Positions 1 through 64,000 of a DNA stretch of 64,000 nt are shown here, piece after piece (position 1 is the stretch's first letter; the number at the start of each line of letters is the position of its first letter). The DNA is taken from assembly GCA_043732305.1 (NCBI GenBank), contig JAYTHU010000062.1, positions 1-64,000 on the forward strand, read 5' to 3'. A program made the translations under genes and the position numbers. The notes below the pieces were generated by a model, which worked only from the letters and a program-made list of their open reading frames with translations, searched no databases and was not told the DNA's origin. The DNA comes from Oligoflexia bacterium (GTDB taxonomy: Bacteria > Bdellovibrionota > Bdellovibrionia > JABDDW01).

Positions 1-2
1 GC

Positions 3-281
3 GAAGGACTCTTGTTTGCCCTATTTTTAAGTTTAGAAATGAAAATGCTATCTATGGCCAAGGCAATTGAAATCTCCAACTACCTAAGTGATTGCGGTAT
101 CAGAAATATGAATTTTCAAATCTCGACGAAATCAGCAAAGAAATATTTTCTTCGAGATAAAAAAAACGAAACTCGCGAAAACGTGCAATTTGTATTGATC
201 AAAGATTTTGGAAATCTAAAAGTAGTTGATATTCCTATCTCAGAAGTTTTGCTTGCTTTGAAAAAGTTCGGAGGCTTTTAA
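3..281 (+). CDS. aroB: 3-dehydroquinate synthase, C-terminal part (5' end outside window)
   Basis: Frame is open from the window edge (EGLLFALF...). DKK...FVLIKDFG resembles the AroB C-terminus. Directly upstream of aroA. Confidence 0.75.
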   Translation, partial: EGLLFALFLSLEMKMLSMAKAIEISNYLSDCGIRNMNFQISTKSAKKYFLRDKKNETRENVQFVLIKDFGNLKVVDIPISEVLLALKKFGGF

Positions 282-1523
282 ATGTCTTTCGAATATCGCG
301 GTCCGGTTGCACCTTCAAAATCCGAAATGATAAGAGCACTTGCGCTAAAATCCTGGAATTCGGAAATCAAAATCTCTAATGAGGCAGTTCAGTCCCTGAT
401 TGCCGAAGACATTGGCAACGCAGAAAAGTGTTTTGCAGGCGTAGTCCAAAGACTGAAGACATTTGACACAGGTGAATCCGCCCTCACTCTTAGACTATTA
501 ATGGCTAGACTTTCCAGGCTTCATGGGGAATTTAAAATTTGTGGGAATAAAAGATTGTTCGAGCGACCACACCAAGAACTATGCCGCTTGTTAATAACAT
601 TGGGAGCCAAAATAGAATGGTTTTCTGAGCATGTGATTATTTCATCGCAAGGATGGATAATTCCTGAAGCCGGTTTAGAAATTGATGGAAGTCAGTCTAG
701 TCAATTTGCTTCAGCACTTTTTATAAATTCGTGGGATTTGCCTGCACCTCTGAAAGTAGTAATACATTCCCAAGTTTCAGAAGGTTATTTTGAATTGACG
801 CTCAAAACTTTAGAAACTCTTGGTTTTAGTTATGAGCGGTCAATATCACCTACGGGCTCGATCTTTCTGATAGAGCCAAGGCAAAAAATTCCCTCATCGA
901 TTATTTCAGTCGCAGCCGATATGAGCACTGCATTCACTATCGCAAGTTGGGCTACTCTCGGAGGACTTTGCGAGATTAGTAATATTCCTATAGCGAGCCT
1001 ACAGCCAGACTATGTCTTTCTGGAAATTTTCAGGGCGATGAATGTGAATCTGGAATATTACTCAGAAATATTGAAAGTTTCTAAGACAGAAAAACTTTCT
1101 CCAATACATTGGAATTTAAAAAACTCACCTGATCTCTGGCCGGTACTGTCTGTTCTATGCGGATTAGCTGAAGGGAGATCAATTTTGACGGGGGCTTCCC
1201 AATTGAAGTGGAAAGAATCCAACCGATTGGCAAAATCACAGGAACTGTTAATTCATATGAACAGAGCATTTGAAGTTATCGATGATGGCATTTTAATTGA
1301 CGGAAGGCCTTTCTCCAATCTAGATGCTGAAACTCAATTCACTTTTAATCCTGATCAGGATCATCGTTGGGTGATGGCCGCGCACGCCGCAAAACTTGCT
1401 GGCTTTAAAATCAATATTGAAAATCCTGAAGTAATAAATAAAACGGCGCCCCAACTATTCCCCTTCATCAACAATTTTCCTGGGAATAATTCTCTTTTTT
1501 CAAAACAAGAAAACGTAAAATGA
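282..1523 (+). CDS. aroA: EPSP synthase (3-phosphoshikimate 1-carboxyvinyltransferase)
   Basis: PSKS..RAL, SQSSQFASAL, KESNRL, DHR..MA and NKT.P motifs; aro operon context. Confidence 0.93.
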   Translation: MSFEYRGPVAPSKSEMIRALALKSWNSEIKISNEAVQSLIAEDIGNAEKCFAGVVQRLKTFDTGESALTLRLLMARLSRLHGEFKICGNKRLFERPHQELCRLLITLGAKIEWFSEHVIISSQGWIIPEAGLEIDGSQSSQFASALFINSWDLPAPLKVVIHSQVSEGYFELTLKTLETLGFSYERSISPTGSIFLIEPRQKIPSSIISVAADMSTAFTIASWATLGGLCEISNIPIASLQPDYVFLEIFRAMNVNLEYYSEILKVSKTEKLSPIHWNLKNSPDLWPVLSVLCGLAEGRSILTGASQLKWKESNRLAKSQELLIHMNRAFEVIDDGILIDGRPFSNLDAETQFTFNPDQDHRWVMAAHAAKLAGFKINIENPEVINKTAPQLFPFINNFPGNNSLFSKQENVK

Positions 1524-3316
1524 TCCATTTTTTAATTGGTCACCGAGGGGTCGGAAAAACAAGTCTGCTGGGACGGCTCCGTTTTTACAAACCTGATGCT
1601 GAATTTTATGATTTAGATCAAGTCATAGAAGTTCAAAATCGAGCGTCAATAACAAACATTTTTGAGATAAATGGCGAATCCGAGTTCCGCAGACTTGAGA
1701 AAAAATCCTTAAATTATTTACTTGATCTAATCGAGTCAAAATCTTCCTCTGACATAAACACTTACATTTCTCTCGGAGCGGGAATCGATCTCTCACAAAT
1801 TCCAACTCACCTCGACCGGCGATTTATTTGGGTGAAAAGAAAAACCGATCGTGAAGGAAGGATTTTCTTGAATCGACCAGCCTTCGATGAAAATCTAAGT
1901 CCGCTGCAAGATTACCTTTCCCGTTTTGAGGCAAGAGAATCAAGCTATCGCGTAAAGGCGGATTTAATCTATCTCATGCCCGAAGGTATTTCAGAGCCAT
2001 TCGAACAAGAAAAACTATTTTTTGAGAGCGAAATAAACATGGTTGGAGCGGCCCTCACCCTACTGCCTGAAAACTTTCGGTCTCCTTATTTTTTCAAACG
2101 CTGGATCAAAGAAAGACTAGACTGGAACTTGGACTTGTTTGAGTTCAGAGATGACTTGATAGATTCTCAGATTTTCCCTTTTGTTTTGGAAGAGATTCCC
2201 CCATCACAGATTATATTTAGTTTTCGAAATCGAAAAACCAGTACAAACTTTGAGTATGTGAAATCATTGGGTGTGTTTGTTGATTGGCCCTTGGAATTTG
2301 GTGAAGCTCCCGGAACTGTGGACATTTGCTCACTCCATAAAAGGTCAACCGGAATCTTCGAAAACACTTTATCAAAAATCTCTGCTTCAAATGCAAAATT
2401 TTTGAAACTTGCCTGCAAAATAGAAAATTTCACCGAACTTTGGCAAGGACATGAATGGTCCCTCCTTGATCCTGTGAGAAACATCTTTCTTCCGATGGGC
2501 GGAAACTGGCATTGGTACCGGCTTCTGATGAAAAACCGCTTTGCATTGAACTACGTCAGAGAAGGCGATGGAACAAGTTCCGATCAACCCACGTTGATGC
2601 AATGGATGATGACTCCTACTTCGGTAAAAAACTTCTCCGCCGTTTTAGGAAATCCAGTGGAGCATAGCATTTCACCTTTTGAACATAGAGAGACGACATT
2701 TTTTGATATTAGAATTCCGTCAACCGATAGCAAAGAGTTTTCCATCGCGCTAAATATTTTGAAAAAATTGGGGATGAAAAATGCCGCAGTCACCACCCCA
2801 TTTAAAAATGCCGCGTTCGACATTTCCCACACTGATGACTTGGAAACTTTGATGCTCAAATCGATGAACACTTTGGCTCTTCATGATTCGAAATGGGTGG
2901 GCATAAATACAGATCTGCCGGCTTTAAAAGTTGAATTACAAAAACTCATCCAGGAATTTCCCCAAACTTCTGAATATGCCGTCTGGGGCGGAGGAGGAAC
3001 ATTGGAAGGGATCAAAGCCGTGGTGCCGAATGCTCAGTTGTATTCAGCGCGAACGGGTAAAAGACGGTCACCGGGTGATTCAACTGACACTGATCCTAAA
3101 GTTGTTATTTGGGCCTCTGGGCGCGGATCAGACCTCGCAAACCCGCCACTATCGTGGGTTCCAGCGATTATTTTTGATCTTAACTACGCTGAGGACTCCC
3201 CCGCTAGAGAGTACGCAATTAAGACTGGCGCTCGGTATGTGTCTGGCCTTAATATGTTCCGCATTCAAGCAAAATTTCAAAAAAAGTTCTGGAAGCAAGA
3301 AGGATTATCCAAATGA
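1520..3316 (+). CDS. Trifunctional shikimate kinase / type I 3-dehydroquinate dehydratase / shikimate dehydrogenase fusion (AroK-AroD-AroE)
   Basis: N-terminal GHRGVGKTS P-loop, DLD and GESEFRRLE (AroK). Middle FEFRDD, FSFR, CSLH, FLKLAC, PMG and DQP (type I DHQase pattern). C-terminal GNPVEHSISP, VTTPFK, NTL, NTD, GGGGT, FDLNY and GLNMF..QA..Q..FW (AroE). Confidence 0.85.
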   Translation: MIHFLIGHRGVGKTSLLGRLRFYKPDAEFYDLDQVIEVQNRASITNIFEINGESEFRRLEKKSLNYLLDLIESKSSSDINTYISLGAGIDLSQIPTHLDRRFIWVKRKTDREGRIFLNRPAFDENLSPLQDYLSRFEARESSYRVKADLIYLMPEGISEPFEQEKLFFESEINMVGAALTLLPENFRSPYFFKRWIKERLDWNLDLFEFRDDLIDSQIFPFVLEEIPPSQIIFSFRNRKTSTNFEYVKSLGVFVDWPLEFGEAPGTVDICSLHKRSTGIFENTLSKISASNAKFLKLACKIENFTELWQGHEWSLLDPVRNIFLPMGGNWHWYRLLMKNRFALNYVREGDGTSSDQPTLMQWMMTPTSVKNFSAVLGNPVEHSISPFEHRETTFFDIRIPSTDSKEFSIALNILKKLGMKNAAVTTPFKNAAFDISHTDDLETLMLKSMNTLALHDSKWVGINTDLPALKVELQKLIQEFPQTSEYAVWGGGGTLEGIKAVVPNAQLYSARTGKRRSPGDSTDTDPKVVIWASGRGSDLANPPLSWVPAIIFDLNYAEDSPAREYAIKTGARYVSGLNMFRIQAKFQKKFWKQEGLSK

Positions 3317-4386
3317 GTTCAGCAAACACCTGGGGAAAACATTTTACCGTCACAAGTTTTGGTGAAAGTCATGGCGAAGCCATGGGCGTGATCATCGATG
3401 GCTGCCCCGCCGGAATCAAATTCAATATGGAATTACTCATGGATAATTTAGCGCGCAGACGCCCAGGCGGAGACTTAGTTTCGGCTCGTCGGGAAGATGA
3501 CGTTCCTCGAATTTTAAGTGGCGTGCTTGAAGAAAAAACTTTGGGATCACCCATCGCAATCGTTGTTCGAAATAAAGACGCTAAACCACACGATTACGTT
3601 GATCTTCCTTATCGCGCAGGACACGCTGATGATGTGTGGAAAGATAAGTTTGGACACAGTGACCCACGTGGTGGCGGTAGAGCTTCAGGGCGTGAGACTA
3701 TCGCCCGAGTTATGGCTGGGAGTGTCGCCCAAATGCTTTTATACGAAGTGATTCCCAAATTTTCCATCGTTGGATTTGCAGCCAAAATTGGACCTCTTTC
3801 TTTAATCGCAAAAGACAAATTGGCTTTAGAGAAAAACAAATCACTCACCCCAGGAACGATCGACGAATTTCCCGCAAGATTTCCGTCAGCAAGCCAATCT
3901 AAAGCTGTGATTAAACTTTTGGCCGAAGCTAAAGTTGAAGGAAAAAGTTACGGCGGCGTTGCTGAAATCTGGGTTGACAATATGCCACGTGGATTAGGAC
4001 AGCCCGTGTTTCACAAGCTCAAGGCAGATCTGGCAGCAGCGATGATGAGTGTTGGAGCAACTGCAGCAGTAGAAATTGGTGATGGCTTTGAGAGTGCATC
4101 AGCTGAAGGTTCTGAGTTTCATGGAAAAGCTGCGGCAAGTGCTGAAGGCAAAGCCGTTTATGGTGGCATTCGTGGTGGTATCAGCACTGGAGAAAAAATT
4201 GTCATTCGCGTGACGTTTAAACCTACAGCCAGTGTTATGGAAGTGGCTAAATCTGGACGTCACGATCCCTGCATCATTCCCCGAGCCATTCCCGTACTTG
4301 AGAGCATGGTGCAAATTGTTTTAGCCGATCACTTGCTTTGGGCTGCTAAAGATAAAATCGAAAACATAAAACGAATTTTCTCTTAA
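3313..4386 (+). CDS. aroC: Chorismate synthase
   Basis: FGESHG, RAGHAD, RGGGRASGRET, GGIRGGISTG, FKPT.S and GRHDPC motifs. Confidence 0.97.
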   Translation: MSSANTWGKHFTVTSFGESHGEAMGVIIDGCPAGIKFNMELLMDNLARRRPGGDLVSARREDDVPRILSGVLEEKTLGSPIAIVVRNKDAKPHDYVDLPYRAGHADDVWKDKFGHSDPRGGGRASGRETIARVMAGSVAQMLLYEVIPKFSIVGFAAKIGPLSLIAKDKLALEKNKSLTPGTIDEFPARFPSASQSKAVIKLLAEAKVEGKSYGGVAEIWVDNMPRGLGQPVFHKLKADLAAAMMSVGATAAVEIGDGFESASAEGSEFHGKAAASAEGKAVYGGIRGGISTGEKIVIRVTFKPTASVMEVAKSGRHDPCIIPRAIPVLESMVQIVLADHLLWAAKDKIENIKRIFS

Positions 4387-4406
4387 AATCATCACGAGGT
4401 CGAGTT

Positions 4407-4808
4407 GTGAAAAAAGTTTTTAAACATCAAATTCAAATTCCTTTTCACTTGTGTGACCCTGCTGGCATTCTTTTTTACGGAAACTTTTTTGGTCTCGCTC
4501 ACTCTACTTATGAATTGTGGATCACTAAAGAAGCTGGCAGTTGGGATAAGTGGTTTAGTAATGGCGAATGGATTGCTCCAATCAAATCGACACACGCCGA
4601 ATATTTCAAACCATTGCCCGCCGGTACCATGACCAACGTAGAAATAATTCTGAAGTCTGTTACTGAAAGTTCATTCACCATAGTGACTGAATTTACAGTT
4701 GGCGAAGTAACTCACGCATGCATTGAAACCGTTCAAGTGTTTTGTGACAAGAAATCTTTCACAAAAATTTCTGTGCCCAAAAATGTCTCAACATTCATCC
4801 GTTTATAA
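4407..4808 (+). CDS. Hotdog-fold 4HBT-family thioesterase, probable DHNA-CoA thioesterase
   Basis: DPAGILFYGNFF motif; located between the aro operon and the men cluster, which has no other thioesterase. Confidence 0.7.
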   Translation: MKKVFKHQIQIPFHLCDPAGILFYGNFFGLAHSTYELWITKEAGSWDKWFSNGEWIAPIKSTHAEYFKPLPAGTMTNVEIILKSVTESSFTIVTEFTVGEVTHACIETVQVFCDKKSFTKISVPKNVSTFIRL

Positions 4809-4815
4809 TTAAAAA

Positions 4816-5997
4816 TTATAATTTATTTTTTAAAACCTTGCCCAAATCAGATCTTGGAATATGCGAGACATGATGGGTTTGACGAATCTTTTCGAAAGGT
4901 CGCACGCGCGAGTTATAGTCGGCAACGACTTCTGCGATAGGAAACTTTGATGGAACATCAATCGATTCAACAAATAATTCCGGACTGCGCCCCAATCTTT
5001 CATCTGGTTTTAAAACCAAAGCCATTTCCGGAAGGTCGATTTTCTTGACCAGCCTCCAATCATCTAAAACATTTTGTAGATGATTGGAAAGCTCATAATA
5101 AGATACTAATTCGCCGGCGACCTTATAAACTTCGTCGAATCTGCCCAAAGGTCTAACTGTCGAGTTTTCGACTTGCGCGCGATCTTCTGATGGAAACCAA
5201 AGTTCTTTTTGTACTTCAAACAATGGCACTGGCTGCCAGCGAATTTTTTCTAAGTTCTCTAGATTTTGATAGAGGTAACCTTCAAAGAGGGACTCAGCCT
5301 GCACGAGCAACCGGGATTCAAAATCAGTTCTGACCTTTGCGTGAGAAAGCACTTCTAGTTCCGGATAAGTTATTCGATTTAACGAATCAAGAGAAGCAGT
5401 CGCAATTTGAGAACATGTTTCTGTCATGCCGTAACTTGGCAGAAGAGGCCAACCGAGTTCACGCGCTTTAGAATAAAGACCTTCAGAAAGTGCGCCACCA
5501 CCGACAACGACAGCGCGCAAATTTTCGGGTGCGGTCATTTCTTTTTTCACTAAATCATAAACTTGTGTCGGAACGAGAGCGAGCAAAGTGGATTTAGAAG
5601 TTTGCAAAGCTTCATAAAAATCGGTCACGTCCCATCGAAACGGTTCATCTCGGGAAAGCAAGCCGTACCAATTGTAAATCAAACTCCCACTCAGAAATGC
5701 TCGCGCTTCGATGGAGAACCCGCCGACATGATGAGGAGGAAGAGCTTGAAACCAAATGTCGGTTGAAGCAGCTTGCAGATGAATGTTAACGGCGTTGGCT
5801 GAAGCCAAAACCCCATTATAAGAATGCACAACCCATTTAGTTTGATTGACAAATGTAGACCCAGATGTGGCGACAAAAATATGGGAATCCCATGCGTCTT
5901 CTTCATCGAGGAATTCTTTAAGCTCCACAACTGATCGGCTTTGGGGCGAACCAGTGGCAATAAAATTTGGACGCAAATCCCAATCGATTTTTTTCAT
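4816..5997 (-). CDS. menE: O-succinylbenzoate-CoA ligase (short form)
   Basis: TSGST, LPPHHVGG, LVPTQ, SYGMTET, GR.D...KVAGE and PRSDLGK motifs. Start placed at 5997 from the ATGA overlap with menC. Confidence 0.9.
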   Translation of the reverse strand: MKKIDWDLRPNFIATGSPQSRSVVELKEFLDEEDAWDSHIFVATSGSTFVNQTKWVVHSYNGVLASANAVNIHLQAASTDIWFQALPPHHVGGFSIEARAFLSGSLIYNWYGLLSRDEPFRWDVTDFYEALQTSKSTLLALVPTQVYDLVKKEMTAPENLRAVVVGGGALSEGLYSKARELGWPLLPSYGMTETCSQIATASLDSLNRITYPELEVLSHAKVRTDFESRLLVQAESLFEGYLYQNLENLEKIRWQPVPLFEVQKELWFPSEDRAQVENSTVRPLGRFDEVYKVAGELVSYYELSNHLQNVLDDWRLVKKIDLPEMALVLKPDERLGRSPELFVESIDVPSKFPIAEVVADYNSRVRPFEKIRQTHHVSHIPRSDLGKVLKNKL

Positions 5998-6992
5998 AAG
6001 AAAAAATTCCATTTCAATTTTGCGAGCTCTTCGTCAAAACCAAATCCACTTCCAGAAAAATCTTGTAACTTTGGACCTCTCACTGGGATTTTCGAGAAAA
6101 AACCATCATTAGAAAAATCGCCATGTGAAACAAGTCCACAAGGCGTAATGAGTCCAGGGTTTTGTTCATTGATTTTTGCGGCCTCAAAGGTTGCTGACAT
6201 AATTCCTAAGGCGTGATCGAGAGAAGTAGTGACAGAAATCTGCAAATTATTTCTCTTGGCCAATGCGGTAATCTCTTCGGCTAACTGATGGGACGGTTTG
6301 AAAATCAAAATGTCAGCAAACTTTCCAAGCTCTCGGCGGTCCTTAGATTCCACATATTTAAGCTGATGATCTAGAGCTAGTTTTATTCCCCAACGTGATT
6401 TTAGCTTCTGCCAATGTTGTGCAACGAAAAGACAGGGGTCCTCAACAAAATCGATGAGATTGAAATGTCTAAATTCCTTAAACCAAACGGAGAAGAACCC
6501 GTCAGCCTTAGCAAAATCCCCGCTCGCATTAAAATCTAAACGAAGTTTTAAATTCAGACGCTCAAGCTCACTCGCAAGCTCTTTGATTTTCTCTATTTCA
6601 GGAAAGGACATAGAGACAAGAAATATTTTTACCTTTAATATTTTAAAACCTCTGTCAGCAATATCGAGCAATTTTTCAAACGTCAAACTCTCAAGATCAC
6701 TCACAAAAAAATGACTCTCGGGAATTTTTAATCCGTTCATCAAGGAGATTCCCGCTCGTCTTGCTTCGGCATCTATCTTCGCAAAACCTAGGCTCTTATA
6801 AAATGCGGGTGTGGGCTTACCGTCAAGCACGAGACCCAGTTGTTGGTGCAGCGGTTTTTCTTCTAATTCAGGCCAAGGATGAATATCCGCGTAACCAGTG
6901 AGTGATTCAGTAAACTCAATCTTAAAAAGCGCCCCGGCGTGGGGCTTCAGATTCCCGCGAGTAAGAAAGTAATTATGTAACCAGACTTTCAC
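5994..6992 (-). CDS. menC: O-succinylbenzoate synthase (enolase superfamily)
   Basis: KVK, LRLDFN, FVEDP, ALD and FKPS motifs; men operon. Confidence 0.85.
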   Translation of the reverse strand: MKVWLHNYFLTRGNLKPHAGALFKIEFTESLTGYADIHPWPELEEKPLHQQLGLVLDGKPTPAFYKSLGFAKIDAEARRAGISLMNGLKIPESHFFVSDLESLTFEKLLDIADRGFKILKVKIFLVSMSFPEIEKIKELASELERLNLKLRLDFNASGDFAKADGFFSVWFKEFRHFNLIDFVEDPCLFVAQHWQKLKSRWGIKLALDHQLKYVESKDRRELGKFADILIFKPSHQLAEEITALAKRNNLQISVTTSLDHALGIMSATFEAAKINEQNPGLITPCGLVSHGDFSNDGFFSKIPVRGPKLQDFSGSGFGFDEELAKLKWNFFL

Positions 6993-7870
6993 GAAACGAA
7001 AATTCCTAGACTTAGCAACACTCCAAAAAGCATGTGGAGTGCTCCCGACATAGCGAGGAATCGATTGTAAAGAGGGCTAGGATCCGTGCGCAAAACATTA
7101 AATGAAATTTTAAGTGCCAAAGGAATAACCATCAACGGAAAAACAAAAGCCCATGATAAGCCTTCGTAAAAGTAATGGAGACCCATGAGGGCAGGAACAA
7201 AACTACAAAGAAAAATTTCGACGCGCATAAACTTAGAACCAAATCTCACGGCTAGAGTTTTCTTAGAAACTTTTCTATCTTGATGCATGTCGCGAAAATT
7301 ATTGATCGCAATCAAAACAACTGACATCAGTCCCACTTGCGAACCAGCCCAAAAAGAGTCAAAACTCCAGTGCATTGTTTGCAGAAAATAAGTTCCCATA
7401 ACAGCGATCACGCCAAAAAACATATAAACAAACACATCTCCCAAACCAAGATATGCCAGTGGAAAAGGACCACCTGTATAGCTATAAGCCATTGCTGTGG
7501 AAACAATTCCGATGAGCACAATCGGGAGCCCGCCCACAATCACAAGTGGAACTCCAAAAGCCAATGCCACAAGCAGGCAAATCATTCCAGCAATCATCAT
7601 TCGTTTGTAACCAAGAAACCCACCTTGGGTCATTCGCTGAGGCCCAATACGTTCGGCAGTATCCGCCCCTTTTTTGAAATCAATGGCATCGTTTAAATAG
7701 TTGGTTGCGATTTGAATAAAGAGACTGGAAATCAGTGTGCAGATAAATACCCAACCGTTAAACAATTGAGTTTGTTTAACGGCAAGTACCGTCCCAACCA
7801 CCACGGGAACCCACGAGGCAGAAAGAGTTTTTGGTCTTGCGGCTAAGATCCAAAACTTTATGTTTTTCAT
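6989..7870 (-). CDS. menA: 1,4-dihydroxy-2-naphthoate polyprenyltransferase
   Basis: ARPKTL, NDAIDFKKGAD, YTGGPFPLAYLGLG and NNFRD...D...KKTLAVRFG motifs. Confidence 0.96.
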   Translation of the reverse strand: MKNIKFWILAARPKTLSASWVPVVVGTVLAVKQTQLFNGWVFICTLISSLFIQIATNYLNDAIDFKKGADTAERIGPQRMTQGGFLGYKRMMIAGMICLLVALAFGVPLVIVGGLPIVLIGIVSTAMAYSYTGGPFPLAYLGLGDVFVYMFFGVIAVMGTYFLQTMHWSFDSFWAGSQVGLMSVVLIAINNFRDMHQDRKVSKKTLAVRFGSKFMRVEIFLCSFVPALMGLHYFYEGLSWAFVFPLMVIPLALKISFNVLRTDPSPLYNRFLAMSGALHMLFGVLLSLGIFVS

Positions 7871-8724
7871 TAAGGCAATCTTCCAAATTTTCTAAAATCT
7901 GGTTTGCGTTTTTCAATGAAGGCTTGTTTTCCTTCATTCGCTTCTTCAGTCATATAATAAAGAAGTGTGGCGTTACCTGCAAAATCGACCAGACCCATTT
8001 GCCCGTCACAATCGGCATTCATGGCAGCTTTCAAGCAGCGAATGGCCAAAGGTGAATTTTCTAGAATTTCACGACACCACTTCAAGGTTTCAATTTCCAG
8101 TTCATCGTAAGGCACTACTTTGTTTACGAGTCCCATGTCCAAAGCTTCTTCAGCATTGTATTGGCGACAGAGATACCAAATTTCGCGCGCTTTTTTCTGG
8201 CCTACAATGCGTGCAAGATAACTGCTGCCTAAGCCGCCGTCAAAAGATCCAACTTTAGGACCGGTTTGTCCAAACCGCGCATTGTCAGCGGCAATGCTTA
8301 AATCACAAACCACTTGAAGCACATGACCACCGCCAATGGCGTAACCAGCAACCATTGCAATGACTGGCACGGGGAGTGATCTGATTTGCTTTTGTAAATC
8401 CAAAACATTCAATCGAGTCACACCATCTTTTCCGACGTAACCGCCTTTGCCACGCACTCTTTGATCTCCACCAGAACAGAAAGCCTCTTTGCCTTCGCCG
8501 GTCAGAATCACGACACCAATTTCTGAATCATCACGGCACATCCGGAACGCTTCAATCAATTCGGTGACAGTTTGAGGCCTGAAAGCATTCCGAACTTCGG
8601 GACGATTGATTGTGACTTTTGCAACACCGTCTGCGGTGCGCTCAAACTTAATATCTTCAAAAGTTTTTAAGCTCGTCCATTCATTCTGGTTTTGATTTTT
8701 ACTCTCGGTTTTATTTTGATCCAT
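7870..8724 (-). CDS. menB: 1,4-dihydroxy-2-naphthoyl-CoA synthase
   Basis: [24 protein letters not shown] and [14 protein letters not shown] motifs. Confidence 0.98.
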
Positions 8725-9502
8725 CGGGGGTCTCCAAAAATGATTTGAGTTTATTGATAAAAGTTTTTTGTTTCATTTCCCATGGCACACGATGTCCCAC
8801 TTGAGAAACTACCCAGGATTCTCCATGCAATGCAAGCTTGGCCATTTCTTCAGCGAGTTCAGAGAATTTCCGATCTTCTCCTCCGGCTACAAAAAGCAGC
8901 GGGGTCTGAATGTCGGCAATTTTCAGTCGCATATTTTCTTGATGAGCGAGCGAGAATTCTGTGAGTAAACGTGCAAGTCGCCCCTTATTCACACTATCTT
9001 CCGGCCGCTGCAGAGGCAATCGCGAGCCTGAAAACACCGGCTGACTATTCCATTGCTCAAGCGTGGCATTCCATGCCTGAGTGGAGAATTTTTTAGCCCA
9101 CTGTCCGTCAGATTTAAGGCGCTCTCCTCGTTCAAAATGATCTTTGAGTCCCGGATGTGCAGAGATCACAACGCCTTTTTTCCAACGGGAACTGCGTTGA
9201 GTTAAAGCATGAAGTGCGAGGCGCCCGCCTAACGAATATCCAACAATGGCGTCGGCGCCTTCGTGTTCAGCAAGTTTATTAATCGTGTTTGCGGCATAAG
9301 TAAAAGTTTCGGTGGAGCTGTAACCTTCAAAGAGGTAATTCCCCGTCATTGATTTTTGAGATTGATAAAGTTCGGGTAAAAATTCCTCAGGACTATGAGC
9401 CGAAAATTCAAAATCCCAACTTCGGGCATGTTCTTTTAAGAAGTCCCAATCGCTCGGTTGACCTAGAAATCCAGAGATGAAAAATACTTTAGATTTTTTC
9501 AT
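8711..9502 (-). CDS. menH: SHCHC synthase (alpha/beta hydrolase)
   Basis: [21 protein letters not shown] and GHRV motifs; between menD and menB. Start placed at ATG 9502. Confidence 0.88.
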
Positions 9503-11093
9503 ATTGGTTCCAAAATCTTTGAGTGCTTTCCGGATCTGGTATAATTTCAAAAATTTGTTCAGGGCTTATAAAATTCATTTCGCCTTCTTTTTGATCGATC
9601 TTTCTATAACTCAAATTCCAGGTCTTGGCCCAATGCTCAAAGTTCAGGTCATGAGTATTAAGATACTCGTCTTTTTTGAACATGCGATCAAAAATTTTTC
9701 CGCCACTATTATTTACAATCACTAGCTTGAAGCCTGAATTTCCAAGCTGTGGCAATACCCAAGGCGCCTGCATGTCATAGAGAGCCGTGAGATCTCCAAC
9801 TATCGCCCAGTTCTGCGTCTTCTGCAGGCCACCAAAGAATGTAGAAATCTGCCCGTCAATTCCATTTAGTCCGCGGGTCCCTCGACATTGCAGACTTTTT
9901 TCTGAGAAATCCGCAGCTAAATCCCACTCACGGATGGGCAAGCTATTTCCAAGATAGACTGACGAAAATTCTGGAATCGATTTTGACAAACTAAAAATCA
10001 ATGATGGCTCGGACCATTTTTCTTCAGAGAATAATTTTTCGACGGTTGCTAACCTGAGCGAATCTTCAGTCTTGAGTTGTGAAAACCTATGAAAGTTTTT
10101 TCCCAATTTAGAAACAAAGTCAGAGGGCATAATATCCAGTAAAGCAGCAATATCACCGTGGACAATCTCTGCTCCTGGAAGACCCGAAAAATCTTTTGCG
10201 CTGAGAGAGAGAACAGGTACAGGCGTTTTAGATTCGAGGTCTCTCCAGAGCCGGTGTGTTGGAACAGCGCCGATTCTAAACACCGCATCGATGGGAAAAT
10301 CACATAATGAAGCGCGGTTTAAAATCTTATCGGCTGAATAAATTTGTGTGGCTCTGAGGTCACCGCATTCGCGAAGTCCTGAAGGGCCTTCGGCATAAAA
10401 CAAGAGACGAGACTTTAGTAGGAACTTTTTTACAGCAGAGCTTTCCCGTGATTTCAGTCCAGAAACAAGAACAAGTGTGTTTGGGTATTTTTCTAAAAAC
10501 CGTATTATTTTTTGAGTTTTTTCGATGACATTATTTTTTTTCGATTCTTTAAGTACATCAAACTCAATATTTACAAACGCGCCATCAAATTTTCCAGGCA
10601 AGGGTTCATCAAAACAGACATTTAAATGAAGCGGCATCTCCGGATTAAATTCCAAAACGGCGAATTCTTGAACCGAGTCATCGGCATTTGAATTCAAATC
10701 ATAAGACCGTGAAACGTAAATCCCGTATATCCCCACTTGCTCCGCCGTTTGGGGTGCTCCGGTCCCACGATAATGGGCGGGCCTATCCGCAGTAATAACA
10801 ATGAGTGGAAGCGAACTGTAATAAGCCTCCATGACTGCAGGCAAAAGCTCACCAGCAGCAGTTCCAGAAGTGGTTATCACGACTACTGGTTTTTCAGTGA
10901 CCTGCATTCGGCCAATAGCAAAAAAACTAGCGGCTCTCTCATCAAAGAAACTTATTTTTTCAAAATCAATTCTTGTAGTGAGAGATTCAATAAATGGACT
11001 GTTGCGTGCTCCGGGGCAAACACAGATTGTCTCGACTCCCAATTTTTTCAACGCGTCTAAAACTGATTTTGCTAAATCCAAATTTGCAATCAT
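9489..11093 (-). CDS. menD: SEPHCHC synthase (TPP-dependent)
   Basis: CPGARNSP, DERAASF, TTSGTA, TADRP, RGLNGIDG, GDLTALYD and NNSGGKIF motifs. Confidence 0.97.
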   Translation of the reverse strand: MIANLDLAKSVLDALKKLGVETICVCPGARNSPFIESLTTRIDFEKISFFDERAASFFAIGRMQVTEKPVVVITTSGTAAGELLPAVMEAYYSSLPLIVITADRPAHYRGTGAPQTAEQVGIYGIYVSRSYDLNSNADDSVQEFAVLEFNPEMPLHLNVCFDEPLPGKFDGAFVNIEFDVLKESKKNNVIEKTQKIIRFLEKYPNTLVLVSGLKSRESSAVKKFLLKSRLLFYAEGPSGLRECGDLRATQIYSADKILNRASLCDFPIDAVFRIGAVPTHRLWRDLESKTPVPVLSLSAKDFSGLPGAEIVHGDIAALLDIMPSDFVSKLGKNFHRFSQLKTEDSLRLATVEKLFSEEKWSEPSLIFSLSKSIPEFSSVYLGNSLPIREWDLAADFSEKSLQCRGTRGLNGIDGQISTFFGGLQKTQNWAIVGDLTALYDMQAPWVLPQLGNSGFKLVIVNNSGGKIFDRMFKKDEYLNTHDLNFEHWAKTWNLSYRKIDQKEGEMNFISPEQIFEIIPDPESTQRFWNQYEKI

Positions 11094-12196
11094 GGTCTGG
11101 CCTCGATATTTTCATCGGTAAAATTTTTTTCAATAAAAAATTCTTCAATAGCCGCGATCTTAAGTTGAAGTTCCTCTAACTCATTTTCGAAAACACTTTC
11201 TTTCACCACGCCGCAACCCGCCGAAATATAAAATCCATTATCGTCCCAACGAGCTCCCCTGATCATCACAACCATGAGGGCACGGCCATCAGCAAATTCA
11301 ATTCCGAAGGGGGCACCAAAGTTTTTTCGCGGACAATCAGCATCGAAACTAGCGAGCAATTCCGCAGTTTCGGCTTTTGGAAATCCACCTAACGCTGGCG
11401 TGGGATGCAACTGAGTCACAAGTTTAGAAAACAATTCTTTAGAATTTTCTACATTCATTGAAAGATGAATCGGCGTTTCCAAATGATAAAATCGGGTGAG
11501 TTTTTTCAAGCGAAGGTTACCCGTTTTGACTTTTCCCAAAGGTTCCAAAGTTTTTGCAATGCCATCCACAACAAACTGGTGTTCACTCAATTCTTTGGGA
11601 TCGGTTAAAAGGCTTTCGGGATTTCGATTAACACTTCTCGTTCCCGCAAGTGCCACCGTCTGAACTTCCGTGCCAGATTTTTCGAATAACATCTCAGGGG
11701 TAGCACCCATGAATCCTTCATCTGCATTCCAAGAGCCATAAACAAACGAATGAGTTTTTTCGCAAAGAGTGATCAGATTTTTCAGAAACCTGATTTTCGA
11801 CTGCACCGTCACTTTACGAGAGCTTTTCTTAATAGCGTAAGGGACGATTTTGTAAATCTGCCCAGATTTGATGGCAGTCATTGAGGCATCGAAGAATTTT
11901 CTAAAATGAGAAATATCGATATGGCCCGGATTTGGTATGACCTCGAGGGATTCGGAGACACTCTCAAGGAGATTTAAAAGTTCAAAGGCTGTAAGCTTGA
12001 CTGTATCGGTGCAATCGACGGTCTGTAAGTCACCGTGAAAGTTCTGAGTCCAAAATTTAGGGTTCTCTGGGAGGGCAGGCCGAACGGCTTTCTTGCCGTG
12101 ATCAGAGAGGCCTAGCCAGTAGGTTCCACGGCCATCGCCCAATATGGCACCACGAGTAATAAAATGAATGAATTCCTGTTTATCGAGGTTGACCAC
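11090..12196 (-). CDS. menF: Isochorismate synthase
   Basis: GATPE, ALAGT, KELSEH, LHPTPALGGFP and AGCGVV...E..E...K (chorismate-binding family); first gene of the men operon. Confidence 0.9.
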   Translation of the reverse strand: MVNLDKQEFIHFITRGAILGDGRGTYWLGLSDHGKKAVRPALPENPKFWTQNFHGDLQTVDCTDTVKLTAFELLNLLESVSESLEVIPNPGHIDISHFRKFFDASMTAIKSGQIYKIVPYAIKKSSRKVTVQSKIRFLKNLITLCEKTHSFVYGSWNADEGFMGATPEMLFEKSGTEVQTVALAGTRSVNRNPESLLTDPKELSEHQFVVDGIAKTLEPLGKVKTGNLRLKKLTRFYHLETPIHLSMNVENSKELFSKLVTQLHPTPALGGFPKAETAELLASFDADCPRKNFGAPFGIEFADGRALMVVMIRGARWDDNGFYISAGCGVVKESVFENELEELQLKIAAIEEFFIEKNFTDENIEARP

Positions 12197-12225
12197 GGCG
12201 GCAGAAATAACATAATTTACTCATC

Positions 12226-12993
12226 ATGTCTTATGAATCTGTGTTTTTTTCCCCGGATCAATTGACCCTCATAGCTGGCCCTTGTTCAATTGACTCGGAA
12301 GAAACTTATTTTAAAACTATAACGAATTTAAAGGCTCTCGGCGTTCACGCTTTACGCGGAGCTATATTTAAAATGCGAACCAATCCTTTGAGTTTTCAAG
12401 GAATGGGATTCGCAGGTTTAGACATTCTCAAAAAGGCGCGCAAACAGTTGGAATTGCCCATCGTTACTGAAGTGACAGATCCACGACAGATTGAAAGTTT
12501 AATGGATACGGTGGACATGTTCCAAGTGGGCGCGAGAAGCATGTACAACTACGAACTTCTCAAAGAACTCGCCGCCACGAACAAACCAGTTCTTCTAAAA
12601 CGAGCGTTTTCTGCTTTGATTGACGAATGGATTGGTTCCGCAGAATATCTCGCAAATGGTGGGAACGAAAAAGTTATCTTATGCGAACGCGGTATCAGAA
12701 CTTTTGAAACAAAAACTCGCAATACTTTAGATTTAAATGCAGTTGCCTACTTGAAGGCCAACACGCCATTTAAAGTTTTCGTTGATCCCAGTCATGGAAC
12801 AGGACACAAGCAATATGTGAGACCGATGGCCTTGGCTGCAGTGGCAGCAGGTGCGGACGGACTCATCATTGAAGTGCACGATGATATTTCGAAAGCGCTT
12901 TCGGATAAGCTCCAAGCCTTAACATCTGACGAATTTGCGTTGCTAGTTAAAGATTTAAAGGCCATTCTTCCAACCTTTGGAAAGAGATTATAA
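12226..12993 (+). CDS. aroF: DAHP synthase class I-beta, catalytic domain only
   Basis: IAGPCS, K.RT.P.SFQG, QVGARSM.N, CERGIRTFE, DPSHGTG and ALSD..Q motifs; no N-terminal regulatory domain. Confidence 0.93.
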   Translation: MSYESVFFSPDQLTLIAGPCSIDSEETYFKTITNLKALGVHALRGAIFKMRTNPLSFQGMGFAGLDILKKARKQLELPIVTEVTDPRQIESLMDTVDMFQVGARSMYNYELLKELAATNKPVLLKRAFSALIDEWIGSAEYLANGGNEKVILCERGIRTFETKTRNTLDLNAVAYLKANTPFKVFVDPSHGTGHKQYVRPMALAAVAAGADGLIIEVHDDISKALSDKLQALTSDEFALLVKDLKAILPTFGKRL

Positions 12994-12996
12994 ATT

Positions 12997-13701
12997 ATGT
13001 TTTCCGCGCAAGAACCAACGTCCATTCAAAAAATGTTTAATCAGATTGCATCGAAATATGATTTCGCAAATTCAATTTTATCCTTAGGCACTCATTGGCT
13101 TTGGAAAAAAAAACTCGTCCAAATCACTAAACCCGAAGCCGGCCAGAAAATTCTTGATTGCGCCACCGGCACTGGGGACATTGCTTTCTTGCTTGAAAAA
13201 CACAGCACGGGAAAAGCCTTTGTCACAGGTGTAGATTTTTCTGAGAACATGCTCGCCGTGGCTTTGCAAAAAGCAAATCAAATGGGAAGCCATGCAAAAT
13301 TCCAATTTGCTGACGTCGAAAACCTTCCCTTCAAAGATCAAGAGTTTGATGCCGCTACGATAAGTTTTGGTCTAAGAAACATTCGTGACACCAAACAAGC
13401 ACTCAAAGAATTGGCCCGAGTCGTAAAACCTGGAGGCAAGGTTGTCATTTTAGAATTCGGCCAGCCCAAAGTACAGGGCATCAAACAAATGTATGATCTC
13501 TATTCAAAAGAAATCCTTCCACGCATCGGTGGCATCATCAGCGGCCAACGAAGTGCGTACAAATATTTGCAATCCTCCTCATCTAAATTTCCCTGCGGAG
13601 AAGAACTCGCGCAGCTCGCCAAAAGCCTAGGAGTTTATAGTTCAACAAACTTCAAGGAACTCAGCTTCGGAATTGCCTACATATACACTTTCGTTGTTTA
13701 A
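12997..13701 (+). CDS. menG: Demethylmenaquinone methyltransferase (UbiE/MenG)
   Basis: MF..IA.KYD..N..LS.G.H..WK, LDCATGTGD, ISFGLRN, KPGG...ILEF and AY.YL..S...FP motifs. Confidence 0.95.
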   Translation: MFSAQEPTSIQKMFNQIASKYDFANSILSLGTHWLWKKKLVQITKPEAGQKILDCATGTGDIAFLLEKHSTGKAFVTGVDFSENMLAVALQKANQMGSHAKFQFADVENLPFKDQEFDAATISFGLRNIRDTKQALKELARVVKPGGKVVILEFGQPKVQGIKQMYDLYSKEILPRIGGIISGQRSAYKYLQSSSSKFPCGEELAQLAKSLGVYSSTNFKELSFGIAYIYTFVV

Positions 13702-13739
13702 TAAAGGAGAAGTCATAAAGAAATGAAAGGAAAATTCTT

Positions 13740-14348
13740 ATGAGAAATTTACGATCGATATTATCGCTAGTCATTTTGACTGTCTTTTTAGTGGCACCCA
13801 AAGCAAATGCAATGGCCAGCTACAGTAGTGGAGGCTCTTCAGGATTTAAAATCAAGCCAGACATCATGTATTTGTATGACTATCAGGGCGGAACCAACGG
13901 AAGTGGTATCACCACCACTCGCCTATTGGGAAATTTGAGCCTAGGCTATGTCTTCGCCGACTCACCTTTTTACTTGGGTGGAATTTATAGCTACGACTCT
14001 AAATCTAGCACAGGAAACAGTCAGCAAAAAGACACATTCAATTCCTATGGTTTAACGGTTGGTTTATTGACCGATAATGTCTATATGTTGTTTTCATATT
14101 TTTTATCGAGTCAGTATGATCAAATTCCATCTACCGGCGGTTCAACAACTTCGTACACCAGTGGCAGTGGTTTTCAAGTGGCTCTCGGTTATTTGTTCAC
14201 GATCAGTTCTGGTGTTCAAATCGGACCTGAACTGGATTATCGAAGCTTGAGCTACACTCAAATTAAAAATCCCAATGGAACAACTGGTTCTGCAAGTTTG
14301 ACTGCAAATACTCTTGTTCCCTACATCTCTCTTGTTTTCAGCTTATAA
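13740..14348 (+). CDS. Small outer-membrane beta-barrel protein
   Basis: Sec signal (..KANA), alternating aromatic/Gly strands, C-terminal PYISLVFSL; RBS GAAAGGA. Confidence 0.7.
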   Translation: MRNLRSILSLVILTVFLVAPKANAMASYSSGGSSGFKIKPDIMYLYDYQGGTNGSGITTTRLLGNLSLGYVFADSPFYLGGIYSYDSKSSTGNSQQKDTFNSYGLTVGLLTDNVYMLFSYFLSSQYDQIPSTGGSTTSYTSGSGFQVALGYLFTISSGVQIGPELDYRSLSYTQIKNPNGTTGSASLTANTLVPYISLVFSL

Positions 14349-15158
14349 ATTAAAGCTGGAGCACGTATTTTGATTTTGATGAATGGTCTCCGATAAAACG
14401 GAGACTATTTTTTTTGCCCCAAGAGATATTTTATTTTTTATACTTTCAACGTTGCCATCAATAAAAACAAATTCGCGCGGACTGGTTTTATCCCGGAAAA
14501 ATTCTTTTATCGCCTGCGGATCTTTTTCACATTCAATTTGAGTGCGCCAAGCTCTCCAACCCTTTGGTGAATGAAGGTCACTTGAAGCAATCAGCGACAA
14601 TGGTTTTCTCAACATCTCCCGCGAAAAAACTCTGCCATTTGCAACTTCCCACACATCGATCAACGGGGAAAATTTTTCGAGATTATCAATCAAATAATAC
14701 GTTTGAGATTTTGCATCTTTTAATTTCATAGGGTGAGCACCAACGGTGAGAGCGTCAAGCTTGCGAGCTTCTTTCAGCCAATTTTCTTCATCTAACTCAG
14801 GAGAAATAAAATCTTTCACGTCGATCGCCAACATGTGGGCATTTCTTTGGTGATCAAAAGTATTGTGCGTGTATTCTACCCCGGTAAAAACGATCATCCG
14901 GTAATTGCGCCATGCTAAGTTTTTTGCTTTTTCAATTTCATCAATATAGGCTTTCCAGTTTTTCTCGGTAAGCGTGATATTCAGAACTCTAGCCCCAAAC
15001 CCAAGAAAATTTTTTTGCTTGCAAAGGTGATCAGTAATGGCAATCGCATCAAACCCGGCTTTACCGTAAAGGTCGACTAATTCAGCGACCGGCAACTTCC
15101 CATCACTGAAATTTGTGTGAAGATGCAGGTCGACTGTGAGTTTTTCTGTTCTATTCAT
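14343..15158 (-). CDS. PHP-domain metallo-phosphoesterase
   Basis: DLHLHT..SDG, AITDH, GVE, AHP and SDLH motifs. Confidence 0.88.
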   Translation of the reverse strand: MNRTEKLTVDLHLHTNFSDGKLPVAELVDLYGKAGFDAIAITDHLCKQKNFLGFGARVLNITLTEKNWKAYIDEIEKAKNLAWRNYRMIVFTGVEYTHNTFDHQRNAHMLAIDVKDFISPELDEENWLKEARKLDALTVGAHPMKLKDAKSQTYYLIDNLEKFSPLIDVWEVANGRVFSREMLRKPLSLIASSDLHSPKGWRAWRTQIECEKDPQAIKEFFRDKTSPREFVFIDGNVESIKNKISLGAKKIVSVLSETIHQNQNTCSSFNL

Positions 15159-15165
15159 GCCTCTA

Positions 15166-15173
15166 TTATCGGA
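15166..15173 (-). promoter_or_regulatory. sigma28/FliA-like -10 element (TCCGATAA), 7 nt before the ATG of the PHP gene
   Basis: Matches GCCGATAA at 7/8; -35 is weak. Confidence 0.45.
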
Positions 15174-15232
15174 GGCAATCGATTCACACAGGGTAAAGAG
15201 CGTATGAAGACTTCGTTAAGCTGATGGCCAAT

Positions 15233-17062
15233 TTACTCGACCGTGACTGATTTCGCTAAATTTCTTGGCTTATCAACATCGCGATTTAGGACCACGGCGA
15301 GGTGATAACTCAAAAGCTGAATCGGTATAGAAGCAAGTACGGTGTTGGTGATCGAACTTCCTTTGGGAATAGCCAAGTAGTGAACGGCCAGGCGCTCTAG
15401 ATTTTCATCGTCGTGATTGCCAATAGCAATGATTTGACCACCGCGTGCTCGGACCTCTTCAATGTTGCTGATATTTTTTTCGTAAAGTTCGTCCTTAGGA
15501 GCCAATGTGATGATGGCCATATCTTTGTCCACCAAAGCAATAGGACCATGTTTCAATTCGCCAGAGGGATAACCTTCGGCGTGAAGATAAGTGATCTCCT
15601 TCAGCTTAAGAGCGCCTTCCATAGCGATGGGATAAAGTATGCCGCGTCCTAGATAGAGAAAACCTTTGTACTTGGTGAGACCTTTGGCTGCTTCCTTAAA
15701 CCACTTGTCATGATTGAGACACACTTCCACCTGGCTTGGCAGTGCCAAAAGTGATTCGACTTCCGCGGCCATTCTTTCTTTTGTGATCGTTTTCCTCAAT
15801 CGAGCTAAATGCAAAGTCATCAGATGTAATGCAACGATTTGAGAGGTGAATGCTTTTGTGGAGCAAACGCCAATTTCTGGGCCAGCGAGGGTATAAAGTC
15901 TAGCATCAGCTTCGCGGTCAATAGTTGATTGCGCCACATTGCAAAGACTCAGAACTTTGAGGCCGGCTTTTCTGCAAAATCTCATGCTAGCGAGTGTGTC
16001 TGCGGTTTCGCCACTTTGACTCACGGTCACAACTAAAGTTTTTTTATCTAGTACGGGATTGCGATATCTGAACTCGCTTCCTATATCCACTTCGGCAGGA
16101 ATCCGTGCGAGTGATTCCAACATGTATTTTGCTGTGAGTGCGGAATGCCAAGCAGATCCGCAAGCAATCAGTTGAATGCGCTCAAAGCCAAGCCATTCCT
16201 CATCGGTCAATCCGGTGTCTTTAAGAACAACCGTTTTATTCGCATGGTCAATGTGCGGAACCATGGTTTGACCGATGGCTCGCGGCTGCTCGTAAATTTC
16301 TTTTTCCATGAAGGTTGTGAAACCTTCTTTTTCAGCCATGGCCGTTGTCCAATGAACCTCATGAATTTTTTTATTCACGGTTTTTCCATTGATGTCGTAA
16401 AAGTGCGCGTCGTTTTTATGACTCACAACAATTTCACCGTCATCGAGATAAACAACTTTATTGGTGTGTTCAATAAAAGCTTGAACGTCACTGGCAATGA
16501 TCACTTCTTTATCGCCAAGCCCCACGAGCATGGGCGTTCCATTTTTAAATGCAAGTAAAGTGTCGGGTTCGCTTTCATTAACAACAAGAATTGAGTAAGC
16601 ACCTTGCAGTTGGGGAATAACTTTTAACGTGGCCTCTAAAATTCCTGAACCCTTCGTAATTTCCCGAACAAGTAAATGGGCGACAAGTTCGGAATCCGTG
16701 TCAGAGGTAAGTATTGACCCTGACTTGATGAGATCTTTTTTGATTTCGACATAATTTTCGATGATGCCATTGTGGACAATAGCAACGGGACCAACTTTAT
16801 GAGGATGAGCATTGCGTTCATTGGGCTCACCGTGAGTGGCCCACCTGGTGTGACCGATTCCCGTCGGACCAGAAAAATCAATGTCGTGAATTTTAGTTTC
16901 AAGATTTGTAAGTCTGCCTGGAGCTCTAAAAACTTTCAGCTGTTTATTATCAAAGATAGCTACGCCTGTGCTGTCGTAACCGCGATATTCTAATCGCCTC
17001 AACCCATCAAGAATAATTTTTTTAGGATCCTGAGAACCCCAGTAGCCAACAATTCCGCACAT
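15233..17062 (-). CDS. glmS: Glutamine-fructose-6-phosphate aminotransferase
   Basis: MCGIVG, EYRGYDS, GHTRWATHG, SQSGETADT and PRNLAKSVTVE motifs. Confidence 0.99.
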   Translation of the reverse strand: MCGIVGYWGSQDPKKIILDGLRRLEYRGYDSTGVAIFDNKQLKVFRAPGRLTNLETKIHDIDFSGPTGIGHTRWATHGEPNERNAHPHKVGPVAIVHNGIIENYVEIKKDLIKSGSILTSDTDSELVAHLLVREITKGSGILEATLKVIPQLQGAYSILVVNESEPDTLLAFKNGTPMLVGLGDKEVIIASDVQAFIEHTNKVVYLDDGEIVVSHKNDAHFYDINGKTVNKKIHEVHWTTAMAEKEGFTTFMEKEIYEQPRAIGQTMVPHIDHANKTVVLKDTGLTDEEWLGFERIQLIACGSAWHSALTAKYMLESLARIPAEVDIGSEFRYRNPVLDKKTLVVTVSQSGETADTLASMRFCRKAGLKVLSLCNVAQSTIDREADARLYTLAGPEIGVCSTKAFTSQIVALHLMTLHLARLRKTITKERMAAEVESLLALPSQVEVCLNHDKWFKEAAKGLTKYKGFLYLGRGILYPIAMEGALKLKEITYLHAEGYPSGELKHGPIALVDKDMAIITLAPKDELYEKNISNIEEVRARGGQIIAIGNHDDENLERLAVHYLAIPKGSSITNTVLASIPIQLLSYHLAVVLNRDVDKPRNLAKSVTVE

Positions 17063-17065
17063 GAC

Positions 17066-18424
17066 CTACTCCTTATTGTAATTCTCTTTAGTGAACTGGC
17101 GAGACCTTGCCACGCCCAATGCTCGAGCTGGCACGTCTTTGGTGATAGTGCTTCCACTGCCAATGATCGCGTGATCGCCAATATTTACAGGCGCCACAAA
17201 CTGAGAATCACTGCCCACAAAAACATTTTTTCCGATCACTGTCTTGTATTTCTTTTTATCGACGGCGTAATTACAAGTAATCGTTCCGCAACCTATGTTT
17301 GTGCCTTCACCAATCACTGCATCACCCAGATAACTAAGGTGGCCCGCTTTTGCGCCGGCACCCATTTTAGTTTTCTTGAGCTCCACAAAATTTCCAATGT
17401 GCACAAAACCTTCAAGTTCAGTTTCCGGTCGTAATCGCGCATAAGGACCAACAGAACATTTCTCTGCCATTTTGCTTTTTTCAATCACAGAGCCCCAACG
17501 CAGGTGACAGCCATCAGCAATTTGTGAATCGACAATTTGGCAATGCGCTTCCACAATGCAATTCTCTCCAATGATGGTTGATCCCTTGATCATGCAACCC
17601 GGTTCAACGACGGTACCTTTGCCTATTTTAACGGTCGATTCAATATACGTATTTAACGGCGCAACAACCACCACTCCATCAAGCATTAGTTTTTTTGCCG
17701 AACGCAAGTAGAGAGCGTGTCCAGCTTGTGCTAGTTCGACTGGATTATTCACGCCACAGCTGACGCGTGTTTTTTTAGTGAGAAGCCCGTTCACTTTTTT
17801 TGCATCTTTAATCATGAGCAACACTAAATCTGTGAGGTAAAATTCCTTTTTGGAATTTTTATTCTCAATACAAGGCAGATACTTTTTAAGACACACTGCA
17901 CTCACCACATAAAGTCCCGTGTTGATTTCCCGAATTTTAATCTGCGAAGGTGTGGCATCCTTGGCTTCAACTATAGACTGCAAGCCACCTTTGGCATTTC
18001 TTACTATTCGACCAAATGCTCCGGGTGCTTTCACCTGACAAGTGACTACGCCTAAATCTAAACTGCCGCTAGCCACAAACGCCAAGGAATAATCTTCTGC
18101 AGTGATGAGAGGATGATCGCCATTGCAAATCATGATTTGTCCCGAGAGCGAATTTAAATCCGCGCTTTTTACAGCATCGGCAGTACCCAATTGATTTTTC
18201 TGAGTATAAAATTTAACAGCAGCCAAATCAGAAAGCTCTCGCTTCACAAGCTCGCCACCAAAACCAACGACCACTCGCACTTCTTGAACACCAGCATCGA
18301 GCAGGTTCAAAACCACATGGCGAATAAGTGATTGGCCTGCCGCTTTATGAAGAACTTTCGGGGTTTCGGACTTCATACGCGTCCCTAAACCTGCGGCCAG
18401 AACAATAGCGGTTTTTTGAATCAA
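17066..18424 (-). CDS. glmU: Bifunctional UDP-GlcNAc pyrophosphorylase / glucosamine-1-phosphate acetyltransferase
   Basis: LAAGLGTRMKS..PKVLH, QLGTADAV, EFYLTD, hexapeptide repeats, GNFVELK and HLSYLGDA; RBS AAGGAG. Confidence 0.98.
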   Translation of the reverse strand: MIQKTAIVLAAGLGTRMKSETPKVLHKAAGQSLIRHVVLNLLDAGVQEVRVVVGFGGELVKRELSDLAAVKFYTQKNQLGTADAVKSADLNSLSGQIMICNGDHPLITAEDYSLAFVASGSLDLGVVTCQVKAPGAFGRIVRNAKGGLQSIVEAKDATPSQIKIREINTGLYVVSAVCLKKYLPCIENKNSKKEFYLTDLVLLMIKDAKKVNGLLTKKTRVSCGVNNPVELAQAGHALYLRSAKKLMLDGVVVVAPLNTYIESTVKIGKGTVVEPGCMIKGSTIIGENCIVEAHCQIVDSQIADGCHLRWGSVIEKSKMAEKCSVGPYARLRPETELEGFVHIGNFVELKKTKMGAGAKAGHLSYLGDAVIGEGTNIGCGTITCNYAVDKKKYKTVIGKNVFVGSDSQFVAPVNIGDHAIIGSGSTITKDVPARALGVARSRQFTKENYNKE

Positions 18425-18492
18425 AATGGTTTCTCCTTGATTGCTTGCTTTTGAGTATGAAAATATCTTAGCCTCATGAGTGAGGTCAAGGT

Positions 18493-19170
18493 ATGAAAAA
18501 AACAGAAATTCTTGCCCATTCCGCTCTGAAAAATCCTATCGAGCTTTACCGTTTAGGTATTGCTTATGCCCCCACTCTCATTGTCCTTGGCGGCATGCAT
18601 GGTGATGAGTCTGAGGGGGCGGTTTTTGTGGAAGATTTTCTAGCCCATGTTCAATCCATTCGGCCTATGGACTTGAACGTAAATCTGCTCGTGGTTCCCC
18701 GCTTTAATCCCGATGGTTTATCAAAAAACGAACGTGTGAATGGAAATGGCATCGATCTGAATCGAAACTTCCCCTCACTCGATTGGACTTCTGAAGTCGC
18801 AGCATCCCGTTACAATCCTGGAGCAAAGCCCGAAAGTGAATCTGAGACTTCTGGGTTGGTAAAACTGCTTGAAAAAGAAAATCCATTCTTGATTGTTCAT
18901 GTGCACACTTACTTGCCACAAATCAACTACACCGGCGAAATTTCAATGAAGTGGGCCGAGATTTTGGCGGAAAATTTTGGTCATCCCATCACGGACAATA
19001 TCGGCTATCCCACTCCGGGAAGTCTAGGGCAATACGCGCACCAGATTTTGAAAACCGCGTGCATTTGCGTTGAACTTCCCGAGCAAGTGGAAAGAAATAA
19101 AGCCTGGCAGATGCTTGGTCCAGCCCTATTAAAGATTGCGAAAAGCGGAGGGAAGCTCGGTGAGAATTAA
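18493..19170 (+). CDS. M14 zinc carboxypeptidase, murein peptide amidase MpaA-like
   Basis: GGMHGDE, NPDG....R.N.NGIDLNRNFP, SESET, HVH, IGYPTPGSLG and VELP motifs. Confidence 0.85.
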   Translation: MKKTEILAHSALKNPIELYRLGIAYAPTLIVLGGMHGDESEGAVFVEDFLAHVQSIRPMDLNVNLLVVPRFNPDGLSKNERVNGNGIDLNRNFPSLDWTSEVAASRYNPGAKPESESETSGLVKLLEKENPFLIVHVHTYLPQINYTGEISMKWAEILAENFGHPITDNIGYPTPGSLGQYAHQILKTACICVELPEQVERNKAWQMLGPALLKIAKSGGKLGEN

Positions 19171-19645
19171 AGTTATCATCTTTGATCTCGATGACACTCT
19201 CTACGACACCCACGCTCAAACCGTGAAACCAGCGAATCTTTTGCCTGGAACGATCCAAGCTCTCGTTAAATTTAAAACCGAATTCAAACTTTTTCTAGTC
19301 ACGATCGGTGACCTGGTAATACAAAAAAGAAAAGTTGAGCAATTTAAATTAGGCAGTTACTTCGAACAAATCTTCTACGTGGACCGTAAAACTGAAACTT
19401 CCAAGCGTCTAGCTTTCGAAAGCATCCTCAACATTTCTAACACTGCTCCAGCAGAGATTGTCAGTATTGGAAATCGCGTGGACACGGATATCCGTTGGGC
19501 TAAGGAATTGGGAATGAAGGGCGTGCTTTTTGAATATGGTGAGTACCAACAGTTGGTACCGCAAGTGTTGACGGAAAATCCTGATGCTAGAGTCAAAAAT
19601 CTCGGTGAATTTAAGAAATGGTTAGAACAAAATGGCCGAGAATAA
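19160..19645 (+). CDS. HAD-superfamily hydrolase
   Basis: IFDLDDTL motif I, VT motif II, IGNRVDTDI motif IV; GTG start at 19160. Confidence 0.88.
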   Translation: MRIKVIIFDLDDTLYDTHAQTVKPANLLPGTIQALVKFKTEFKLFLVTIGDLVIQKRKVEQFKLGSYFEQIFYVDRKTETSKRLAFESILNISNTAPAEIVSIGNRVDTDIRWAKELGMKGVLFEYGEYQQLVPQVLTENPDARVKNLGEFKKWLEQNGRE

Positions 19646-21548
19646 AACGGCAAGCATTCTCATTGTTGGCCATCCGGATCCTAAACTCGTGGAGTTTGGT
19701 GCTGATTTTATAAATTCCTATGACGAAACCGAAAAGATTCTATCGAAGTTTTCATATGCTGTAGTTGCCGTAGCCGATCGCATGGATGGAAAGTCCTGCG
19801 TGGATTTGTTGAAAAAAATCCGAAAGCTCAACCCCCATACTCAATTGATATTGGTGAGTCAAGCGGCGAGCGCACCTGATTTGCAAGCACTTATCAATGA
19901 AGCAGGACTCTTCAAATCAATTTCTAGTTTTGAAGAAAGCCAACTCCAACTAGCTGTGAGAGAAGCACTCGAAGAATTTGAGTTGATCAAACAAAACGAA
20001 GCGTTTTATCAACTTCGTACTGAACAAAACCGTAAGCTGCAAAATTTAACTCAACAACTTGAAGAACGCGTTCAAGTTCGAGAAAGCTTTCTCATCCAGT
20101 CGCGAGAAAAACTTCTTCACACTACCAAACGCTTGGAGGCATTGAACCGCGCGCTTCTAGCTATCCAAAGAAGTTCTAATCGTCAATCAATGGAAGAACT
20201 GATCAACGATGCATTGAAAAGTGCGCTCGACCTTTCGTGGACAAAAATTTTATTTAAAAACCAAACTTTCCTTGAAGCTGGACCACAGGAAAGTTATTCC
20301 CAGTTAAATATTTTATCTGCGCCACTGTTTAAAGAAAAAGAACTCCTGGGTCATATTTATTTTGCACGCAAAGAACAGTTTCCATTTTCTAGTGATGAAG
20401 ATGATTTCCTACTTCAAGTGGGAGATGCCGTCAGCTTGACCATCGATAGGCTCATGGCGATTGAAAAAATAGAAGAGCTCAAGCAGGAGTGGGACTCGAC
20501 ATTTGATTCAATCACAGATCCCGTTTCTATGGTGACTGAAGACTTTGTTTTAGTGCGGGTAAACAAAGCATTTGCGGAATCATCGGATTCGTCCGTTGAA
20601 AAAGTGGTCGGACTCAAATGCCACGAAATTTTATTTAACTCGAACACACCTTGTACAGGATGTCACCTTGGAGAAACATTTAATCTGGGAGAAAAAACAA
20701 GCCGTGAAGGTAAGCTTGCTAACTTCACCGTAAACTCTCAACAAATTGCTCTTGAAGATGGGCAAAAAGCTTTTGCCGTTTTCTATCATGACACCAGTGA
20801 ACAACAGAAAATTCAGAGACAAATCTTGGAATCATCGAAGATGGCAGAGATTGGAACAATTGGCAGCAGCATTGCTCATGAAATCAACAATCCTCTGGGT
20901 GGAATTTTAGCTTTTGTGCAAATCATGAAATCTGAAATCGGCCCAGAAGATAAACATCGTGAAGATATTGTAGAGATGGAAAAAGCCGCACTCAGATGTA
21001 AATCTATTGTAGAAAATCTCTTGGCCTTCACAAGAACTTCGAGTAGCTCAGATTTTAAAACCACTCGCGTTAGTGATCTTCTTAAAGTTGTGACCAATAT
21101 TATCGAATTGCAAACTCGTGGTCTAGGAATTGAAATCAATATTGAAATTGAAAATATGGATGCCGCCATAGAAGCGGATTCAAATCAGCTCGTGCAAGTG
21201 TTGGTCAATGTTTTGCAAAATAGTTGCGAAGCTTTAGCCGAGAAACTCAGCAATGGGCAAAGATTTCCTGCACCTTTGATAACAATTCGCACTCAATCAG
21301 TTCAAAAGCCAGAGTCCGGGATTCGCTTTGAGATCACAGACAATGGCCCAGGGATAGCCGCCGATCAACTTTCACGTGTGTTCACGCCCTTCTTCACCAC
21401 CAAAGATAAGGGCAAAAATACAGGTCTCGGGTTGAGTGTCAGCTACCAAATTGTCAAGGACCATTTCGGACAAATGGAAATTTCATCCGTGTTTGGCAAA
21501 TCAACAACCGTGATCATTACGATCGAGCAAAAAGAAGCTCAGGCTTAA
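19632..21548 (+). CDS. Cytoplasmic sensor histidine kinase (degenerate REC - coiled coil - GAF - PAS - HisKA - HATPase)
   Basis: AHEINNPL H-box, N-box, DNGPGI, FFTTK and GLGL; PAS with C..(n)..C..C; no transmembrane segments. Confidence 0.9.
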   Translation: MAENKTASILIVGHPDPKLVEFGADFINSYDETEKILSKFSYAVVAVADRMDGKSCVDLLKKIRKLNPHTQLILVSQAASAPDLQALINEAGLFKSISSFEESQLQLAVREALEEFELIKQNEAFYQLRTEQNRKLQNLTQQLEERVQVRESFLIQSREKLLHTTKRLEALNRALLAIQRSSNRQSMEELINDALKSALDLSWTKILFKNQTFLEAGPQESYSQLNILSAPLFKEKELLGHIYFARKEQFPFSSDEDDFLLQVGDAVSLTIDRLMAIEKIEELKQEWDSTFDSITDPVSMVTEDFVLVRVNKAFAESSDSSVEKVVGLKCHEILFNSNTPCTGCHLGETFNLGEKTSREGKLANFTVNSQQIALEDGQKAFAVFYHDTSEQQKIQRQILESSKMAEIGTIGSSIAHEINNPLGGILAFVQIMKSEIGPEDKHREDIVEMEKAALRCKSIVENLLAFTRTSSSSDFKTTRVSDLLKVVTNIIELQTRGLGIEINIEIENMDAAIEADSNQLVQVLVNVLQNSCEALAEKLSNGQRFPAPLITIRTQSVQKPESGIRFEITDNGPGIAADQLSRVFTPFFTTKDKGKNTGLGLSVSYQIVKDHFGQMEISSVFGKSTTVIITIEQKEAQA

Positions 21549-21688
21549 GTCCAATTGGTGTAATTATTTTGACGAAGCTCTTTTGACTCCGTCATTTTTT
21601 TGGTAGACTGTGTCTGTGGTTGCAACTTAACGCGGATCACAGTTACTTTTACTCACCGAACTCTCTTAACCATGGAAGGATAGGGGAA

Positions 21689-23071
21689 ATGCAAAAATCC
21701 AGAATTCTAGTTGTTGATGACGAATCCAGTATCAGAACAGCGCTCTTTCGCGCTCTTGAAAAGAAGGGTCATCAAGTGCTCACGGCAAGCAGTATTGCCG
21801 AAGCAGAAGTCCTGAGTTCCGGCGAACAAACTCTTGACCTACTCTTAACAGACATCCGACTTCCTGACGGAAATGGTTTGGATCTGATGTCAAAAATCAA
21901 ACAGGCGCATGGGTGTCAATGTTTAGTACTCACGGGATTCGGAAGTATTGACACTGCGGTGGCCGCCACCAAAGCCGGTGCTTTTCACTTCATCACCAAG
22001 CCCTTCAATATTGAAGAAGCTTTGGCTCTGGTCGACAAAGCTTTGGAAAGCAAACATCTCACTCAAGAAAATAGGCTTCTCCGGCATCAGTTACATGAAA
22101 AGTATCAGTTTGAGAATATTATTGGCCGTTCGGAAGAGATCACCAAAGTTTTTGAATTGATCGAAGTTGTAGCTGACTCCGATTCAACGGTTCTCATCAC
22201 TGGAGAATCAGGAACTGGGAAAGAGCTAGTCGCCCGCGCGATTCACTTCAATTCGAATCGAGCCAACAAACTCATGGTCCCCGTCAACTGTGGTGCTATT
22301 CCTGGGGAACTTTTAGAGAGTGAATTGTTTGGTCACGTGAAAGGCGCCTTCACCGGTGCAATCAATAATCGTCAAGGTCGCTTTGAAGTGGCAAATGGCG
22401 GAACTATCTTCTTAGATGAAATCGGTGACATGAGTCCTAATCTCCAAGTAAAAATTCTGCGTGCTCTTCAGGATAGAAAGTTTGAACCTGTCGGAAGTGT
22501 TAAATCTATGGAAGTCGACGTGCGTGTTATTGCGGCGACTCACAAAGATTTAGATAAAGCGGTGGCTGACAAAAGTTTCCGCGAAGATCTTTTTTACCGA
22601 TTGAACGTCATCCCTATTCGCCTGCCTTCATTGCGCGAACGTAAATCTGATATTCCTCTTCTCATTGGGCACTTTTTAAAACATTTCAATGAAACCAAAC
22701 GCAGGGACATCCAAGGTTTCAATGGTGATGCTATGGAACTCATGCTGAGCTACAACTGGCCCGGCAATGTTCGCGAGTTGGAAAATCTTATTGAGAGACT
22801 CGTGATTATCAAAGGTCGAGGTATTATCGAAGTTCGCGATCTTCCCGAGCGTTATCAACAAAGAAATGCCGTCCTGAATCCAGATAAAATTCAAATGCCT
22901 GAAAAAGGTTTGGATTTCAATACTGCCGTCGATAATTTCGAGAATGCGCTGATCATGCAAGCCCTCGAACGTACTGGATGGAACAGAAACAAAGCTGCAT
23001 CCTTATTAAATTTAAATCGAACAACTTTAGTTGAGAAAATAAAGAAAAAGGGACTAGCGCAAACCGTCTAA
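21689..23071 (+). CDS. NtrC/AtoC-family sigma54-dependent response regulator
   Basis: REC domain (VVDDE, D, KPF), GESGTGKE, GAFTGA, FLDEIG, WPGNVREL and Fis-type HTH. Start moved to 21689 (RBS AGGATAGGGG). Confidence 0.96.
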   Translation: MQKSRILVVDDESSIRTALFRALEKKGHQVLTASSIAEAEVLSSGEQTLDLLLTDIRLPDGNGLDLMSKIKQAHGCQCLVLTGFGSIDTAVAATKAGAFHFITKPFNIEEALALVDKALESKHLTQENRLLRHQLHEKYQFENIIGRSEEITKVFELIEVVADSDSTVLITGESGTGKELVARAIHFNSNRANKLMVPVNCGAIPGELLESELFGHVKGAFTGAINNRQGRFEVANGGTIFLDEIGDMSPNLQVKILRALQDRKFEPVGSVKSMEVDVRVIAATHKDLDKAVADKSFREDLFYRLNVIPIRLPSLRERKSDIPLLIGHFLKHFNETKRRDIQGFNGDAMELMLSYNWPGNVRELENLIERLVIIKGRGIIEVRDLPERYQQRNAVLNPDKIQMPEKGLDFNTAVDNFENALIMQALERTGWNRNKAASLLNLNRTTLVEKIKKKGLAQTV

Positions 23072-23128
23072 TGTTTTTAGCGTGCTACTTACGCCGATCC
23101 CTGGATAACTTCCAGGGATTTTTTTTTG

Positions 23129-24070
23129 CTATTTCTGCAGGCACCGCATTTTACTTATGGCGGAAGGCAAGCCTTCGACCAAGTCACTTGCTAATAAACC
23201 TAAATAATCTCGCCCTGATTTTACCCATTCATCGGCGCAAAACCCATGAAGCGTAGCCCCCGCACAGGCGGCGTCTATTGGTTTCAATCCTTGAGCTAAA
23301 AATCCCGCGATGATTCCCGTGAGAACATCTCCCGTACCTGCTTTTGCAAGAGCAGCGTTACCCGTCTGAATTTCAAATATCTCACCGTTCGAATTGGCAA
23401 TGAGTGTGTGATGACCTTTAAGTAAAACAATGCACCCGAGTTTTTCCCGTGCAAGTGTCACATATTTCAGACGATTGCGCGCGATCTGTGACGCTGTGAC
23501 TCTAGAAAATCGATTTAATATTCGAGCAAGTTCACCTTCATGAGGAGTGATCACCCAAGTAGCTGGAAGTTTTGTGTATACCTTTGCGTTTGAGTCAATA
23601 CTCAGCGCTAAAGCGTGCAATGCACCGGCATCAAGAACCACATTGACAGGTTTTAAATTTTTTAGAACTTTTAATATTTTCTGTGTTTTTGTACCAAAGC
23701 CCAAACCCGGACCAACAGCTATCGCCGAGTAGATTTTTAAAAATTCTTGCGTCACCCGATTTGACGAAGAATTCTTCAAGAATTCAGAAATATCTTTCGT
23801 TAAGAAATCAGGATGCTTTACCGTCGGGAATTTCCGGACACTTGTCATTAGAGATGTGTAACCTGCTCCCACTCGACCTGCCGATGTTGCAGAGAGAACC
23901 GCCGCACCCCACATCCCTTTTGATCCTGCGATGATCAATACTCTTCCGCTTTGAGTCTTATTCCCATTTTTTTCTCTTTGGGGAATGAGTTTAGCCATAT
24001 TTTTTGCCGAGCATTTATACATTCCTAATTTTCCTCTCGATGTTGCAATCTGCAGATATCTATACCTCAT
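23129..24070 (-). CDS. nnrD: ADP-dependent NAD(P)H-hydrate dehydratase (stand-alone)
   Basis: NK...GRVLIIAGS..M.GAA, GPGLG, VLDA, TPHEGE, LKG and AKAGTGDVLTG motifs; start uncertain. Confidence 0.92.
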   Translation of the reverse strand: MRYRYLQIATSRGKLGMYKCSAKNMAKLIPQREKNGNKTQSGRVLIIAGSKGMWGAAVLSATSAGRVGAGYTSLMTSVRKFPTVKHPDFLTKDISEFLKNSSSNRVTQEFLKIYSAIAVGPGLGFGTKTQKILKVLKNLKPVNVVLDAGALHALALSIDSNAKVYTKLPATWVITPHEGELARILNRFSRVTASQIARNRLKYVTLAREKLGCIVLLKGHHTLIANSNGEIFEIQTGNAALAKAGTGDVLTGIIAGFLAQGLKPIDAACAGATLHGFCADEWVKSGRDYLGLLASDLVEGLPSAISKMRCLQK

Positions 24071-24103
24071 AATTCATCTAAAACAGTCTGAGATGCAACC
24101 CAC

Positions 24104-24556
24104 GTGAGCCAAAGTTTGGTCCCAAAACTGCAATTACCTTTCTTATCCAAGGAGGATCGTATGCTCGACAATTTAGTTTTTGGCGTGCCTTTTGTGTCTG
24201 GAATAATTATTGGGGAGATCTTCGTGCGAGTTCTGAGAGAACCCGCGTTTAAACGTGTGCGATATTGGTTAATGGGGACAATTGGAGGATTTATCGGAAT
24301 GGCACTCGGGCTCGTCGCTCCTATTATTCCACAATACAGATTTTTTATGATTGGATTACTCAGTACTTTTGGGGGCGGAATTTTCCTATTTGTTTATTTC
24401 ATGGCTTTCAGCAAGCGCCCCAATTTCTACGATCGAGTGAATGAAATTTGGCTGAAGCGCTCTCAATCCTCTGTGCCTGGAACAAAAGGTAACGTGAAGA
24501 TTGAGGTTCCTCTCAATAACTCTTCCCATTCATCCCCCAAAATCACAACCCATTAA
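24104..24556 (+). CDS. Hypothetical membrane protein (about 3 TM)
   Basis: Three hydrophobic Gly-rich segments; no recognised family. Confidence 0.65.
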   Translation: MSQSLVPKLQLPFLSKEDRMLDNLVFGVPFVSGIIIGEIFVRVLREPAFKRVRYWLMGTIGGFIGMALGLVAPIIPQYRFFMIGLLSTFGGGIFLFVYFMAFSKRPNFYDRVNEIWLKRSQSSVPGTKGNVKIEVPLNNSSHSSPKITTH

Positions 24557-24637
24557 AACTATTTAGTTGGATTTAGAGTGCCTAGCCCGTAGCCAGCTGC
24601 CATCGGGTTAGGCGTTTTATAAAATCCAACTTAGTTT
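24556..24637 (+). ncRNA. Candidate structured RNA: about 31-bp interrupted hairpin
   Basis: AAACTA/TAGTTT, AGTTGGATTT/AAATCCAACT (10 bp perfect) and AGAGTGCCTAGCCCG/CGGGTTAGGCGTTTT (15 bp, 4 G-U pairs on the + strand); 14-nt loop. Confidence 0.45.
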
Positions 24638-24760
24638 CAATGATTTAAGTTCAAATCCACTGTTAGGAACCTGACATTTGCGCCTTTAATTGACATTCCA
24701 TATTTGCCTTAAACCCTTAATACTACCTCATTTTTCAATGATTTCGATGGCATAGCTTTT

Positions 24761-24776
24761 TGGCCTATGGCTTGCT
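24761..24776 (+). promoter_or_regulatory. sigma54 -24/-12 promoter
   Basis: TGGCCTATGGCTTGCT with exact GG-N10-GC spacing, about 105 nt upstream of the 24881 ORF. Confidence 0.7.
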
Positions 24777-24880
24777 CTATAGTCCAGTGTAGGGCAGGGG
24801 ACCCAAAATGATTAAATCCCAATGGGGCCTGAGATGGATCTTGGGCCCTATCCCCTTTTAACTTTATGAGAAAGAGAAAC

Positions 24881-25468
24881 ATGAAAAATTTTTTATGGAA
24901 AATAACATTGATGTTGGTTGGAAGCTGGATGCTTTCACCACATTCTCTTGCGAGTGTTCCAGATGATGACACTTCTTTTGCTTATAGTTCTATGCCGCAA
25001 ACTGCACCGATCGATGAAAACATTTTTACGAAGCACAATGTTGAAAAATATGTTCCAGCCAACTTGACTCCAACCAAAGACACAACGCTTCTATCTTCAG
25101 AGTTTCAAACAAAATTCCAGCAAAAATGCCTAGACAATTTCTTTGCCAGTGATTTCTTTAAGAAGACTCCGGCAGGTCGAGCGCAGACTGCAATTCAACA
25201 AGTCTCAGAAAAATCTATGTACATGGGTGCAACCAGCGCGGGGATCACTCAAGAAGTAAAATTTCAAGTGCGGGCGCTTCAGCATGAAGCTGAAATGGAT
25301 TACAAAGGATATTTTAACTCTAGTTTTGTTTACACGATGGACACAAGTTTAGCAGCGCTCACAATTTCCAAACCGCTGAATAAAGAGACAACATTGAATC
25401 TCACAAACAGCACGTCTGTTTCTAGTCCGCAATTTGTACCTAACCTAAATCTTGTTTACACTTTCTAA
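24881..25468 (+). CDS. Secreted / outer-membrane hypothetical protein
   Basis: Signal peptide (..HSLA); beta-strand-rich C-terminal half ending LNLVYTF; alternative start at 24866. Confidence 0.7.
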   Translation: MKNFLWKITLMLVGSWMLSPHSLASVPDDDTSFAYSSMPQTAPIDENIFTKHNVEKYVPANLTPTKDTTLLSSEFQTKFQQKCLDNFFASDFFKKTPAGRAQTAIQQVSEKSMYMGATSAGITQEVKFQVRALQHEAEMDYKGYFNSSFVYTMDTSLAALTISKPLNKETTLNLTNSTSVSSPQFVPNLNLVYTF

Positions 25469-26094
25469 ATGTGGACGATTAATCCGGGCTTGGCTCCTCT
25501 TACGGCACGCATGAAAAAACGTCTTTGCCTGAGATCTTGTTTCATCCACCAAAGCTCTTTGGGTTCCACGCCATTCTTAGAAAGCGCAACAGACGCCTCG
25601 ATTAAACGCTCAGTAGGAAAAACAAAATAAAGTTCCCCACCTGTCTTGAGTAAATTTCTCGCGCCCTTCGACCAATCCTTTAAACTTAAACTTCCTTCAT
25701 GACGAGCGGATTGATCCAATTTAGTTTTATTCTCCTGACCGGAACCTTTGGTGAAAAAAGGCGGGTTGATCACAAATCTGTCGAAAGTATCAAAATATTT
25801 TCTATTCTTAAATATTTTCTTAGCGCAGATTTTTAGAACTTCGACATGAGGAAGGCCAGCAAGATTTTTTGCAGCGGCGTCAGTAGCGGCTTTCCATAGA
25901 TCGATGGCTAGCACAGACGTGGCTTTCTTTTCTTGAATTAAATCCCATGCAATGATGCCGTCGCCACAACCCACGTCGATAGCGCGAATAGTTTTTTTCC
26001 CGCTACCCACGTTCTTCATGAGTCGTACAAGTTCACTACCATCTTGAGTGTGACTTTTGATTCCTTTTATAAAGAGCCAATCTTTACGGGGCAT
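25465..26094 (-). CDS. SAM-dependent N6-adenine-type methyltransferase (TrmN6/YfiC-like)
   Basis: DVGCGDG, INPPFF, ARHE and LLK.GG motifs. Confidence 0.75.
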   Translation of the reverse strand: MPRKDWLFIKGIKSHTQDGSELVRLMKNVGSGKKTIRAIDVGCGDGIIAWDLIQEKKATSVLAIDLWKAATDAAAKNLAGLPHVEVLKICAKKIFKNRKYFDTFDRFVINPPFFTKGSGQENKTKLDQSARHEGSLSLKDWSKGARNLLKTGGELYFVFPTERLIEASVALSKNGVEPKELWWMKQDLRQRRFFMRAVRGAKPGLIVHI

Positions 26095-27332
26095 CAGAGA
26101 TCAAATTTATTTATAACGAGGCCCGAGGGAATCTTTGGATAAAAGAATGTGGATTTGTGTGGCATAACCTGATGCTGAGCCGCTTTTTCGACAATGTCTT
26201 CGTAAGTGTTCGGTCTCACCAGAAAACCTATCTGATGTTTTCCGGACTTCATGTTATCCAAGAATTCAGGAATATTTTTTACGTAATTGATCTGTAGTTC
26301 TTCACCGAGTACAGAAGGTGTAAAGAGTGTTCCGTGAAGGAAATCAAGATCCAAGACTTTTTGTGCACTTTTTAGTTCCACAAAATACATTTTTTCATTT
26401 ACAGAGAATGTCATGCCAAAAGCCACATGAGTGGATGCTTTGAGACGAGCTTCTAAAGCGGACAAGTCTTTAACTTCGGCGAAGTTAAAATCTTCAGCAA
26501 GCTTTGCAATTACATTTTCTGGTGAGAAATCTTTAATCCCACTCACCAACCTATGAGTAGGCAAAATAACCATTCCAGGTTGTTTGAAAGCACATACATC
26601 TGCTAGAACATATTTAGTTTCTTCCGATGGATGATCTTGATAAAATTTCAATGCGGTTTCATAACGGTGATGGCCGTCAAGAATATAAAGTTTTTCTGAT
26701 TTCAAATGCTCTGATACTTTGCCGCAAGTTTCTTCATCACTCAGATACCAAAGTTTATGCTTTACGCCGTAGTGATCCTCATAATCGTAAAGAAGCTTCC
26801 CAGAACGGATCATTTTTTCGAAATCATCACCACTTAAAAACGGTGAATCATAACCAAGAAAAACTGGCTCCATGTTGCCTTGACTCGCTTCCATCAGTTC
26901 GTAACGGTCGGCCTTGTGTTTAGCAAACGTTTTTTCATGAGGGAAGATCACGTTGTTTTTATAATCTTCTACTTGAACACGTGCAAAAACTCCGTAGCGG
27001 ACCATCACTCCAGATGGCGGGGCTTGAATTTTTTGACAGAACATTTCAAATTTTCCGAGCCGGAATTCTTGACGATAAAAGTAAAACCCAGGATTTTCAT
27101 CTTGAATCAAAATCTCCTGATTTTTCCATTCATTCAAAATCAAGGCAGCAGAGTAATGCTTATTTTCACCTTGAGCTAAAATAATTTTAGAAAAATTATG
27201 CCGATTTGACTTCTGAAGTGCGTCTCGCTCTTTTTCAGAAATGACGTCATAGGGAGGAACAATCACATCTTCGAGATGCGGTGATTTGTCGCGGTCATAG
27301 CGCCACGCCTTGAAAGGCTTAACAACGGCCAT
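26094..27332 (-). CDS. DUF1015 family protein
   Basis: PPYDVI, PHEKT, ILDGHHRYETA, ILPTHR and MPHKSTFFYPKIPSGL motifs. Confidence 0.9.
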   Translation of the reverse strand: MAVVKPFKAWRYDRDKSPHLEDVIVPPYDVISEKERDALQKSNRHNFSKIILAQGENKHYSAALILNEWKNQEILIQDENPGFYFYRQEFRLGKFEMFCQKIQAPPSGVMVRYGVFARVQVEDYKNNVIFPHEKTFAKHKADRYELMEASQGNMEPVFLGYDSPFLSGDDFEKMIRSGKLLYDYEDHYGVKHKLWYLSDEETCGKVSEHLKSEKLYILDGHHRYETALKFYQDHPSEETKYVLADVCAFKQPGMVILPTHRLVSGIKDFSPENVIAKLAEDFNFAEVKDLSALEARLKASTHVAFGMTFSVNEKMYFVELKSAQKVLDLDFLHGTLFTPSVLGEELQINYVKNIPEFLDNMKSGKHQIGFLVRPNTYEDIVEKAAQHQVMPHKSTFFYPKIPSGLVINKFDL

Positions 27333-27341
27333 AAAACGTCC

Positions 27342-28802
27342 TTATTTCTTTTTAGTCTTTTTCTTAGCCGAAGTTGTCTTTGTTTTTGCAGGTTTTGTCG
27401 ATTTAATTTTTGCAGGGGCCTTCTTGACCTCTACTTCAACTTTTTTCGGAGCTTTTTTCGCAAAAGAAAACTTCCCGGATCCCTTGTGATGCTTTTCTGT
27501 TGAGGGCGCTCTAATTTTAGGAGGCAAATTAACGCCTCCAATACCAAGAGCAATATCTGATCTTGTAAGCATTCCCTCAATGATCGCGCCAGGAACAAGC
27601 TCATAAGCTTTTTGTCGCGCTTGATTCATTTTTTTTCCAACGGAAACCACATTCAAAACTCGGCCACCACTGGTGATGTAACCATTGTGGCTCGCGGTTC
27701 CAGCATGAAGGAAATAGAGATCAGGTCCAATGCTCTTAATAATTTCGCGATCAAGTAAAATCCGCAATCCCTTTTTGGGATTTTCAGGATACCCAGGACT
27801 AGCAATAACAACGCAAACAGCGGAATCAGTAGTCCACTTGAGTTTGGGAACTTTTCCTTCAGAAATTTGAGTGAAAACTTCAGCCCAATCACCATTCAAC
27901 AATGGCAAAATGACTTGCGCTTCCGGATCACCAAATCTCACATTGTATTCTAAAATTACTGGTTCACCGTCTTTGATCATGAGACCGAAGTATAAAACTC
28001 CACGGTAATCTAACTTTTCTTCGACCATTCCCTTGAGTGTAGGTTCGATAACTTTTTCTACAATTGCACTCAAGGATTTTGCATTCACTTTGACAGGAGC
28101 ATATGAACCCATGCCGCCAGTGTTTGGTCCAAGATCACCATCTTGAAGACGCTTATAATCCTGAGCAATAGGTAAGAGTTCAAATTTTCCGTCGGCAATA
28201 AGCGCGAGGACACTCATCTCTTCGCCTTGAATAAATTCTTCAATCAATACTTTTTCTGAAGCCTTGCCGAGAATTTTATTTTCAAAAAGATCTTTGGCCG
28301 CTTGGGTGTAATCTTCAGCGGTTTTACAAATATAGACGCCTTTGCCAGATGCCAAACCATCAGCTTTTACAACGCAGACGTCAGGGAAATGTTCGCGCGC
28401 TCTCATCATTTCCTCGAGGTTAGTGCAGATTACAAATTTTGCAGTGGGCAAGTTATGTCGGCCCATAAAGTTTTTTGCAAAAACTTTACTTGATTCAAGT
28501 TGCGCGGATCTTTGGCCAGGGCCGAAAACTCGCACATCGAATCTTTTTAGCGTGTCTACAATTCCTGCTGCGAGCGGAGCTTCAGGTCCCACCACAACTA
28601 GATCTGGTTTTATTCTTTTCACCAAATCAAGAACAGATCGCATGTCTGTCGGATCCGTTAGATGGCAAGATGCATCCTTCGCTATTCCAGGGTTTCCGGG
28701 AGCACAACTAATGTGCGTGATATTTTTCGAATTTTTAATTGCTTTGACGATAGCGTGCTCGCGGCCACCACCACCAAGAACTAGAATGTTTTTAGCGTGC
28801 AT
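27342..28802 (-). CDS. purD: Phosphoribosylamine-glycine ligase with Lys/Ala-rich C-terminal tail
   Basis: GGGGREHA, APGNPG, VGPEAPL, LESSK.FAK, KADGLASGKGV, GPNTGGMG, EYNVRFGDPE and GGRVL motifs; start moved to 28802. Confidence 0.97.
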   Translation of the reverse strand: MHAKNILVLGGGGREHAIVKAIKNSKNITHISCAPGNPGIAKDASCHLTDPTDMRSVLDLVKRIKPDLVVVGPEAPLAAGIVDTLKRFDVRVFGPGQRSAQLESSKVFAKNFMGRHNLPTAKFVICTNLEEMMRAREHFPDVCVVKADGLASGKGVYICKTAEDYTQAAKDLFENKILGKASEKVLIEEFIQGEEMSVLALIADGKFELLPIAQDYKRLQDGDLGPNTGGMGSYAPVKVNAKSLSAIVEKVIEPTLKGMVEEKLDYRGVLYFGLMIKDGEPVILEYNVRFGDPEAQVILPLLNGDWAEVFTQISEGKVPKLKWTTDSAVCVVIASPGYPENPKKGLRILLDREIIKSIGPDLYFLHAGTASHNGYITSGGRVLNVVSVGKKMNQARQKAYELVPGAIIEGMLTRSDIALGIGGVNLPPKIRAPSTEKHHKGSGKFSFAKKAPKKVEVEVKKAPAKIKSTKPAKTKTTSAKKKTKKK

Positions 28803-28809
28803 ATACCTA

Positions 28810-28868
28810 ACTATCCTCGCATTTAAAGGTGATGTCAATTGACCTTAAGAATCTTTTAGGTTTAGTCT
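28810..28868. promoter_or_regulatory. Back-to-back sigma70-type promoters for purD and the thiolase gene
   Basis: Minus strand: TTGACA-N17-GATAGT-N7-ATG. Plus strand: TTGACC-N18-TAGTCT-N6-ATG. The -35 boxes abut (TGTCAATTGACC). Confidence 0.6.
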
Positions 28869-28874
28869 TTAAGC

Positions 28875-30053
28875 ATGGAAGAAATCGTAATTGTAGCTGG
28901 AAAAAGAACAGTATTCGGAGCGTTCGGCGGATCATTTAAAAATCTTTCGCCAACAGAACTTGGCGTTGCAGCCTCGATGGCAGCCATCTCTCAAGCTGGC
29001 GCAAAAGTAGAAAACATTGATCACGTTGTTTTTGGAAATGTGATTCAGAGCACCGCTGATTCTATCTATGCCCCAAGGCACATCGGTCTTAAATGCGGGA
29101 TACCCGAAAATGTTCCGGCCCTAGGGCTCAATCGCCTTTGCGGGAGCGGCTTTCAATCAATTATCACCGCGGCACAAATGATTTTAACTGGCGAGTCAAC
29201 TCTTGTCCTTGCTGGTGGAACCGAGAGCATGTCCACCATTCCATACATTGTGCGGGGAGCACGTTTTGGATATCGCATGGGTCCTGGCGAGTTCGAGGAT
29301 TACATGACCTCTGCATTAACCGATGCCTATACGGGAACCCCTATGGCAATCACGGCAGAAAATCTCGCCGAGAAATTTGAGATTTCGCGTGGTTCAGTAG
29401 ATGAGTACGCCTATCAATCTCAACAGCGATGTAAAGCGGCTCAAGAAAAAAATCTGTTCGAAATCGAAATTACTCCCGTTGAAGTGAAAGACAAAAAAGG
29501 AACATTAAAAGTTACTAAAGACGAACATCCTCGGCCAGAGACGACCATCGAAAGTTTAGGAAAGTTGAAATCGATTTTCAAAAAAGATGGTGTCGTAACC
29601 GCCGGAACAGCTTCTGGGATTGTGGATGGAGCGGCGGCTGTTTTAGTTTGCAATCGTAGTTATGCAGATAAGAATGGTTTGAAGCCTCTAGCAAAACTAG
29701 TTTCCTGGGCTTCTACTGGATGTGATCCAAAAATCATGGGCATTGGTCCAGTCAGCGCTAGTCAAAAAGCTCTCGAAAAAGCCAAGTTGAAACTTTCAGA
29801 TATGAATTTGGTCGAAGTGAACGAAGCTTTTGCAGCCCAATATTTGGCAGTCGAAAAAAATCTTGGACTTAACCGTGAAATCACTAACGTCAACGGCGGA
29901 GCCATCGCCATTGGCCATCCACTCGCAGCTTCCGGAACTCGTATAACTATGCACCTCATTTACGAACTCCAACGCCGCCAACAAAAATACGCTCTCGGCT
30001 CCGCTTGCATCGGCGGCGGCCAAGGCATCGCCGTCATCCTCGAACGCCTGTAG
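28875..30053 (+). CDS. Acetyl-CoA C-acyltransferase (thiolase)
   Basis: NRLCGSG, GGTESMS, EVNEAFA, NGGAIAIGHP and ACIGGGQG motifs. Confidence 0.97.
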   Translation: MEEIVIVAGKRTVFGAFGGSFKNLSPTELGVAASMAAISQAGAKVENIDHVVFGNVIQSTADSIYAPRHIGLKCGIPENVPALGLNRLCGSGFQSIITAAQMILTGESTLVLAGGTESMSTIPYIVRGARFGYRMGPGEFEDYMTSALTDAYTGTPMAITAENLAEKFEISRGSVDEYAYQSQQRCKAAQEKNLFEIEITPVEVKDKKGTLKVTKDEHPRPETTIESLGKLKSIFKKDGVVTAGTASGIVDGAAAVLVCNRSYADKNGLKPLAKLVSWASTGCDPKIMGIGPVSASQKALEKAKLKLSDMNLVEVNEAFAAQYLAVEKNLGLNREITNVNGGAIAIGHPLAASGTRITMHLIYELQRRQQKYALGSACIGGGQGIAVILERL

Positions 30054-30090
30054 GTACCAGGTTCTTTTTGGTAGCGCATGTGCGTCAAAA
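30052..30090 (+). repeat. 39-bp inverted repeat, left copy (REP-like)
   Basis: AGGTACCAGGTTCTTTTTGGTAGCGCATGTGCGTCAAAA; 36/39 identical to the reverse complement of 30888-30926. Confidence 0.9.
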
Positions 30091-30131
30091 CCAATTTGCA
30101 AGGCCGCGATCAAATGTGATAGGACATCCAC

Positions 30132-30887
30132 ATGACAATCCTAACTAAAGAAGAAATCAAATTAATGGCCAAAGTTTGCAAACTGGCAGCACGTTGCCTT
30201 GAGCACACGGGAAAGTTTGTAAAAGCCGGCATCACAACGAATGAATTGGACAAAATTGCCAATGACTTCGCACTTTCACATGGAGCAACTTCTGCCTGCT
30301 TTGGTTACCATGGTTACCCAAAAGCAATTTGCACATCAGTCAATGATGTCATTTGTCATGGAGTTCCCGGTAAAGAAATTCTCAAAGACGGTGACATTAT
30401 AAACATCGATATCACTTTGCTTCTGAATGGATTTCACGGAGACAATTCCTACACCTATTTCGTTGGCGAAGTTTCCGAACAAGCTAGAAAAATCACCGAG
30501 ATCGCTAAAAAAGCGAGGGAAAAGGGCATTGAGGCTATTAGACCCAATGGAACCACCGGAGACATTGGTTTTGCCATCGATAAATTCACCAGTAAAAATG
30601 GATATTACGTGGTCGAACAAATTGGAGGCCACGGTATTGGACGAGTTTTTCACGACGATCCATTCGTGCCTTCATTTGGCAAAAAAGGACGCGGCGATAA
30701 ACTCCTGGTTGGCGGATGCATAACGGTTGAGCCAATGATCAATGAGACGGATGCAGAAATGCTAACTTTTCAAATCCCGAATTCTTCAATTGAGTGGTAC
30801 TCCACCGAAGACAAAACTCTCTCGGCCCAATTTGAGCACACTGTTCTCATTACTGAAAACGGGCCGGAAATACTCACACACCCCTAA
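30132..30887 (+). CDS. map: Methionine aminopeptidase type I
   Basis: CTSVNDVICHGVP, NIDIT...GFHGD, GHGIG..FH, TVEPMIN and SAQFEHT motifs. Confidence 0.98.
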   Translation: MTILTKEEIKLMAKVCKLAARCLEHTGKFVKAGITTNELDKIANDFALSHGATSACFGYHGYPKAICTSVNDVICHGVPGKEILKDGDIINIDITLLLNGFHGDNSYTYFVGEVSEQARKITEIAKKAREKGIEAIRPNGTTGDIGFAIDKFTSKNGYYVVEQIGGHGIGRVFHDDPFVPSFGKKGRGDKLLVGGCITVEPMINETDAEMLTFQIPNSSIEWYSTEDKTLSAQFEHTVLITENGPEILTHP

Positions 30888-30926
30888 TTTTGACGCACCT
30901 ACGCTACCAAAATGAACCTGGTACCT
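30888..30926 (-). repeat. 39-bp inverted repeat, right copy (REP-like)
   Basis: TTTTGACGCACCTACGCTACCAAAATGAACCTGGTACCT begins immediately after the map stop codon. Confidence 0.9.
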
Positions 30927-30979
30927 TTTGGAGAGTTATGTCATAAATTGGGAACACAAAAAGTCACGAGGAAATACAT

Positions 30980-32155
30980 ATGAAGCCTTACGAAGGATCT
31001 GATTTTTACTCCATAGATTCACTTTTGAGCGACGAAGAAAAAATGATTAGGGACACGGTCCGAGATTTCGTTTCGAAAGAAGTAATACCTATTATTGAAA
31101 AACATGATCGCGAAGGTACTTTTCCCAAAGAATTAATTCCTCAGCTTGCTGATCTCGGAGTTTTCGGCGCCACCATAAAAGGTTATGGCTGCGCGGGACT
31201 AAGCTACGTTTCGTACGGACTCATCATGCAAGAATTAGAACGTGGCGACTCGGCCTTGAGAAGTTTTGTCAGCGTTCAAGGCGCATTGGCAATGAATGCC
31301 ATCTCAGCCTACGGATCTGAAGAACATAAAAATAAATACTTACCTGAAATGGCCAAAGGTAAAATGATTGGATGCTTCGGTTTGACCGAGCCCGACTTTG
31401 GCTCAAACCCTGGCGGCATGCTCACCAAAGCGCGAAAAGATGGCGAGAGCTATATTTTGAATGGCAATAAAATGTGGATCACGTCAGGAGGCATAGCAGA
31501 TGTGGCTGTTGTTTGGGGCAAAACAGAAGATGGAATCATCCGAGGTTTTCTAGTCGATAAAGGAACTCCCGGATTTACCACTAAAGACACTCATGGAAAA
31601 TTCTCACTAAGAGCAAGTGTCACAAGTGAACTGCATTTTCAAGATTGCCGCATTCCCGCGAGCAATCTCTTGCCAAATGTTCAAGGTCTCAGAGGACCGT
31701 TTGGTTGCTTGAATAATGCACGCTATGGAATTTCTTGGGGAGCTTTAGGAGCGGCCATGGGCTGCTTCTATGAAGCCACCCAATATGCAAAAACGAGAAT
31801 TCAGTTTGATCGTCCAATTGCAAGTTACCAATTGGTTCAAGCAAAGCTTGCCAACATGATGACTGAAATCACAAAAGGACAATTGCTTGCACTTCAACTT
31901 GGCCGTCTAAAAGATCAAGGCAAAGCCACTGCTCAACAAATCAGTATGGCTAAAATGAACAACGTTTCTGAAGCGTTGAAAATTGCTCGAGTGACACGGG
32001 ATATTCTTGGCGCCAGCGGAATTACCGATGAGTACCAATGTGGCCGTCACATGAGAAACCTTGAGAGCGTAAACACTTACGAGGGAACCGAAGACATTCA
32101 TCGCCTAGTTTTGGGCGAGCATATCACCGGAATCCCCGCTTACAGAGTCAACTGA
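30980..32155 (+). CDS. Acyl-CoA dehydrogenase, glutaryl-CoA dehydrogenase-like
   Basis: ELERGDS..RS..SVQ, GCFGLTEPDFGS.P, LNG.KMWIT, FSLRASVT, R.QF and TYEGT motifs. Confidence 0.92.
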   Translation: MKPYEGSDFYSIDSLLSDEEKMIRDTVRDFVSKEVIPIIEKHDREGTFPKELIPQLADLGVFGATIKGYGCAGLSYVSYGLIMQELERGDSALRSFVSVQGALAMNAISAYGSEEHKNKYLPEMAKGKMIGCFGLTEPDFGSNPGGMLTKARKDGESYILNGNKMWITSGGIADVAVVWGKTEDGIIRGFLVDKGTPGFTTKDTHGKFSLRASVTSELHFQDCRIPASNLLPNVQGLRGPFGCLNNARYGISWGALGAAMGCFYEATQYAKTRIQFDRPIASYQLVQAKLANMMTEITKGQLLALQLGRLKDQGKATAQQISMAKMNNVSEALKIARVTRDILGASGITDEYQCGRHMRNLESVNTYEGTEDIHRLVLGEHITGIPAYRVN

Positions 32156-32159
32156 CAGT

Positions 32160-32354
32160 TCAGACTTTTTTAACGTTAGTTGCTTTTTTGCCTTTAGGAG
32201 CGTCCCCGACTTCATACTCGACGCGATCGCCTTCTTTGGGCTCTTCTCCGCCTGGCAAATCTGACGAGTGAAGAAAAATATCTTCTCCGTCATCACCAGT
32301 GATAAAGCCGAAATGCTTCTTAGAATTGTACCACTTGATCTTACCCGTCTTCAT
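32160..32354 (-). CDS. Cold-shock protein
   Basis: GKIKWYN..K.FGFI and DIFLH (RNP1/RNP2); RBS GAGGAG; upstream TTGACG-N16-TAAAAT. Confidence 0.95.
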   Translation of the reverse strand: MKTGKIKWYNSKKHFGFITGDDGEDIFLHSSDLPGGEEPKEGDRVEYEVGDAPKGKKATNVKKV

Positions 32355-32456
32355 TCTGCTGTCTCCTCAAAGTTACAAAGGGTGTTTATTCAATTTTAAT
32401 TCAATTGAATCCTGCGTCAAGGTGAGACGCAGTCAGACAGCAAATCTGGTCCAAGG

Positions 32457-35108
32457 TCAGTAGGTGAAACCCATTCCACCTTTTTTGTTTATAGACTTTT
32501 CATTGAGTGCGCTAAACGAAACCTTCTCTAAAGTCAGCTTGCAGCTAGACCCTAAGGCGTTTGAGTTTGCAGATCCAGTCATGGTTTGCTTTTGAACGGC
32601 GGCATCGATGGCCTGTTCCACTTGGGTGATCCCTTGCCGAAAGCCAGATCGTGGATCAAAATATTCATCAGCGATTGCCGTAAGAAATTTATCTTCATTT
32701 TTTACGGTATAGTTTATGCCCGTTTGTCTTTTTTGCTCAGCTAACTTTTCCAGATACTTAGATTTAACGACTGCTAAAAACTCTTCTTTGGTTTGTGGAG
32801 GAGTGAATACCAGAACGAATTTCATTCGATTGATGAAATATTCAGACAGAGGGTTTCGATCATTCAGCATCGCTTGTTTTAATTCTTCGCCCACTATATT
32901 TGGATTTGCGACAACGGCATCTGCCCCTGCATTAGTAGCAAAAAACATTGTGGATTTTGTGGTCATCATTTCAACCACAGACTTGGCTCGTCCACTCAAA
33001 CCATCAATACTTTTACTCACGGCAATTGTTCCGGCATCTGTGACCGCTAGTAAAATATCTTGGATGTATTGAGGAGCTTTTTCGACTTCGTCAAACAGAA
33101 ACACTGTGAAAATACTTTTTTCTAACTCACGACCGATGTCTATTAGAAATTCTTCAGAAGTCCTTCCGGCGTAATGACTCAAAATGATTCTCTTGTAATT
33201 GAACCCCATGCTTTTAGCATAAACCATTGGAACAAAAGTTTTACCAACGCCCGCAGGACCTACGAGTAGTGCAAGACCCTGAGGAGTTTTACTCCCCGTG
33301 GTTTGATTGCTCGCCATCCTCTGCGCTGTGAAATCCAAAACAGCTTTAGCTTTTGGCAAACCAATCACAGCCTTGTTCATCTCCTTTTGATATTTGGCGT
33401 AGAGTTCTTTTCGTCCTTCAAAATCGAAAACACCTGGGTCAATGTTGTAGAGTTTGGCGGCAAATTTATCTAAATAATTGACGGTCACATTTGCAGGTGC
33501 CAGTCCGGGAATTTTGCTTTGAATTTTCAGGTGAGCATAAAAGCGATCTTGAAGTCTCACGGCTTTGTTCAAAGGCGATGCAATCGCATCAAACTCACGC
33601 GATAAGAAAGCAATACGGTCACGGATATTTTCTGGAAGAATTTCTTTCTTCTTAGTTTTTGCCCAATCAGCGAGTGCTTGTGTGATCATATCGTCAGGAA
33701 ACGCTGGTTTATTCACCAGAGTGAATCTCCTCATGAGACCATCATCACCGCCAAAAGCATTTTGAAATTTAGCGGGCTTGGACATAGCTATGATTCTAAG
33801 TGATCCATCTCCCAAGTAACTTTCGATTTTATTTATAATGTCCGATTCATTTCCAGTCGCACCACCGCCCCGCAATGTGTCTATTTCGTCGATAATTAAA
33901 ATGACGTCACGATTTCGAGCATAATCCATGAGCGCTTTCATTCGCGCTTCAGCTTGGCCGCGGAGAGAAGTTCCAGCTTCGATATCATCAACATGAATCT
34001 CTACAAACTTCGTCCAAACAGGAATTTCTGGAAATTTTCCCTCAGTCACGGCTTTCACAAAACTGCGAACAGTTTCAGATTTACCAGATCCAGCATCTCC
34101 AAGAATAACAACGTTCCGAGACTCTTCGGATTCTAATCCTTCGCGGATGCGATCACTCATATCTTCATCGAGTGCAAAAGTTTCTTTGCCCGCGCCAAGA
34201 TTTTCTTTGGTGTAATCTTTGAACACTCTAAAAATCATATCATTGAGATTTTCCTTGGCCCCATTTTCATTTGTGGCAGTGACATCGTTACTTGGCAAAT
34301 TAGGAGTTTTTCCGTTGAAAACGATTTTGTGTTCTAAAAGTGTAACTTGATAATTGTTTCCACCTTTTGCTTTATTAATCTCATAAGGATAAATTGAAAT
34401 CTTCTTGCTGGCAAACTCAACACCCTTAGAATCCAAGAAAGTAGCGCGGTCATCCGTCATTCCAACAGTCGCTTTTTTAGAAGCTTCAATCACCGCAAGA
34501 TCTTGGATCTCACCTTTTCTGTTTACAGCGAAATAGTGGGACGAAGGGCCGTTAGGACCTTGGCCAATAATCTTAAGAATACCAAGACCGGGTTCGGACG
34601 CTTGATAATACCAATGATGACTCACCCTGAATTCACCGATTTTGTGGCGGGCAATTTCAAATCCTGATGTACCAACGAGGGTAGAAAAATCGAGTGCCGT
34701 TTTCTCGCCATTTTGATTGATAACAAACAATCGGCCATCTACTTCCATAATAGTAAATTCAGAAATAAATTTTGAGTTAAACGTGACGGTATAATAATGG
34801 GAGCGAGATTGAGCATCGGCCCAGTTCATAATGTTATAGGGTGTGCGAGCCGGGTTCACATTGTCGTAAAATCTTTCAATATCGGCGCTAGAGAAAACGT
34901 TCTGCATTTTTTTGCCGTCAGCATCATAAATTTCGACTGTTCTGGATTTTGGAATGATTTTTAGGGTGTTACCATTAGTAAAACCAAAAATGAACTTTTC
35001 CTGCTGGCCATGGTTGACTGCAGTTGCAGATTCTGCAACTGCAGCGCTGCCCGAAACTAAAACTAAAACTGAAATTGATAAAAGAATTCCCCTGAATAAT
35101 TTAAACAT
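32457..35108 (-). CDS. Signal-peptide-bearing Clp/Hsp100-like double AAA+ ATPase
   Basis: Sec signal MFKLFRGILLSISVLVLVSGSAAVA; about 270-aa beta-rich N-domain. D1: GDAGSGKS / LIIDEID / LMRRF. D2: GPAGVGKT / FLFDEVEKA / FATNAG / EYFINR. Confidence 0.85.
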   Translation of the reverse strand: MFKLFRGILLSISVLVLVSGSAAVAESATAVNHGQQEKFIFGFTNGNTLKIIPKSRTVEIYDADGKKMQNVFSSADIERFYDNVNPARTPYNIMNWADAQSRSHYYTVTFNSKFISEFTIMEVDGRLFVINQNGEKTALDFSTLVGTSGFEIARHKIGEFRVSHHWYYQASEPGLGILKIIGQGPNGPSSHYFAVNRKGEIQDLAVIEASKKATVGMTDDRATFLDSKGVEFASKKISIYPYEINKAKGGNNYQVTLLEHKIVFNGKTPNLPSNDVTATNENGAKENLNDMIFRVFKDYTKENLGAGKETFALDEDMSDRIREGLESEESRNVVILGDAGSGKSETVRSFVKAVTEGKFPEIPVWTKFVEIHVDDIEAGTSLRGQAEARMKALMDYARNRDVILIIDEIDTLRGGGATGNESDIINKIESYLGDGSLRIIAMSKPAKFQNAFGGDDGLMRRFTLVNKPAFPDDMITQALADWAKTKKKEILPENIRDRIAFLSREFDAIASPLNKAVRLQDRFYAHLKIQSKIPGLAPANVTVNYLDKFAAKLYNIDPGVFDFEGRKELYAKYQKEMNKAVIGLPKAKAVLDFTAQRMASNQTTGSKTPQGLALLVGPAGVGKTFVPMVYAKSMGFNYKRIILSHYAGRTSEEFLIDIGRELEKSIFTVFLFDEVEKAPQYIQDILLAVTDAGTIAVSKSIDGLSGRAKSVVEMMTTKSTMFFATNAGADAVVANPNIVGEELKQAMLNDRNPLSEYFINRMKFVLVFTPPQTKEEFLAVVKSKYLEKLAEQKRQTGINYTVKNEDKFLTAIADEYFDPRSGFRQGITQVEQAIDAAVQKQTMTGSANSNALGSSCKLTLEKVSFSALNEKSINKKGGMGFTY

Positions 35109-35150
35109 TTGACCCCCTCGAATGTTTTCCCCAATTTGAAAAGTATATAT

Positions 35151-35166
35151 TGCAATCCGCGGTCCA
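35151..35166 (-). promoter_or_regulatory. sigma54 -24/-12 promoter of the exported AAA+ gene
   Basis: TGGACCGCGGATTGCA on the minus strand with exact spacing, 42 nt before the ATG. Confidence 0.65.
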
Positions 35167-35369
35167 GGAAGAGGCCTCAGTGATACTTGAAGTTCATGGA
35201 CAGTTCTTAGTAATTACTTCAAGAAATACTAAAGTATTCACATTGCTTAAATAGTCTGACAAGCCGGCTTGGCAGATTTTTAGGGACATTTTAGGGCACC
35301 GTTACAGAGTAAAAAAACCTTGTTACATGAGATTTAAGCACCCAAAAGCTCGTTGCTCCAAGGCAAGAC

Positions 35370-35385
35370 GGGCATAGGCCTTGCG
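35370..35385 (+). promoter_or_regulatory. sigma54 -24/-12 promoter
   Basis: GGGCATAGGCCTTGCG with exact spacing, 36 nt before the GTG at 35422. Confidence 0.65.
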
Positions 35386-35421
35386 ATAGTATTCACTTGA
35401 AACGTTACGGAGGTAACTCAA

Positions 35422-35670
35422 GTGGAACGATTATATAGGTATTTGCTTTTGGCTCTTTTTATCGTTGGTTTTGTCGGCGCAGTGTCAGGAATCGAATATT
35501 CGGGCCCTGCCGCAGTCGCCACGGTTGATTCTTCAGTCTCCCTAATCAAGGACGTGAGGCTCGCTCAAGAGATCAATAACCTCAATGAAGGACGTCTAAT
35601 GATCGAAGGTCAAGAAGACATGAACGAAAAGACTTTGACTCGCGTGGAACAGGTTTTCAGTCAGAAATAA
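35422..35670 (+). CDS. Small secreted or membrane-anchored hypothetical protein
   Basis: RBS GGAGGT; N-terminal hydrophobic segment; 82 aa. Confidence 0.7.
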   Translation: MERLYRYLLLALFIVGFVGAVSGIEYSGPAAVATVDSSVSLIKDVRLAQEINNLNEGRLMIEGQEDMNEKTLTRVEQVFSQK

Positions 35671-35712
35671 AATTCTCTTGCCCCTACTGTCGAAAACAGC
35701 GAAAAGTAGAGA

Positions 35713-38433
35713 ATGGAAAATTCAGAAACACCCCCCGCGGCGCCTACTATTGAAAAGGGTTATATCCCCACTCTTGTCGAACCAAAATGGTACGCTTTTT
35801 GGTTAGCGAAAAATTATTTCAAACCCGATGAAAATTCGACGGCTCCAACTTTTAGCGTCGTCATTCCTCCTCCAAACGTGACCGGCGTACTTCACATGGG
35901 CCATGCGCTCAATTGCACCATCCAAGATATTTTAGTTCGATTCAAAAGAATGCAAGGATTTAACACTGTCTGGATTCCAGGAATGGATCATGCCGGAATC
36001 TCCACGCAAATTGTCGTTGAAAAAATGCTCGCTAAAGACGGCATCAAGCGTGAAGTTTTGGGACGAGAAAAATTTGTTGAAAAAATCTGGGAATGGAAAG
36101 AGAAATCCGGCGGAATGATTCTTGAACAACAAAAGCGCCTAGGGATCAGTGTTGACTGGTCGCGATTGAAATTTACTTTAGATGAAGACATGTCTATGGC
36201 CGTCAAAAAAGTTTTTGTCGATTTGCACAAAGAAAAATTAATTTATCGTGGCAACAGACTTATCAACTGGTGCCCTCGGTGCGGTACCGCCGTGTCTGAC
36301 TTGGAAGTGAAACATCACGAAACCAAGGGAACCCTTTGGCATATCAAATATTTATTAGAAGATGGCACCGGCGAAGTTTTTGTCGCAACCACTCGTCCAG
36401 AAACTCTGCTAGGTGACACTGCGGTTGCCGTGAATCCCAAAGATGCTCGTTATAAAAATATTGTCGGCAAAAAAGTCAAACTTCCTCTGACCTCAAGAAC
36501 TATTCCTGTTATTGCCGACGACATGGTCGCACAAGAATTTGGAAGCGGAGTTGTGAAAATCACCCCCGCTCATGATTTCAACGATTATGAAACCGCACAA
36601 CGCAACGGTTTACCGATGATTGGAATTCTAGATAAAAAAGCAGTGCTAAATGAATATGCAGGAGCTTACAAGGGCCTCAAAGTTCACGACGCGCGTAAAA
36701 AAGTTTTGGAAGATCTAGTTACCGAAGGCTTATTGTTAAAAGAAGAATCGCATCTCATGTCTGTTGGGAAATGTGATCGTTGCGAAACCGTGATCGAACC
36801 CATGTTGTCGGACCAATGGTTTGTAAAAATCAAACCCCTTGCTGAACCAGCAATTAAAGTTGTCGAAAATAAAGATCTTAAATTCTATCCAGAAAACTGG
36901 TCCAAAACATATTTGGATTGGCTTTATAATATTAAGGATTGGTGCATTTCCCGTCAGCTCTGGTGGGGGCACCGCATTCCCGCTTGGTACTGTGATGATT
37001 GCAAACACATCACCGTCACAATGGACATTCCTCATAAATGTGAAAAGTGTGCAAGTGGAAAAATTCATCAAGATGAAGATGTTCTAGACACGTGGTTCAG
37101 TTCTTGGCTTTGGCCAATGAGCACCATGGGATGGCCTGATGAGACTCCGACACTTAAGAAATTTTATCCAACTTCTGTTCTAGTGACCGGATTTGATATT
37201 ATCTTCTTCTGGGTGGCCCGAATGGTCATGAGCGGACTACATTTTAAAAAGCAAATTCCATTTAAGGACGTTTATATCCATGCTCTGATTCGCGATGAAC
37301 GTGGGCAGAAAATGTCCAAGAGCAAAGGCAACGTTGTGGATCCATTAGACCTGGTCAATGATTATGGCACGGATGCTTTGAGATTCACGCTTGCTTCCAT
37401 GGTAGGAGCTGGACGAGATATCAAATTCAGTGAAGATCGATTAGATGGTTATCGCCATTTCATAAATAAAATTTGGAACGCGACAAGATTTTCACAAGGG
37501 GCTTTAGCCGAAGTAAAAATCGCAGAAAATATTGACGCCACCAAAATCACCTTATCTGACAAATTTATTATTTATGAATTGAAAAAGACTGTGGAAGAAG
37601 TCACAAAATCGCTTGAAGAATATCGTTTTACTGATGCGGCAACGAGTTTATATAAGTTCACTTGGAATGAATTCTGTGACTGGTACCTGGAATTTTCAAA
37701 ACCAACCTTGTATGGAACTGATCTTGAACAGAAGTCTCAATCGGGAGCTGTTCTTTATAAAGTATTAGACACTTTGATGAAGCTCTTGCATCCGTTCATT
37801 CCTTTTGTAACTGAAGAGATTTATCACTTATTGCCAAAACATGGCGAGAGTCTATGCGTTGAAAAATATCCGACAGTGGATGATCCATTCTTTATGTTGG
37901 CCTCGAGCGAAGCAGCGAGGGAAGTCGAAGCGGTGAAACTAGTTGTCTCCGCAGTGAGAAATATTCGTGGAGAGAACCGCATCAGTCCGGCAATTAAAAT
38001 TAAATTTTCCGTGGCCCTTGACGAAAAAAGTCCAACTTTTGCCGACTCAAAAAATGACAGTTTAAAAAACTTGAACATTCTGCGAGCAAACGACTCTTTT
38101 ATTCGTTCGCTAGGACGTGCTGAAGAAGTCACTTATTTTGAAACGATGCCTGAGACAAAAAAATCGGCCATCACACTGATCACGATGGGCTCTGCCCGCC
38201 TGCATGTAATTGTGCCTTTGGAGGGCTTGGTTGATTTCAATGAGGAGATCAAACGCTTAAATAAAGACTTGGAACGAGTAGCCAAAGATTATGAAATGGC
38301 CGAAAAGAAACTTTCCACTGAAACATTCATCAAGAACGCGCCCAAAGAGATAGTTGAACAAGAGAAGCTTCGTATCGTGCAACTTCAGGACAAGAAAAAG
38401 CAATTGTTGGAGAGCTTGGCTCTGCTGAAATGA
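35713..38433 (+). CDS. valS: Valine-tRNA ligase
   Basis: PPPNVTG.LHMGHA, DHAGI.TQ, ATTRPET, DWCISRQLWWGH, KMSKS and a C-terminal coiled coil. Confidence 0.99.
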   Translation: MENSETPPAAPTIEKGYIPTLVEPKWYAFWLAKNYFKPDENSTAPTFSVVIPPPNVTGVLHMGHALNCTIQDILVRFKRMQGFNTVWIPGMDHAGISTQIVVEKMLAKDGIKREVLGREKFVEKIWEWKEKSGGMILEQQKRLGISVDWSRLKFTLDEDMSMAVKKVFVDLHKEKLIYRGNRLINWCPRCGTAVSDLEVKHHETKGTLWHIKYLLEDGTGEVFVATTRPETLLGDTAVAVNPKDARYKNIVGKKVKLPLTSRTIPVIADDMVAQEFGSGVVKITPAHDFNDYETAQRNGLPMIGILDKKAVLNEYAGAYKGLKVHDARKKVLEDLVTEGLLLKEESHLMSVGKCDRCETVIEPMLSDQWFVKIKPLAEPAIKVVENKDLKFYPENWSKTYLDWLYNIKDWCISRQLWWGHRIPAWYCDDCKHITVTMDIPHKCEKCASGKIHQDEDVLDTWFSSWLWPMSTMGWPDETPTLKKFYPTSVLVTGFDIIFFWVARMVMSGLHFKKQIPFKDVYIHALIRDERGQKMSKSKGNVVDPLDLVNDYGTDALRFTLASMVGAGRDIKFSEDRLDGYRHFINKIWNATRFSQGALAEVKIAENIDATKITLSDKFIIYELKKTVEEVTKSLEEYRFTDAATSLYKFTWNEFCDWYLEFSKPTLYGTDLEQKSQSGAVLYKVLDTLMKLLHPFIPFVTEEIYHLLPKHGESLCVEKYPTVDDPFFMLASSEAAREVEAVKLVVSAVRNIRGENRISPAIKIKFSVALDEKSPTFADSKNDSLKNLNILRANDSFIRSLGRAEEVTYFETMPETKKSAITLITMGSARLHVIVPLEGLVDFNEEIKRLNKDLERVAKDYEMAEKKLSTETFIKNAPKEIVEQEKLRIVQLQDKKKQLLESLALLK

Positions 38434-38906
38434 GGACTAAGCTTTTAATCCCGTTATTTTTATTTCTGGTCTGTTTTATTTCTTCCGTGGAGGCTCCGGC
38501 GGGAAAAGCAAAATTGAAAGTTTACTACGCCCATCCCCTAAGTCTTTACGACACCACTCTAGAAAAGAGCGACATAGACACGTTGACTGCACTTGGATTT
38601 AAAGTGATTAATCCAAATGACCCCTCTATTGAGAGGAAGTTTCAGAAGTCACAAAACTTCGGGATTTTTCTGGATCTTGTTCGGTCGTCGGATGCGATCG
38701 CGTTTCGATCCTTCGCAGGTGGCGAGATAAGTAGCGGCGTTGTTTCAGAAATTAGAATCGCCAGTGAATTAAATTTACCTGTCATCGAATTACCGACGAT
38801 GATTTCTGAGAGAGCTTTGACTCAAGAACAAACGATAAAATTACTAGATGATTCAGGCACCACCAGACATTGCGCCGAGGTCTTGAGTACAAAATTCCCT
38901 CTGTAA
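38430..38906 (+). CDS. Secreted nucleoside 2-deoxyribosyltransferase / Rcl-like N-glycosidase-fold protein
   Basis: Signal peptide (..SVEA); KVYYAHP, VINPND, DLVRSSDAI and SSGVVSEI..A....LPVI pattern. Confidence 0.65.
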   Translation: MRTKLLIPLFLFLVCFISSVEAPAGKAKLKVYYAHPLSLYDTTLEKSDIDTLTALGFKVINPNDPSIERKFQKSQNFGIFLDLVRSSDAIAFRSFAGGEISSGVVSEIRIASELNLPVIELPTMISERALTQEQTIKLLDDSGTTRHCAEVLSTKFPL

Positions 38907-38958
38907 TTCTTGGACACGCCGTTTTTTATGACGCCGCGGCAGTTTGTGAGCACGATGT

Positions 38959-41691
38959 TTAGTACAGCTCTTGTGGGTACTTAAGCAAAGGCATCTTAAA
39001 GTTTGCTTTGCTTGGATTGGTGAGCACGCAATAATAATCGTTGTAAACCAGACATTGTGCAAAGTCGTAAACGGCGGATTTGACTTTGATGGGCAATTTC
39101 TTTCTATCTAGCACCAAAAATGTTTTATCCATTTCCAGGGTGTCCAGCTGATAAGGCCATAAAGGTTTCAAATCAATCGATCCGTAAAATTTAAACGTTT
39201 GAAATATCGACATGTCATTTACGTAGCGGCCTAAAAATACCACATCTTTACTTTTGATATTTTGATCAAGCTTTATGATATTCACCAAGTTGAGTAGGTC
39301 TTTACTGCGTGTTCCAGCTGTTTTGATTGGTAAAGCCACAAATAGACAAAGAAATAATAAGGAAAGTCTCTGCGTGATTTTGGCCAAAGGAATTTTATAG
39401 CTTGTTACCAAGAGATACAGCGGATATGCCGCAATGAGTGAAAAGAATGGATAAAACGGCAAAAGGTAATGCGGGTATTTAATTATGAAGAAAGACAATG
39501 GAACAATAATACTTGCGGAGACAAACGCACAGAGTTTTATGATCTGTAGTCCATTTTCAGAGATACCACGGAAATTTGTGCGCGCCAGAATTATCGGTGT
39601 AAGCACAGCGGCCAAAACTGGAACTGAAGCCATTTGCAAAACCAAAACAAAATAAGCCAAATAGCGATACCAGTAAGTCGTGGTTAGATAGCTCGACTTC
39701 CACATCAAAAACATTGTGTACATATTTAAACCGTCAAACTGCAAAGCCGGAAGAAGCGGAACCATGAACAGTGTCATCATGGTGACTAGTGAATAATAAA
39801 AATGACGTTCCTTTAAAAAAGAATATTGCTTTTGTGTGAGTGCCCAAGAAAAAATCCCTAAAGGTAGACCGAAGATGATCGGCCCTTTCGTAAAAACTCC
39901 AAATGCAAAAAACATCGTTGCTAAGTAAAAAAGTTTTGGTTTTTTGAATGCGCGCAAGAAGCAATAGAATGAGGCGAGATAATACATGGTGAGGGGAACG
40001 TCGTGCATGAGAGCCCCATTCCATTTCGTAGCCCCAAAACATAGAATGTACATGACGATCGCAGCCAACCCGTAAACTTTGTCTTTGATCATTGTTCCGA
40101 TGCGAAAAACTAGAATGTAGGAAATAAAAGAGCAGATCATCGGATAGAGCCTAGCCGCAAAATCAGAAGGTCCCATTATTTTGAACACCCATGCGGTGAT
40201 CCAATAAGTCATCGGCATGTGATCGAAAATATCTTTAAAATAATATTTCGAAATCGTGAAATGAAAAAAATCACCCGTGAGGTAGATGTTTTTAGCAATC
40301 GCACTGTACCAAACAGTGTCGATATTTCCTCCCGGCTCCCATTTTTTAATAAAAACAACGGTGAAGGCAACAATGCAAACTGCTTTAAAATAGTCATCCG
40401 CAAAAAACAAAGACATTTTGCGCCAAGTATTTTTGATGAAGTCCCATTCCGGCGCGGCCAAATTATATTTATAACGAAGACCTGCCACGAGCGCGAGCCA
40501 GAAGATAAACTGGTGCATTACCTTCATGTCGCCAAAATTAAACTGCGTGAGACCGCCCACATGAAAAGCAACTTGCGCTCCCAGCGCAGCAAGGACCATG
40601 ACTTTGTCCCAAACCTGATCTTTGGGAATTCGTTGATAAAGTTGTAATGTCATAATCAAGAACAAAGCAATGAACGACATGTAACAGAAAAATCCCAAAA
40701 TGCCCGTCGTTGCTAACATTTGAATATAATTATTATGAGCATGCCCAATTAAAGCGTCACCGACGCCAGGCATGTTTTTATAGTATGAGGCCACGAGTTT
40801 TTCATTTTGCTGATAGCCCACGCCAATCCACGGATGATCGCGGAACATTTCCATATTGGCCTGCCAAAGCACTTTTCTCTCAGCGTTGCTACGATAGTTC
40901 TCGGAGAAAATAGACTTCGCACGTTCACTAAAAAACGGATCAATTTTGCAAAGAAGCAAACTACCTAAAACAAACAAAGACAAAATGACCATGACTAGTC
41001 GCTTGCTTACCAACAAAGCCATGATTGGAAGTGCAATCAATGCCGCAATCCAAACTCCGCGACCATATGTGAAAATTAAACTGACGCCAATGATAGCAGC
41101 GGAAGTGAGATAATAACTTTTTCGAAGCCAAGTGGCCCCACGGTCAAGCAACAAACCCGCCCATGGAATGCAGAGAATCATCACATAACTGTGACCGTAA
41201 GTGAGATGGTGATTAAACAGTCCGACGGTCGAATATCCGGTATGATCGCCCCAAGGCACGGGCATAAGTGCACGGTGATTATGCCTCCACAAATCTATTC
41301 CTGTGAAATGTTGCCAAATCCCATAAACCGCAATAACAGTGGCGCAGCCAAGAATGACTTCAATTAGTTTTTGTTTCTTGTCGAACAACTGAAGAATCAT
41401 GGGAAGAGAAAAAATCAGCAATAGATTGCGAATGCGCCCAAAAGAATAAAGGAGATCGCTGTCTTGATCATTTATTAGTAGGCCAATTAAAACAATAAGT
41501 GAAAAAACGAGACAAGTTATTTCAACACCGACCGGTTTCCATTTGATTGTGATTTTTTTATTTTTTGTTCCCCACAACCACCAAGCGCAGAAGCTAATCG
41601 ATGCACCCCAACCCGCAATTTCCATGGCGGCCATTGAGCATGTCAGAGCGATCACATAGAGGACAAAGAGGACTTTGATAAAGTTTTTCAT
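38959..41691 (-). CDS. Fusion of O-antigen ligase-like (WaaL/Wzy_C) and ArnT/PMT-family GT-C glycosyltransferase
   Basis: N-half: TYGRG, ER..LW....MFRDHPWIGVG, HAHNNYIQ.L.TTGILG. C-half: DTVWY..IAKNI...GD, DHMP..YW, FKIMG.SDFAARL, TKGP. Single open frame with many TMs. Confidence 0.8.
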   Translation of the reverse strand: MKNFIKVLFVLYVIALTCSMAAMEIAGWGASISFCAWWLWGTKNKKITIKWKPVGVEITCLVFSLIVLIGLLINDQDSDLLYSFGRIRNLLLIFSLPMILQLFDKKQKLIEVILGCATVIAVYGIWQHFTGIDLWRHNHRALMPVPWGDHTGYSTVGLFNHHLTYGHSYVMILCIPWAGLLLDRGATWLRKSYYLTSAAIIGVSLIFTYGRGVWIAALIALPIMALLVSKRLVMVILSLFVLGSLLLCKIDPFFSERAKSIFSENYRSNAERKVLWQANMEMFRDHPWIGVGYQQNEKLVASYYKNMPGVGDALIGHAHNNYIQMLATTGILGFFCYMSFIALFLIMTLQLYQRIPKDQVWDKVMVLAALGAQVAFHVGGLTQFNFGDMKVMHQFIFWLALVAGLRYKYNLAAPEWDFIKNTWRKMSLFFADDYFKAVCIVAFTVVFIKKWEPGGNIDTVWYSAIAKNIYLTGDFFHFTISKYYFKDIFDHMPMTYWITAWVFKIMGPSDFAARLYPMICSFISYILVFRIGTMIKDKVYGLAAIVMYILCFGATKWNGALMHDVPLTMYYLASFYCFLRAFKKPKLFYLATMFFAFGVFTKGPIIFGLPLGIFSWALTQKQYSFLKERHFYYSLVTMMTLFMVPLLPALQFDGLNMYTMFLMWKSSYLTTTYWYRYLAYFVLVLQMASVPVLAAVLTPIILARTNFRGISENGLQIIKLCAFVSASIIVPLSFFIIKYPHYLLPFYPFFSLIAAYPLYLLVTSYKIPLAKITQRLSLLFLCLFVALPIKTAGTRSKDLLNLVNIIKLDQNIKSKDVVFLGRYVNDMSIFQTFKFYGSIDLKPLWPYQLDTLEMDKTFLVLDRKKLPIKVKSAVYDFAQCLVYNDYYCVLTNPSKANFKMPLLKYPQELY

Positions 41692-41786
41692 CTAAGCCGT
41701 CGATCTTAGCACTAAAGTTCTTCCAAACAACAACTCAAAGAATTAAAAAGTAGCAGATTTGGCTTGCGCCACTTAGAATCGGCGCC

Positions 41787-43202
41787 ATGCTTTTCAACTC
41801 ATTTATCTTCATCTTCTGCTTCCTGCCTATAGTTCTTTTAGGATACTACGGCATTCCCAATCGACGGGCGCAGCTCTTCTTTTTACTAGGCTCCAGCATA
41901 TTTTTCTATGCTTTCTGGAGCGCGAAATTAGTCTTCTTTTTACTTTTTACTGTATTTCTCGATTTTTATATCGCGCGAGCAATATTTCAATCGCCAGGAA
42001 AAAGGCGAAAAAAACTGCTGCTAGTTTCATCCATCACCATCAATCTAGGAATTCTTGGCTTTTTTAAGTACTACAACTTGCTCGCTCACACCTTTCATGA
42101 TGTTGGCGGGGTATGGGCCCATCAATCAGGTTTATTTCCGATTTTAAACATTGTTCTTCCAATAGGAATTTCTTTTTACACGTTTCAATCCATGTCTTAT
42201 GTGATTGACGTTTATCGGGGAACATCAAACGCCCATGGCGATCTTCTGCCTTTCGCAGGGTACGTCACACTGTTCCCCCATCAGATTTCAGGCCCACTCG
42301 TTCGACACAACACCATTGTTCCAACTTTACAAAACCCTCAAACTTATAAATTTCATTTTGAAAATTTTTGGCGGGGCTGTTGCTTTTTTATCTTAGGACT
42401 CTCGAAGAAAATTTTGATAGCCGATCTGCTCGCCCTCATAGTGACTCCCCTAGTAAATAACATGGGAGCCGCTTCAAATTTGGAAGCGATCTTCACAATC
42501 CTAGGCTACACGATGCAGCTTTATTTTGATTTTAGCGGGTACTCGGATATGGCGGTGGGTTTAGGCCTGATGATGAACATCCCCTTTCCACAAAACTTTA
42601 ATAGCCCCTATAAGTCTTCGTCGATCACAGAATTTTGGCAGCGCTGGCATATCAGTCTGTCGAGTTGGTTGAGAGATTATCTCTATATTTCGCTCGGCGG
42701 CAATCGCACGGGAAAATGGAAAACATTTCGAAACTTGCTTTTGACCATGATTATTGGCGGCATCTGGCACGGAGCCAACTGGACATTCGCCGTCTGGGGA
42801 TTGTTTCATGGATTTTGGCTGTGCCTGGAACGCTACTTTAAAAGCCGCGGCTGGAATATCATTCCAAATAAATTCGCCAGGTGGACCGTTACTTTTATTC
42901 TCATCAACATTGGCTGGGTGTTTTTCCGCGCCCCCACTTTCTCAGTCGCATTCACCTGGTTGAAAAAGATTTTTCTTCTCACACCCCATTTGACTTGGGA
43001 TTTGAAACTTTTTCCGGAGCGCCACAAAGATAGATTTTTTGTCGCACTCATTGTCGGATTTCTTATTTGTTTTTTGAGCAAGAACACCTGGCAGATTAAA
43101 ATGAAACCAGGTTTTCGGATGGCTCTGATGATCGGATTGCTATTTGCATTAAGTTTAATGTTTATGGGCGATGAATCGCCGTTTTTATACTTTCAGTTTT
43201 AA
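41787..43202 (+). CDS. MBOAT O-acyltransferase (AlgI/DltB/PatA family)
   Basis: MLFNS..F, FFKYYN, LPIGISFYTFQ, FDFSGYSDMA.G, FWQRWHISLS.WLRDYLYI.LGG, GIWHGA and FLYFQF motifs. Confidence 0.96.
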   Translation: MLFNSFIFIFCFLPIVLLGYYGIPNRRAQLFFLLGSSIFFYAFWSAKLVFFLLFTVFLDFYIARAIFQSPGKRRKKLLLVSSITINLGILGFFKYYNLLAHTFHDVGGVWAHQSGLFPILNIVLPIGISFYTFQSMSYVIDVYRGTSNAHGDLLPFAGYVTLFPHQISGPLVRHNTIVPTLQNPQTYKFHFENFWRGCCFFILGLSKKILIADLLALIVTPLVNNMGAASNLEAIFTILGYTMQLYFDFSGYSDMAVGLGLMMNIPFPQNFNSPYKSSSITEFWQRWHISLSSWLRDYLYISLGGNRTGKWKTFRNLLLTMIIGGIWHGANWTFAVWGLFHGFWLCLERYFKSRGWNIIPNKFARWTVTFILINIGWVFFRAPTFSVAFTWLKKIFLLTPHLTWDLKLFPERHKDRFFVALIVGFLICFLSKNTWQIKMKPGFRMALMIGLLFALSLMFMGDESPFLYFQF

Positions 43203-43240
43203 GCGTCAGGACATTGGCATATTTATGTGGGGATACTCTT

Positions 43241-44251
43241 ATGAGTTATAAAAAAAGTTTACTTATTGCAGCTGCCACCACACTTGTTTTGCTAGGCAGC
43301 CTTTCTGCATTTAATTTTCACGTTGATCCTATGTGCTACTATCATTGCGCGGACATTGATCCTCACAAAAAAACCACAAATCACTTTTATGAATTAGGGC
43401 AGATCATCGTCACTCATCCGAACACCGAGGTGATTCTACTAGGTTCGTCACGAGCTCAAACAACGCCCCCACTTTGGATTCAAAAAATTCTCGACCAATC
43501 CACTTTGAATCTGGGCATGGGTGGAGCGGATCTTTACTCTAAACTTGCGGCACTTAACATGGCCCTCGATCACACCCGTGTGAACAAAGTTCTCTGGTTT
43601 GCCGACTATTTTGAGTTCACTCCGGAGATCACGGATATAACGATCAGGACTACTCCCGCAATTCGAAAATACTTAGATGAAGACCCACTAGTTAAAGGTG
43701 CGGTCGCGTGGAAAAGTCCATGGCTTGAAATCTTTGATCACAACACTTTGGAAGCAGCTCTCTATTCGCTGAAAAAAACTCCACCAGATTTGCAAAACCA
43801 AGGCAGCGGAAGTTACTTGGATTATGATCTGTGTGAAGGTCCCCGCTACAAAGGCGAAAAAACTCCGATTGATTTACAAAAAGAAAAAGATTCGGCGTTT
43901 GAACATTACACCAGGCAGATTTTGAATTCTCCGCAGTCAGAAAAAGAATGGGAAGTTTTTGGGAAAGAAATGTGGCGATTGAGTGCCAAATCAATAGAAA
44001 CAAGAATTGTTCTAACACCCTACAATCCCACGTTTTACAAACGTCTGGAAGCAGAATTTCCAGAGCAATTTGAGCGACATCAAGCATGGCGCAAACGCCT
44101 AGGTGCTTTGAAGATTCCGCATGTGCAGGTTTTTGATTTCTTTGGTGGGATTCCTGGCGATGACGAATCCAATAAATTTTGGAATGACGGGGTACATTTC
44201 ACATGCCGGGGCGCTATGAAATTTCTCACCCCGGTACTTAAAACTTTTTAA
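43241..44251 (+). CDS. Membrane-anchored SGNH-like acyltransferase partner (DltD/AlgJ/PatB-like)
   Basis: N-terminal anchor plus VDP; LLGSSR (catalytic Ser) and WNDGVH (DxxH); directly follows the MBOAT. Confidence 0.75.
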   Translation: MSYKKSLLIAAATTLVLLGSLSAFNFHVDPMCYYHCADIDPHKKTTNHFYELGQIIVTHPNTEVILLGSSRAQTTPPLWIQKILDQSTLNLGMGGADLYSKLAALNMALDHTRVNKVLWFADYFEFTPEITDITIRTTPAIRKYLDEDPLVKGAVAWKSPWLEIFDHNTLEAALYSLKKTPPDLQNQGSGSYLDYDLCEGPRYKGEKTPIDLQKEKDSAFEHYTRQILNSPQSEKEWEVFGKEMWRLSAKSIETRIVLTPYNPTFYKRLEAEFPEQFERHQAWRKRLGALKIPHVQVFDFFGGIPGDDESNKFWNDGVHFTCRGAMKFLTPVLKTF

Positions 44252-44297
44252 CGCATGAACACCACTAAATTTAAGCCGACTGCGGCCCGCAGCTTAC

Positions 44298-45584
44298 CTA
44301 ATTTAATTGCAATGCGATATCGTGAGCCATCGAAGTTGATTTACCCTGAGTAGCGGCATCGCCAATTCGGGTCATTTCTTCGTAGAGAGCTTTTTCACTA
44401 GGGGCAGCGTTGGCTGCCAAAATAGCTGGTGCCACCTGAGCGAATGCTTTCACTGCGACGTCCAAATCCTTTTCAGTATGCGTCGGCATAACCGAGCAAC
44501 GAATCAGAGCTTGACCACGAGGAACAGCTGGATAAACAACTGGAGTGGTGAAAATTCCAAGTTTCAACAATGTCTGGCAAACACCAAGACATACAGAATC
44601 ATCGCCAACAAATACGGGAATGATTGTGGTGGGAGATCCCATGGTGTTTATACCTAATTTATGTAAACCATTTTTGAAATAAGTGGCATTTGCAGATGCT
44701 TTTTTCACACGCTCAGGTTCTTCAATTAAAATTTCCAAAGCCTTCAAAGCAGCAGCAGTGCTTCCGGGAGCTAAAGCAGCAGAGAACATGAAGGAGCGGG
44801 CATTGTGTCTGAGCCAATCAATAAGTTCAGCAGTTCCAGCAACGAATCCGCCTTGGCTGGCCATAGATTTTGAGAAAGTTCCCATAATCACGTCGGCGGT
44901 TAAACCAAACATGTTGGCTGTTCCACGCCCACCTTTTCCGACAACTCCCAAACCGTGAGCGTCATCAATGAAAGTGCGTGCGCTATATTTCTTGGCCAGT
45001 GCATAAATCACGTCATATTGAGCAGTTTTACCAGTCATGCTGAAAACACCATCTGTGACGATGAGTTTACCGGCATCATAGGGTACAGAGGCCAAAAGCT
45101 CTTCCAAATGCTCAACATCATTGTGACGATAAACTAAGGTTTTAGCGTCAGAAGCTTTACAACCTTCAATGATGCAGGCGTGATTTTCACTATCACTGAA
45201 AATGAAGTCACCTTTACCGGCGAGAGCGGGAATAGATCCCAAATTGGCCAAAAATCCGGAAGCAAAAACAATTGTCGCTTCAGTTCCAAGAAATTCTGCA
45301 AGTTTACTTTCAAGCGATTCATGCAAGGTGAGATTGCCATTCAGAAAACGAGATCCCGTGCAACCGGTACCCCAAAATTTCACAGCCTCAACAGCTGCAT
45401 CTATCACGCGAGCATCATGTGTCAGTCCCAAATAATTATTGGAACTCATCATGACTAAGTTTTTTCCGTTGTGAGTGACGTTGTTGCCGATACTTCCTTC
45501 AAGTGTCCTGAAAAAGGGGTAAAGGTTGGCCTGTCTGACCATATTTACTAAGTTGAGACCTTGAAGTTTGGTGAATAATTCCAT
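44298..45584 (-). CDS. spt: Serine palmitoyltransferase (PLP alpha-oxoamine synthase family)
   Basis: LYPFFR, SNNYLGLT, GTGCTGSRFLNG, NHACI, DGVFSM, DDAHG and GTFSKS (PLP Lys); adjacent ceramide-synthase-like GNAT. Confidence 0.75.
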   Translation of the reverse strand: MELFTKLQGLNLVNMVRQANLYPFFRTLEGSIGNNVTHNGKNLVMMSSNNYLGLTHDARVIDAAVEAVKFWGTGCTGSRFLNGNLTLHESLESKLAEFLGTEATIVFASGFLANLGSIPALAGKGDFIFSDSENHACIIEGCKASDAKTLVYRHNDVEHLEELLASVPYDAGKLIVTDGVFSMTGKTAQYDVIYALAKKYSARTFIDDAHGLGVVGKGGRGTANMFGLTADVIMGTFSKSMASQGGFVAGTAELIDWLRHNARSFMFSAALAPGSTAAALKALEILIEEPERVKKASANATYFKNGLHKLGINTMGSPTTIIPVFVGDDSVCLGVCQTLLKLGIFTTPVVYPAVPRGQALIRCSVMPTHTEKDLDVAVKAFAQVAPAILAANAAPSEKALYEEMTRIGDAATQGKSTSMAHDIALQLN

Positions 45585-45676
45585 AAAAAAACACCCTCCG
45601 CTATAGGTGAAATTTAATTAGTTCTTAATAAAACCGAGATATTAGAAATACATCAGCTTAATGCCGCGCACAACCA

Positions 45677-46837
45677 CTAATTGATGCTGCACTGGATCGG
45701 TTCTTTTTTATACACTCGATAAACTTTATTCTGTTTTCCGCCCATAGCCTTGGACAGATCGTTCATAGGACCGTTATTAGCTAAAACCCAAGAGATTTCA
45801 CCTGTTTCGTAGGGAAGACCTCCGCAGACTCGAAACATTTCCCGAGTCAAAGCACTACCAATCCCACTCTTTTGATATTTCTTTAAAACTCCCAAAGCAT
45901 AGCCCCGAATTTTATCAGTGGTTTTAGCACGCCCAAAGTATCTCACCAAAAGTCCCAGATTAAGTTTTCCGCGACTCGGCTTGATCAGGTGGTTATAATC
46001 AGGAATCATAATAAGACAGCCAATTTCTTTGCCTTCGTGTAAGGCAAATATAACTACTCGAGGATCGACGAAAAACTTAAACATAAGCACCATTTCGTCA
46101 ATTTGGGCCTCTAAAAATTCTTCAAAGCCCCAATTTTCACTTAAAGCTTCATTAAAAATACCGGCGATAATGCGAGATTCCTGACGTAGTTTTTTCCCAT
46201 TCATCGCCCGAAAAGTCACACCAATTTGCTTGGCTTTTTCTGCATTTTCAATCATCAACTGTGGCAAACCTTCAGACTTAATCATCTGATATGTGAAGAG
46301 GTCCATGGCTTTTTCCATGCCTGTTTGTTTCAAAATCTGATCATACTCCTGATGATTATAAGTCATCATAAAATAAGGGTCCAAATCGAAACCTTCCACC
46401 AAGGTGCCAATGTATGGATCTTCTTGTCGAAACTGAAAGGGCCCCATCATCTCAAGTGAAGGATAAAGGCTATGCGCTTTGTTGATCAATGCTTGAGCCG
46501 CTTCAGGAGACTTAGGATCACACTCAAAGAATCCAAAGTGAAGTCTGGTTTCTTTTTCAACTGTATGAGTCTTCACTGCTAAACGCGCTACTGGCTCGTT
46601 GTCTTTATAAGCAATAAAAGCATGTTTCTGTCCCTGCCCTATCTTCCCAAGCATCATTTTAATATGAGCTTCGAGTGGCATAACGTAATGAGTTTTAGGA
46701 TCAATATAGATTTTTCGAGGAAGTTCTAAAAACGTCTTTAAATCTTTCTTAGTTTCAACTTCTTTGATTTGAATGGCATTTAAAGCTGAAGCGATATCAC
46801 GAGATGTTACGGGCAACTCTTGTGAATTAGAATTCAT
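45677..46837 (-). CDS. Tandem-GNAT protein resembling bacterial ceramide synthase (bCerS)
   Basis: I.EV....DL..F..LP..IY, FGFFEC, GP...., G.LVEGF...P..MM.YN...Y, F..A...NWGF, LGV...YQ..G.G, E.SWVL..N..M and KVYRVY. Start at 46837 (RBS AAGGAAG). Confidence 0.72.
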   Translation of the reverse strand: MNSNSQELPVTSRDIASALNAIQIKEVETKKDLKTFLELPRKIYIDPKTHYVMPLEAHIKMMLGKIGQGQKHAFIAYKDNEPVARLAVKTHTVEKETRLHFGFFECDPKSPEAAQALINKAHSLYPSLEMMGPFQFRQEDPYIGTLVEGFDLDPYFMMTYNHQEYDQILKQTGMEKAMDLFTYQMIKSEGLPQLMIENAEKAKQIGVTFRAMNGKKLRQESRIIAGIFNEALSENWGFEEFLEAQIDEMVLMFKFFVDPRVVIFALHEGKEIGCLIMIPDYNHLIKPSRGKLNLGLLVRYFGRAKTTDKIRGYALGVLKKYQKSGIGSALTREMFRVCGGLPYETGEISWVLANNGPMNDLSKAMGGKQNKVYRVYKKEPIQCSIN

Positions 46838-47012
46838 TTGATCTTCCTTTACGGTATTTAAATACGGCCAGATGGATAATAGGCAACCCACATCATTTGT
46901 CAAGAAGGTGAAACACCTAGTTATTATTTCATTCCTGTAAATTTCCAATCTATCTAGAATCACTTTAAACGCAGCTGGTTGGGTTTGAGCAAGCTTCAAT
47001 AGTGACAAATTT

Positions 47013-47028
47013 TGGCACAAAAGTAGCA
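47013..47028 (+). promoter_or_regulatory. sigma54 -24/-12 promoter
   Basis: TGGCACAAAAGTAGCA, near consensus TGGCAC-N5-TTGCA, 47 nt before the ATG at 47076. Confidence 0.7.
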
Positions 47029-47075
47029 ATAGGCGTTATATAGAAACTTAGAAACCTTTTAAGGAGGATCTCCGA

Positions 47076-47993
47076 ATGAAAATTCAAATCGCGATTTTAG
47101 CTGGTCTTTGCCTAATGGCATCATCAGTCTATGCGCAAACAGCATCAACTTCAGATGCGAGCACGTCGTCTACTAAACTTCAGGGACAAACTCCTTCTGC
47201 AGCAAAGAGAAAAAATATCGACGAAGAAATCACTAATAATCTTTTGCGTGCGTCTACTGGTGCAAAGTCTTTGTTGTCTTTACAAAGTACTTTCAATTAC
47301 AACGGATCTTCCATCCAAAATCCCACTGGACAAACTCGCCCCCAAATCAATCCTGCACAACCTCAACTTCCAGTTGAATTCACCGGCGGAATCGCCGCCA
47401 AATATAGATTGTCAGATCATGATAATTTAAGTGCGGGGATCAATTTCGGTTGGCTTGCTCCGGGACGAGAAATTCAGAGTTTCCAAGTTGAAGATCCAAA
47501 TATCACCTATTCAAGACCTTTCAAAGCTGGGGCTTTCCAAAACGTTTTTGAAGCTGTCCTGACAAAATATACTTCTGCTGCATTCTCCATTAATCGCAAT
47601 GACAACTATCAAGTGGATGTGGATCACACCATTTTGTATGAAGTTGCCAAGACTCATTTGCAAATCGGATTGAACATTGCTTATACAAGAGACACCTATA
47701 AAGGGATGTTAGGCTCGGGAAGTGGTCAGCCAGTCGACGATTTGAACGCGTACCCTTATATCGAATATGCCTTCAATCCAACTTTGAATTTCAGAACCGT
47801 TTTCAGAGGTTTTGGATACTACAATACTCTACAAGATTCTGGAACTTTCTATCACGAGACAGCGACCCAATCTGCTGGCTTAGGAATAGCTGTGACCAGA
47901 GATATCTTTCTCTATCCAAATCTACAATGGATTTGGGTGGCAATGTCGACTGCACAATCCAACGTGGCATTGGCGGCATACATCAATTTGTAA
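47076..47993 (+). CDS. Outer-membrane beta-barrel-like secreted protein
   Basis: RBS AAGGAGG; signal peptide (..VYA); amphipathic aromatic strands. Confidence 0.72.
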   Translation: MKIQIAILAGLCLMASSVYAQTASTSDASTSSTKLQGQTPSAAKRKNIDEEITNNLLRASTGAKSLLSLQSTFNYNGSSIQNPTGQTRPQINPAQPQLPVEFTGGIAAKYRLSDHDNLSAGINFGWLAPGREIQSFQVEDPNITYSRPFKAGAFQNVFEAVLTKYTSAAFSINRNDNYQVDVDHTILYEVAKTHLQIGLNIAYTRDTYKGMLGSGSGQPVDDLNAYPYIEYAFNPTLNFRTVFRGFGYYNTLQDSGTFYHETATQSAGLGIAVTRDIFLYPNLQWIWVAMSTAQSNVALAAYINL

Positions 47994-48030
47994 TATGATT
48001 TTGATTTGATTTAAAAGGATGAACAACACT

Positions 48031-48060
48031 AAGGCTGCCATGATGGTGGCCTTTTTTATT
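48031..48060 (+). terminator. Rho-independent terminator
   Basis: AAGGCTGCCA-TGA-TGGTGGCCTT followed by a T-tract. Confidence 0.85.
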
Positions 48061-48082
48061 TTTCCAATGTTATCGTAAGTTC

Positions 48083-49282
48083 ATGAAAAACAAATGGACC
48101 GTGCTTGCCGCATACTCTTTAGTCGCAGCCCTCAGTCAATATCTCTGGCTTGAGTTCGCGCCGATTCTTTCACTCATCGAAAAAAAATATAATGTCACCG
48201 AGAGCACCGCAAGTCTCTTGGTTTTGGTTTTCCCGTTGATCTATGTTTTCCTATCTATACCTGCGGGAATTATCATTGATAAAAAAGGGTACCGCTTTGG
48301 TGTGGGAGTGGGCTGCGCTATCATGCTCGCCTTTTCTTGTCTAAGGATTTTCGACGGACATTTTTATGTTTTGTTGATCGCACAAATTGGAATTGCGGTG
48401 GCGCAACCCTTTGTCATCAACGGGATCACAAAAGTAGTTTTTGATTGGTTCGAAGGAGAACAAACCGCGATGGCCACCGGTCTTGCCACTGTGGGGATGT
48501 TCGTGGGCATGGCGGCAGGTATGGCACTGGCTCCTGCAATGGTTGAAACATTTAGCTTTCGTCAAACAATGATCGTCGATGCATTCGGCACTCTCTGGTT
48601 TTGCCTGGCATTTTATTTCTTAGTGCATCCTAATCCAAATTCTAAATCCGTTGTTTCTGTATTGGGAGTTCAAGACAAGTACGAATTTATAAATGGACTC
48701 AAAAGTTTACTGCGCAATAGGAATGTCATGATTCTCTTTGTGCTCTCGTTTCTCGGCCTAGGCTACTTCAACGGTCTAACCACTTGGATAGAACCTATCC
48801 TTGCACCTCAGGGAATAAATTCTGTGCAAGCGGGAATCATCGGCGGAGTTCTCATTCTGGGTGGAATTATTGGTGCGGGTTTGGTTCCAGCAATTTCGGA
48901 CATGATCAAAAAAAGGAAAATTTTATTGGTTATATGTTTATTTCTGACATCACTGACATTGTTTCCCCTATGCCGAAGTCGTGGATTGGGAATTGTCTGC
49001 GTGCTTGCGGCCATCCAAGGATTTACTTTTCTGCCGGCGTTCTCTCTACTTTTAGAAATGTGCGCCGAGATCGTCGGAGAAAAAATTGCAGGATTTGCTA
49101 CCGGAATTTTAATGCTCGCTGGAAATGCTGGCGGAGTCATTGTTGCTTTGGCAATGGAATGGATCAAGGGCCCGGGACCAAGTTTTCTCTACGCGATTTT
49201 CTTGCTCGAAGGGATAATCATCTTGAGTTTTATTTTAAGTCTTTTTGTTCCCGAAACTTACAAATTTAAATTCATCAAATGA
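48083..49282 (+). CDS. MFS transporter
   Basis: About 12 hydrophobic segments; G.IIDKKGYR and SDMIKKRK loop motifs. Confidence 0.92.
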   Translation: MKNKWTVLAAYSLVAALSQYLWLEFAPILSLIEKKYNVTESTASLLVLVFPLIYVFLSIPAGIIIDKKGYRFGVGVGCAIMLAFSCLRIFDGHFYVLLIAQIGIAVAQPFVINGITKVVFDWFEGEQTAMATGLATVGMFVGMAAGMALAPAMVETFSFRQTMIVDAFGTLWFCLAFYFLVHPNPNSKSVVSVLGVQDKYEFINGLKSLLRNRNVMILFVLSFLGLGYFNGLTTWIEPILAPQGINSVQAGIIGGVLILGGIIGAGLVPAISDMIKKRKILLVICLFLTSLTLFPLCRSRGLGIVCVLAAIQGFTFLPAFSLLLEMCAEIVGEKIAGFATGILMLAGNAGGVIVALAMEWIKGPGPSFLYAIFLLEGIIILSFILSLFVPETYKFKFIK

Positions 49283-49878
49283 AACGGCTCACTCGCATCA
49301 TTCTGTCGATTTATCTCTACAATGAATACCAAGGTTACACTCAGCTCAAAAAGTTAAGAGACTCATTCAAATCGAAATTCCCAGCAGATATAGAAATGCT
49401 TGATTCAATTTCTAAACACGCCAATGATGAGAAAAAACACCATCTCATGTTTCAAAATTATTTTAATAAGATGGAAGTAAATCCACTTCCGATCGACTCA
49501 AAACTTGGTTACATTGATCAGTTAGTTTTAAGGATTTTTGGAAAACCTATTGTTGACCTAGATCAAAGTGAGTTGCTTGAAACCAAAGAAAAATTCCATA
49601 CACTTCTGCGAACAATCATGATCACTGAGGAGCGCGGTTTGAAACAGGTTGAATGGTTATTGTCTCAAAAATTCGTGCGTAACGATCGCTTGCTGCACGG
49701 CATATTCGCCGTCATTCACAGAGATGAACCATCACACTTCATGCCTTATAAAAAATATTTAGAGGACCAAAGCGCGGAACTTGTAAGTTTTAGAGAACGA
49801 TTCGCCGACTTCCGCGTTCACTACTACATGGTTTTATTTCAAGTGCCAAAGCTGTATCTAAAATCTTTTATAAGTTAA
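49279..49878 (+). CDS. Ferritin-like diiron-carboxylate protein
   Basis: E(YNEYQG)...DEKKH...EERG...DEPSH ligand pattern; ATGA-coupled to the MFS gene. Confidence 0.8.
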   Translation: MKRLTRIILSIYLYNEYQGYTQLKKLRDSFKSKFPADIEMLDSISKHANDEKKHHLMFQNYFNKMEVNPLPIDSKLGYIDQLVLRIFGKPIVDLDQSELLETKEKFHTLLRTIMITEERGLKQVEWLLSQKFVRNDRLLHGIFAVIHRDEPSHFMPYKKYLEDQSAELVSFRERFADFRVHYYMVLFQVPKLYLKSFIS

Positions 49879-49899
49879 TGTTTGATTGATAACTCAACT

Positions 49900-50301
49900 T
49901 CAGTCCCAATTCTTACTTCGTGATTTTTTAATATCACCACGGTGTGATTTACCATCGAGCTTTCTTTCTTTGGAAGCTCGAGTGGGTCGGGTGGCTTTGC
50001 GCTTTTTTGGCTTATGAAAAGCAGAAGTGAGAAGACCTCGCAATTTTTCAAGGCAGCGATCTTTATTTCTAACTAAATCTCTAAATTCATCGCTACGAAC
50101 AAAAACTTGTTCCTCTTTATTGATCACTGATTCGAGTTTAGTCCGAATCAAATATTTCTGTGCATCAGTCAAGGCCGGTGAAAAAGTATAGCTCCAATAA
50201 AGAACGGCAGCGGAGGAAACTTTGTTAACGTTCTGCCCGCCGGGACCTCGACTTCTCACGGCCACAAACTTGACTTCATTTTTGATTTTTTCGAAATCCA
50301 T
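49900..50301 (-). CDS. arfB: Alternative ribosome-rescue peptidyl-tRNA hydrolase
   Basis: RSRGPGGQNVNKV and basic tail KKRKATRPTRAS.ERKL..K; start moved to 50301. Confidence 0.95.
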   Translation of the reverse strand: MDFEKIKNEVKFVAVRSRGPGGQNVNKVSSAAVLYWSYTFSPALTDAQKYLIRTKLESVINKEEQVFVRSDEFRDLVRNKDRCLEKLRGLLTSAFHKPKKRKATRPTRASKERKLDGKSHRGDIKKSRSKNWD

Positions 50302-50375
50302 AGAATCAACTCTACCATAAATGAACTGAGTTTGCAGCCCTTGCGAATCCACTTCATTTATGGAATATTCCGGTC

Positions 50376-51239
50376 GTGATTCACCCTCTATTTGAGATCG
50401 TAAAAACTTCCACCGGCGCCATAAGCATCTTGAATAAAGCTGTCGGGGAAATCATGCATAATCCTGTGGGACCTTGGCTCGAGGCCAACGGACTTTACAT
50501 TGAACAGTCTGGTCTAAAAGAAATCCTCGCGCTCAAAGAAGACGAGCTGGTGATTTTTGATGTGGGGCTTGGAGCTGCGGCTAACTCTCTTGCGGTTTTG
50601 CATGCGGCAAAAAACTCTAATCGAAAACTAAGACTTGTGAGTTTTGAAGTGGACCTGACACTTCTTGAATTCGCGTTAGAAAATTCCGCTCAATTTGACC
50701 ATTTCTTTGGGTTTGAAAGTGCCATCGCCGAACTTTTACAAAATAGAATTTGGAAAAGCGAAATAATCACTTGGGAACTTCGACATGGTGATTTTTTAGA
50801 TTTGATTTCACAAGAACAAAATTTAGCCGATCTCATTTTCTACGATCCTTACTCCCCCAAGATGAACAAAGACATGTGGACACTCGCCTGCTTTAAAAAG
50901 CTACGGGCAAAATGTAAAGACTCGTCAGAAAATCAAAACGCTAAACTCTTCACCTATAGCCGTGCAACACCTATCCGCTCGGCACTCCTAGCTGCAGGTT
51001 TTTTTGTTGGTTCAGGAATCGCCACGGGGCTTAAAAATGAAACAACGCAAGCGACCACTCGGTTGGAAGATTTGAGTTCTCCACTTGGAGAACGTTGGCT
51101 TAAACGCTGGAACAATTCCAGTACGCGTTTCCCCTTCGATTGCACAAGCGAGAATGAAGCATTTCTAACGCAGACAATTTTAGGTCACATTCAGTTTAAA
51201 AATTTAAACGAAAGCACAAAGGCAACAGTCAATGAGTGA
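50376..51239 (+). CDS. MnmC-N-terminal-like SAM methyltransferase (tRNA mnm5U34 methyltransferase family)
   Basis: E.MH...G...EA..LY, FDVGLG...N, FYDPYSPK....MW and TYS....RSALLAAGF motifs. Confidence 0.78.
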   Translation: MIHPLFEIVKTSTGAISILNKAVGEIMHNPVGPWLEANGLYIEQSGLKEILALKEDELVIFDVGLGAAANSLAVLHAAKNSNRKLRLVSFEVDLTLLEFALENSAQFDHFFGFESAIAELLQNRIWKSEIITWELRHGDFLDLISQEQNLADLIFYDPYSPKMNKDMWTLACFKKLRAKCKDSSENQNAKLFTYSRATPIRSALLAAGFFVGSGIATGLKNETTQATTRLEDLSSPLGERWLKRWNNSSTRFPFDCTSENEAFLTQTILGHIQFKNLNESTKATVNE

Positions 51240-51603
51240 CAACTCTCGTTTAGTCTATTCCACTGACTCATCTAAAAAAGAAAAATGCCCAAAATGCAAA
51301 GAACTTTTATCTGAATGCACATGCGAGAAAGCCGACGGCCTAGCGAGAAAAAGTGGATATAAGTTTGTTGCGAAGCTGAGAATGGAAAAATCAGGTCGCA
51401 ATGGAAAAATCGTGACGGTTATTGATGAGCTGCCGAAACAAGAAATATTTTTGCGAGATTTGACCACCGAACTCAAAAAGAAATGTGGGTCTGGCGGAAC
51501 GTACTTAACTAGTGGCAAAGAAGGCGTCATCGAAATCCAAGGTGACAAGCGAGACATGATCAGGACCATCTTCACAAAAAAGGGCTATAATTTTAAAGGA
51601 TAA
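51232..51603 (+). CDS. yciH: SUI1/YciH translation initiation factor homologue with CxxC..CxC N-terminus
   Basis: LVYST, EKSGRNGKIVTVI, LKKKCGSGGT and IEIQGD motifs. Confidence 0.92.
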   Translation: MSDNSRLVYSTDSSKKEKCPKCKELLSECTCEKADGLARKSGYKFVAKLRMEKSGRNGKIVTVIDELPKQEIFLRDLTTELKKKCGSGGTYLTSGKEGVIEIQGDKRDMIRTIFTKKGYNFKG

Positions 51604-51682
51604 ACCTTGGCAAGCTCAAACTCGTCCTATCGATATACTAAAAGTAATCTTAAGCCATCGAAACGACTAACTTATTAGGCCT

Positions 51683-51709
51683 TAAGCTCCTAGCCCCCCT
51701 GTCCGATAG
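51683..51709 (+). promoter_or_regulatory. sigma28/FliA-type promoter
   Basis: TAAG-N15-TCCGATAG versus consensus TAAA-N15-GCCGATAA. Confidence 0.65.
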
Positions 51710-51737
51710 AGTGATTGACTAAGGTCGGGGGTAATTT

Positions 51738-52868
51738 ATGGGACGTTATAGCTTGGTCGTTACAACTGTCGTCATGTGTTCTCTAGCTCTTGCTGCTTGC
51801 GATACTAGTGATTCCGGAACTGCTGGGGGAGCTGCTGTCGTAGTGACACCATCACAGACCTCATCTTGCACAAATTTGAATGGAGCAGGTGGTGATCCCA
51901 CTGCACTTCCGACAAGCGGGTTAGCTGGAAACCTTTATTATTTAACTGATTCAATGCCCAGATACACCCATGTCGCCGACTATATAACTAAGGGTGTTCA
52001 AGCTCCAGTCACGCTTTATTTAAATCGACTTTACACACCCACTCGCCCATTTGACGAAGGGTTCATCACGAACAGTGGATCATTGGTGCAGACAGCTGCT
52101 GGCAATAGTCTTTACGAATATTTTGCGCTCCACCTGGAAAGCACTTTGCAGCTGAGGGAAAGCGACACGGATGGTTTTTATCAGTTGGCGCTATTGAGTG
52201 ATGACGGATCCATCATGCAGCTCAACCAAACTGGCGAAGGATACACTAATTTTATTAATGATGATGGCACTCACGCCACTCAATTGGCCTGTGCCAGTTC
52301 CGCCATCTACATGAATCACTTTACTAAAATTCCGATGAAGCTTGATTACTATCAAGGTCCTCGATATCACATCGCACTAAATTTGATCTGGAGACAGGTC
52401 GCTTCATCGACCTCGAATCTCACCGATCCACTCTGTGGACAAAGTGGGAACTCACTTTTCTGGGATCCAACCACCACACCTTCCACTCCACTTGCTTTTA
52501 ACGATTTAAATTTTCGCGGATGGAATATCTTGAACACAGAAAACTTTAAACTCCCTGCTAGCGCCTCAATAAACCCTTGTGGACAGACCACTCCAGTGAC
52601 AATCACAAATTTGAACATTGCGAATGTGACTCAAACTGGGGCCACAATCACTTGGGATTCAAATGTGAATGCGAATTCCATTGTGACTTATTCAGCTTAT
52701 CCGTACACCGTTTTTCAGACATCTGCGGATCCGACATTAACAAAGAGCCATTCTGTCACACTCTCTGGACTAACGGCCTTCACTCTTTACGATATCACTG
52801 TGACCTCACAAGCAGACTCTGCGAATCAAGCCACAAGTCCAGACACTACGTTTAAAACTCTGCGATAG
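51738..52868 (+). CDS. Lipoprotein with PA14 domain and C-terminal FN3-like domain
   Basis: Lipobox LALAAC; YQLALLSDDG, NDDGTH and LDYYQGP..IAL.L.W (PA14); ATITW...H.V.L.GL...T.Y...V.S (FN3). Confidence 0.82.
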   Translation: MGRYSLVVTTVVMCSLALAACDTSDSGTAGGAAVVVTPSQTSSCTNLNGAGGDPTALPTSGLAGNLYYLTDSMPRYTHVADYITKGVQAPVTLYLNRLYTPTRPFDEGFITNSGSLVQTAAGNSLYEYFALHLESTLQLRESDTDGFYQLALLSDDGSIMQLNQTGEGYTNFINDDGTHATQLACASSAIYMNHFTKIPMKLDYYQGPRYHIALNLIWRQVASSTSNLTDPLCGQSGNSLFWDPTTTPSTPLAFNDLNFRGWNILNTENFKLPASASINPCGQTTPVTITNLNIANVTQTGATITWDSNVNANSIVTYSAYPYTVFQTSADPTLTKSHSVTLSGLTAFTLYDITVTSQADSANQATSPDTTFKTLR

Positions 52869-52907
52869 TCCAGTCACACTTTCCATCTACTTTGTCGATA
52901 AAGTAGG

Positions 52908-55172
52908 GTGGATAAATATCTTGTATCGTTAGCTATTTTACTATTTTTGGCGGAAAGCGTTTGGCTTTCTCACGATATAAATTCGACTTCTACAAATTCC
53001 CAATCCCATTCTTTAGGCAAGTCTTTAGGAAAAATCGAAAATTTTAAAAGTCAGGTCCGAAAAAGATCGCAAGATAGTTTGATTTGGGAGAACACGCAAA
53101 TTGAACAACCACTTTTTGCGTACGATTCCGTTTTAACTATGAGCCAATCGACCGCAGATATTTCTTTGCAAGGCGGAAGTGGCATCTCTATGAACGAGAA
53201 CACACTTCTCACTATCGAACCGCCACTGCCTGGTGAAGCGAACGGTCCATTGCGCTTACGTTTCAAAAAAGGAAATATCAGAACCATTGCGGGGCGCGAG
53301 CCACAGAGTTTGAGCGCAGGGGAATATATTATATCCGCCGGGCGTGACTCTCAGGTGAACTTGCGTTCAAGCGGCGAGGACAAAATTGAAATAGAAGCCC
53401 AATCTGGTGCAATAAAAATCATTGATGCAAAAACAATGTTTGTTGCAGAGGTGATTCAACCTGGCGAATCCGCACAAATAGAAAACCATCAGATTCTAAA
53501 AGAAAAAATCTCCGGGAATCTCCAGTGGGTATATCCGGTGGACGGACAGAAAATTTACACCCATGAAAGTCAAAGTGACGTCTCTTTTTCTTGGAAGACG
53601 TTTGGCAATGACGAAAGCATGGTAAAAAGTGTTGAGGCCAGCGGCAAAATGTTTGCGCTCAATCCTGGTACGTCTGATTTTCACTCTCAGTTTTCACTGG
53701 GAAATTATCTAGTGAAACTAAACACTGCGAGTGCCTCTACATTTGCCAGAGCGCTGTATGTTTGGGCAGCTCCTAAAATTCATCTAGTTTTTCCAGTTGC
53801 CCGGCAGCGTTTCAAAAAAGAAGAAACAGTCAACTTTCTTTGGACACGATCCGACGGCGTCAAAGATTACGAAATGCAAATCGCAACCGATATCGAATTT
53901 AAAAATATCGTCAAGGAATCAAAATCTTCTCAACTGGGCTCAACCGTAGACGGTTTACCTAAGGGAGAGTATTTCTGGAGAGTCAAAGGATTTGATGATT
54001 CGAATTTTGAGATTCCTGAACTTTATAAAAGTGTTTTTTATATTTTAGAAAAGCCGCTGGAAGCTCCTAAGCTCAGACCCGCGGTGATAGAAGATGACAC
54101 CTCACTAAGAAAAGATGTTAAGCCTTCAGGCAAACTTACTAAGTTGCTTTCTAAAATTTGGAAATTAATCCTTCCTCAAGCTGAAGCCGACGAGACGGGC
54201 AGAACTAGTGAAATTAAATCCTATTCTGCAGAATTTCAGTGGGAAAAAGTTGAGGAGGCTGCGTCCTACGTGATTGAAATTTCAGATTCACCAGAATTTC
54301 GAGAAAACATCAGATCACATCATGTCTCTAGAGAAAAATTTAAATGGAGAAATTTTAAGCTGGGAAGATATTACTGGCGAGTAGCGGCGGAAGACGCAAG
54401 AGGCGAACTCGGACTATTTAGCGAAACAGCATTTACCGACCTCACAAAAATTCCCACTAAACCAATTTTGCCTTTGGCGATTCCAAAAACTATGGCCAAA
54501 ACTCAATCTCCAAAATTAGATTTGGTACCTCCGGTGATTGCGTCGGTGGAAACTCCGGTTAGGCCAGAACCAAAAATTGAATACACAGATCCTTGGGACT
54601 TCAGTCTGATGTTTGGTACCCATTATGATATTTCTAGTTTTAGTGGATCAGACTTCACAGCTAAATATTCCGGACTTGCTATCGGAGATTTTTCATTGAT
54701 CATAGCACCACCCGTCGAAAAATTTGAGTCTTGGAAATTGGAATTTGAATTTCATGCCCTCTCGCTAAAAGCTAAACCCACAAGCACCTTTCCATTTCAA
54801 GATTTACTGAACACCAGCACTTTGAGATTTGCTTTTGTGCAGAACGAAAAATGGGGAATCTACGTCAGTCAATATCTCGCCTTCAAACGCACTGATCTGG
54901 AAGATCTGGCAACACTGAAATTTTGGGGTGTGGGTCCAATGATTGAAACTCTAAATCCAGGAGACATGAAAGAAACGCGATACCGAATTGCATTTGTGGG
55001 CGGGCAAGTTTACGCTCTAGATGCGAGTATTAATGAAACTTGGTATCTGGATGCTTGGCCTACCACTCAGTGGAGTTTTACCGTAGAATCCCGTGCGGCA
55101 AGTGGACTCACTCTCAACCGAGATTTCTTTTATGATATAGGCGGATATTTGTGGTTAGGCTTTCATTGGTGA
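52908..55172 (+). CDS. FecR-domain protein with FN3/Ig repeats, Pro-rich linker and putative C-terminal beta-barrel
   Basis: N-terminal TM; V..R....L.W..., L...DSVLT...S.A.I......I.M.ENTL (FecR-like); YFWRV and YYWRV repeats; ends in YLWLGFHW. Confidence 0.7.
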   Translation: MDKYLVSLAILLFLAESVWLSHDINSTSTNSQSHSLGKSLGKIENFKSQVRKRSQDSLIWENTQIEQPLFAYDSVLTMSQSTADISLQGGSGISMNENTLLTIEPPLPGEANGPLRLRFKKGNIRTIAGREPQSLSAGEYIISAGRDSQVNLRSSGEDKIEIEAQSGAIKIIDAKTMFVAEVIQPGESAQIENHQILKEKISGNLQWVYPVDGQKIYTHESQSDVSFSWKTFGNDESMVKSVEASGKMFALNPGTSDFHSQFSLGNYLVKLNTASASTFARALYVWAAPKIHLVFPVARQRFKKEETVNFLWTRSDGVKDYEMQIATDIEFKNIVKESKSSQLGSTVDGLPKGEYFWRVKGFDDSNFEIPELYKSVFYILEKPLEAPKLRPAVIEDDTSLRKDVKPSGKLTKLLSKIWKLILPQAEADETGRTSEIKSYSAEFQWEKVEEAASYVIEISDSPEFRENIRSHHVSREKFKWRNFKLGRYYWRVAAEDARGELGLFSETAFTDLTKIPTKPILPLAIPKTMAKTQSPKLDLVPPVIASVETPVRPEPKIEYTDPWDFSLMFGTHYDISSFSGSDFTAKYSGLAIGDFSLIIAPPVEKFESWKLEFEFHALSLKAKPTSTFPFQDLLNTSTLRFAFVQNEKWGIYVSQYLAFKRTDLEDLATLKFWGVGPMIETLNPGDMKETRYRIAFVGGQVYALDASINETWYLDAWPTTQWSFTVESRAASGLTLNRDFFYDIGGYLWLGFHW

Positions 55173-56831
55173 ACGATTTTTAAACTTAAACATGAGTTTA
55201 AATAACTGAGTGATCATAAAACATAGCGAAAGCACTAAACTAAATTCTCCAGGCCCATCCAAAGTTCCGCAAGACGGTTGAAAAGTAAAATTCGATTGGC
55301 TTTTACCATCAAAATTAGCCGTAAGAGAAAATATCTCGAGAGGAACCGGAAGTGGTGGTGCCGCAAAAGCTGCAGGCAAGTACCTAAAACTTATTTTAAA
55401 TCGAAAATACCTTTTACCTTGTAGTGCAGAGACGTTTGTCGCCGCAACAAATCCTGTGTCATCATTCACAAAACTATCACTGCTTCCAGCAACTAAAAGC
55501 GTAGCCGTACTTGTTCCGGGAAGATTCACATTCATTATAAATGAATTGTAAGTTGGGTTCGTATTTTTCACATCATAGGCCAGAGATTGCACCGTGTAGA
55601 CGAGTTCAGAAAAAAGTGGCTGCCCATTGTCTCCAAGATTAGCAATTGGAACTTCGGAATTTGTCTCGGTAAAAACTTCTCCTTGAAGCAACCAGGTGCG
55701 GCCATTGGCTCCAGCACCACCGGTTCCCGTTCCGGAGACAATTGTTCCGCCGGTTCCATTGAGGGCATTGATTGAATGCACGGGGCCTGTCGCAGAAAAA
55801 TTTCCCATCGTTTGAATCCAAATTGCTCCGCCCGCACCACCGCCACCAGATCCAGAAGTGTCCGCGCCAGATTCTGAGCCACCATTTCCGCCATTTGCTA
55901 AAATATATCCGGTGTTGGTAAAATCTCCGACGCAAGTGATTCGAATCACACCGCCACCAGCACCACCCCCGGCACCACTGCTAGCGCCAACAGTTGTTGA
56001 ATATCCGCCGCCGCCGCCGCCACTTCCACCGCCAGGTCCGCCGATTAAGTTTGAAAATGCTGTGATATATGGATCAAGCAAAGATGTTCCACCGGCACCA
56101 GGCCCTGTGCCAGCGCCATTTGTGCCCGCAAGATTGGAATAATAGCCGCCGCCGCCACCGCCGCCCCCCGCATTGTTCACAGCTTGGCCGCCGCCTGCTC
56201 CGCCCGCGACTGTGCAAGCACCATTTGCAAGTGAGCATCCACTCACGCCGGTGACAGCAGTGCTTCCAACATATCCGCCGGCGCCACCATTTCCGCCGCC
56301 ACATTTTCCGCTTCCGCCACTCGGTGAATTGGCCGTGGTGGGGGTAGTGCCTGAACCATTGCCACCGCTGCAGTCGATAGTTCCACTGTTAGTAAAAGTT
56401 CCTAAAACTTTAAACCAAAGTGGGTTAGCACCTTGGCCTTTGATAACCCAGCCTGGAGCCAAATTAAACGAAGTGAATTTTAAAACGGGGTGAACTGAAG
56501 TGTCTATGATGATGGTGTTTCCTGCCGTTGATCCACCGATACTGAAATTTGCGTAAGTGCTTACATCAAATGAGCCATCACTTCCGTCCCCCACATCTGT
56601 AATTGGAGAAAACTCGCTATAGATTGCGGTTGTGGTGGATACCGCCATTTGCGGGTGAATCATTTTTAGAGAAGTATTCCAAACGCCCGTGGAATTTGCT
56701 TTGTCAGAATATGTCGAAGTAGAAAAATTCTCAACAATTTGGGACGCAGAGGCGCTACCGACTGGAAGAAAAATCAGCAGTGAATTTAAAATTACTAAAA
56801 ATTGAATGATCGAAACTCTGAAAGTTTCCAT
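55155..56831 (-). CDS. Secreted Gly-rich surface protein with C-terminal SCG-TM-basic sorting-like tail
   Basis: Signal peptide (..SASA); GDGSDG; long GGxGG tracts; GGGAGG.I.I repeats; C-terminal SCGTL + hydrophobic helix + KFKNR. Confidence 0.75.
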   Translation of the reverse strand: METFRVSIIQFLVILNSLLIFLPVGSASASQIVENFSTSTYSDKANSTGVWNTSLKMIHPQMAVSTTTAIYSEFSPITDVGDGSDGSFDVSTYANFSIGGSTAGNTIIIDTSVHPVLKFTSFNLAPGWVIKGQGANPLWFKVLGTFTNSGTIDCSGGNGSGTTPTTANSPSGGSGKCGGGNGGAGGYVGSTAVTGVSGCSLANGACTVAGGAGGGQAVNNAGGGGGGGGYYSNLAGTNGAGTGPGAGGTSLLDPYITAFSNLIGGPGGGSGGGGGGYSTTVGASSGAGGGAGGGVIRITCVGDFTNTGYILANGGNGGSESGADTSGSGGGGAGGAIWIQTMGNFSATGPVHSINALNGTGGTIVSGTGTGGAGANGRTWLLQGEVFTETNSEVPIANLGDNGQPLFSELVYTVQSLAYDVKNTNPTYNSFIMNVNLPGTSTATLLVAGSSDSFVNDDTGFVAATNVSALQGKRYFRFKISFRYLPAAFAAPPLPVPLEIFSLTANFDGKSQSNFTFQPSCGTLDGPGEFSLVLSLCFMITQLFKLMFKFKNRSPMKA

Positions 56832-56832
56832 T

Positions 56833-57630
56833 TCACGCCGCTTTTGGAATCTTGCTCAAAAGATCAAATGATTCCACATGATATTTATTTACCTTAACCG
56901 CTTTGCGTAAAAATTCTTCGGCTTGTGTCATTTCACCTAAAAGATAATGACAGTGGCCTAAATTATAAAGAACATCTGCGTTGTCAGGAAAATGATCGTC
57001 AGCGTCCTGACAAAGTTTCACGGCTTTTTCAAACCATTTTATTTTTTTATACGAGTTAACAAGTTTTAGAATCAAAATAATATTTAACCTGGTGACGTCA
57101 ATTTCCTCAGGTGGATTTTCAGGATCAAATTCTCCGCTCTCGTAAACATCTCCAAGCTCTCCTGCAGCACGTTCGGCCACATCAACATTTCCGAATTCAT
57201 CAGCGAGAGACTCTTCAAAAAAGTCAGCGCTGGGATCACCTTTACCGTTGAGGAGATTCATCACTTTTTCTTTGAGAATTTCACTTCTAAAAGGTTTCAC
57301 TATATAGGCGTCGACGTGGGCTTTTGCAGCTTTGGTGATTTTCATTCTCTCGCGAGATCCTTGAGAGGTGACCATCAAAAACAGAACGTGACTCAAACCC
57401 GTTTCTTTTCTAACCGCTTTAAGAAGCGTAAGTCCGTCGATGTGAGGCATTTCCCAATCCGAAATGATAAAATTAATATTGGGTGTCGCCCGAATTAATT
57501 TAAGTGCGGCTTTGCCATTTTTAGCTTCGAGAATATTATGAAAGCCAAAACTTTTTAGATATTGAACAAGAATGTCCCGAACTAGACCGTCGTCGTCGAC
57601 AATCAGGAAAATCTTTTCTGCATACTTCAC
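56833..57630 (-). CDS. CheY-like response regulator with C-terminal TPR
   Basis: IVDDD, ISDWEMP, VT and YIVKPF motifs; acidic linker; VLYNLG.C....G....A...L.KA (TPR). Confidence 0.88.
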   Translation of the reverse strand: MKYAEKIFLIVDDDGLVRDILVQYLKSFGFHNILEAKNGKAALKLIRATPNINFIISDWEMPHIDGLTLLKAVRKETGLSHVLFLMVTSQGSRERMKITKAAKAHVDAYIVKPFRSEILKEKVMNLLNGKGDPSADFFEESLADEFGNVDVAERAAGELGDVYESGEFDPENPPEEIDVTRLNIILILKLVNSYKKIKWFEKAVKLCQDADDHFPDNADVLYNLGHCHYLLGEMTQAEEFLRKAVKVNKYHVESFDLLSKIPKAA

Positions 57631-58913
57631 AATGCCTCTCCTTCTTCAATGGGAAGAAGAATAGTAAACTCAGCTCCCCCTTGAATATGATTGGTGACAG
57701 TCAATTTGCCTTGATGGCTGATCTCGATAACTTCTTTGCAAACACAAAGTCCGAGGCCGGTTCCCTTTTTACCCTTAGTAGTAAAAAAAGCATCAAACAA
57801 AGAGCCAAGATGTTCAGGTTTAATCCCTGGCCCGGAATCGTGAACCTTGATCTCTAGAATTTTATTTATAAGTTGGGCGCTAATTTCTATCTTGCCTTCA
57901 TCATCAATGGCGTGAGTAGCATTGATAATCAAGTTCATAAAAACTTGGACCAATGCTGAATGATTCCCCGGAATTTTCGGAAGACTATCGAGGCCAGAAA
58001 GTATCACCGTGATGCTTCGCTTGTTCAATTCATGTTCCATGAGCATGATGGTGTCTTCAATGGGTTTGGAAATATCCACGGGTTGCATGGTTTCATCTTC
58101 AAACTTTGGATTTGAAAGACTTTTGAAACGCTCCAATACTTTGCTCGCGTGTTCAGACGCGACCAAAATCATTTCTAGAGCTTTTTTCATTTCTTCAGAG
58201 CTTGAATTTCTCGAGAGATCAGCCTTACCCATTATCTGAAGTAAAATATTTCCAAACTCATGGCCCACGTTCCGAGAAACTGCTGCAACGGCTAGATTTT
58301 TTTCATGAGTGTTGATTTGCTTTTTCATTTCATCAAGATAGTTTTGCTGAGAAATTTGCTTTTGTCGAATATTCCACATTGACACCATTCCGCGTGCTTT
58401 TTGCAGAATTTCACCCTCAGAGAATGGTTTATTGAGATAGTCCCACATGTCTTTGAAGTCATTACCAAAAACTTTTTGGATACCGTTCACATGACGATCT
58501 TGATAAGCCGTGACCAACACCGCGTGCATTGATGGATCAAGTTCGTGAATTTGTCTTACGGTTTCAATGCCATCGATGCCGCCACCTAAAAGCACGTCGA
58601 AAAATCCCATGGCAAAAGGCTTGCCTTCGGAGCGTGCATTTCGAACTGCAATCACAGCATCTTCACCAGTGCTTACAACTACCAACTCAAAAAGATCAGC
58701 ATCACTAGCGTCCTTAACGACCTCTACAGTTTTGGACCGACTGCTCTTGAGTGCGACGACATTGGATTTTGGGGTGAGAATATCTTGATAGGCTTGCAGT
58801 ATTTCTTTTTCATCGTCGACAATTAGAATGCGACGACTCTCTGGCCATTTAAGTAGAAATGTATGTTGATGAGCCAATTTCTGGCCTGAAATTTTAAAAG
58901 GTAATGTCTTCAT
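57627..58913 (-). CDS. Hybrid REC-histidine kinase
   Basis: ILIVDDE, FFDVLL, VTAY and LNKPF; GHEFGN H-box; DSGPGI, FFTTK and GTGLGL. Confidence 0.92.
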   Translation of the reverse strand: MKTLPFKISGQKLAHQHTFLLKWPESRRILIVDDEKEILQAYQDILTPKSNVVALKSSRSKTVEVVKDASDADLFELVVVSTGEDAVIAVRNARSEGKPFAMGFFDVLLGGGIDGIETVRQIHELDPSMHAVLVTAYQDRHVNGIQKVFGNDFKDMWDYLNKPFSEGEILQKARGMVSMWNIRQKQISQQNYLDEMKKQINTHEKNLAVAAVSRNVGHEFGNILLQIMGKADLSRNSSSEEMKKALEMILVASEHASKVLERFKSLSNPKFEDETMQPVDISKPIEDTIMLMEHELNKRSITVILSGLDSLPKIPGNHSALVQVFMNLIINATHAIDDEGKIEISAQLINKILEIKVHDSGPGIKPEHLGSLFDAFFTTKGKKGTGLGLCVCKEVIEISHQGKLTVTNHIQGGAEFTILLPIEEGEAL

Positions 58914-60982
58914 GCCGCAGCCTCTTGAGTTCTAACGCTCACTGGAATTTCGATTCGAAATCGAGTTTCTCCACTATCGCTGGCAACCAAAAATAAATCG
59001 CCGTTAAAAGCACGAACAAATCTTCGACTAATGTTAAGTCCAAGTCCTGTTCCAATTTCTGGTGATTTTGTTGAGAAATTATTCTCAAATATCTTAATTT
59101 TATTCTCGGGTGAAATTCCGATTCCATTGTCCACAATATCGATTATTAGTTTGTCTTTTTCATTTCGCGTTTCTATTTGAATTTTCCCTCGTGCATTTTT
59201 ATTTTCGATGATCGCATGGAGAGCATTTTTCATCACGTTGGTCATCACCTGGATGAGTTCGTCGCGATCCACAAAAATTAAATCAGAATTTGCGAGATAT
59301 TTCTCTTCCACGATAATCTTGTTCTTAGAAAATAAGTCAGCAACAATATTGATCGAGTCGTGAAGAACATCATGTGCTTTATATTGAGATTTTTGCCCAC
59401 CCATATGACTGAGAGATCGCATGCTGCCGAGGATTTTTTCTATCCTACTCACTTGTTGCAAAAGAAATTGAGTGTCGTTACCCAAAGAATCTAGCCCCTC
59501 ATCCCACCTCTTGAAAACCTCATTTATATTTCCAAGATCCTCTTGAAGAAGAGTTTGCTTTGGATCTAGAACCGAAGGCTCATTTAGGGATTTCATAAAT
59601 CCGTCAAAACCTTTTTCCTTGAGATCGCCTTTCCAAGCGGAAAGGATATCTCCGAGGAGATTTTTATCTGCGGCCACTTCTTCATTGAGCTTCTTCTGCA
59701 CTTTTTGGATACGGGCCATGATGCTAGTCAAAGGATTCAAAACCTCATGTGCTGCGCGGCCGGCAATTTCCCCAACTGACGCTAACCGAGTTGTTTTGAG
59801 AAGAGCCTCTTGAGCTTCCTTCACTGCATGATTCTGTTCTTCTAATTTTTTCGTTCGATCAGCAACCTTATTTTCGAGTTCTATATTTATTTCAACAAGC
59901 TGTTCACGAGAATTTTTCAAGTCCGTGGTCATCTGGTTGAACGAATGGGAGAGCACAGAAATTTCATCTCTCGAATTTACTATCAATTCAGTACTGAGAT
60001 TGCCTTCAGAAACTTTTTGAATTGCCGCTAATAGATTCTGTAGCGGTCGAGTCAAAGTGCGAGACAAAAATATGGTTGCGATAAAAGCTACGGTGCTGAC
60101 CATCAAGGCAAAAATAAATGAACGTCGCAAAAGATGTGTCACCGCCACGAAAGCTTTCTCACTCTCAACTTGGGAAACAATGCTCACTCCAGCAAATCCA
60201 GTTTTAGAATAAGCACCAAGAAAGCTTGATCCATTCTCGTTGAATTCTAAAGCACCACTCGACATCGATCCTTGGCGAAGCTCTTTCACGATGGGAGCCT
60301 CAGAAAAATCCGCGCCCTCCGCCATCAACTCGTTTCTAGGGTGAAGAAGCACATGACCTTTTTGATCTACTATATAAGCTTGGGTGAGAGACGCCGCTTT
60401 CAGATTTTTTAAAAAGACATCGGCTTTAAGAAATCCCACCACCGCCATTATTTTTTCGGGCTGCCCGCTAGCTCCGTCTTGAATAACGGAAATTCCCACG
60501 CCAATCAAAGGGGGATAATCCTTGAGGCTCGCATTCCAGACGCTCAAAGAAGAGGATTGAATGTCGTCGAATGGAATTGGTTTTGCTAAGGCTAATTTTC
60601 CTTCAAAATAATCGGATTCCAGATTGTACAATTTTTGAAACTCTTGATCTGAAACTTGAGAAGCGAGTTTCAGTTTGCCATCTAGCCCGCGCTCATAAAG
60701 CTCCATGCGGACCATCAGAGGATCGTGATCAATTATTTCTTGAAAGGAATTTTTATTTCCCAAATGCGCGTACAGCTTGAGTTTATCACTCGCCCCACGC
60801 AAAGAAGTTTCAACTTCTGCTCCGAGGGTTGTGACCAATCCTTTGTTCAAATCGAAAATAAGCAATCGCTTGTCTTCTTTAAAAATCCCCATAGCCAACC
60901 AAAGATAAAAGCCTATGGCAGTGACCAGAAGAATTGTCACAACGGACAAAATTTTATATCGAATTGAGAATTTAACATTCAT
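58910..60982 (-). CDS. Membrane sensor histidine kinase (Cache - HAMP - HisKA - HATPase)
   Basis: Two TMs; YIVD..G..L.HP (Cache); LTRPL...DEI..L..SFN.M (HAMP); AHEVLNPL; DNGIGI; GTGLGL. Confidence 0.93.
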   Translation of the reverse strand: MNVKFSIRYKILSVVTILLVTAIGFYLWLAMGIFKEDKRLLIFDLNKGLVTTLGAEVETSLRGASDKLKLYAHLGNKNSFQEIIDHDPLMVRMELYERGLDGKLKLASQVSDQEFQKLYNLESDYFEGKLALAKPIPFDDIQSSSLSVWNASLKDYPPLIGVGISVIQDGASGQPEKIMAVVGFLKADVFLKNLKAASLTQAYIVDQKGHVLLHPRNELMAEGADFSEAPIVKELRQGSMSSGALEFNENGSSFLGAYSKTGFAGVSIVSQVESEKAFVAVTHLLRRSFIFALMVSTVAFIATIFLSRTLTRPLQNLLAAIQKVSEGNLSTELIVNSRDEISVLSHSFNQMTTDLKNSREQLVEINIELENKVADRTKKLEEQNHAVKEAQEALLKTTRLASVGEIAGRAAHEVLNPLTSIMARIQKVQKKLNEEVAADKNLLGDILSAWKGDLKEKGFDGFMKSLNEPSVLDPKQTLLQEDLGNINEVFKRWDEGLDSLGNDTQFLLQQVSRIEKILGSMRSLSHMGGQKSQYKAHDVLHDSINIVADLFSKNKIIVEEKYLANSDLIFVDRDELIQVMTNVMKNALHAIIENKNARGKIQIETRNEKDKLIIDIVDNGIGISPENKIKIFENNFSTKSPEIGTGLGLNISRRFVRAFNGDLFLVASDSGETRFRIEIPVSVRTQEAAA

Positions 60983-60990
60983 ACAAGGAT

Positions 60991-60998
60991 TTATCGGA
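60991..60998 (-). promoter_or_regulatory. sigma28/FliA-like -10 element (TCCGATAA), 8 nt before the kinase ATG
   Basis: Matches GCCGATAA at 7/8; -35 is weak. Confidence 0.45.
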
Positions 60999-61076
60999 TA
61001 TTAGGCAGCAGAACAAAAGGTAGGAATGTCTTGATTTTTCAGCAGTTTAGAGAGATTTCAAGCCCTAAGTCTGGGA

Positions 61077-61436
61077 TTAAACCAGAACGTAGTGGAGAAG
61101 TGTGCTCACAATCGTCAAGACGAGAGCGCCCAAAATCGCAGCTCCCCAGGTTTTCACATTAAATCCAGGCAGCAAGGCAGCACAGATTTTTATCACCATG
61201 CCATTGACGACAAACGTAAATAGACCCAATGTTAAAACGTTCAGTGGCAAAGTGAGGAAAATAAGGATCGGCCAAATGATGGTGTTCGCGATGGCAATCA
61301 GCACGGCTGCAGAAAGAGCTGACCAGAATCCTGAAACCTCAAATCCTTTGATCAACTTAGCGGTAATAATAACCGAGACTGCTGAGATTACCCAATGGAT
61401 CATATAATAAATGAGAGCGTGTGTGTCTGTAATCAT
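61077..61436 (-). CDS. YvlD-like 4-TM membrane protein (phage holin family 4)
   Basis: N....P.L.FLTLPLNVLTLGLF.FVVNG signature. Confidence 0.88.
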   Translation of the reverse strand: MITDTHALIYYMIHWVISAVSVIITAKLIKGFEVSGFWSALSAAVLIAIANTIIWPILIFLTLPLNVLTLGLFTFVVNGMVIKICAALLPGFNVKTWGAAILGALVLTIVSTLLHYVLV

Positions 61437-61470
61437 GGGAGTATCTAATCACAATTAACGGGAGTATCAA

Positions 61471-61725
61471 ATGAAAACTGTAACAGTCTATACAATGAAC
61501 AATTGTCCTTTTTGCGAGGCATCAAAAAAGCTTTTAAAATCTAGAGGCGTCGAGTTTGAAGAAAAAAAAGTTGGTGAAGATGATGACGCTGAGTGGGAAA
61601 GACTTTTGAAACTTTCAGGATTACGAACAATGCCGCAAATTTTCAATGGAGATAATCTTATTGGCGGATTTGATTCACTTTCAGAGCTGGATAAAAAAGA
61701 TCAACTGGCCTCGCTTAAAAAATAA
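61471..61725 (+). CDS. Glutaredoxin (GrxC-like)
   Basis: CPFC, RTMPQIF and IGGF motifs. Confidence 0.95.
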   Translation: MKTVTVYTMNNCPFCEASKKLLKSRGVEFEEKKVGEDDDAEWERLLKLSGLRTMPQIFNGDNLIGGFDSLSELDKKDQLASLKK

Positions 61726-61752
61726 AAACCCAGAAGTTTTGCCTCTGGGTTT
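61726..61752. terminator. Probable bidirectional terminator between the glutaredoxin and helicase genes
   Basis: AAACCCAGA-N9-TCTGGGTTT hairpin between convergent genes. Confidence 0.65.
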
Positions 61753-61780
61753 CTAACTATTATAAACTTAATTGCCGTTG

Positions 61781-62908
61781 TTATTGAATGACAGCGGCTT
61801 TTTCTTTCTTCGCGAGAAGAGTGGAAATTTCTTTCCACTGCCCACGCTCTTCAGGTGTGACAAAACTAATGGCTTCACCCTTGGCGCCCGCACGAGCGGT
61901 ACGACCAATGCGATGCACGTAATCTTCAGCACACTGAGGAAGGTCATAGTTGATGACATGAGCGATCGAAGGAATATCAATTCCTCGAGCAGCAAGGTCA
62001 GTAGCAACTAAGATTCTGAATTTTCCAACGCGGAATCCGTTCAATGCAGAAATTCTTTGATTTTGTGATCGTCCACCATGGATACGGTTTGCAGGATGCC
62101 CCATGAGTTCAATTTGGCGAGTGAGTTTGTCTGCACGATGTTTTGTGCGAGCGAAAATCAAAACTGATCCTTCACGTGCATTTAATTCGTCAGCTAAAAT
62201 CTCATTTTTTTTAGTGGCGAGCATTTGGATCATGGATTGTTTAATTTCTTTCACGGGCTGAGAAACAGCACCGACAGCTAAACGCACTGGATCTTTCAAA
62301 TAGCGGCTAGCCAACTTTTGGATATTGTTGGGGTAAGTCGCCGAAAAGAAAAATGTCTGTCTTTGTCCAGGCAAGAAACGCAAAATTTCATTCAGCTGAG
62401 GAGCAAAACCCATATCTAACATACGATCGGCTTCGTCCAAAACGAGAATATCTGTTCCGAAAAGAGAAACAGTTCCGCGTTTCAAATGGTCGACGAGTCT
62501 TCCAGGAGTAGCAATAATGATTCGAGGTTTTTTCTGAATGCCTTTGATTTGTGGACCCATGGGCATACCACCCATAAGCAAAACTGTGCTCATTTGAGCC
62601 ACAGATTTTGTGAGTTGATTTAAAACTTCGGTGATTTGTGTAGCGATCTCACGTGTAGGAACTAAAATGAGAGCGTTCTTTTTTGCGTTCTTTTCTAATT
62701 TAGCAATGATAGGAATACAAAAAGCAGCAGTTTTGCCGGTACCAGTTTGTGCAGATGCAATCAAATCGCGATTAGTCAATGCAGCAGGAATGGCTTGCAT
62801 TTGAATAGCTGTGGGCTGGGTGTATCCCATTTGTTCGAGAGATTTTCTAAGACCTGGAGAAAGTGGGAAAGAATCAAAAGATTCCAACGGGATTGGGGTT
62901 TCAACCAT
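61781..62908 (-). CDS. DEAD-box RNA helicase (core only)
   Basis: Q-motif PT.IQ, AQTGTGKT, PTRE, TPGR, DEAD, SAT, ARGID and HRIGRTAR. Confidence 0.97.
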   Translation of the reverse strand: MVETPIPLESFDSFPLSPGLRKSLEQMGYTQPTAIQMQAIPAALTNRDLIASAQTGTGKTAAFCIPIIAKLEKNAKKNALILVPTREIATQITEVLNQLTKSVAQMSTVLLMGGMPMGPQIKGIQKKPRIIIATPGRLVDHLKRGTVSLFGTDILVLDEADRMLDMGFAPQLNEILRFLPGQRQTFFFSATYPNNIQKLASRYLKDPVRLAVGAVSQPVKEIKQSMIQMLATKKNEILADELNAREGSVLIFARTKHRADKLTRQIELMGHPANRIHGGRSQNQRISALNGFRVGKFRILVATDLAARGIDIPSIAHVINYDLPQCAEDYVHRIGRTARAGAKGEAISFVTPEERGQWKEISTLLAKKEKAAVIQ

Positions 62909-63045
62909 ATGAGTGCTCCTTAAAGCTGGGTCAGCTCAAGGAGAAAAACGGCACTATGCCAAGAACTCGGTGAGAAGACAAATTTACTAACTGCCTAGTT
63001 TTATAGCACAGGTGGTTTTCGTTTGATACGTCAATCCAGGTCGGA

Positions 63046-63909
63046 TTAGTTCTCGGAATCCGTATTGCCACCCCGACGTCTTTTCCGCCCCTGGCCTGCG
63101 TTTGAGTGGCCGCCACGCTTTTTATAACCACCAGAATTTTTCTTGGATTGTGGCGCTTCAGGATATTTTACAGGGTGATCTTGTAGGGCCTTGTTTTGGA
63201 AAAATTTTGGCTTTGATGGTGCTGAAGACCAAGTCTGAGTAGTCTTTTGTAATTCAGGATGATCAGTTTCATAAGCACTTACTCTAGCCTGCATTGGCTG
63301 AACTGAATTAGCAAAGGCGACCGTCTGCGGAGCTGCTGGCGGGTAAGAATTAGTCGGCGCAAGTATCACAACTTCTTTTTGATAAGCTATGTATTGTCTC
63401 ACAACAAAAATATGAGAGTGGTCACCATTACTCACAGTTTGAGTGGGCTCTGGAGGCATTTGAATATTTGAACCGTCGGACTCAGGGGCAACTCCCTCGA
63501 CGATCGTTTAATATCTTTTAATCTCTTCAGTGAAACCACTGTTCGCGAGTAGTTTTATTTTTTCTGGGTCGGTTACTTTTTTCGCTTCATCACAATCCTG
63601 AAATTCAACAGCAACTTTCGCAAAACTCATGTGAGTGTATATGGCTTTTTCCGAATAATGATCTTCGACTCTCGCTCCCCTTGGAACAAAAGAACATTCG
63701 TTGGCTAAATCCTGCAGTGCCATGCTTTCAGCTAAAAACATCGATCGTTCTAAATTTGAATCTTCCCCTGTACCTAGGTAAACGATGTAACCACCTTCGA
63801 CAGTTCTAGACGGAGTTTTTGTCCATGAAGGCGCATCGGCCAAAGGTTTCGAACTGCAGGCAGTTAAAATCAAAATTACAGAACTTAAAATGCATATGTT
63901 TTTATTCAT
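63046..63909 (-). pseudogene. Lipoprotein gene interrupted by a single in-frame TAA (63508-63510)
   Basis: Lipobox ILTAC. The frame reads ...EEIKRY*TIVEGVAPESDGSNIQMPPE..., joining ORFs 63508-63909 and 63046-63459 in one frame. Confidence 0.6.
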
Positions 63910-64000
63910 GAATAATTTTAAAACTTAAAAACTGAAGTATTCAATCGAAATTGAATTTTATTTTATTTTTTTAAGATGAGAACTGAAACTGTGCATGACC

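Follow-up and report, generated by a model that had tools for sequence, protein, structure and literature searches.

A short cysteine tag likely addresses predicted exported proteins of Bdellovibrionota for delivery into prey

Two predicted exported enzymes with a terminal cysteine

The window, a 64,000-nucleotide stretch of a Bdellovibrionota genome, encodes a Clp-like ATPase and a nucleoside 2'-deoxyribosyltransferase (NDT)-like protein, each with a cysteine near its C-terminal end (Table 1). The initial annotation had placed these cysteines at codons 32541-32543 and 38871-38873 and had proposed Sec signals and cytoplasmic-type folds for both proteins. Both codons were confirmed in the sequence, our signal-peptide heuristic agreed at both N-termini, and a Clp-type AAA+ protein and an NDT fold were recovered with NCBIfam and Foldseek.

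Table 1. Features of the two genes in the window.
Feature	Position	Strand	Remarks
Exported Clp/Hsp100-like double AAA+ ATPase, 883 aa	32457..35108	-	predicted signal peptide, two AAA+ modules, Cys tag, xGF tail
ATPase, predicted Sec signal peptide, about residues 1-23	35040..35108	-	heuristic; helix 2-24 in model; ribosome site upstream
ATPase, D1 and D2 AAA+ modules, residues 309-847	32568..34184	-	conserved catalytic motifs
ATPase, Cys tag C856-K-L-T-L-E-K-V	32520..32543	-	sequence; invariant in 7/7 orthologues
ATPase, M-G-F, residues 879-881	32466..32474	-	sequence
Exported NDT-fold (N-glycosidase/deoxyribosyltransferase-like) protein, 158 aa	38430..38906	+	structure comparison
NDT-like protein, predicted Sec signal peptide, about residues 1-24, holding C15 (no lipobox)	38430..38501	+	heuristic
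NDT-like protein, Cys tag C148-A-E-V-L-S-T-K, outside the NDT domain	38871..38894	+	sequence; low-confidence terminal helix 147-155 beyond the domain (model)

The ATPase is a class I Clp-type double AAA+ protein, with ClpA and ClpC as best Foldseek matches and a below-cut-off match to NCBIfam ClpA (E 1e-43). Its start is supported by a GAGGGG site immediately 5' of the ATG. The domain that follows the signal peptide is beta-rich and unannotated, and Clp_N (PF02861) had no match in the protein. Walker A and B motifs, arginine fingers and sensor residues are all conserved across the family; in the family alignment the D2 GYVG pore loop is missing from the ATPase. A word-index search for relatives was swamped by ClpB and retrieved one orthologue. 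The M-G-F near the end of the ATPase resembles in sequence the IGF motif by which such ATPases dock to ClpP. Such xGF tails occur in 15/150 members of the exported-Clp family, just one of the 15 having xGF in the D2 loop too.

C856, the single cysteine of the ATPase, lies within SSCKLTLEKV behind a Ser/Gly/Asn linker, with 27 residues remaining after it. On a profile built from other genomes the tag scored 3.5 bits. The amphipathic terminal helix proposed in the initial annotation appears, at low confidence, in the NDT-like protein but not in the ATPase, where AlphaFold gives a strand at 855-858, with confidence falling there, and no helix. In this model the ATPase tag may also serve as the final strand of D2-small.

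The ten best Foldseek matches of the NDT-like protein were all NDTs (E 5e-4 to 3e-3, TM 0.42-0.48); Pfam returned DUF4406 alone (E 0.044), and the ESM Atlas gave sub-0.9 leads alone, to phage and NDT-like clusters. The start of the gene is supported by its overlap, as ATGA, with the stop codon of valS. Tyr33 and Glu107 are invariant in the protein and its homologues (Glu107 in 7/7), and Glu107 is presumably the catalytic nucleophile. C148 lies within RHCAEVLSTK and is followed by 10 residues; the second cysteine, C15, is inside the signal peptide. This tag scored weakly on the independent profile (0.98 bits).

Relatives of the NDT-like protein occurred in 2/401 phylum genomes, and none was confirmed in a search of genome contigs. 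Within this family the tag switches ends, being C-terminal in the window protein and N-terminal in P0123 and G198. Members without a signal peptide (4 proteins, 14 loci) have no tag, nor does P0122, whose signal is apparently truncated. Homologues without a signal peptide also lack the C-terminal extension.

Distribution of the tag

The tag has the form C-x-x-h-[L/F]-x-x-h and occurs once per protein, at a free N- or C-terminal end, with a hydrophobic face at i+3/i+4/i+7 after the cysteine. About 50-70 predicted exported proteins of this genome carry it. The initial annotation had confined the motif to the C-terminus, which proved too narrow: the same motif is found at the N-terminus, and more often there (49/72 tags), while no protein has it at both ends. 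In N-terminal tags the cysteine lies at residue 22-53 from the start and 1-27 residues past the predicted signal-peptidase-I site, a charged residue stands between the two in 38/47, and 46/47 have no lipobox. In one C188 paralogue Ser replaces the cysteine and the helix is retained.

Among proteins with a predicted signal peptide, the share of cysteines followed by xxxL was higher in the last 30 residues (18/93) and in the first 30 (43/172) than internally (57/768; p 6e-4 and 1e-9, respectively), whereas in cytoplasmic proteins it was similar at the C-terminus (25/252) and internally (286/3256; p 0.56). As the initial annotation had predicted, the motif was enriched among secreted proteins, being present at the C-end in 27/487 signal-peptide proteins and 37/1310 cytoplasmic ones (p 0.009), and at either end in 73/487 and 82/1310 (p 2.5e-8). 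The first position-weight matrix was trained on the proteins that it scored, which is circular, and served for candidate picking only, with no statistics drawn from it. An independent profile was made from 126 Clp tails, all from other genomes. With this profile terminal cysteines were distinguished from internal ones in signal-peptide proteins (C-end p 1e-9, N-end p 5e-7) and hardly at all in cytoplasmic proteins (p 0.18 and 0.048).

Clustering of the exported-Clp family at 50% left at least 150 representatives. A cysteine in the last 45 residues was found in 127/150 exported Clp-like ATPases (about 6% expected) compared with 1/118 ordinary ClpA/B, and the tagged members are spread across the family tree. 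The expectation that the cysteine would be conserved in orthologues thus held for the ATPase, in which it is also invariant in the orthologues of Table 1, but not for the C-terminal cysteine of the NDT-like protein (0/6 homologues). In 113/127 Clp tails the cysteine is 5-14 residues from the end, the tails being short and polar, and its position floats 25-84 residues past the sensor-2 Arg (89/112 rows scored). It is the sole near-invariant position of the tag and is retained where other cysteines are depleted, internal cysteines amounting to 0.14% in exported Clps versus 0.54% in housekeeping ClpA. A low internal cysteine content is to be expected of any exported protein. In the Clp P0129 the sequence stops at the cysteine, with no helix. 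Twelve exported Clps have a Tyr/Pro tail and no tag, so ATPase export is not always coupled to the tag.

Like the exported Clps, other groups have terminal cysteines. Exported SpoVR-YeaH fusions have an N-terminal cysteine in 22/22 cases and the products of their upstream genes a C-terminal one in 21/22 (over 10 families). The tag is present in 8/8 genes of the C31 cluster and 3/3 of the PrkA operon, which fits what would be expected if subunits travel separately. In the same genome, the housekeeping copies of adenosine deaminase, ClpB, DnaJ and SpoVR/YeaH lack both the signal and the tag. Small samples of several phylum genomes showed few tags or none.

Could the motif be a normal element of protein structure, or an artefact of the signal-peptide heuristic, arising from terminal helices, mis-called lipoproteins or structural disulfides? 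The heuristic made false calls (4/91 were plainly cytoplasmic), the ATPase tag is compatible with a domain strand, the NDT tag is weak on the profile, and the C-end contrast with cytoplasmic proteins is modest when taken alone (p 0.009-0.03). Nevertheless, a lone cysteine cannot form an intrachain disulfide, and the contrast between exported and ordinary Clps, the near-complete counts in the two SpoVR-associated families, the end switching of the NDT family and the absence of the tag from 28/28 envelope proteins all oppose this explanation. It is largely refuted, and we give it scarcely any credence.

Cargo and possible routes

The recognisable cargo consists mostly of cytoplasmic-type enzymes (Clp, PrkA, MoxR, ATP-grasp, DnaJ, adenosine deaminase), which upholds the tie to such folds drawn in the initial annotation. 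Three quarters of the cargo is unannotated: 45/60 scanned tagged proteins had no Pfam match, and PHROGs matched 1/43 unannotated proteins. Six of the 15 Pfam matches could work outside the cytoplasm (PLD, M48, WG repeat, alpha/beta hydrolase, transglutaminase, Ig-like). Some members of the phylum prey on other bacteria and, from its kinship and gene content, this uncultured organism is probably predatory. How Bdellovibrio gains access to prey cytoplasmic contents is described as an open question in PMC10225642. According to PMC2797640, the prey cytoplasm stays compartmentalised, yet Sec-exported enzymes must get there.

Very probably, the tag is a second-step sorting signal of some kind, and it likely addresses dozens of predicted exported Bdellovibrionota proteins for delivery into prey. 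The initial annotation spoke of an export tag, a disulfide or lipid linkage, a carrier and prey delivery, all of which are inferences. A tag that functions at both termini would speak for side-chain chemistry or binding, and against cleavage or transpeptidation. The more specific proposal, that a disulfide joins the lone cysteine to a carrier which brings the cargo into the prey cell, has in our judgement a little less than an even chance. Cargo would first reach the periplasm by Sec, as the signal peptides predict. There the amphipathic tag would dock in a groove of a common partner, and the VKOR-DsbA pathway for oxidative folding, encoded here as a fusion, would oxidise the unpaired tag cysteine onto a partner cysteine. 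At prey contact the cargo would be exported by this partner or else by one of the type IV filament machines, T2SS, T4aP or Tad. The reducing prey cytoplasm would then free it, and judging from its identity it would digest proteins and nucleotides with the ATP, aminoacyl-tRNA and chaperones of the prey.

Neighbourhood analysis gave no recurring partner gene, and so no carrier or machinery, across 15 exported-Clp loci. A comparison of 176 odd-Cys untagged exported proteins with 1.87 Mb of relatives' DNA, in which 49 had matches at low coverage, gave no convincing carrier with a conserved unpaired cysteine.

The tag could instead serve an existing outer-membrane machine as its recognition signal, acting non-covalently or transiently via the cysteine. 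The cargo would be freed in the periplasm of the prey or in the feeding junction, and would reach cytoplasmic substrates only through a breached prey inner membrane. T2SS, T4aP and Tad genes are all encoded, including GspD/E/F-like ones, the tagged genes have no dedicated machinery alongside, part of the cargo could act outside the cytoplasm, and the Ser-for-Cys paralogue retains the helix. According to PMC11055950, the inner membrane of the prey is disrupted by B. exovorus, whereas B. bacteriovorus seemingly does not need this. ATP-consuming multi-subunit machines would suit a leaking, dead cell poorly, and mere recognition fits badly with a cysteine that is the one near-invariant position and survives amid cysteine depletion. 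We regard this alternative as rather unlikely.

Another possibility is S-lipidation of the tag cysteine by an enzyme recognising the amphipathic helix at the membrane, the cargo then being anchored to the predator outer membrane or to prey-fusing vesicles. The hydrophobic face after the cysteine would suit membrane binding, Lgt-family genes number three in this genome and two in most phylum genomes, and lipidation is proposed for Cys-containing CTERM signals in Haft, bioRxiv 10.1101/2023.06.07.544157. However, nearly all N-terminal tags lack a lipobox and most have a charged residue before the cysteine, there is neither a transmembrane segment nor an Rce1-like protease, and in one protein a lipobox coexists with a C-terminal tag. 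Lgt copy number is also independent of the tag: G065 has two copies and no tags were seen there, while G157 has one copy and tags occur. Lipidation is therefore an unlikely role for the cysteine. Two candidate enzymes were rejected. A dedicated Lgt paralogue did not track the tag, two copies being near-universal in 151 phylum genomes; for myxosortase-type processing, no Rce1-like gene was found (PF02517 had no match in G000, which is 98.4% complete, and matched in 11/14 control genomes).

A single unpaired cysteine per protein in an oxidising periplasm could also serve as a latch for self-protection or storage, through a periplasmic holdase or a cargo-cargo disulfide, which would keep the cargo inactive until reduction and have no routing role. 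No immunity-like genes adjoin the cargo in the clusters viewed, which would agree with a latch. ATP-dependent enzymes, however, are already idle in the ATP-free periplasm, as is well established, and a common motif on unrelated folds needs a common reader, which is sorting in effect. A pure latch is thus very improbable.

Returning to carrier-bound delivery, its fullest form would be an undescribed Bdellovibrionota route for which any enzyme, whether a captured housekeeping protein, a phage domain or a whole AAA+ machine exported subunit-wise, becomes cargo by means of a signal peptide and a portable either-end Cys-helix; a disulfide would hold it to a shared carrier that enters the prey cytoplasm, and reduction would release it. 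This we put forward tentatively, as a reading with somewhat worse than even prospects. Delivery, if true, would explain why ATP-dependent machines (Clp, PrkA, MoxR, ATP-grasp) are exported although they make no sense in the periplasm, and the tag would list the effector arsenal of each predator and offer a handle on reaching the prey cytoplasm. A portable either-end tag makes access to the prey cytoplasm testable, as cargo can be predicted from sequence and fused to reporters and the cysteine can serve as bait for the partner.

Comparison with known systems

The ATPase shares two AAA+ modules, catalytic motifs and fold with the class I Clp/Hsp100 proteins ClpA, ClpB and ClpC. These are cytoplasmic and have a Clp_N repeat domain and a D2 GYVG pore loop. 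In contrast, the window ATPase has a signal peptide, a novel N-terminal domain instead of Clp_N, no D2 GYVG loop and a terminal Cys tag; both signal and tag are absent from housekeeping ClpA/B.

The tag does not qualify as a lipobox or as a CTERM signal. Like the lipobox signal (Lgt/LspA/Lnt, by its customary definition), it combines a Sec signal with an essential cysteine near the mature start, but in this genome the tag cysteine lies past the signal-peptidase-I site, a lipobox-like triplet is present in 1/47, and the tag is also C-terminal. Like MYXO-, JDVT-, Synerg- and CGP-CTERM, it is a short sorting motif with an invariant cysteine on many unrelated exported proteins per genome. Unlike them, it has no transmembrane helix and no Arg cluster, occurs at both ends, is found without an Rce1-like gene and marks cytoplasmic-type enzymes rather than surface proteins. 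The motif sequence also differs, and NCBIfam sorting models had no match in 62 proteins at E 1e-4. No description of the tag was found in the literature searched, which excluded most subscription papers and all supplements.

The proposed principle of a one-cysteine tether released by reduction in the target is that of disulfide-tethered AB toxins such as CdtB-PltA of typhoid toxin, as described in PMC6469816. This is an analogy only, since no co-encoded B-type partner was found at the 15 exported-Clp loci, dozens of unrelated cargos carry the tag and a bacterium is the presumed target. What the tag has in common with T9SS C-terminal domain and T2SS substrates is a Sec step and then a further signal, located on the cargo itself, for crossing the next membrane. 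In T9SS this signal is a folded domain, about 70-80 residues long and C-terminal only, whereas the tag has fewer than 10 residues at either end and no such Pfam domain was found in 60 proteins. We know of no linear T2SS signal. Should T2SS or Tad prove to recognise the tag, the tag would no longer be new in kind, and it would still be notable as a linear signal. We hold it to be new in kind because each known sorting signal tested failed in a defining feature.

Enrichment of the tag in exported proteins

The G000 assembly is 2.99 Mb in size and 98% complete, and the window forms the first 64 kb of its contig C62. Source labels on relatives of its proteins, such as Oligoflexia, Bdellovibrionales, Bdellovibrionia and Bacteriovoracia bacterium, place the genome in Bdellovibrionota. 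The genome carries genes for a T2SS, type IVa pili, Tad pili and flagella, and from these and its kinship with Bdellovibrionota the organism is probably a predator. We called 2704 genes with our own script and assigned export class by a heuristic based on hydropathy rather than by SignalP; of 91 proteins sampled from the exported class, 4 were plainly cytoplasmic. Among complete proteins whose mature part was 100 residues or longer, 487 were classed as signal-peptide and 1310 as cytoplasmic proteins.

Cysteines of signal-peptide proteins were followed by xxxL in 43/172 cases in the first 30 mature residues, 18/93 in the last 30 and 57/768 internally; the cytoplasmic values were 39/282, 25/252 and 286/3256. 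When a signal-peptide protein had a single cysteine (n = 115), it lay in the first 30 residues in 37 and in the last 30 in 21 (expected 12.6 each), compared with 39 and 30 of 239 single-cysteine cytoplasmic proteins (expected 36.3). Leu occupied position +4 of such terminal cysteines in 21/37 exported proteins at the N-end and 12/21 at the C-end. A profile derived solely from the Clp tails of other genomes (n = 126), and so not circular, separated terminal from internal cysteines at both ends of signal-peptide proteins (p 1e-9 and 5e-7), with much weaker separation in the cytoplasmic class (p 0.18 and 0.048). C-x3-L, which the initial annotation had proposed as a candidate effector-sorting tag, is enriched in exported proteins; one rival view takes the tag for an artefact.

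A regular expression gave 72 candidates in G000, some evident false positives included, and a matrix, itself circular, gave 51. None of the G000 candidates was found to be tagged at both ends. With 49 of the 72 at the N-terminus and 23 at the C-terminus, the tag is not confined to the C-terminus as first supposed. Mean hydropathy around the terminal lone cysteine of signal-peptide proteins had maxima at +3, +4 and +7, a pattern that reads as an amphipathic helix.

The window proteins and exported Clp ATPases

The window ATPase and the window protein with a nucleoside 2'-deoxyribosyltransferase (NDT) fold are encoded on opposite strands with valS and an 82-aa ORF between them, and the two genes form no unit. 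C856 is the sole cysteine of the 883-aa ATPase and C148 the sole one in the mature chain of the 158-aa NDT protein, at the coordinates originally reported. The ATPase has a ClpA/C-like double AAA+ architecture, and its catalytic residues are conserved. On the profile of other-genome Clp tails it scored 3.5 bits, and the NDT protein only 0.98 bits.

The helix proposed initially agrees with the general hydropathy pattern, but it is not established for the window ATPase, because in its sub-branch the tag falls at the expected place of the last D2-small domain strand and residues 855-858 are modelled by AlphaFold as a strand, with confidence dropping from about 69 to 50.

C856 is invariant in 7/7 close orthologues. 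The exported Clp family was taken as the best 150 members when a profile was searched against 1.84 billion representatives. Of these, 127 have a cysteine in the last 45 residues (about 6% predicted from the internal rate of 0.14%), compared with 1/118 ordinary ClpA/B and 0/14 ClpA of relatives. The heuristic gave a signal in 88 of the 150, and many others seem mis-started. The tail consensus is C-[ED]-x-L-[LF], and the tag cysteine floats 25-84 residues after the sensor-2 Arg (89/112 rows had both). In a FastTree of 146 members with the tails left out, tags were spread throughout; the member nearest to the window ATPase was 39% identical. Exported Clps in two other genomes, G142 and G120, are also flanked by tags.

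The last 45 residues of 23 members hold no cysteine. In one of these it lies at 48, and several seem truncated; 12 end in a Tyr/Pro tail, all within one 20-member branch, which counts against the tag. These are P0213, P0217, P0218, P0220, P0224, P0226, P0237, P0239, P0245, P0248, P0249 and P0253. In this branch nine finish in hydrophobic-Tyr-X, which we take to resemble the proteasome-docking HbYX motif, and several have an extra cysteine in the N-terminal domain.

Within the exported Clp family, 42 members carry an xGF motif in the D2 loop and 15 in the C-terminal tail, only one of them in both. G000 has a single ClpP, and a foreign ClpP could therefore be a candidate partner of the xGF-bearing proteins.

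Cargo, tag position and spread

Of sixty proteins picked from tagged loci, two being neighbours that lack a clear tag or signal, 15 had Pfam matches. Nine were of cytoplasmic type (adenosine deaminase, SpoVR-YeaH, two ATP-grasp, two weak Leu/Phe-tRNA transferase, DnaJ, MoxR and PepC) and six ambiguous; PrkA and a second Clp are further tagged cargo. Housekeeping paralogues of ADA, ClpB, DnaJ and SpoVR/YeaH in G000 have neither signal nor tag. The control set, drawn from the window plus about 395 kb of large contigs, comprised 91 exported-class proteins; tagged genes already retrieved were excluded, so that it gives no frequency estimate. Terminal C-x3-[LF] occurred in none of its 28 recognisable envelope proteins (among them SBP, MlaD, FtsQ, SLT, PBPs, LolA, SurA, LptC, AsmA and OMPs), and elsewhere in the control set in a PepC and one TPR protein. 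The proposed tie between the tag and cytoplasmic-type folds is borne out by these matches, the untagged paralogues and the untagged envelope proteins.

Features in the window and at tagged loci
Feature	Location	Strand	Observation
Window ATPase	window 32457-35108	-	883 aa
xGF motif	window 32466-32474	-	resembles ClpP-docking loop
82-aa ORF	window 35422-35670	+	immediately upstream of valS; signal-like N-terminus, no Cys, no Pfam match
Window NDT protein	window 38430-38906	+	158 aa
910-aa membrane protein	window 38959-41691	-	O-antigen ligase (Wzy_C) and PMT-family glycosyltransferase domain fused
C31 cluster (L027, L192)	G000:C31:24488-39783		8/8 consecutive genes tagged; unannotated paralogue family and second exported Clp
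C50 PrkA operon (L030)	G000:C50:1270-12292		3/3 genes tagged; PrkA, ~1800-aa protein, SpoVR-YeaH fusion
C188 cluster (L045)	G000:C188:319-9085		5/6 genes tagged; exported MoxR-like ATPase, 907-aa partner, four related 340-370-aa proteins, one of these with Ser for Cys
1419-aa exported tagged protein	L151:11747-16003	-	Clp-like AAA+ and M41 (FtsH-type) protease domains; adjoins exported Clp
684-aa tagged protein	L028:1134-3185	+	phrog_1745 ('DNA transfer protein') E 1e-66, weaker metallophosphoesterase match; probably a captured phage domain

The PrkA operon also occurs at L171 and L209-L238, in 21/151 phylum genomes, and in G051 the tags are at the same ends as in G000. The exported SpoVR-YeaH fusion, likewise present in 21/151 genomes, has a cysteine at most 45 residues from the mature start in all 22 loci examined, with a hydrophobic +4 in 21/22 by eye. 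The upstream gene ends in a tag in 21/22 and has a hydrophobic +4 in 20 cases; both genes deviate in the f17 genome. His/Asp-rich stretches precede several N-terminal tags (L212-L216, L218, L220, L227).

The C-terminal cysteine of the NDT protein is lacking in 6/6 homologues. Homologue P0123 has C-S-S-L-F after its signal peptide, and the G198 protein, the only other phylum homologue found (2/401 genomes matched), has C-A-T-V-V. Relatives without a signal peptide (4 proteins and 14 loci) have no tagged extension, and P0122, with an apparently truncated signal, has no tag. The tag thus switches ends within the NDT family. Two of 120 adenosine deaminases combine a cleavable signal with an N-terminal extension, and both carry the motif: the tagged G000 copy and a Bacteriovoracia ADA-GNAT fusion. 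Two other signal-bearing ones are lipoprotein-like and without it; among the 116 without a signal the loose pattern occurs in 9, inside the catalytic domain.

In samples of 80-400 kb per genome, signal-peptide proteins matched the pattern in 5/18 (G127), 3/16 (G051), 1/14 (G124), 1/10 (G141), 3/35 (G001) and 6/70 cases (G014, two or three convincing). Matches in G067 (3/35) and G008 (2/34) were not convincing, and G065 had 0/11. These small samples point to an uneven tag load across phylum genomes and are too limited to show absence. The initial observation is confirmed and extended: the tag is real, widely distributed in the phylum and portable.

Proposed chemistry of the tag

The tag probably serves in sorting, and what we say of its chemistry, partner and destination is a proposal. 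A signal able to work at either end is hardly a cleavage or transpeptidation site, since N- and C-tagged cargo would end up on different sides of a cut, and side-chain chemistry or binding therefore remains. Binding is what one rival invokes, namely non-covalent recognition by the T2SS, T4aP or Tad systems. Another is lipid anchoring via the tag, of which the Lgt type fails for want of a lipobox, which 46 of 47 N-terminal tags in signal-peptide proteins lack. Lgt-family genes number two in most of 151 Bdellovibrionota genomes and three in G000. CTERM processing was also rejected; no membrane helix follows the motif, and the protease was not found in G000.

G000 encodes a VKOR-DsbA pathway, with which a lone periplasmic cysteine would most simply end in a mixed disulfide. 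Cargo needing ATP, aminoacyl-tRNA or DnaK must act in a cytoplasm. On these two grounds our best reading, held tentatively and at slightly less than even chance, is that the tag cysteine would form a reversible disulfide tether to a putative carrier and reduction would release the cargo; a storage latch is a further rival. No carrier was found in exported-Clp neighbourhoods, in a comparison of unpaired cysteines with relatives' DNA, or in the Lgt-family survey.

NCBIfam sorting models had no match among the tagged proteins scanned. A literature search covering few subscription papers found no description of the tag, and the parts covered of two recent reviews (PMC13689555, PMC12428579) do not mention cysteine. 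Secreted Bdellovibrionota effectors come up in the lipocone paper, with no such tag described in the part covered (PMC12419801). Like the CdtB-PltA bond of typhoid toxin, as outlined in part of one account (PMC6469816), the proposed tether would join cargo and carrier on the same principle.

Follow-up and report, generated by a model that had tools for sequence, protein, structure and literature searches.

Within the window, which is the whole 64,000-nucleotide stretch of DNA that was analysed, the minus strand carries an open reading frame for an 883-aa protein (positions 32,457 to 35,108; all features described below lie on this strand). Its sequence, profile comparison and a fold match identify it as the gene for a signal-peptide-bearing ClpA-type ATPase. 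The ATG start codon follows a ribosome-binding site, GAGGGGG (35,113 to 35,119). A later start codon is ruled out by this site and by a conserved FxNG motif, and the start at 35,108 is supported because this family motif comes directly after the signal peptide. The original prediction gave the gene its own sigma54 promoter. A TGG-N8-TTGC match does lie upstream (35,152 to 35,166) in a genome that encodes rpoN, but as a promoter it stands as a consensus match only. The same pattern occurs upstream of 6 of 33 family loci, one of them the syntenic ortholog, compared with 0.35 expected from single-base shuffles, and three of the six matches sit just behind an alternative start codon further upstream.

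The gene sits among housekeeping genes. Named from their translations, these are an acyl-CoA dehydrogenase-like gene and a cold-shock gene on one flank, and a small divergent open reading frame and valS on the other. Gene order is identical in a related genome (G001), and the dehydrogenase side is common to another (G003). A foreign origin was rejected on composition, the GC content being ordinary (41.3% versus 42.7%). A conserved operon was rejected as well: across 30 family loci with 1.5-kb flanks there are no conserved gene neighbours, no common partner gene and no neighbour hinting at a delivery route.

The protein begins with a predicted Sec signal peptide (residues 1-25; 35,034 to 35,108) made of a short basic N-region, MFKLFRG, a hydrophobic core and an AxA site, with cleavage likely after AVA. 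Downstream of it, no hydrophobic 19-mer in the 883-aa protein exceeds 1.43 on the Kyte-Doolittle scale. Signal calls were made with a simple hydrophobic-core rule of imperfect specificity, as the genome's own ClpB also passes it (1 of 14 control proteins), and were then compared across the family. Of the 139 listed members that have an N-domain, 117 show a signal-peptide-like N-terminus, versus 3-11 of 139 at six internal offsets; this supports both the proposed signal peptide and its conservation among homologues. At the genome level, 29 of 30 loci carry the signal once the upstream frame is read, and the 30th is cut by the contig start. Two database entries scored as lacking a signal gained one in this way, and many of the 22 signal-less members start just before the conserved FxNG, as late start calls would.

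A second membrane segment occurs in only 1 of the 117 signal-bearing listed members. Lipoprotein and Tat export (one member each of the 117) were rejected, as was an FtsH-like topology. Because the second segment is nearly absent, the AAA+ rings are expected to pass through the membrane together with the remainder of the protein. Since the signal-like N-terminus is kept family-wide and is not accompanied by a second membrane segment, export of the ATPase is a well supported prediction.

Two AAA+ modules make up the motor, D1 (33,429 to 34,256) and D2 (32,574 to 33,428). As originally predicted, their Walker A and B motifs are intact, and the other catalytic residues are all present too. In D1, the sequence and model place GDAGSGKS (Walker A), ILIIDE (Walker B) and R460/R461, with the Arg finger intact; in D2, the sequence retains GPAGVGKT (Walker A), FLFDE, N726, R761 and R824. 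Across the listed rows, 141 of 149 keep a complete D2 catalytic set and 125 of 147 a complete D1 set. All features of class I Hsp100/Clp proteins (tandem AAA+, Walker A/B, sensor 1, Arg fingers, sensor 2) are found. The absence of the ClpB middle coiled coil, or M-domain, was correctly called: 163 residues separate the D1 Arg finger from the D2 Walker A motif, where five ClpAs have 159-164 and the ClpB of this genome has 284. The closest named sequence match is ClpA (E 9.6e-27), and the AlphaFold model (pLDDT 84.3, pTM 0.71) matches ClpA/ClpC structures in Foldseek (E 7e-31).

The pore loops depart from those of ClpA in ways that the original prediction had read correctly. In the D1 pore loop (33,936 to 33,974), alignment puts Leu382 at the position of the usual Tyr. 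An aromatic residue is kept there in 95 of 147 listed members, and Tyr itself in 71 of 150 rows; as far as the alignment can tell, the Tyr-to-Leu change is a feature of this member and not of the family. In D2, the GYVG pore loop is deleted (aligned site at 33,135 to 33,182, 13 residues shorter than ClpA), and the spacing between Walker A and Walker B is 51 rather than the 64 of ClpA. This loss extends to 153 of 153 family rows, with a deletion of about 12 residues. The pre-sensor-1 beta-hairpin (32,961 to 33,041) is lengthened, with 53 residues from Walker B to sensor 1 versus 42 in ClpA and ClpB, and the family median is 51 versus 42. According to the excerpt of PMC8666677, the D1 loops of ClpA engage substrate, and the unfolding of stable proteins depends most on its D2 loops. 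Catalysis seems to be preserved in the family, yet a strong ClpA-style unfoldase is unlikely because the D2 GYVG loop has been lost.

The N-domain had been described as a beta-rich region of about 270 residues. It is beta-rich in the model, but the folded part covers only about 205 residues (36-240; 34,389 to 35,003) and the rest is a low-confidence linker. The AF2 model of this part (pLDDT 73.5) is all-beta, with repeated beta-meanders like part of a beta-propeller, and Clp_N is not matched in the ATPase. The top structural matches are beta-propellers (best Z 7.1, rmsd 4.0, 141 aligned), a level within the range of common arrangements. Foldseek on the N-domain gave no clear fold match (TM at most 0.39), and the ESM Atlas held none above 0.77. 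Nowhere does the family vary more than in the N-domain, where one member shows what look by eye to be ankyrin-like repeats. Such variability is as expected of a target-recognition module.

A word-index search for homologs gave nothing beyond ordinary Clp and other AAA+ proteins (nine others), and the family emerged with HMMER. The family set was built from the best 150 clusters at 50% identity from a full HMMER search; after an ordinary ClpA/ClpC (P0136) was dropped and four genome-derived rows were added, it has 153 rows, some of them near-duplicates. The family thus comprises at least 149 clusters at this identity. The 147 rows whose C-termini are complete group into a single long-branched clade relative to ClpA and ClpB (support 100, FastTree). 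Of 30 family clusters looked up, 4 carry an organism label, in each case Bdellovibrionota, and one of them is a protein from a same-family genome. Judged by these comparisons, the 883-aa protein is a divergent ClpA-type double-ring ATPase of an unnamed Bdellovibrionota family.

In the phylum, at least 32 of 401 genomes, spread over at least 26 of 205 genera, matched the family profile at a threshold set above ClpA scores; with only two candidates scored per genome, this is an undercount. No genome matched in the two genera searched that are best sampled (0 of 26 and 0 of 14). Among 133 matching phage records there were ordinary Clp matches only, with a best E of 3e-16 among the 10 matches listed. 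Judged by titles and abstract openings, the literature searches turned up no description of this ATPase family; the main text of PMC11656739 does not contain Clp, AAA or ATPase, and its supplements may list the family.

By fold the ATPase is a class I Clp protein, but by defining features it is not ClpA, ClpB or ClpV. ClpA (TIGR02639; 6uqe, 6w1z, 7uiv) resembles it in having tandem AAA+ modules, no M-domain and the same catalytic residues, and the IGF-type motif in the docking loop of ClpA is also kept by many family members. However, the ATPase scores 149.6 bits against a ClpA cut-off of 993, has a signal peptide and a beta-rich N-domain where ClpA has Clp_N, and differs further by the missing D2 GYVG loop, the longer pre-sensor-1 hairpin and a putative docking motif placed at the C-terminus. 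ClpB/Hsp104 shares the class I double-ring architecture but has the middle coiled coil and no ClpP-docking motif, and the host genome has its own ordinary ClpB. ClpV/TssH is cytoplasmic and recycles the type VI sheath; its theme of a Clp-type ATPase in inter-bacterial attack is shared, but the ATPase scores 110 bits against a ClpV cut-off of 885 and its gene has housekeeping neighbours.

The protein ends KKGGMGFTY, so the terminal MGF of the original prediction is there, in a basic tail (32,460 to 32,486), and at the position of ClpA's ClpP-docking IGL the loop is shortened and the motif absent (32,865 to 32,939). The four closest genome relatives and one further cluster (P0011) have the same arrangement, with the loop cut short and a basic [IM]GF at the chain end. 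Among the 147 complete listed members, a motif of the form [IMLVF]G[FY] lies only in the ClpA loop in 56, only in an insertion before sensor 2 in 15 and only in the tail after the terminal Cys in 17. Two members have it at two sites, and 57, including the genome's own paralog, have it at none of the three. The loop site, which aligns with the IGL of ClpA, is occupied in 58 members overall. The predicted [IM]GF tail is kept in the closest relatives; a tail motif of the broader form is the sole one in 17 of 147.

Several comparisons bear on whether this tail is meaningful. Motifs occur in 18 tails, compared with a mean of 1.5 and a maximum of 7 in 2000 shuffles, and a Lys or Arg lies within four residues upstream in 17 of the 17 tail motifs scored for context; on these counts, the terminal MGF would not have arisen by chance. 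Occupancy of the loop versus the other sites gives a Fisher p of 1.7e-6, a value overstated because of kinship. On the tree, the tail state requires 6 changes and the insertion state 7. A four-state test of correlated evolution gives p 0.009 for the broad motif and 0.048 for the strict one, but it draws on a small number of origins, on FastTree for the tree and on a motif rule applied automatically, which made at least one false call (P0084). Independent-pair tests (5 and 8 pairs) were not significant, with a median p of 0.5. An HbYX-type tail motif was also considered and set aside, the last three residues differing among relatives. Of the 18 tail-bearing members, 6 have broken Walker motifs in D1, the syntenic ortholog in G001 included.

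In the excerpt of PMC8745299, the ClpP-docking consensus is (L/I/V)-G-(F/L), which binds pockets between ClpP subunits, and a grafted IGF peptide is seemingly not bound mainly in these pockets. MGF deviates from this consensus, yet it is found 9 times at the canonical loop site across the family, so Met appears to be tolerated there. The comparative evidence is moderate, and it makes the C-terminal MGF likely to be a relocated ClpP-docking motif. For ClpP docking as originally proposed, the tail kept in closest relatives, the loop-site counterparts and the near-exclusive use of the sites speak in favour, but docking is not the whole family's job because 57 of the 147 have no motif. If the relocation is real, a ClpP-docking motif can shift from a loop to a flexible tail.

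If the ATPase docks on ClpP, which ClpP would it meet? The host genome (2.99 Mb, 98.4% complete) has a single ClpP, without a signal peptide, in a clpP-clpX-lon cluster. Two wider profile searches of this genome found no divergent or exported ClpP, only the membrane peptidase SppA. The 35 related genomes examined, 34 of which have the family, encode 11 further ClpP-like genes, of which one (in G060) has a signal peptide. An exported motor that usually has no exported ClpP at home would have another cell's ClpP as its partner. This argument and the three-site docking motif are what is new here.

The host is a relative of the predatory Bdellovibrio bacteria. HisD, TrpA and IlvD were not found in its genome, whereas each was detected in 14 of 14 control genomes. 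From these undetected amino-acid synthesis markers, three secretin matches and rpoN, we infer a prey-dependent (predatory) lifestyle. The excerpts of PMC11055950 and PMC12428579 describe the epibiotic B. exovorus as breaching the prey inner membrane and digesting the cytoplasm in place, which provides a route into the prey cytoplasm in principle. A 2026 review (PMC13689555) mentions no such ATPase in its excerpt.

We propose, at slightly below an even chance, that the ATPase is an effector of the prey cytoplasm that hijacks prey ClpP through its C-terminal MGF. After Sec export and cleavage of the signal, the protein would enter the prey by some route, possibly tagged by its terminal Cys motif, and assemble into a hexamer on prey ATP. 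Its six tails would dock in the hydrophobic pockets of ClpP and open the protease, and the beta-rich N-domain would recruit substrates. With no D2 GYVG loop, and with Leu for Tyr in D1, the motor would be less a strong unfoldase than an opener of ClpP that feeds it substrates. The prey's own protease would then digest or disable prey proteins to the predator's benefit. Delivery into prey cytoplasm, part of the original prediction, is partly supported, in that it fits the three biosynthesis markers not found in the host, the lack of an exported ClpP and the other cytoplasm-type enzymes with signal peptides described below.

Because the periplasm lacks ATP, bacterial Clp ATPases are regarded as cytoplasmic. 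A conserved, catalytically intact family bearing signal peptides would mean that the motor either does ATP-driven work outside the producing cell or is delivered into a different one. If prey ClpP is hijacked, the ATPase would be the protein equivalent of the ADEP antibiotics, and its action a predation mechanism that we did not find in the literature searched. ADEPs mimic the IGF loop, bind the ClpP pockets and deregulate the protease (PMC8745299, excerpt), but they are small molecules without an ATPase, so the likeness is a functional analogy only.

Alternatively, the exported ATPase may have no need of ClpP and may use ATP to remodel proteins or to drive a translocon, with the GF docking elsewhere or persisting as a relic. 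The model for this would be Plasmodium HSP101 (ClpB2) in PTEX. HSP101 is eukaryotic and carries a signal peptide; it threads its cargo across a membrane pore and possesses both pore loops as well as an M-domain, whereas the ATPase lacks the M-domain and the D2 pore loop. HSP101 is nevertheless an Hsp100 that acts outside its producer's cytoplasm, docked on a membrane pore, and it docks its partner via the C-terminal region (PMC7355975, excerpt). The motif-free members fit such a remodeller, as does the combination of a D2 pore loop deleted family-wide with a longer hairpin that is retained. However, 58 listed members have the motif exactly in ClpA's ClpP-docking loop, and the motif reappears at the other sites almost only in members whose loop motif is lost. 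No PTEX-like partner, and no shared partner gene of any kind, was seen at the 30 family loci within 1.5-kb flanks. We regard work without ClpP as unlikely.

A second alternative, which we consider quite improbable, places the ATPase in the predator's own periplasm or feeding junction, running on prey-released or carrier-exported ATP with a ClpP exported by the predator. The signal-peptide ClpP-like protein of G060 would suit this arrangement, and related genomes have AAA-M41 protease fusions with a signal peptide. However, the host has no exported ClpP that we could find, and the signal is present on just 1 of the 11 extra ClpP-like genes in the 35 genomes. TLC-type ATP carriers give weak matches in 3 of 35 genomes and no match in the host, a weak absence given that no control genome matched either. 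Lastly, it is very improbable that the ATPase stays on, or anchored to, the producer's cytoplasmic side and stands in there for a missing ClpA with the cell's own ClpP: the cytoplasm does offer both ATP and ClpP, and each of 5 genomes from this family is without a ClpA scoring over the ClpA family cut-off, but the short basic N-region, AxA site and single membrane segment predict rings that cross the membrane, the signal is kept across a very diverged family, and two genomes (G041 and G060) have a ClpA-sized match alongside a family member.

For an effector delivered into prey, the tail region of the ATPase has a candidate tag, the terminal Cys motif SCKLTL (32,529 to 32,546), which contains the protein's only cysteine; a Cys is found in the tail region of 131 of 147 listed members. 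In the host genome, C-x-x-hydrophobic-L/F is found close to the C-terminus in 18 of 551 proteins with a signal peptide and in 6 of 953 without one; close to the mature N-terminus, the counts are 19 of 551 and 7 of 953. A looser Cys pattern shows no enrichment (73 of 661 versus 136 of 1385); the enrichment needed the tighter pattern and the removal of shadow frames, and the pattern was picked after looking. Of 33 host proteins chosen for the Cys motif, 18 have no Pfam match, and the domains in the other 15 include DnaJ, SelO, ABC1 kinase, M3 peptidase, MoxR and SpoVR-DUF444. Signal peptides are found in the host on proteins with DnaJ, SelO, ABC1-kinase and MoxR domains.

Other signal-peptide proteins of these genomes also resemble cytoplasmic machinery. 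A relative, G060, encodes Leu/Phe-tRNA-protein transferases (E 1.6e-47) that have both a signal peptide and the Cys motif. Divergent exported copies can escape searches, as shown by the G001 transferase, which was found in one search and missed in another. Because a Leu/Phe-tRNA-protein transferase needs charged tRNA, its export would be sensible only into a cytoplasm. A separate signal-peptide protein of the host, whose sequence ends KPSIGF, is a Lon motor that lacks the protease domain; read from its sequence, it is a second, independent case of an export signal and an IGF tail in one genome.

It is conceivable, though we lean against it, that Bdellovibrionota predators export a whole degradation kit into prey. 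ClpA-like and Lon-like motors, Leu/Phe transferases and J-domain proteins would make up the kit, the terminal Cys motif would flag an undescribed delivery route, prey ClpP and ATP would do the digesting, and the docking tag would be movable among three sites. The ATPase and the shared Cys motif would then provide a concrete cargo and a candidate tag for Bdellovibrionota delivery into the prey cytoplasm. Features of the ATPase itself that the original prediction did not mention are the deletion of ClpA's internal IGL loop, a pre-sensor-1 hairpin about 10 residues longer and the position of the conserved Cys motif before the tail.

Across the whole genome that contains the window (G000), 37 of the 551 proteins with a predicted signal peptide carry the terminal Cys motif (C-x-x-hydrophobic-L/F, a pattern chosen after a looser one had failed) at one or other end. 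Several of these proteins have domains typical of cytoplasmic enzymes, and we regard the motif in the signal-peptide proteins of G000 as a candidate delivery tag. Signal peptide and motif also occur together in related genomes, on two Leu/Phe-tRNA-protein transferases of G060 (L083:1444-2298, minus strand, and L084:604-2295, plus strand) and on a weakly matching one of G001 (L019:1473-2858, minus strand). The same combination is seen in a ClpP-like protein of G060 (L029:1348-2067, plus strand; Pfam E 1.5e-8).

Within the window, the motif forms the end of a 158-aa signal-peptide protein encoded immediately after valS (38430-38906, plus strand), which weakly matches DUF4406 (E 0.044). Directly 3' of the ATPase lies a 64-aa cold-shock-type gene, identified by eye (32160-32354, minus strand), with a sigma70-like site in front of it at 32393-32420. 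The N-terminus of a short divergent ORF (35422-35670, plus strand) is hydrophobic. This ORF has no match in a Pfam search and a clear ortholog in G001, and the sigma54-like spacing at 35371-35384 belongs to it.

A Lon-type AAA module with a predicted signal peptide and without a protease domain (L034:2393-3637; G000:C31:77392-78636) has the C-terminus KPSIGF, and no counterpart was found at E 1e-30 in the four relatives searched. On the same contig, a paralog of the ATPase from the same family (L033:2767-5781; G000:C31:36766-39780) has a dead D1 module, an intact D2 and no GF motif, the putative ClpP-docking element. On contig C50 (L035:3825-9242 and L100), an 1804-aa signal-peptide protein with a Clp-like but degenerate core is followed by a signal-peptide SpoVR-DUF444 fusion, and the two share the terminal Cys motif. 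Two large P-loop ATPases (G000:C113:20432-22882 and C235:3900-6422) resemble VirB4/TraC proteins of the conjugative type.

No ClpA scored above the cut-off in G000, G001, G003, G004 or G005, five genomes of this family, and ClpB is present in all five. In G060, an ATPase family gene and lon are convergent where a clpP-clpX-lon cluster ends (L021:3729-11055), an arrangement seen at one of 30 loci and possibly due to chance. Three relatives encode signal-peptide fusions of multiple AAA modules to an M41 (FtsH-type) HExxH domain: G005 (L020:2748-7040, minus strand), G049 (L023:3463-7245, plus strand) and G004 (L101:4147-8541, plus strand). The G005 fusion lies immediately behind an ATPase family member, and the starts of their N-domains are similar. 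A family member in G302 (L064:3289-4119, minus strand) has an N-domain resembling ankyrin repeats, and a second copy lies 5 kb away.
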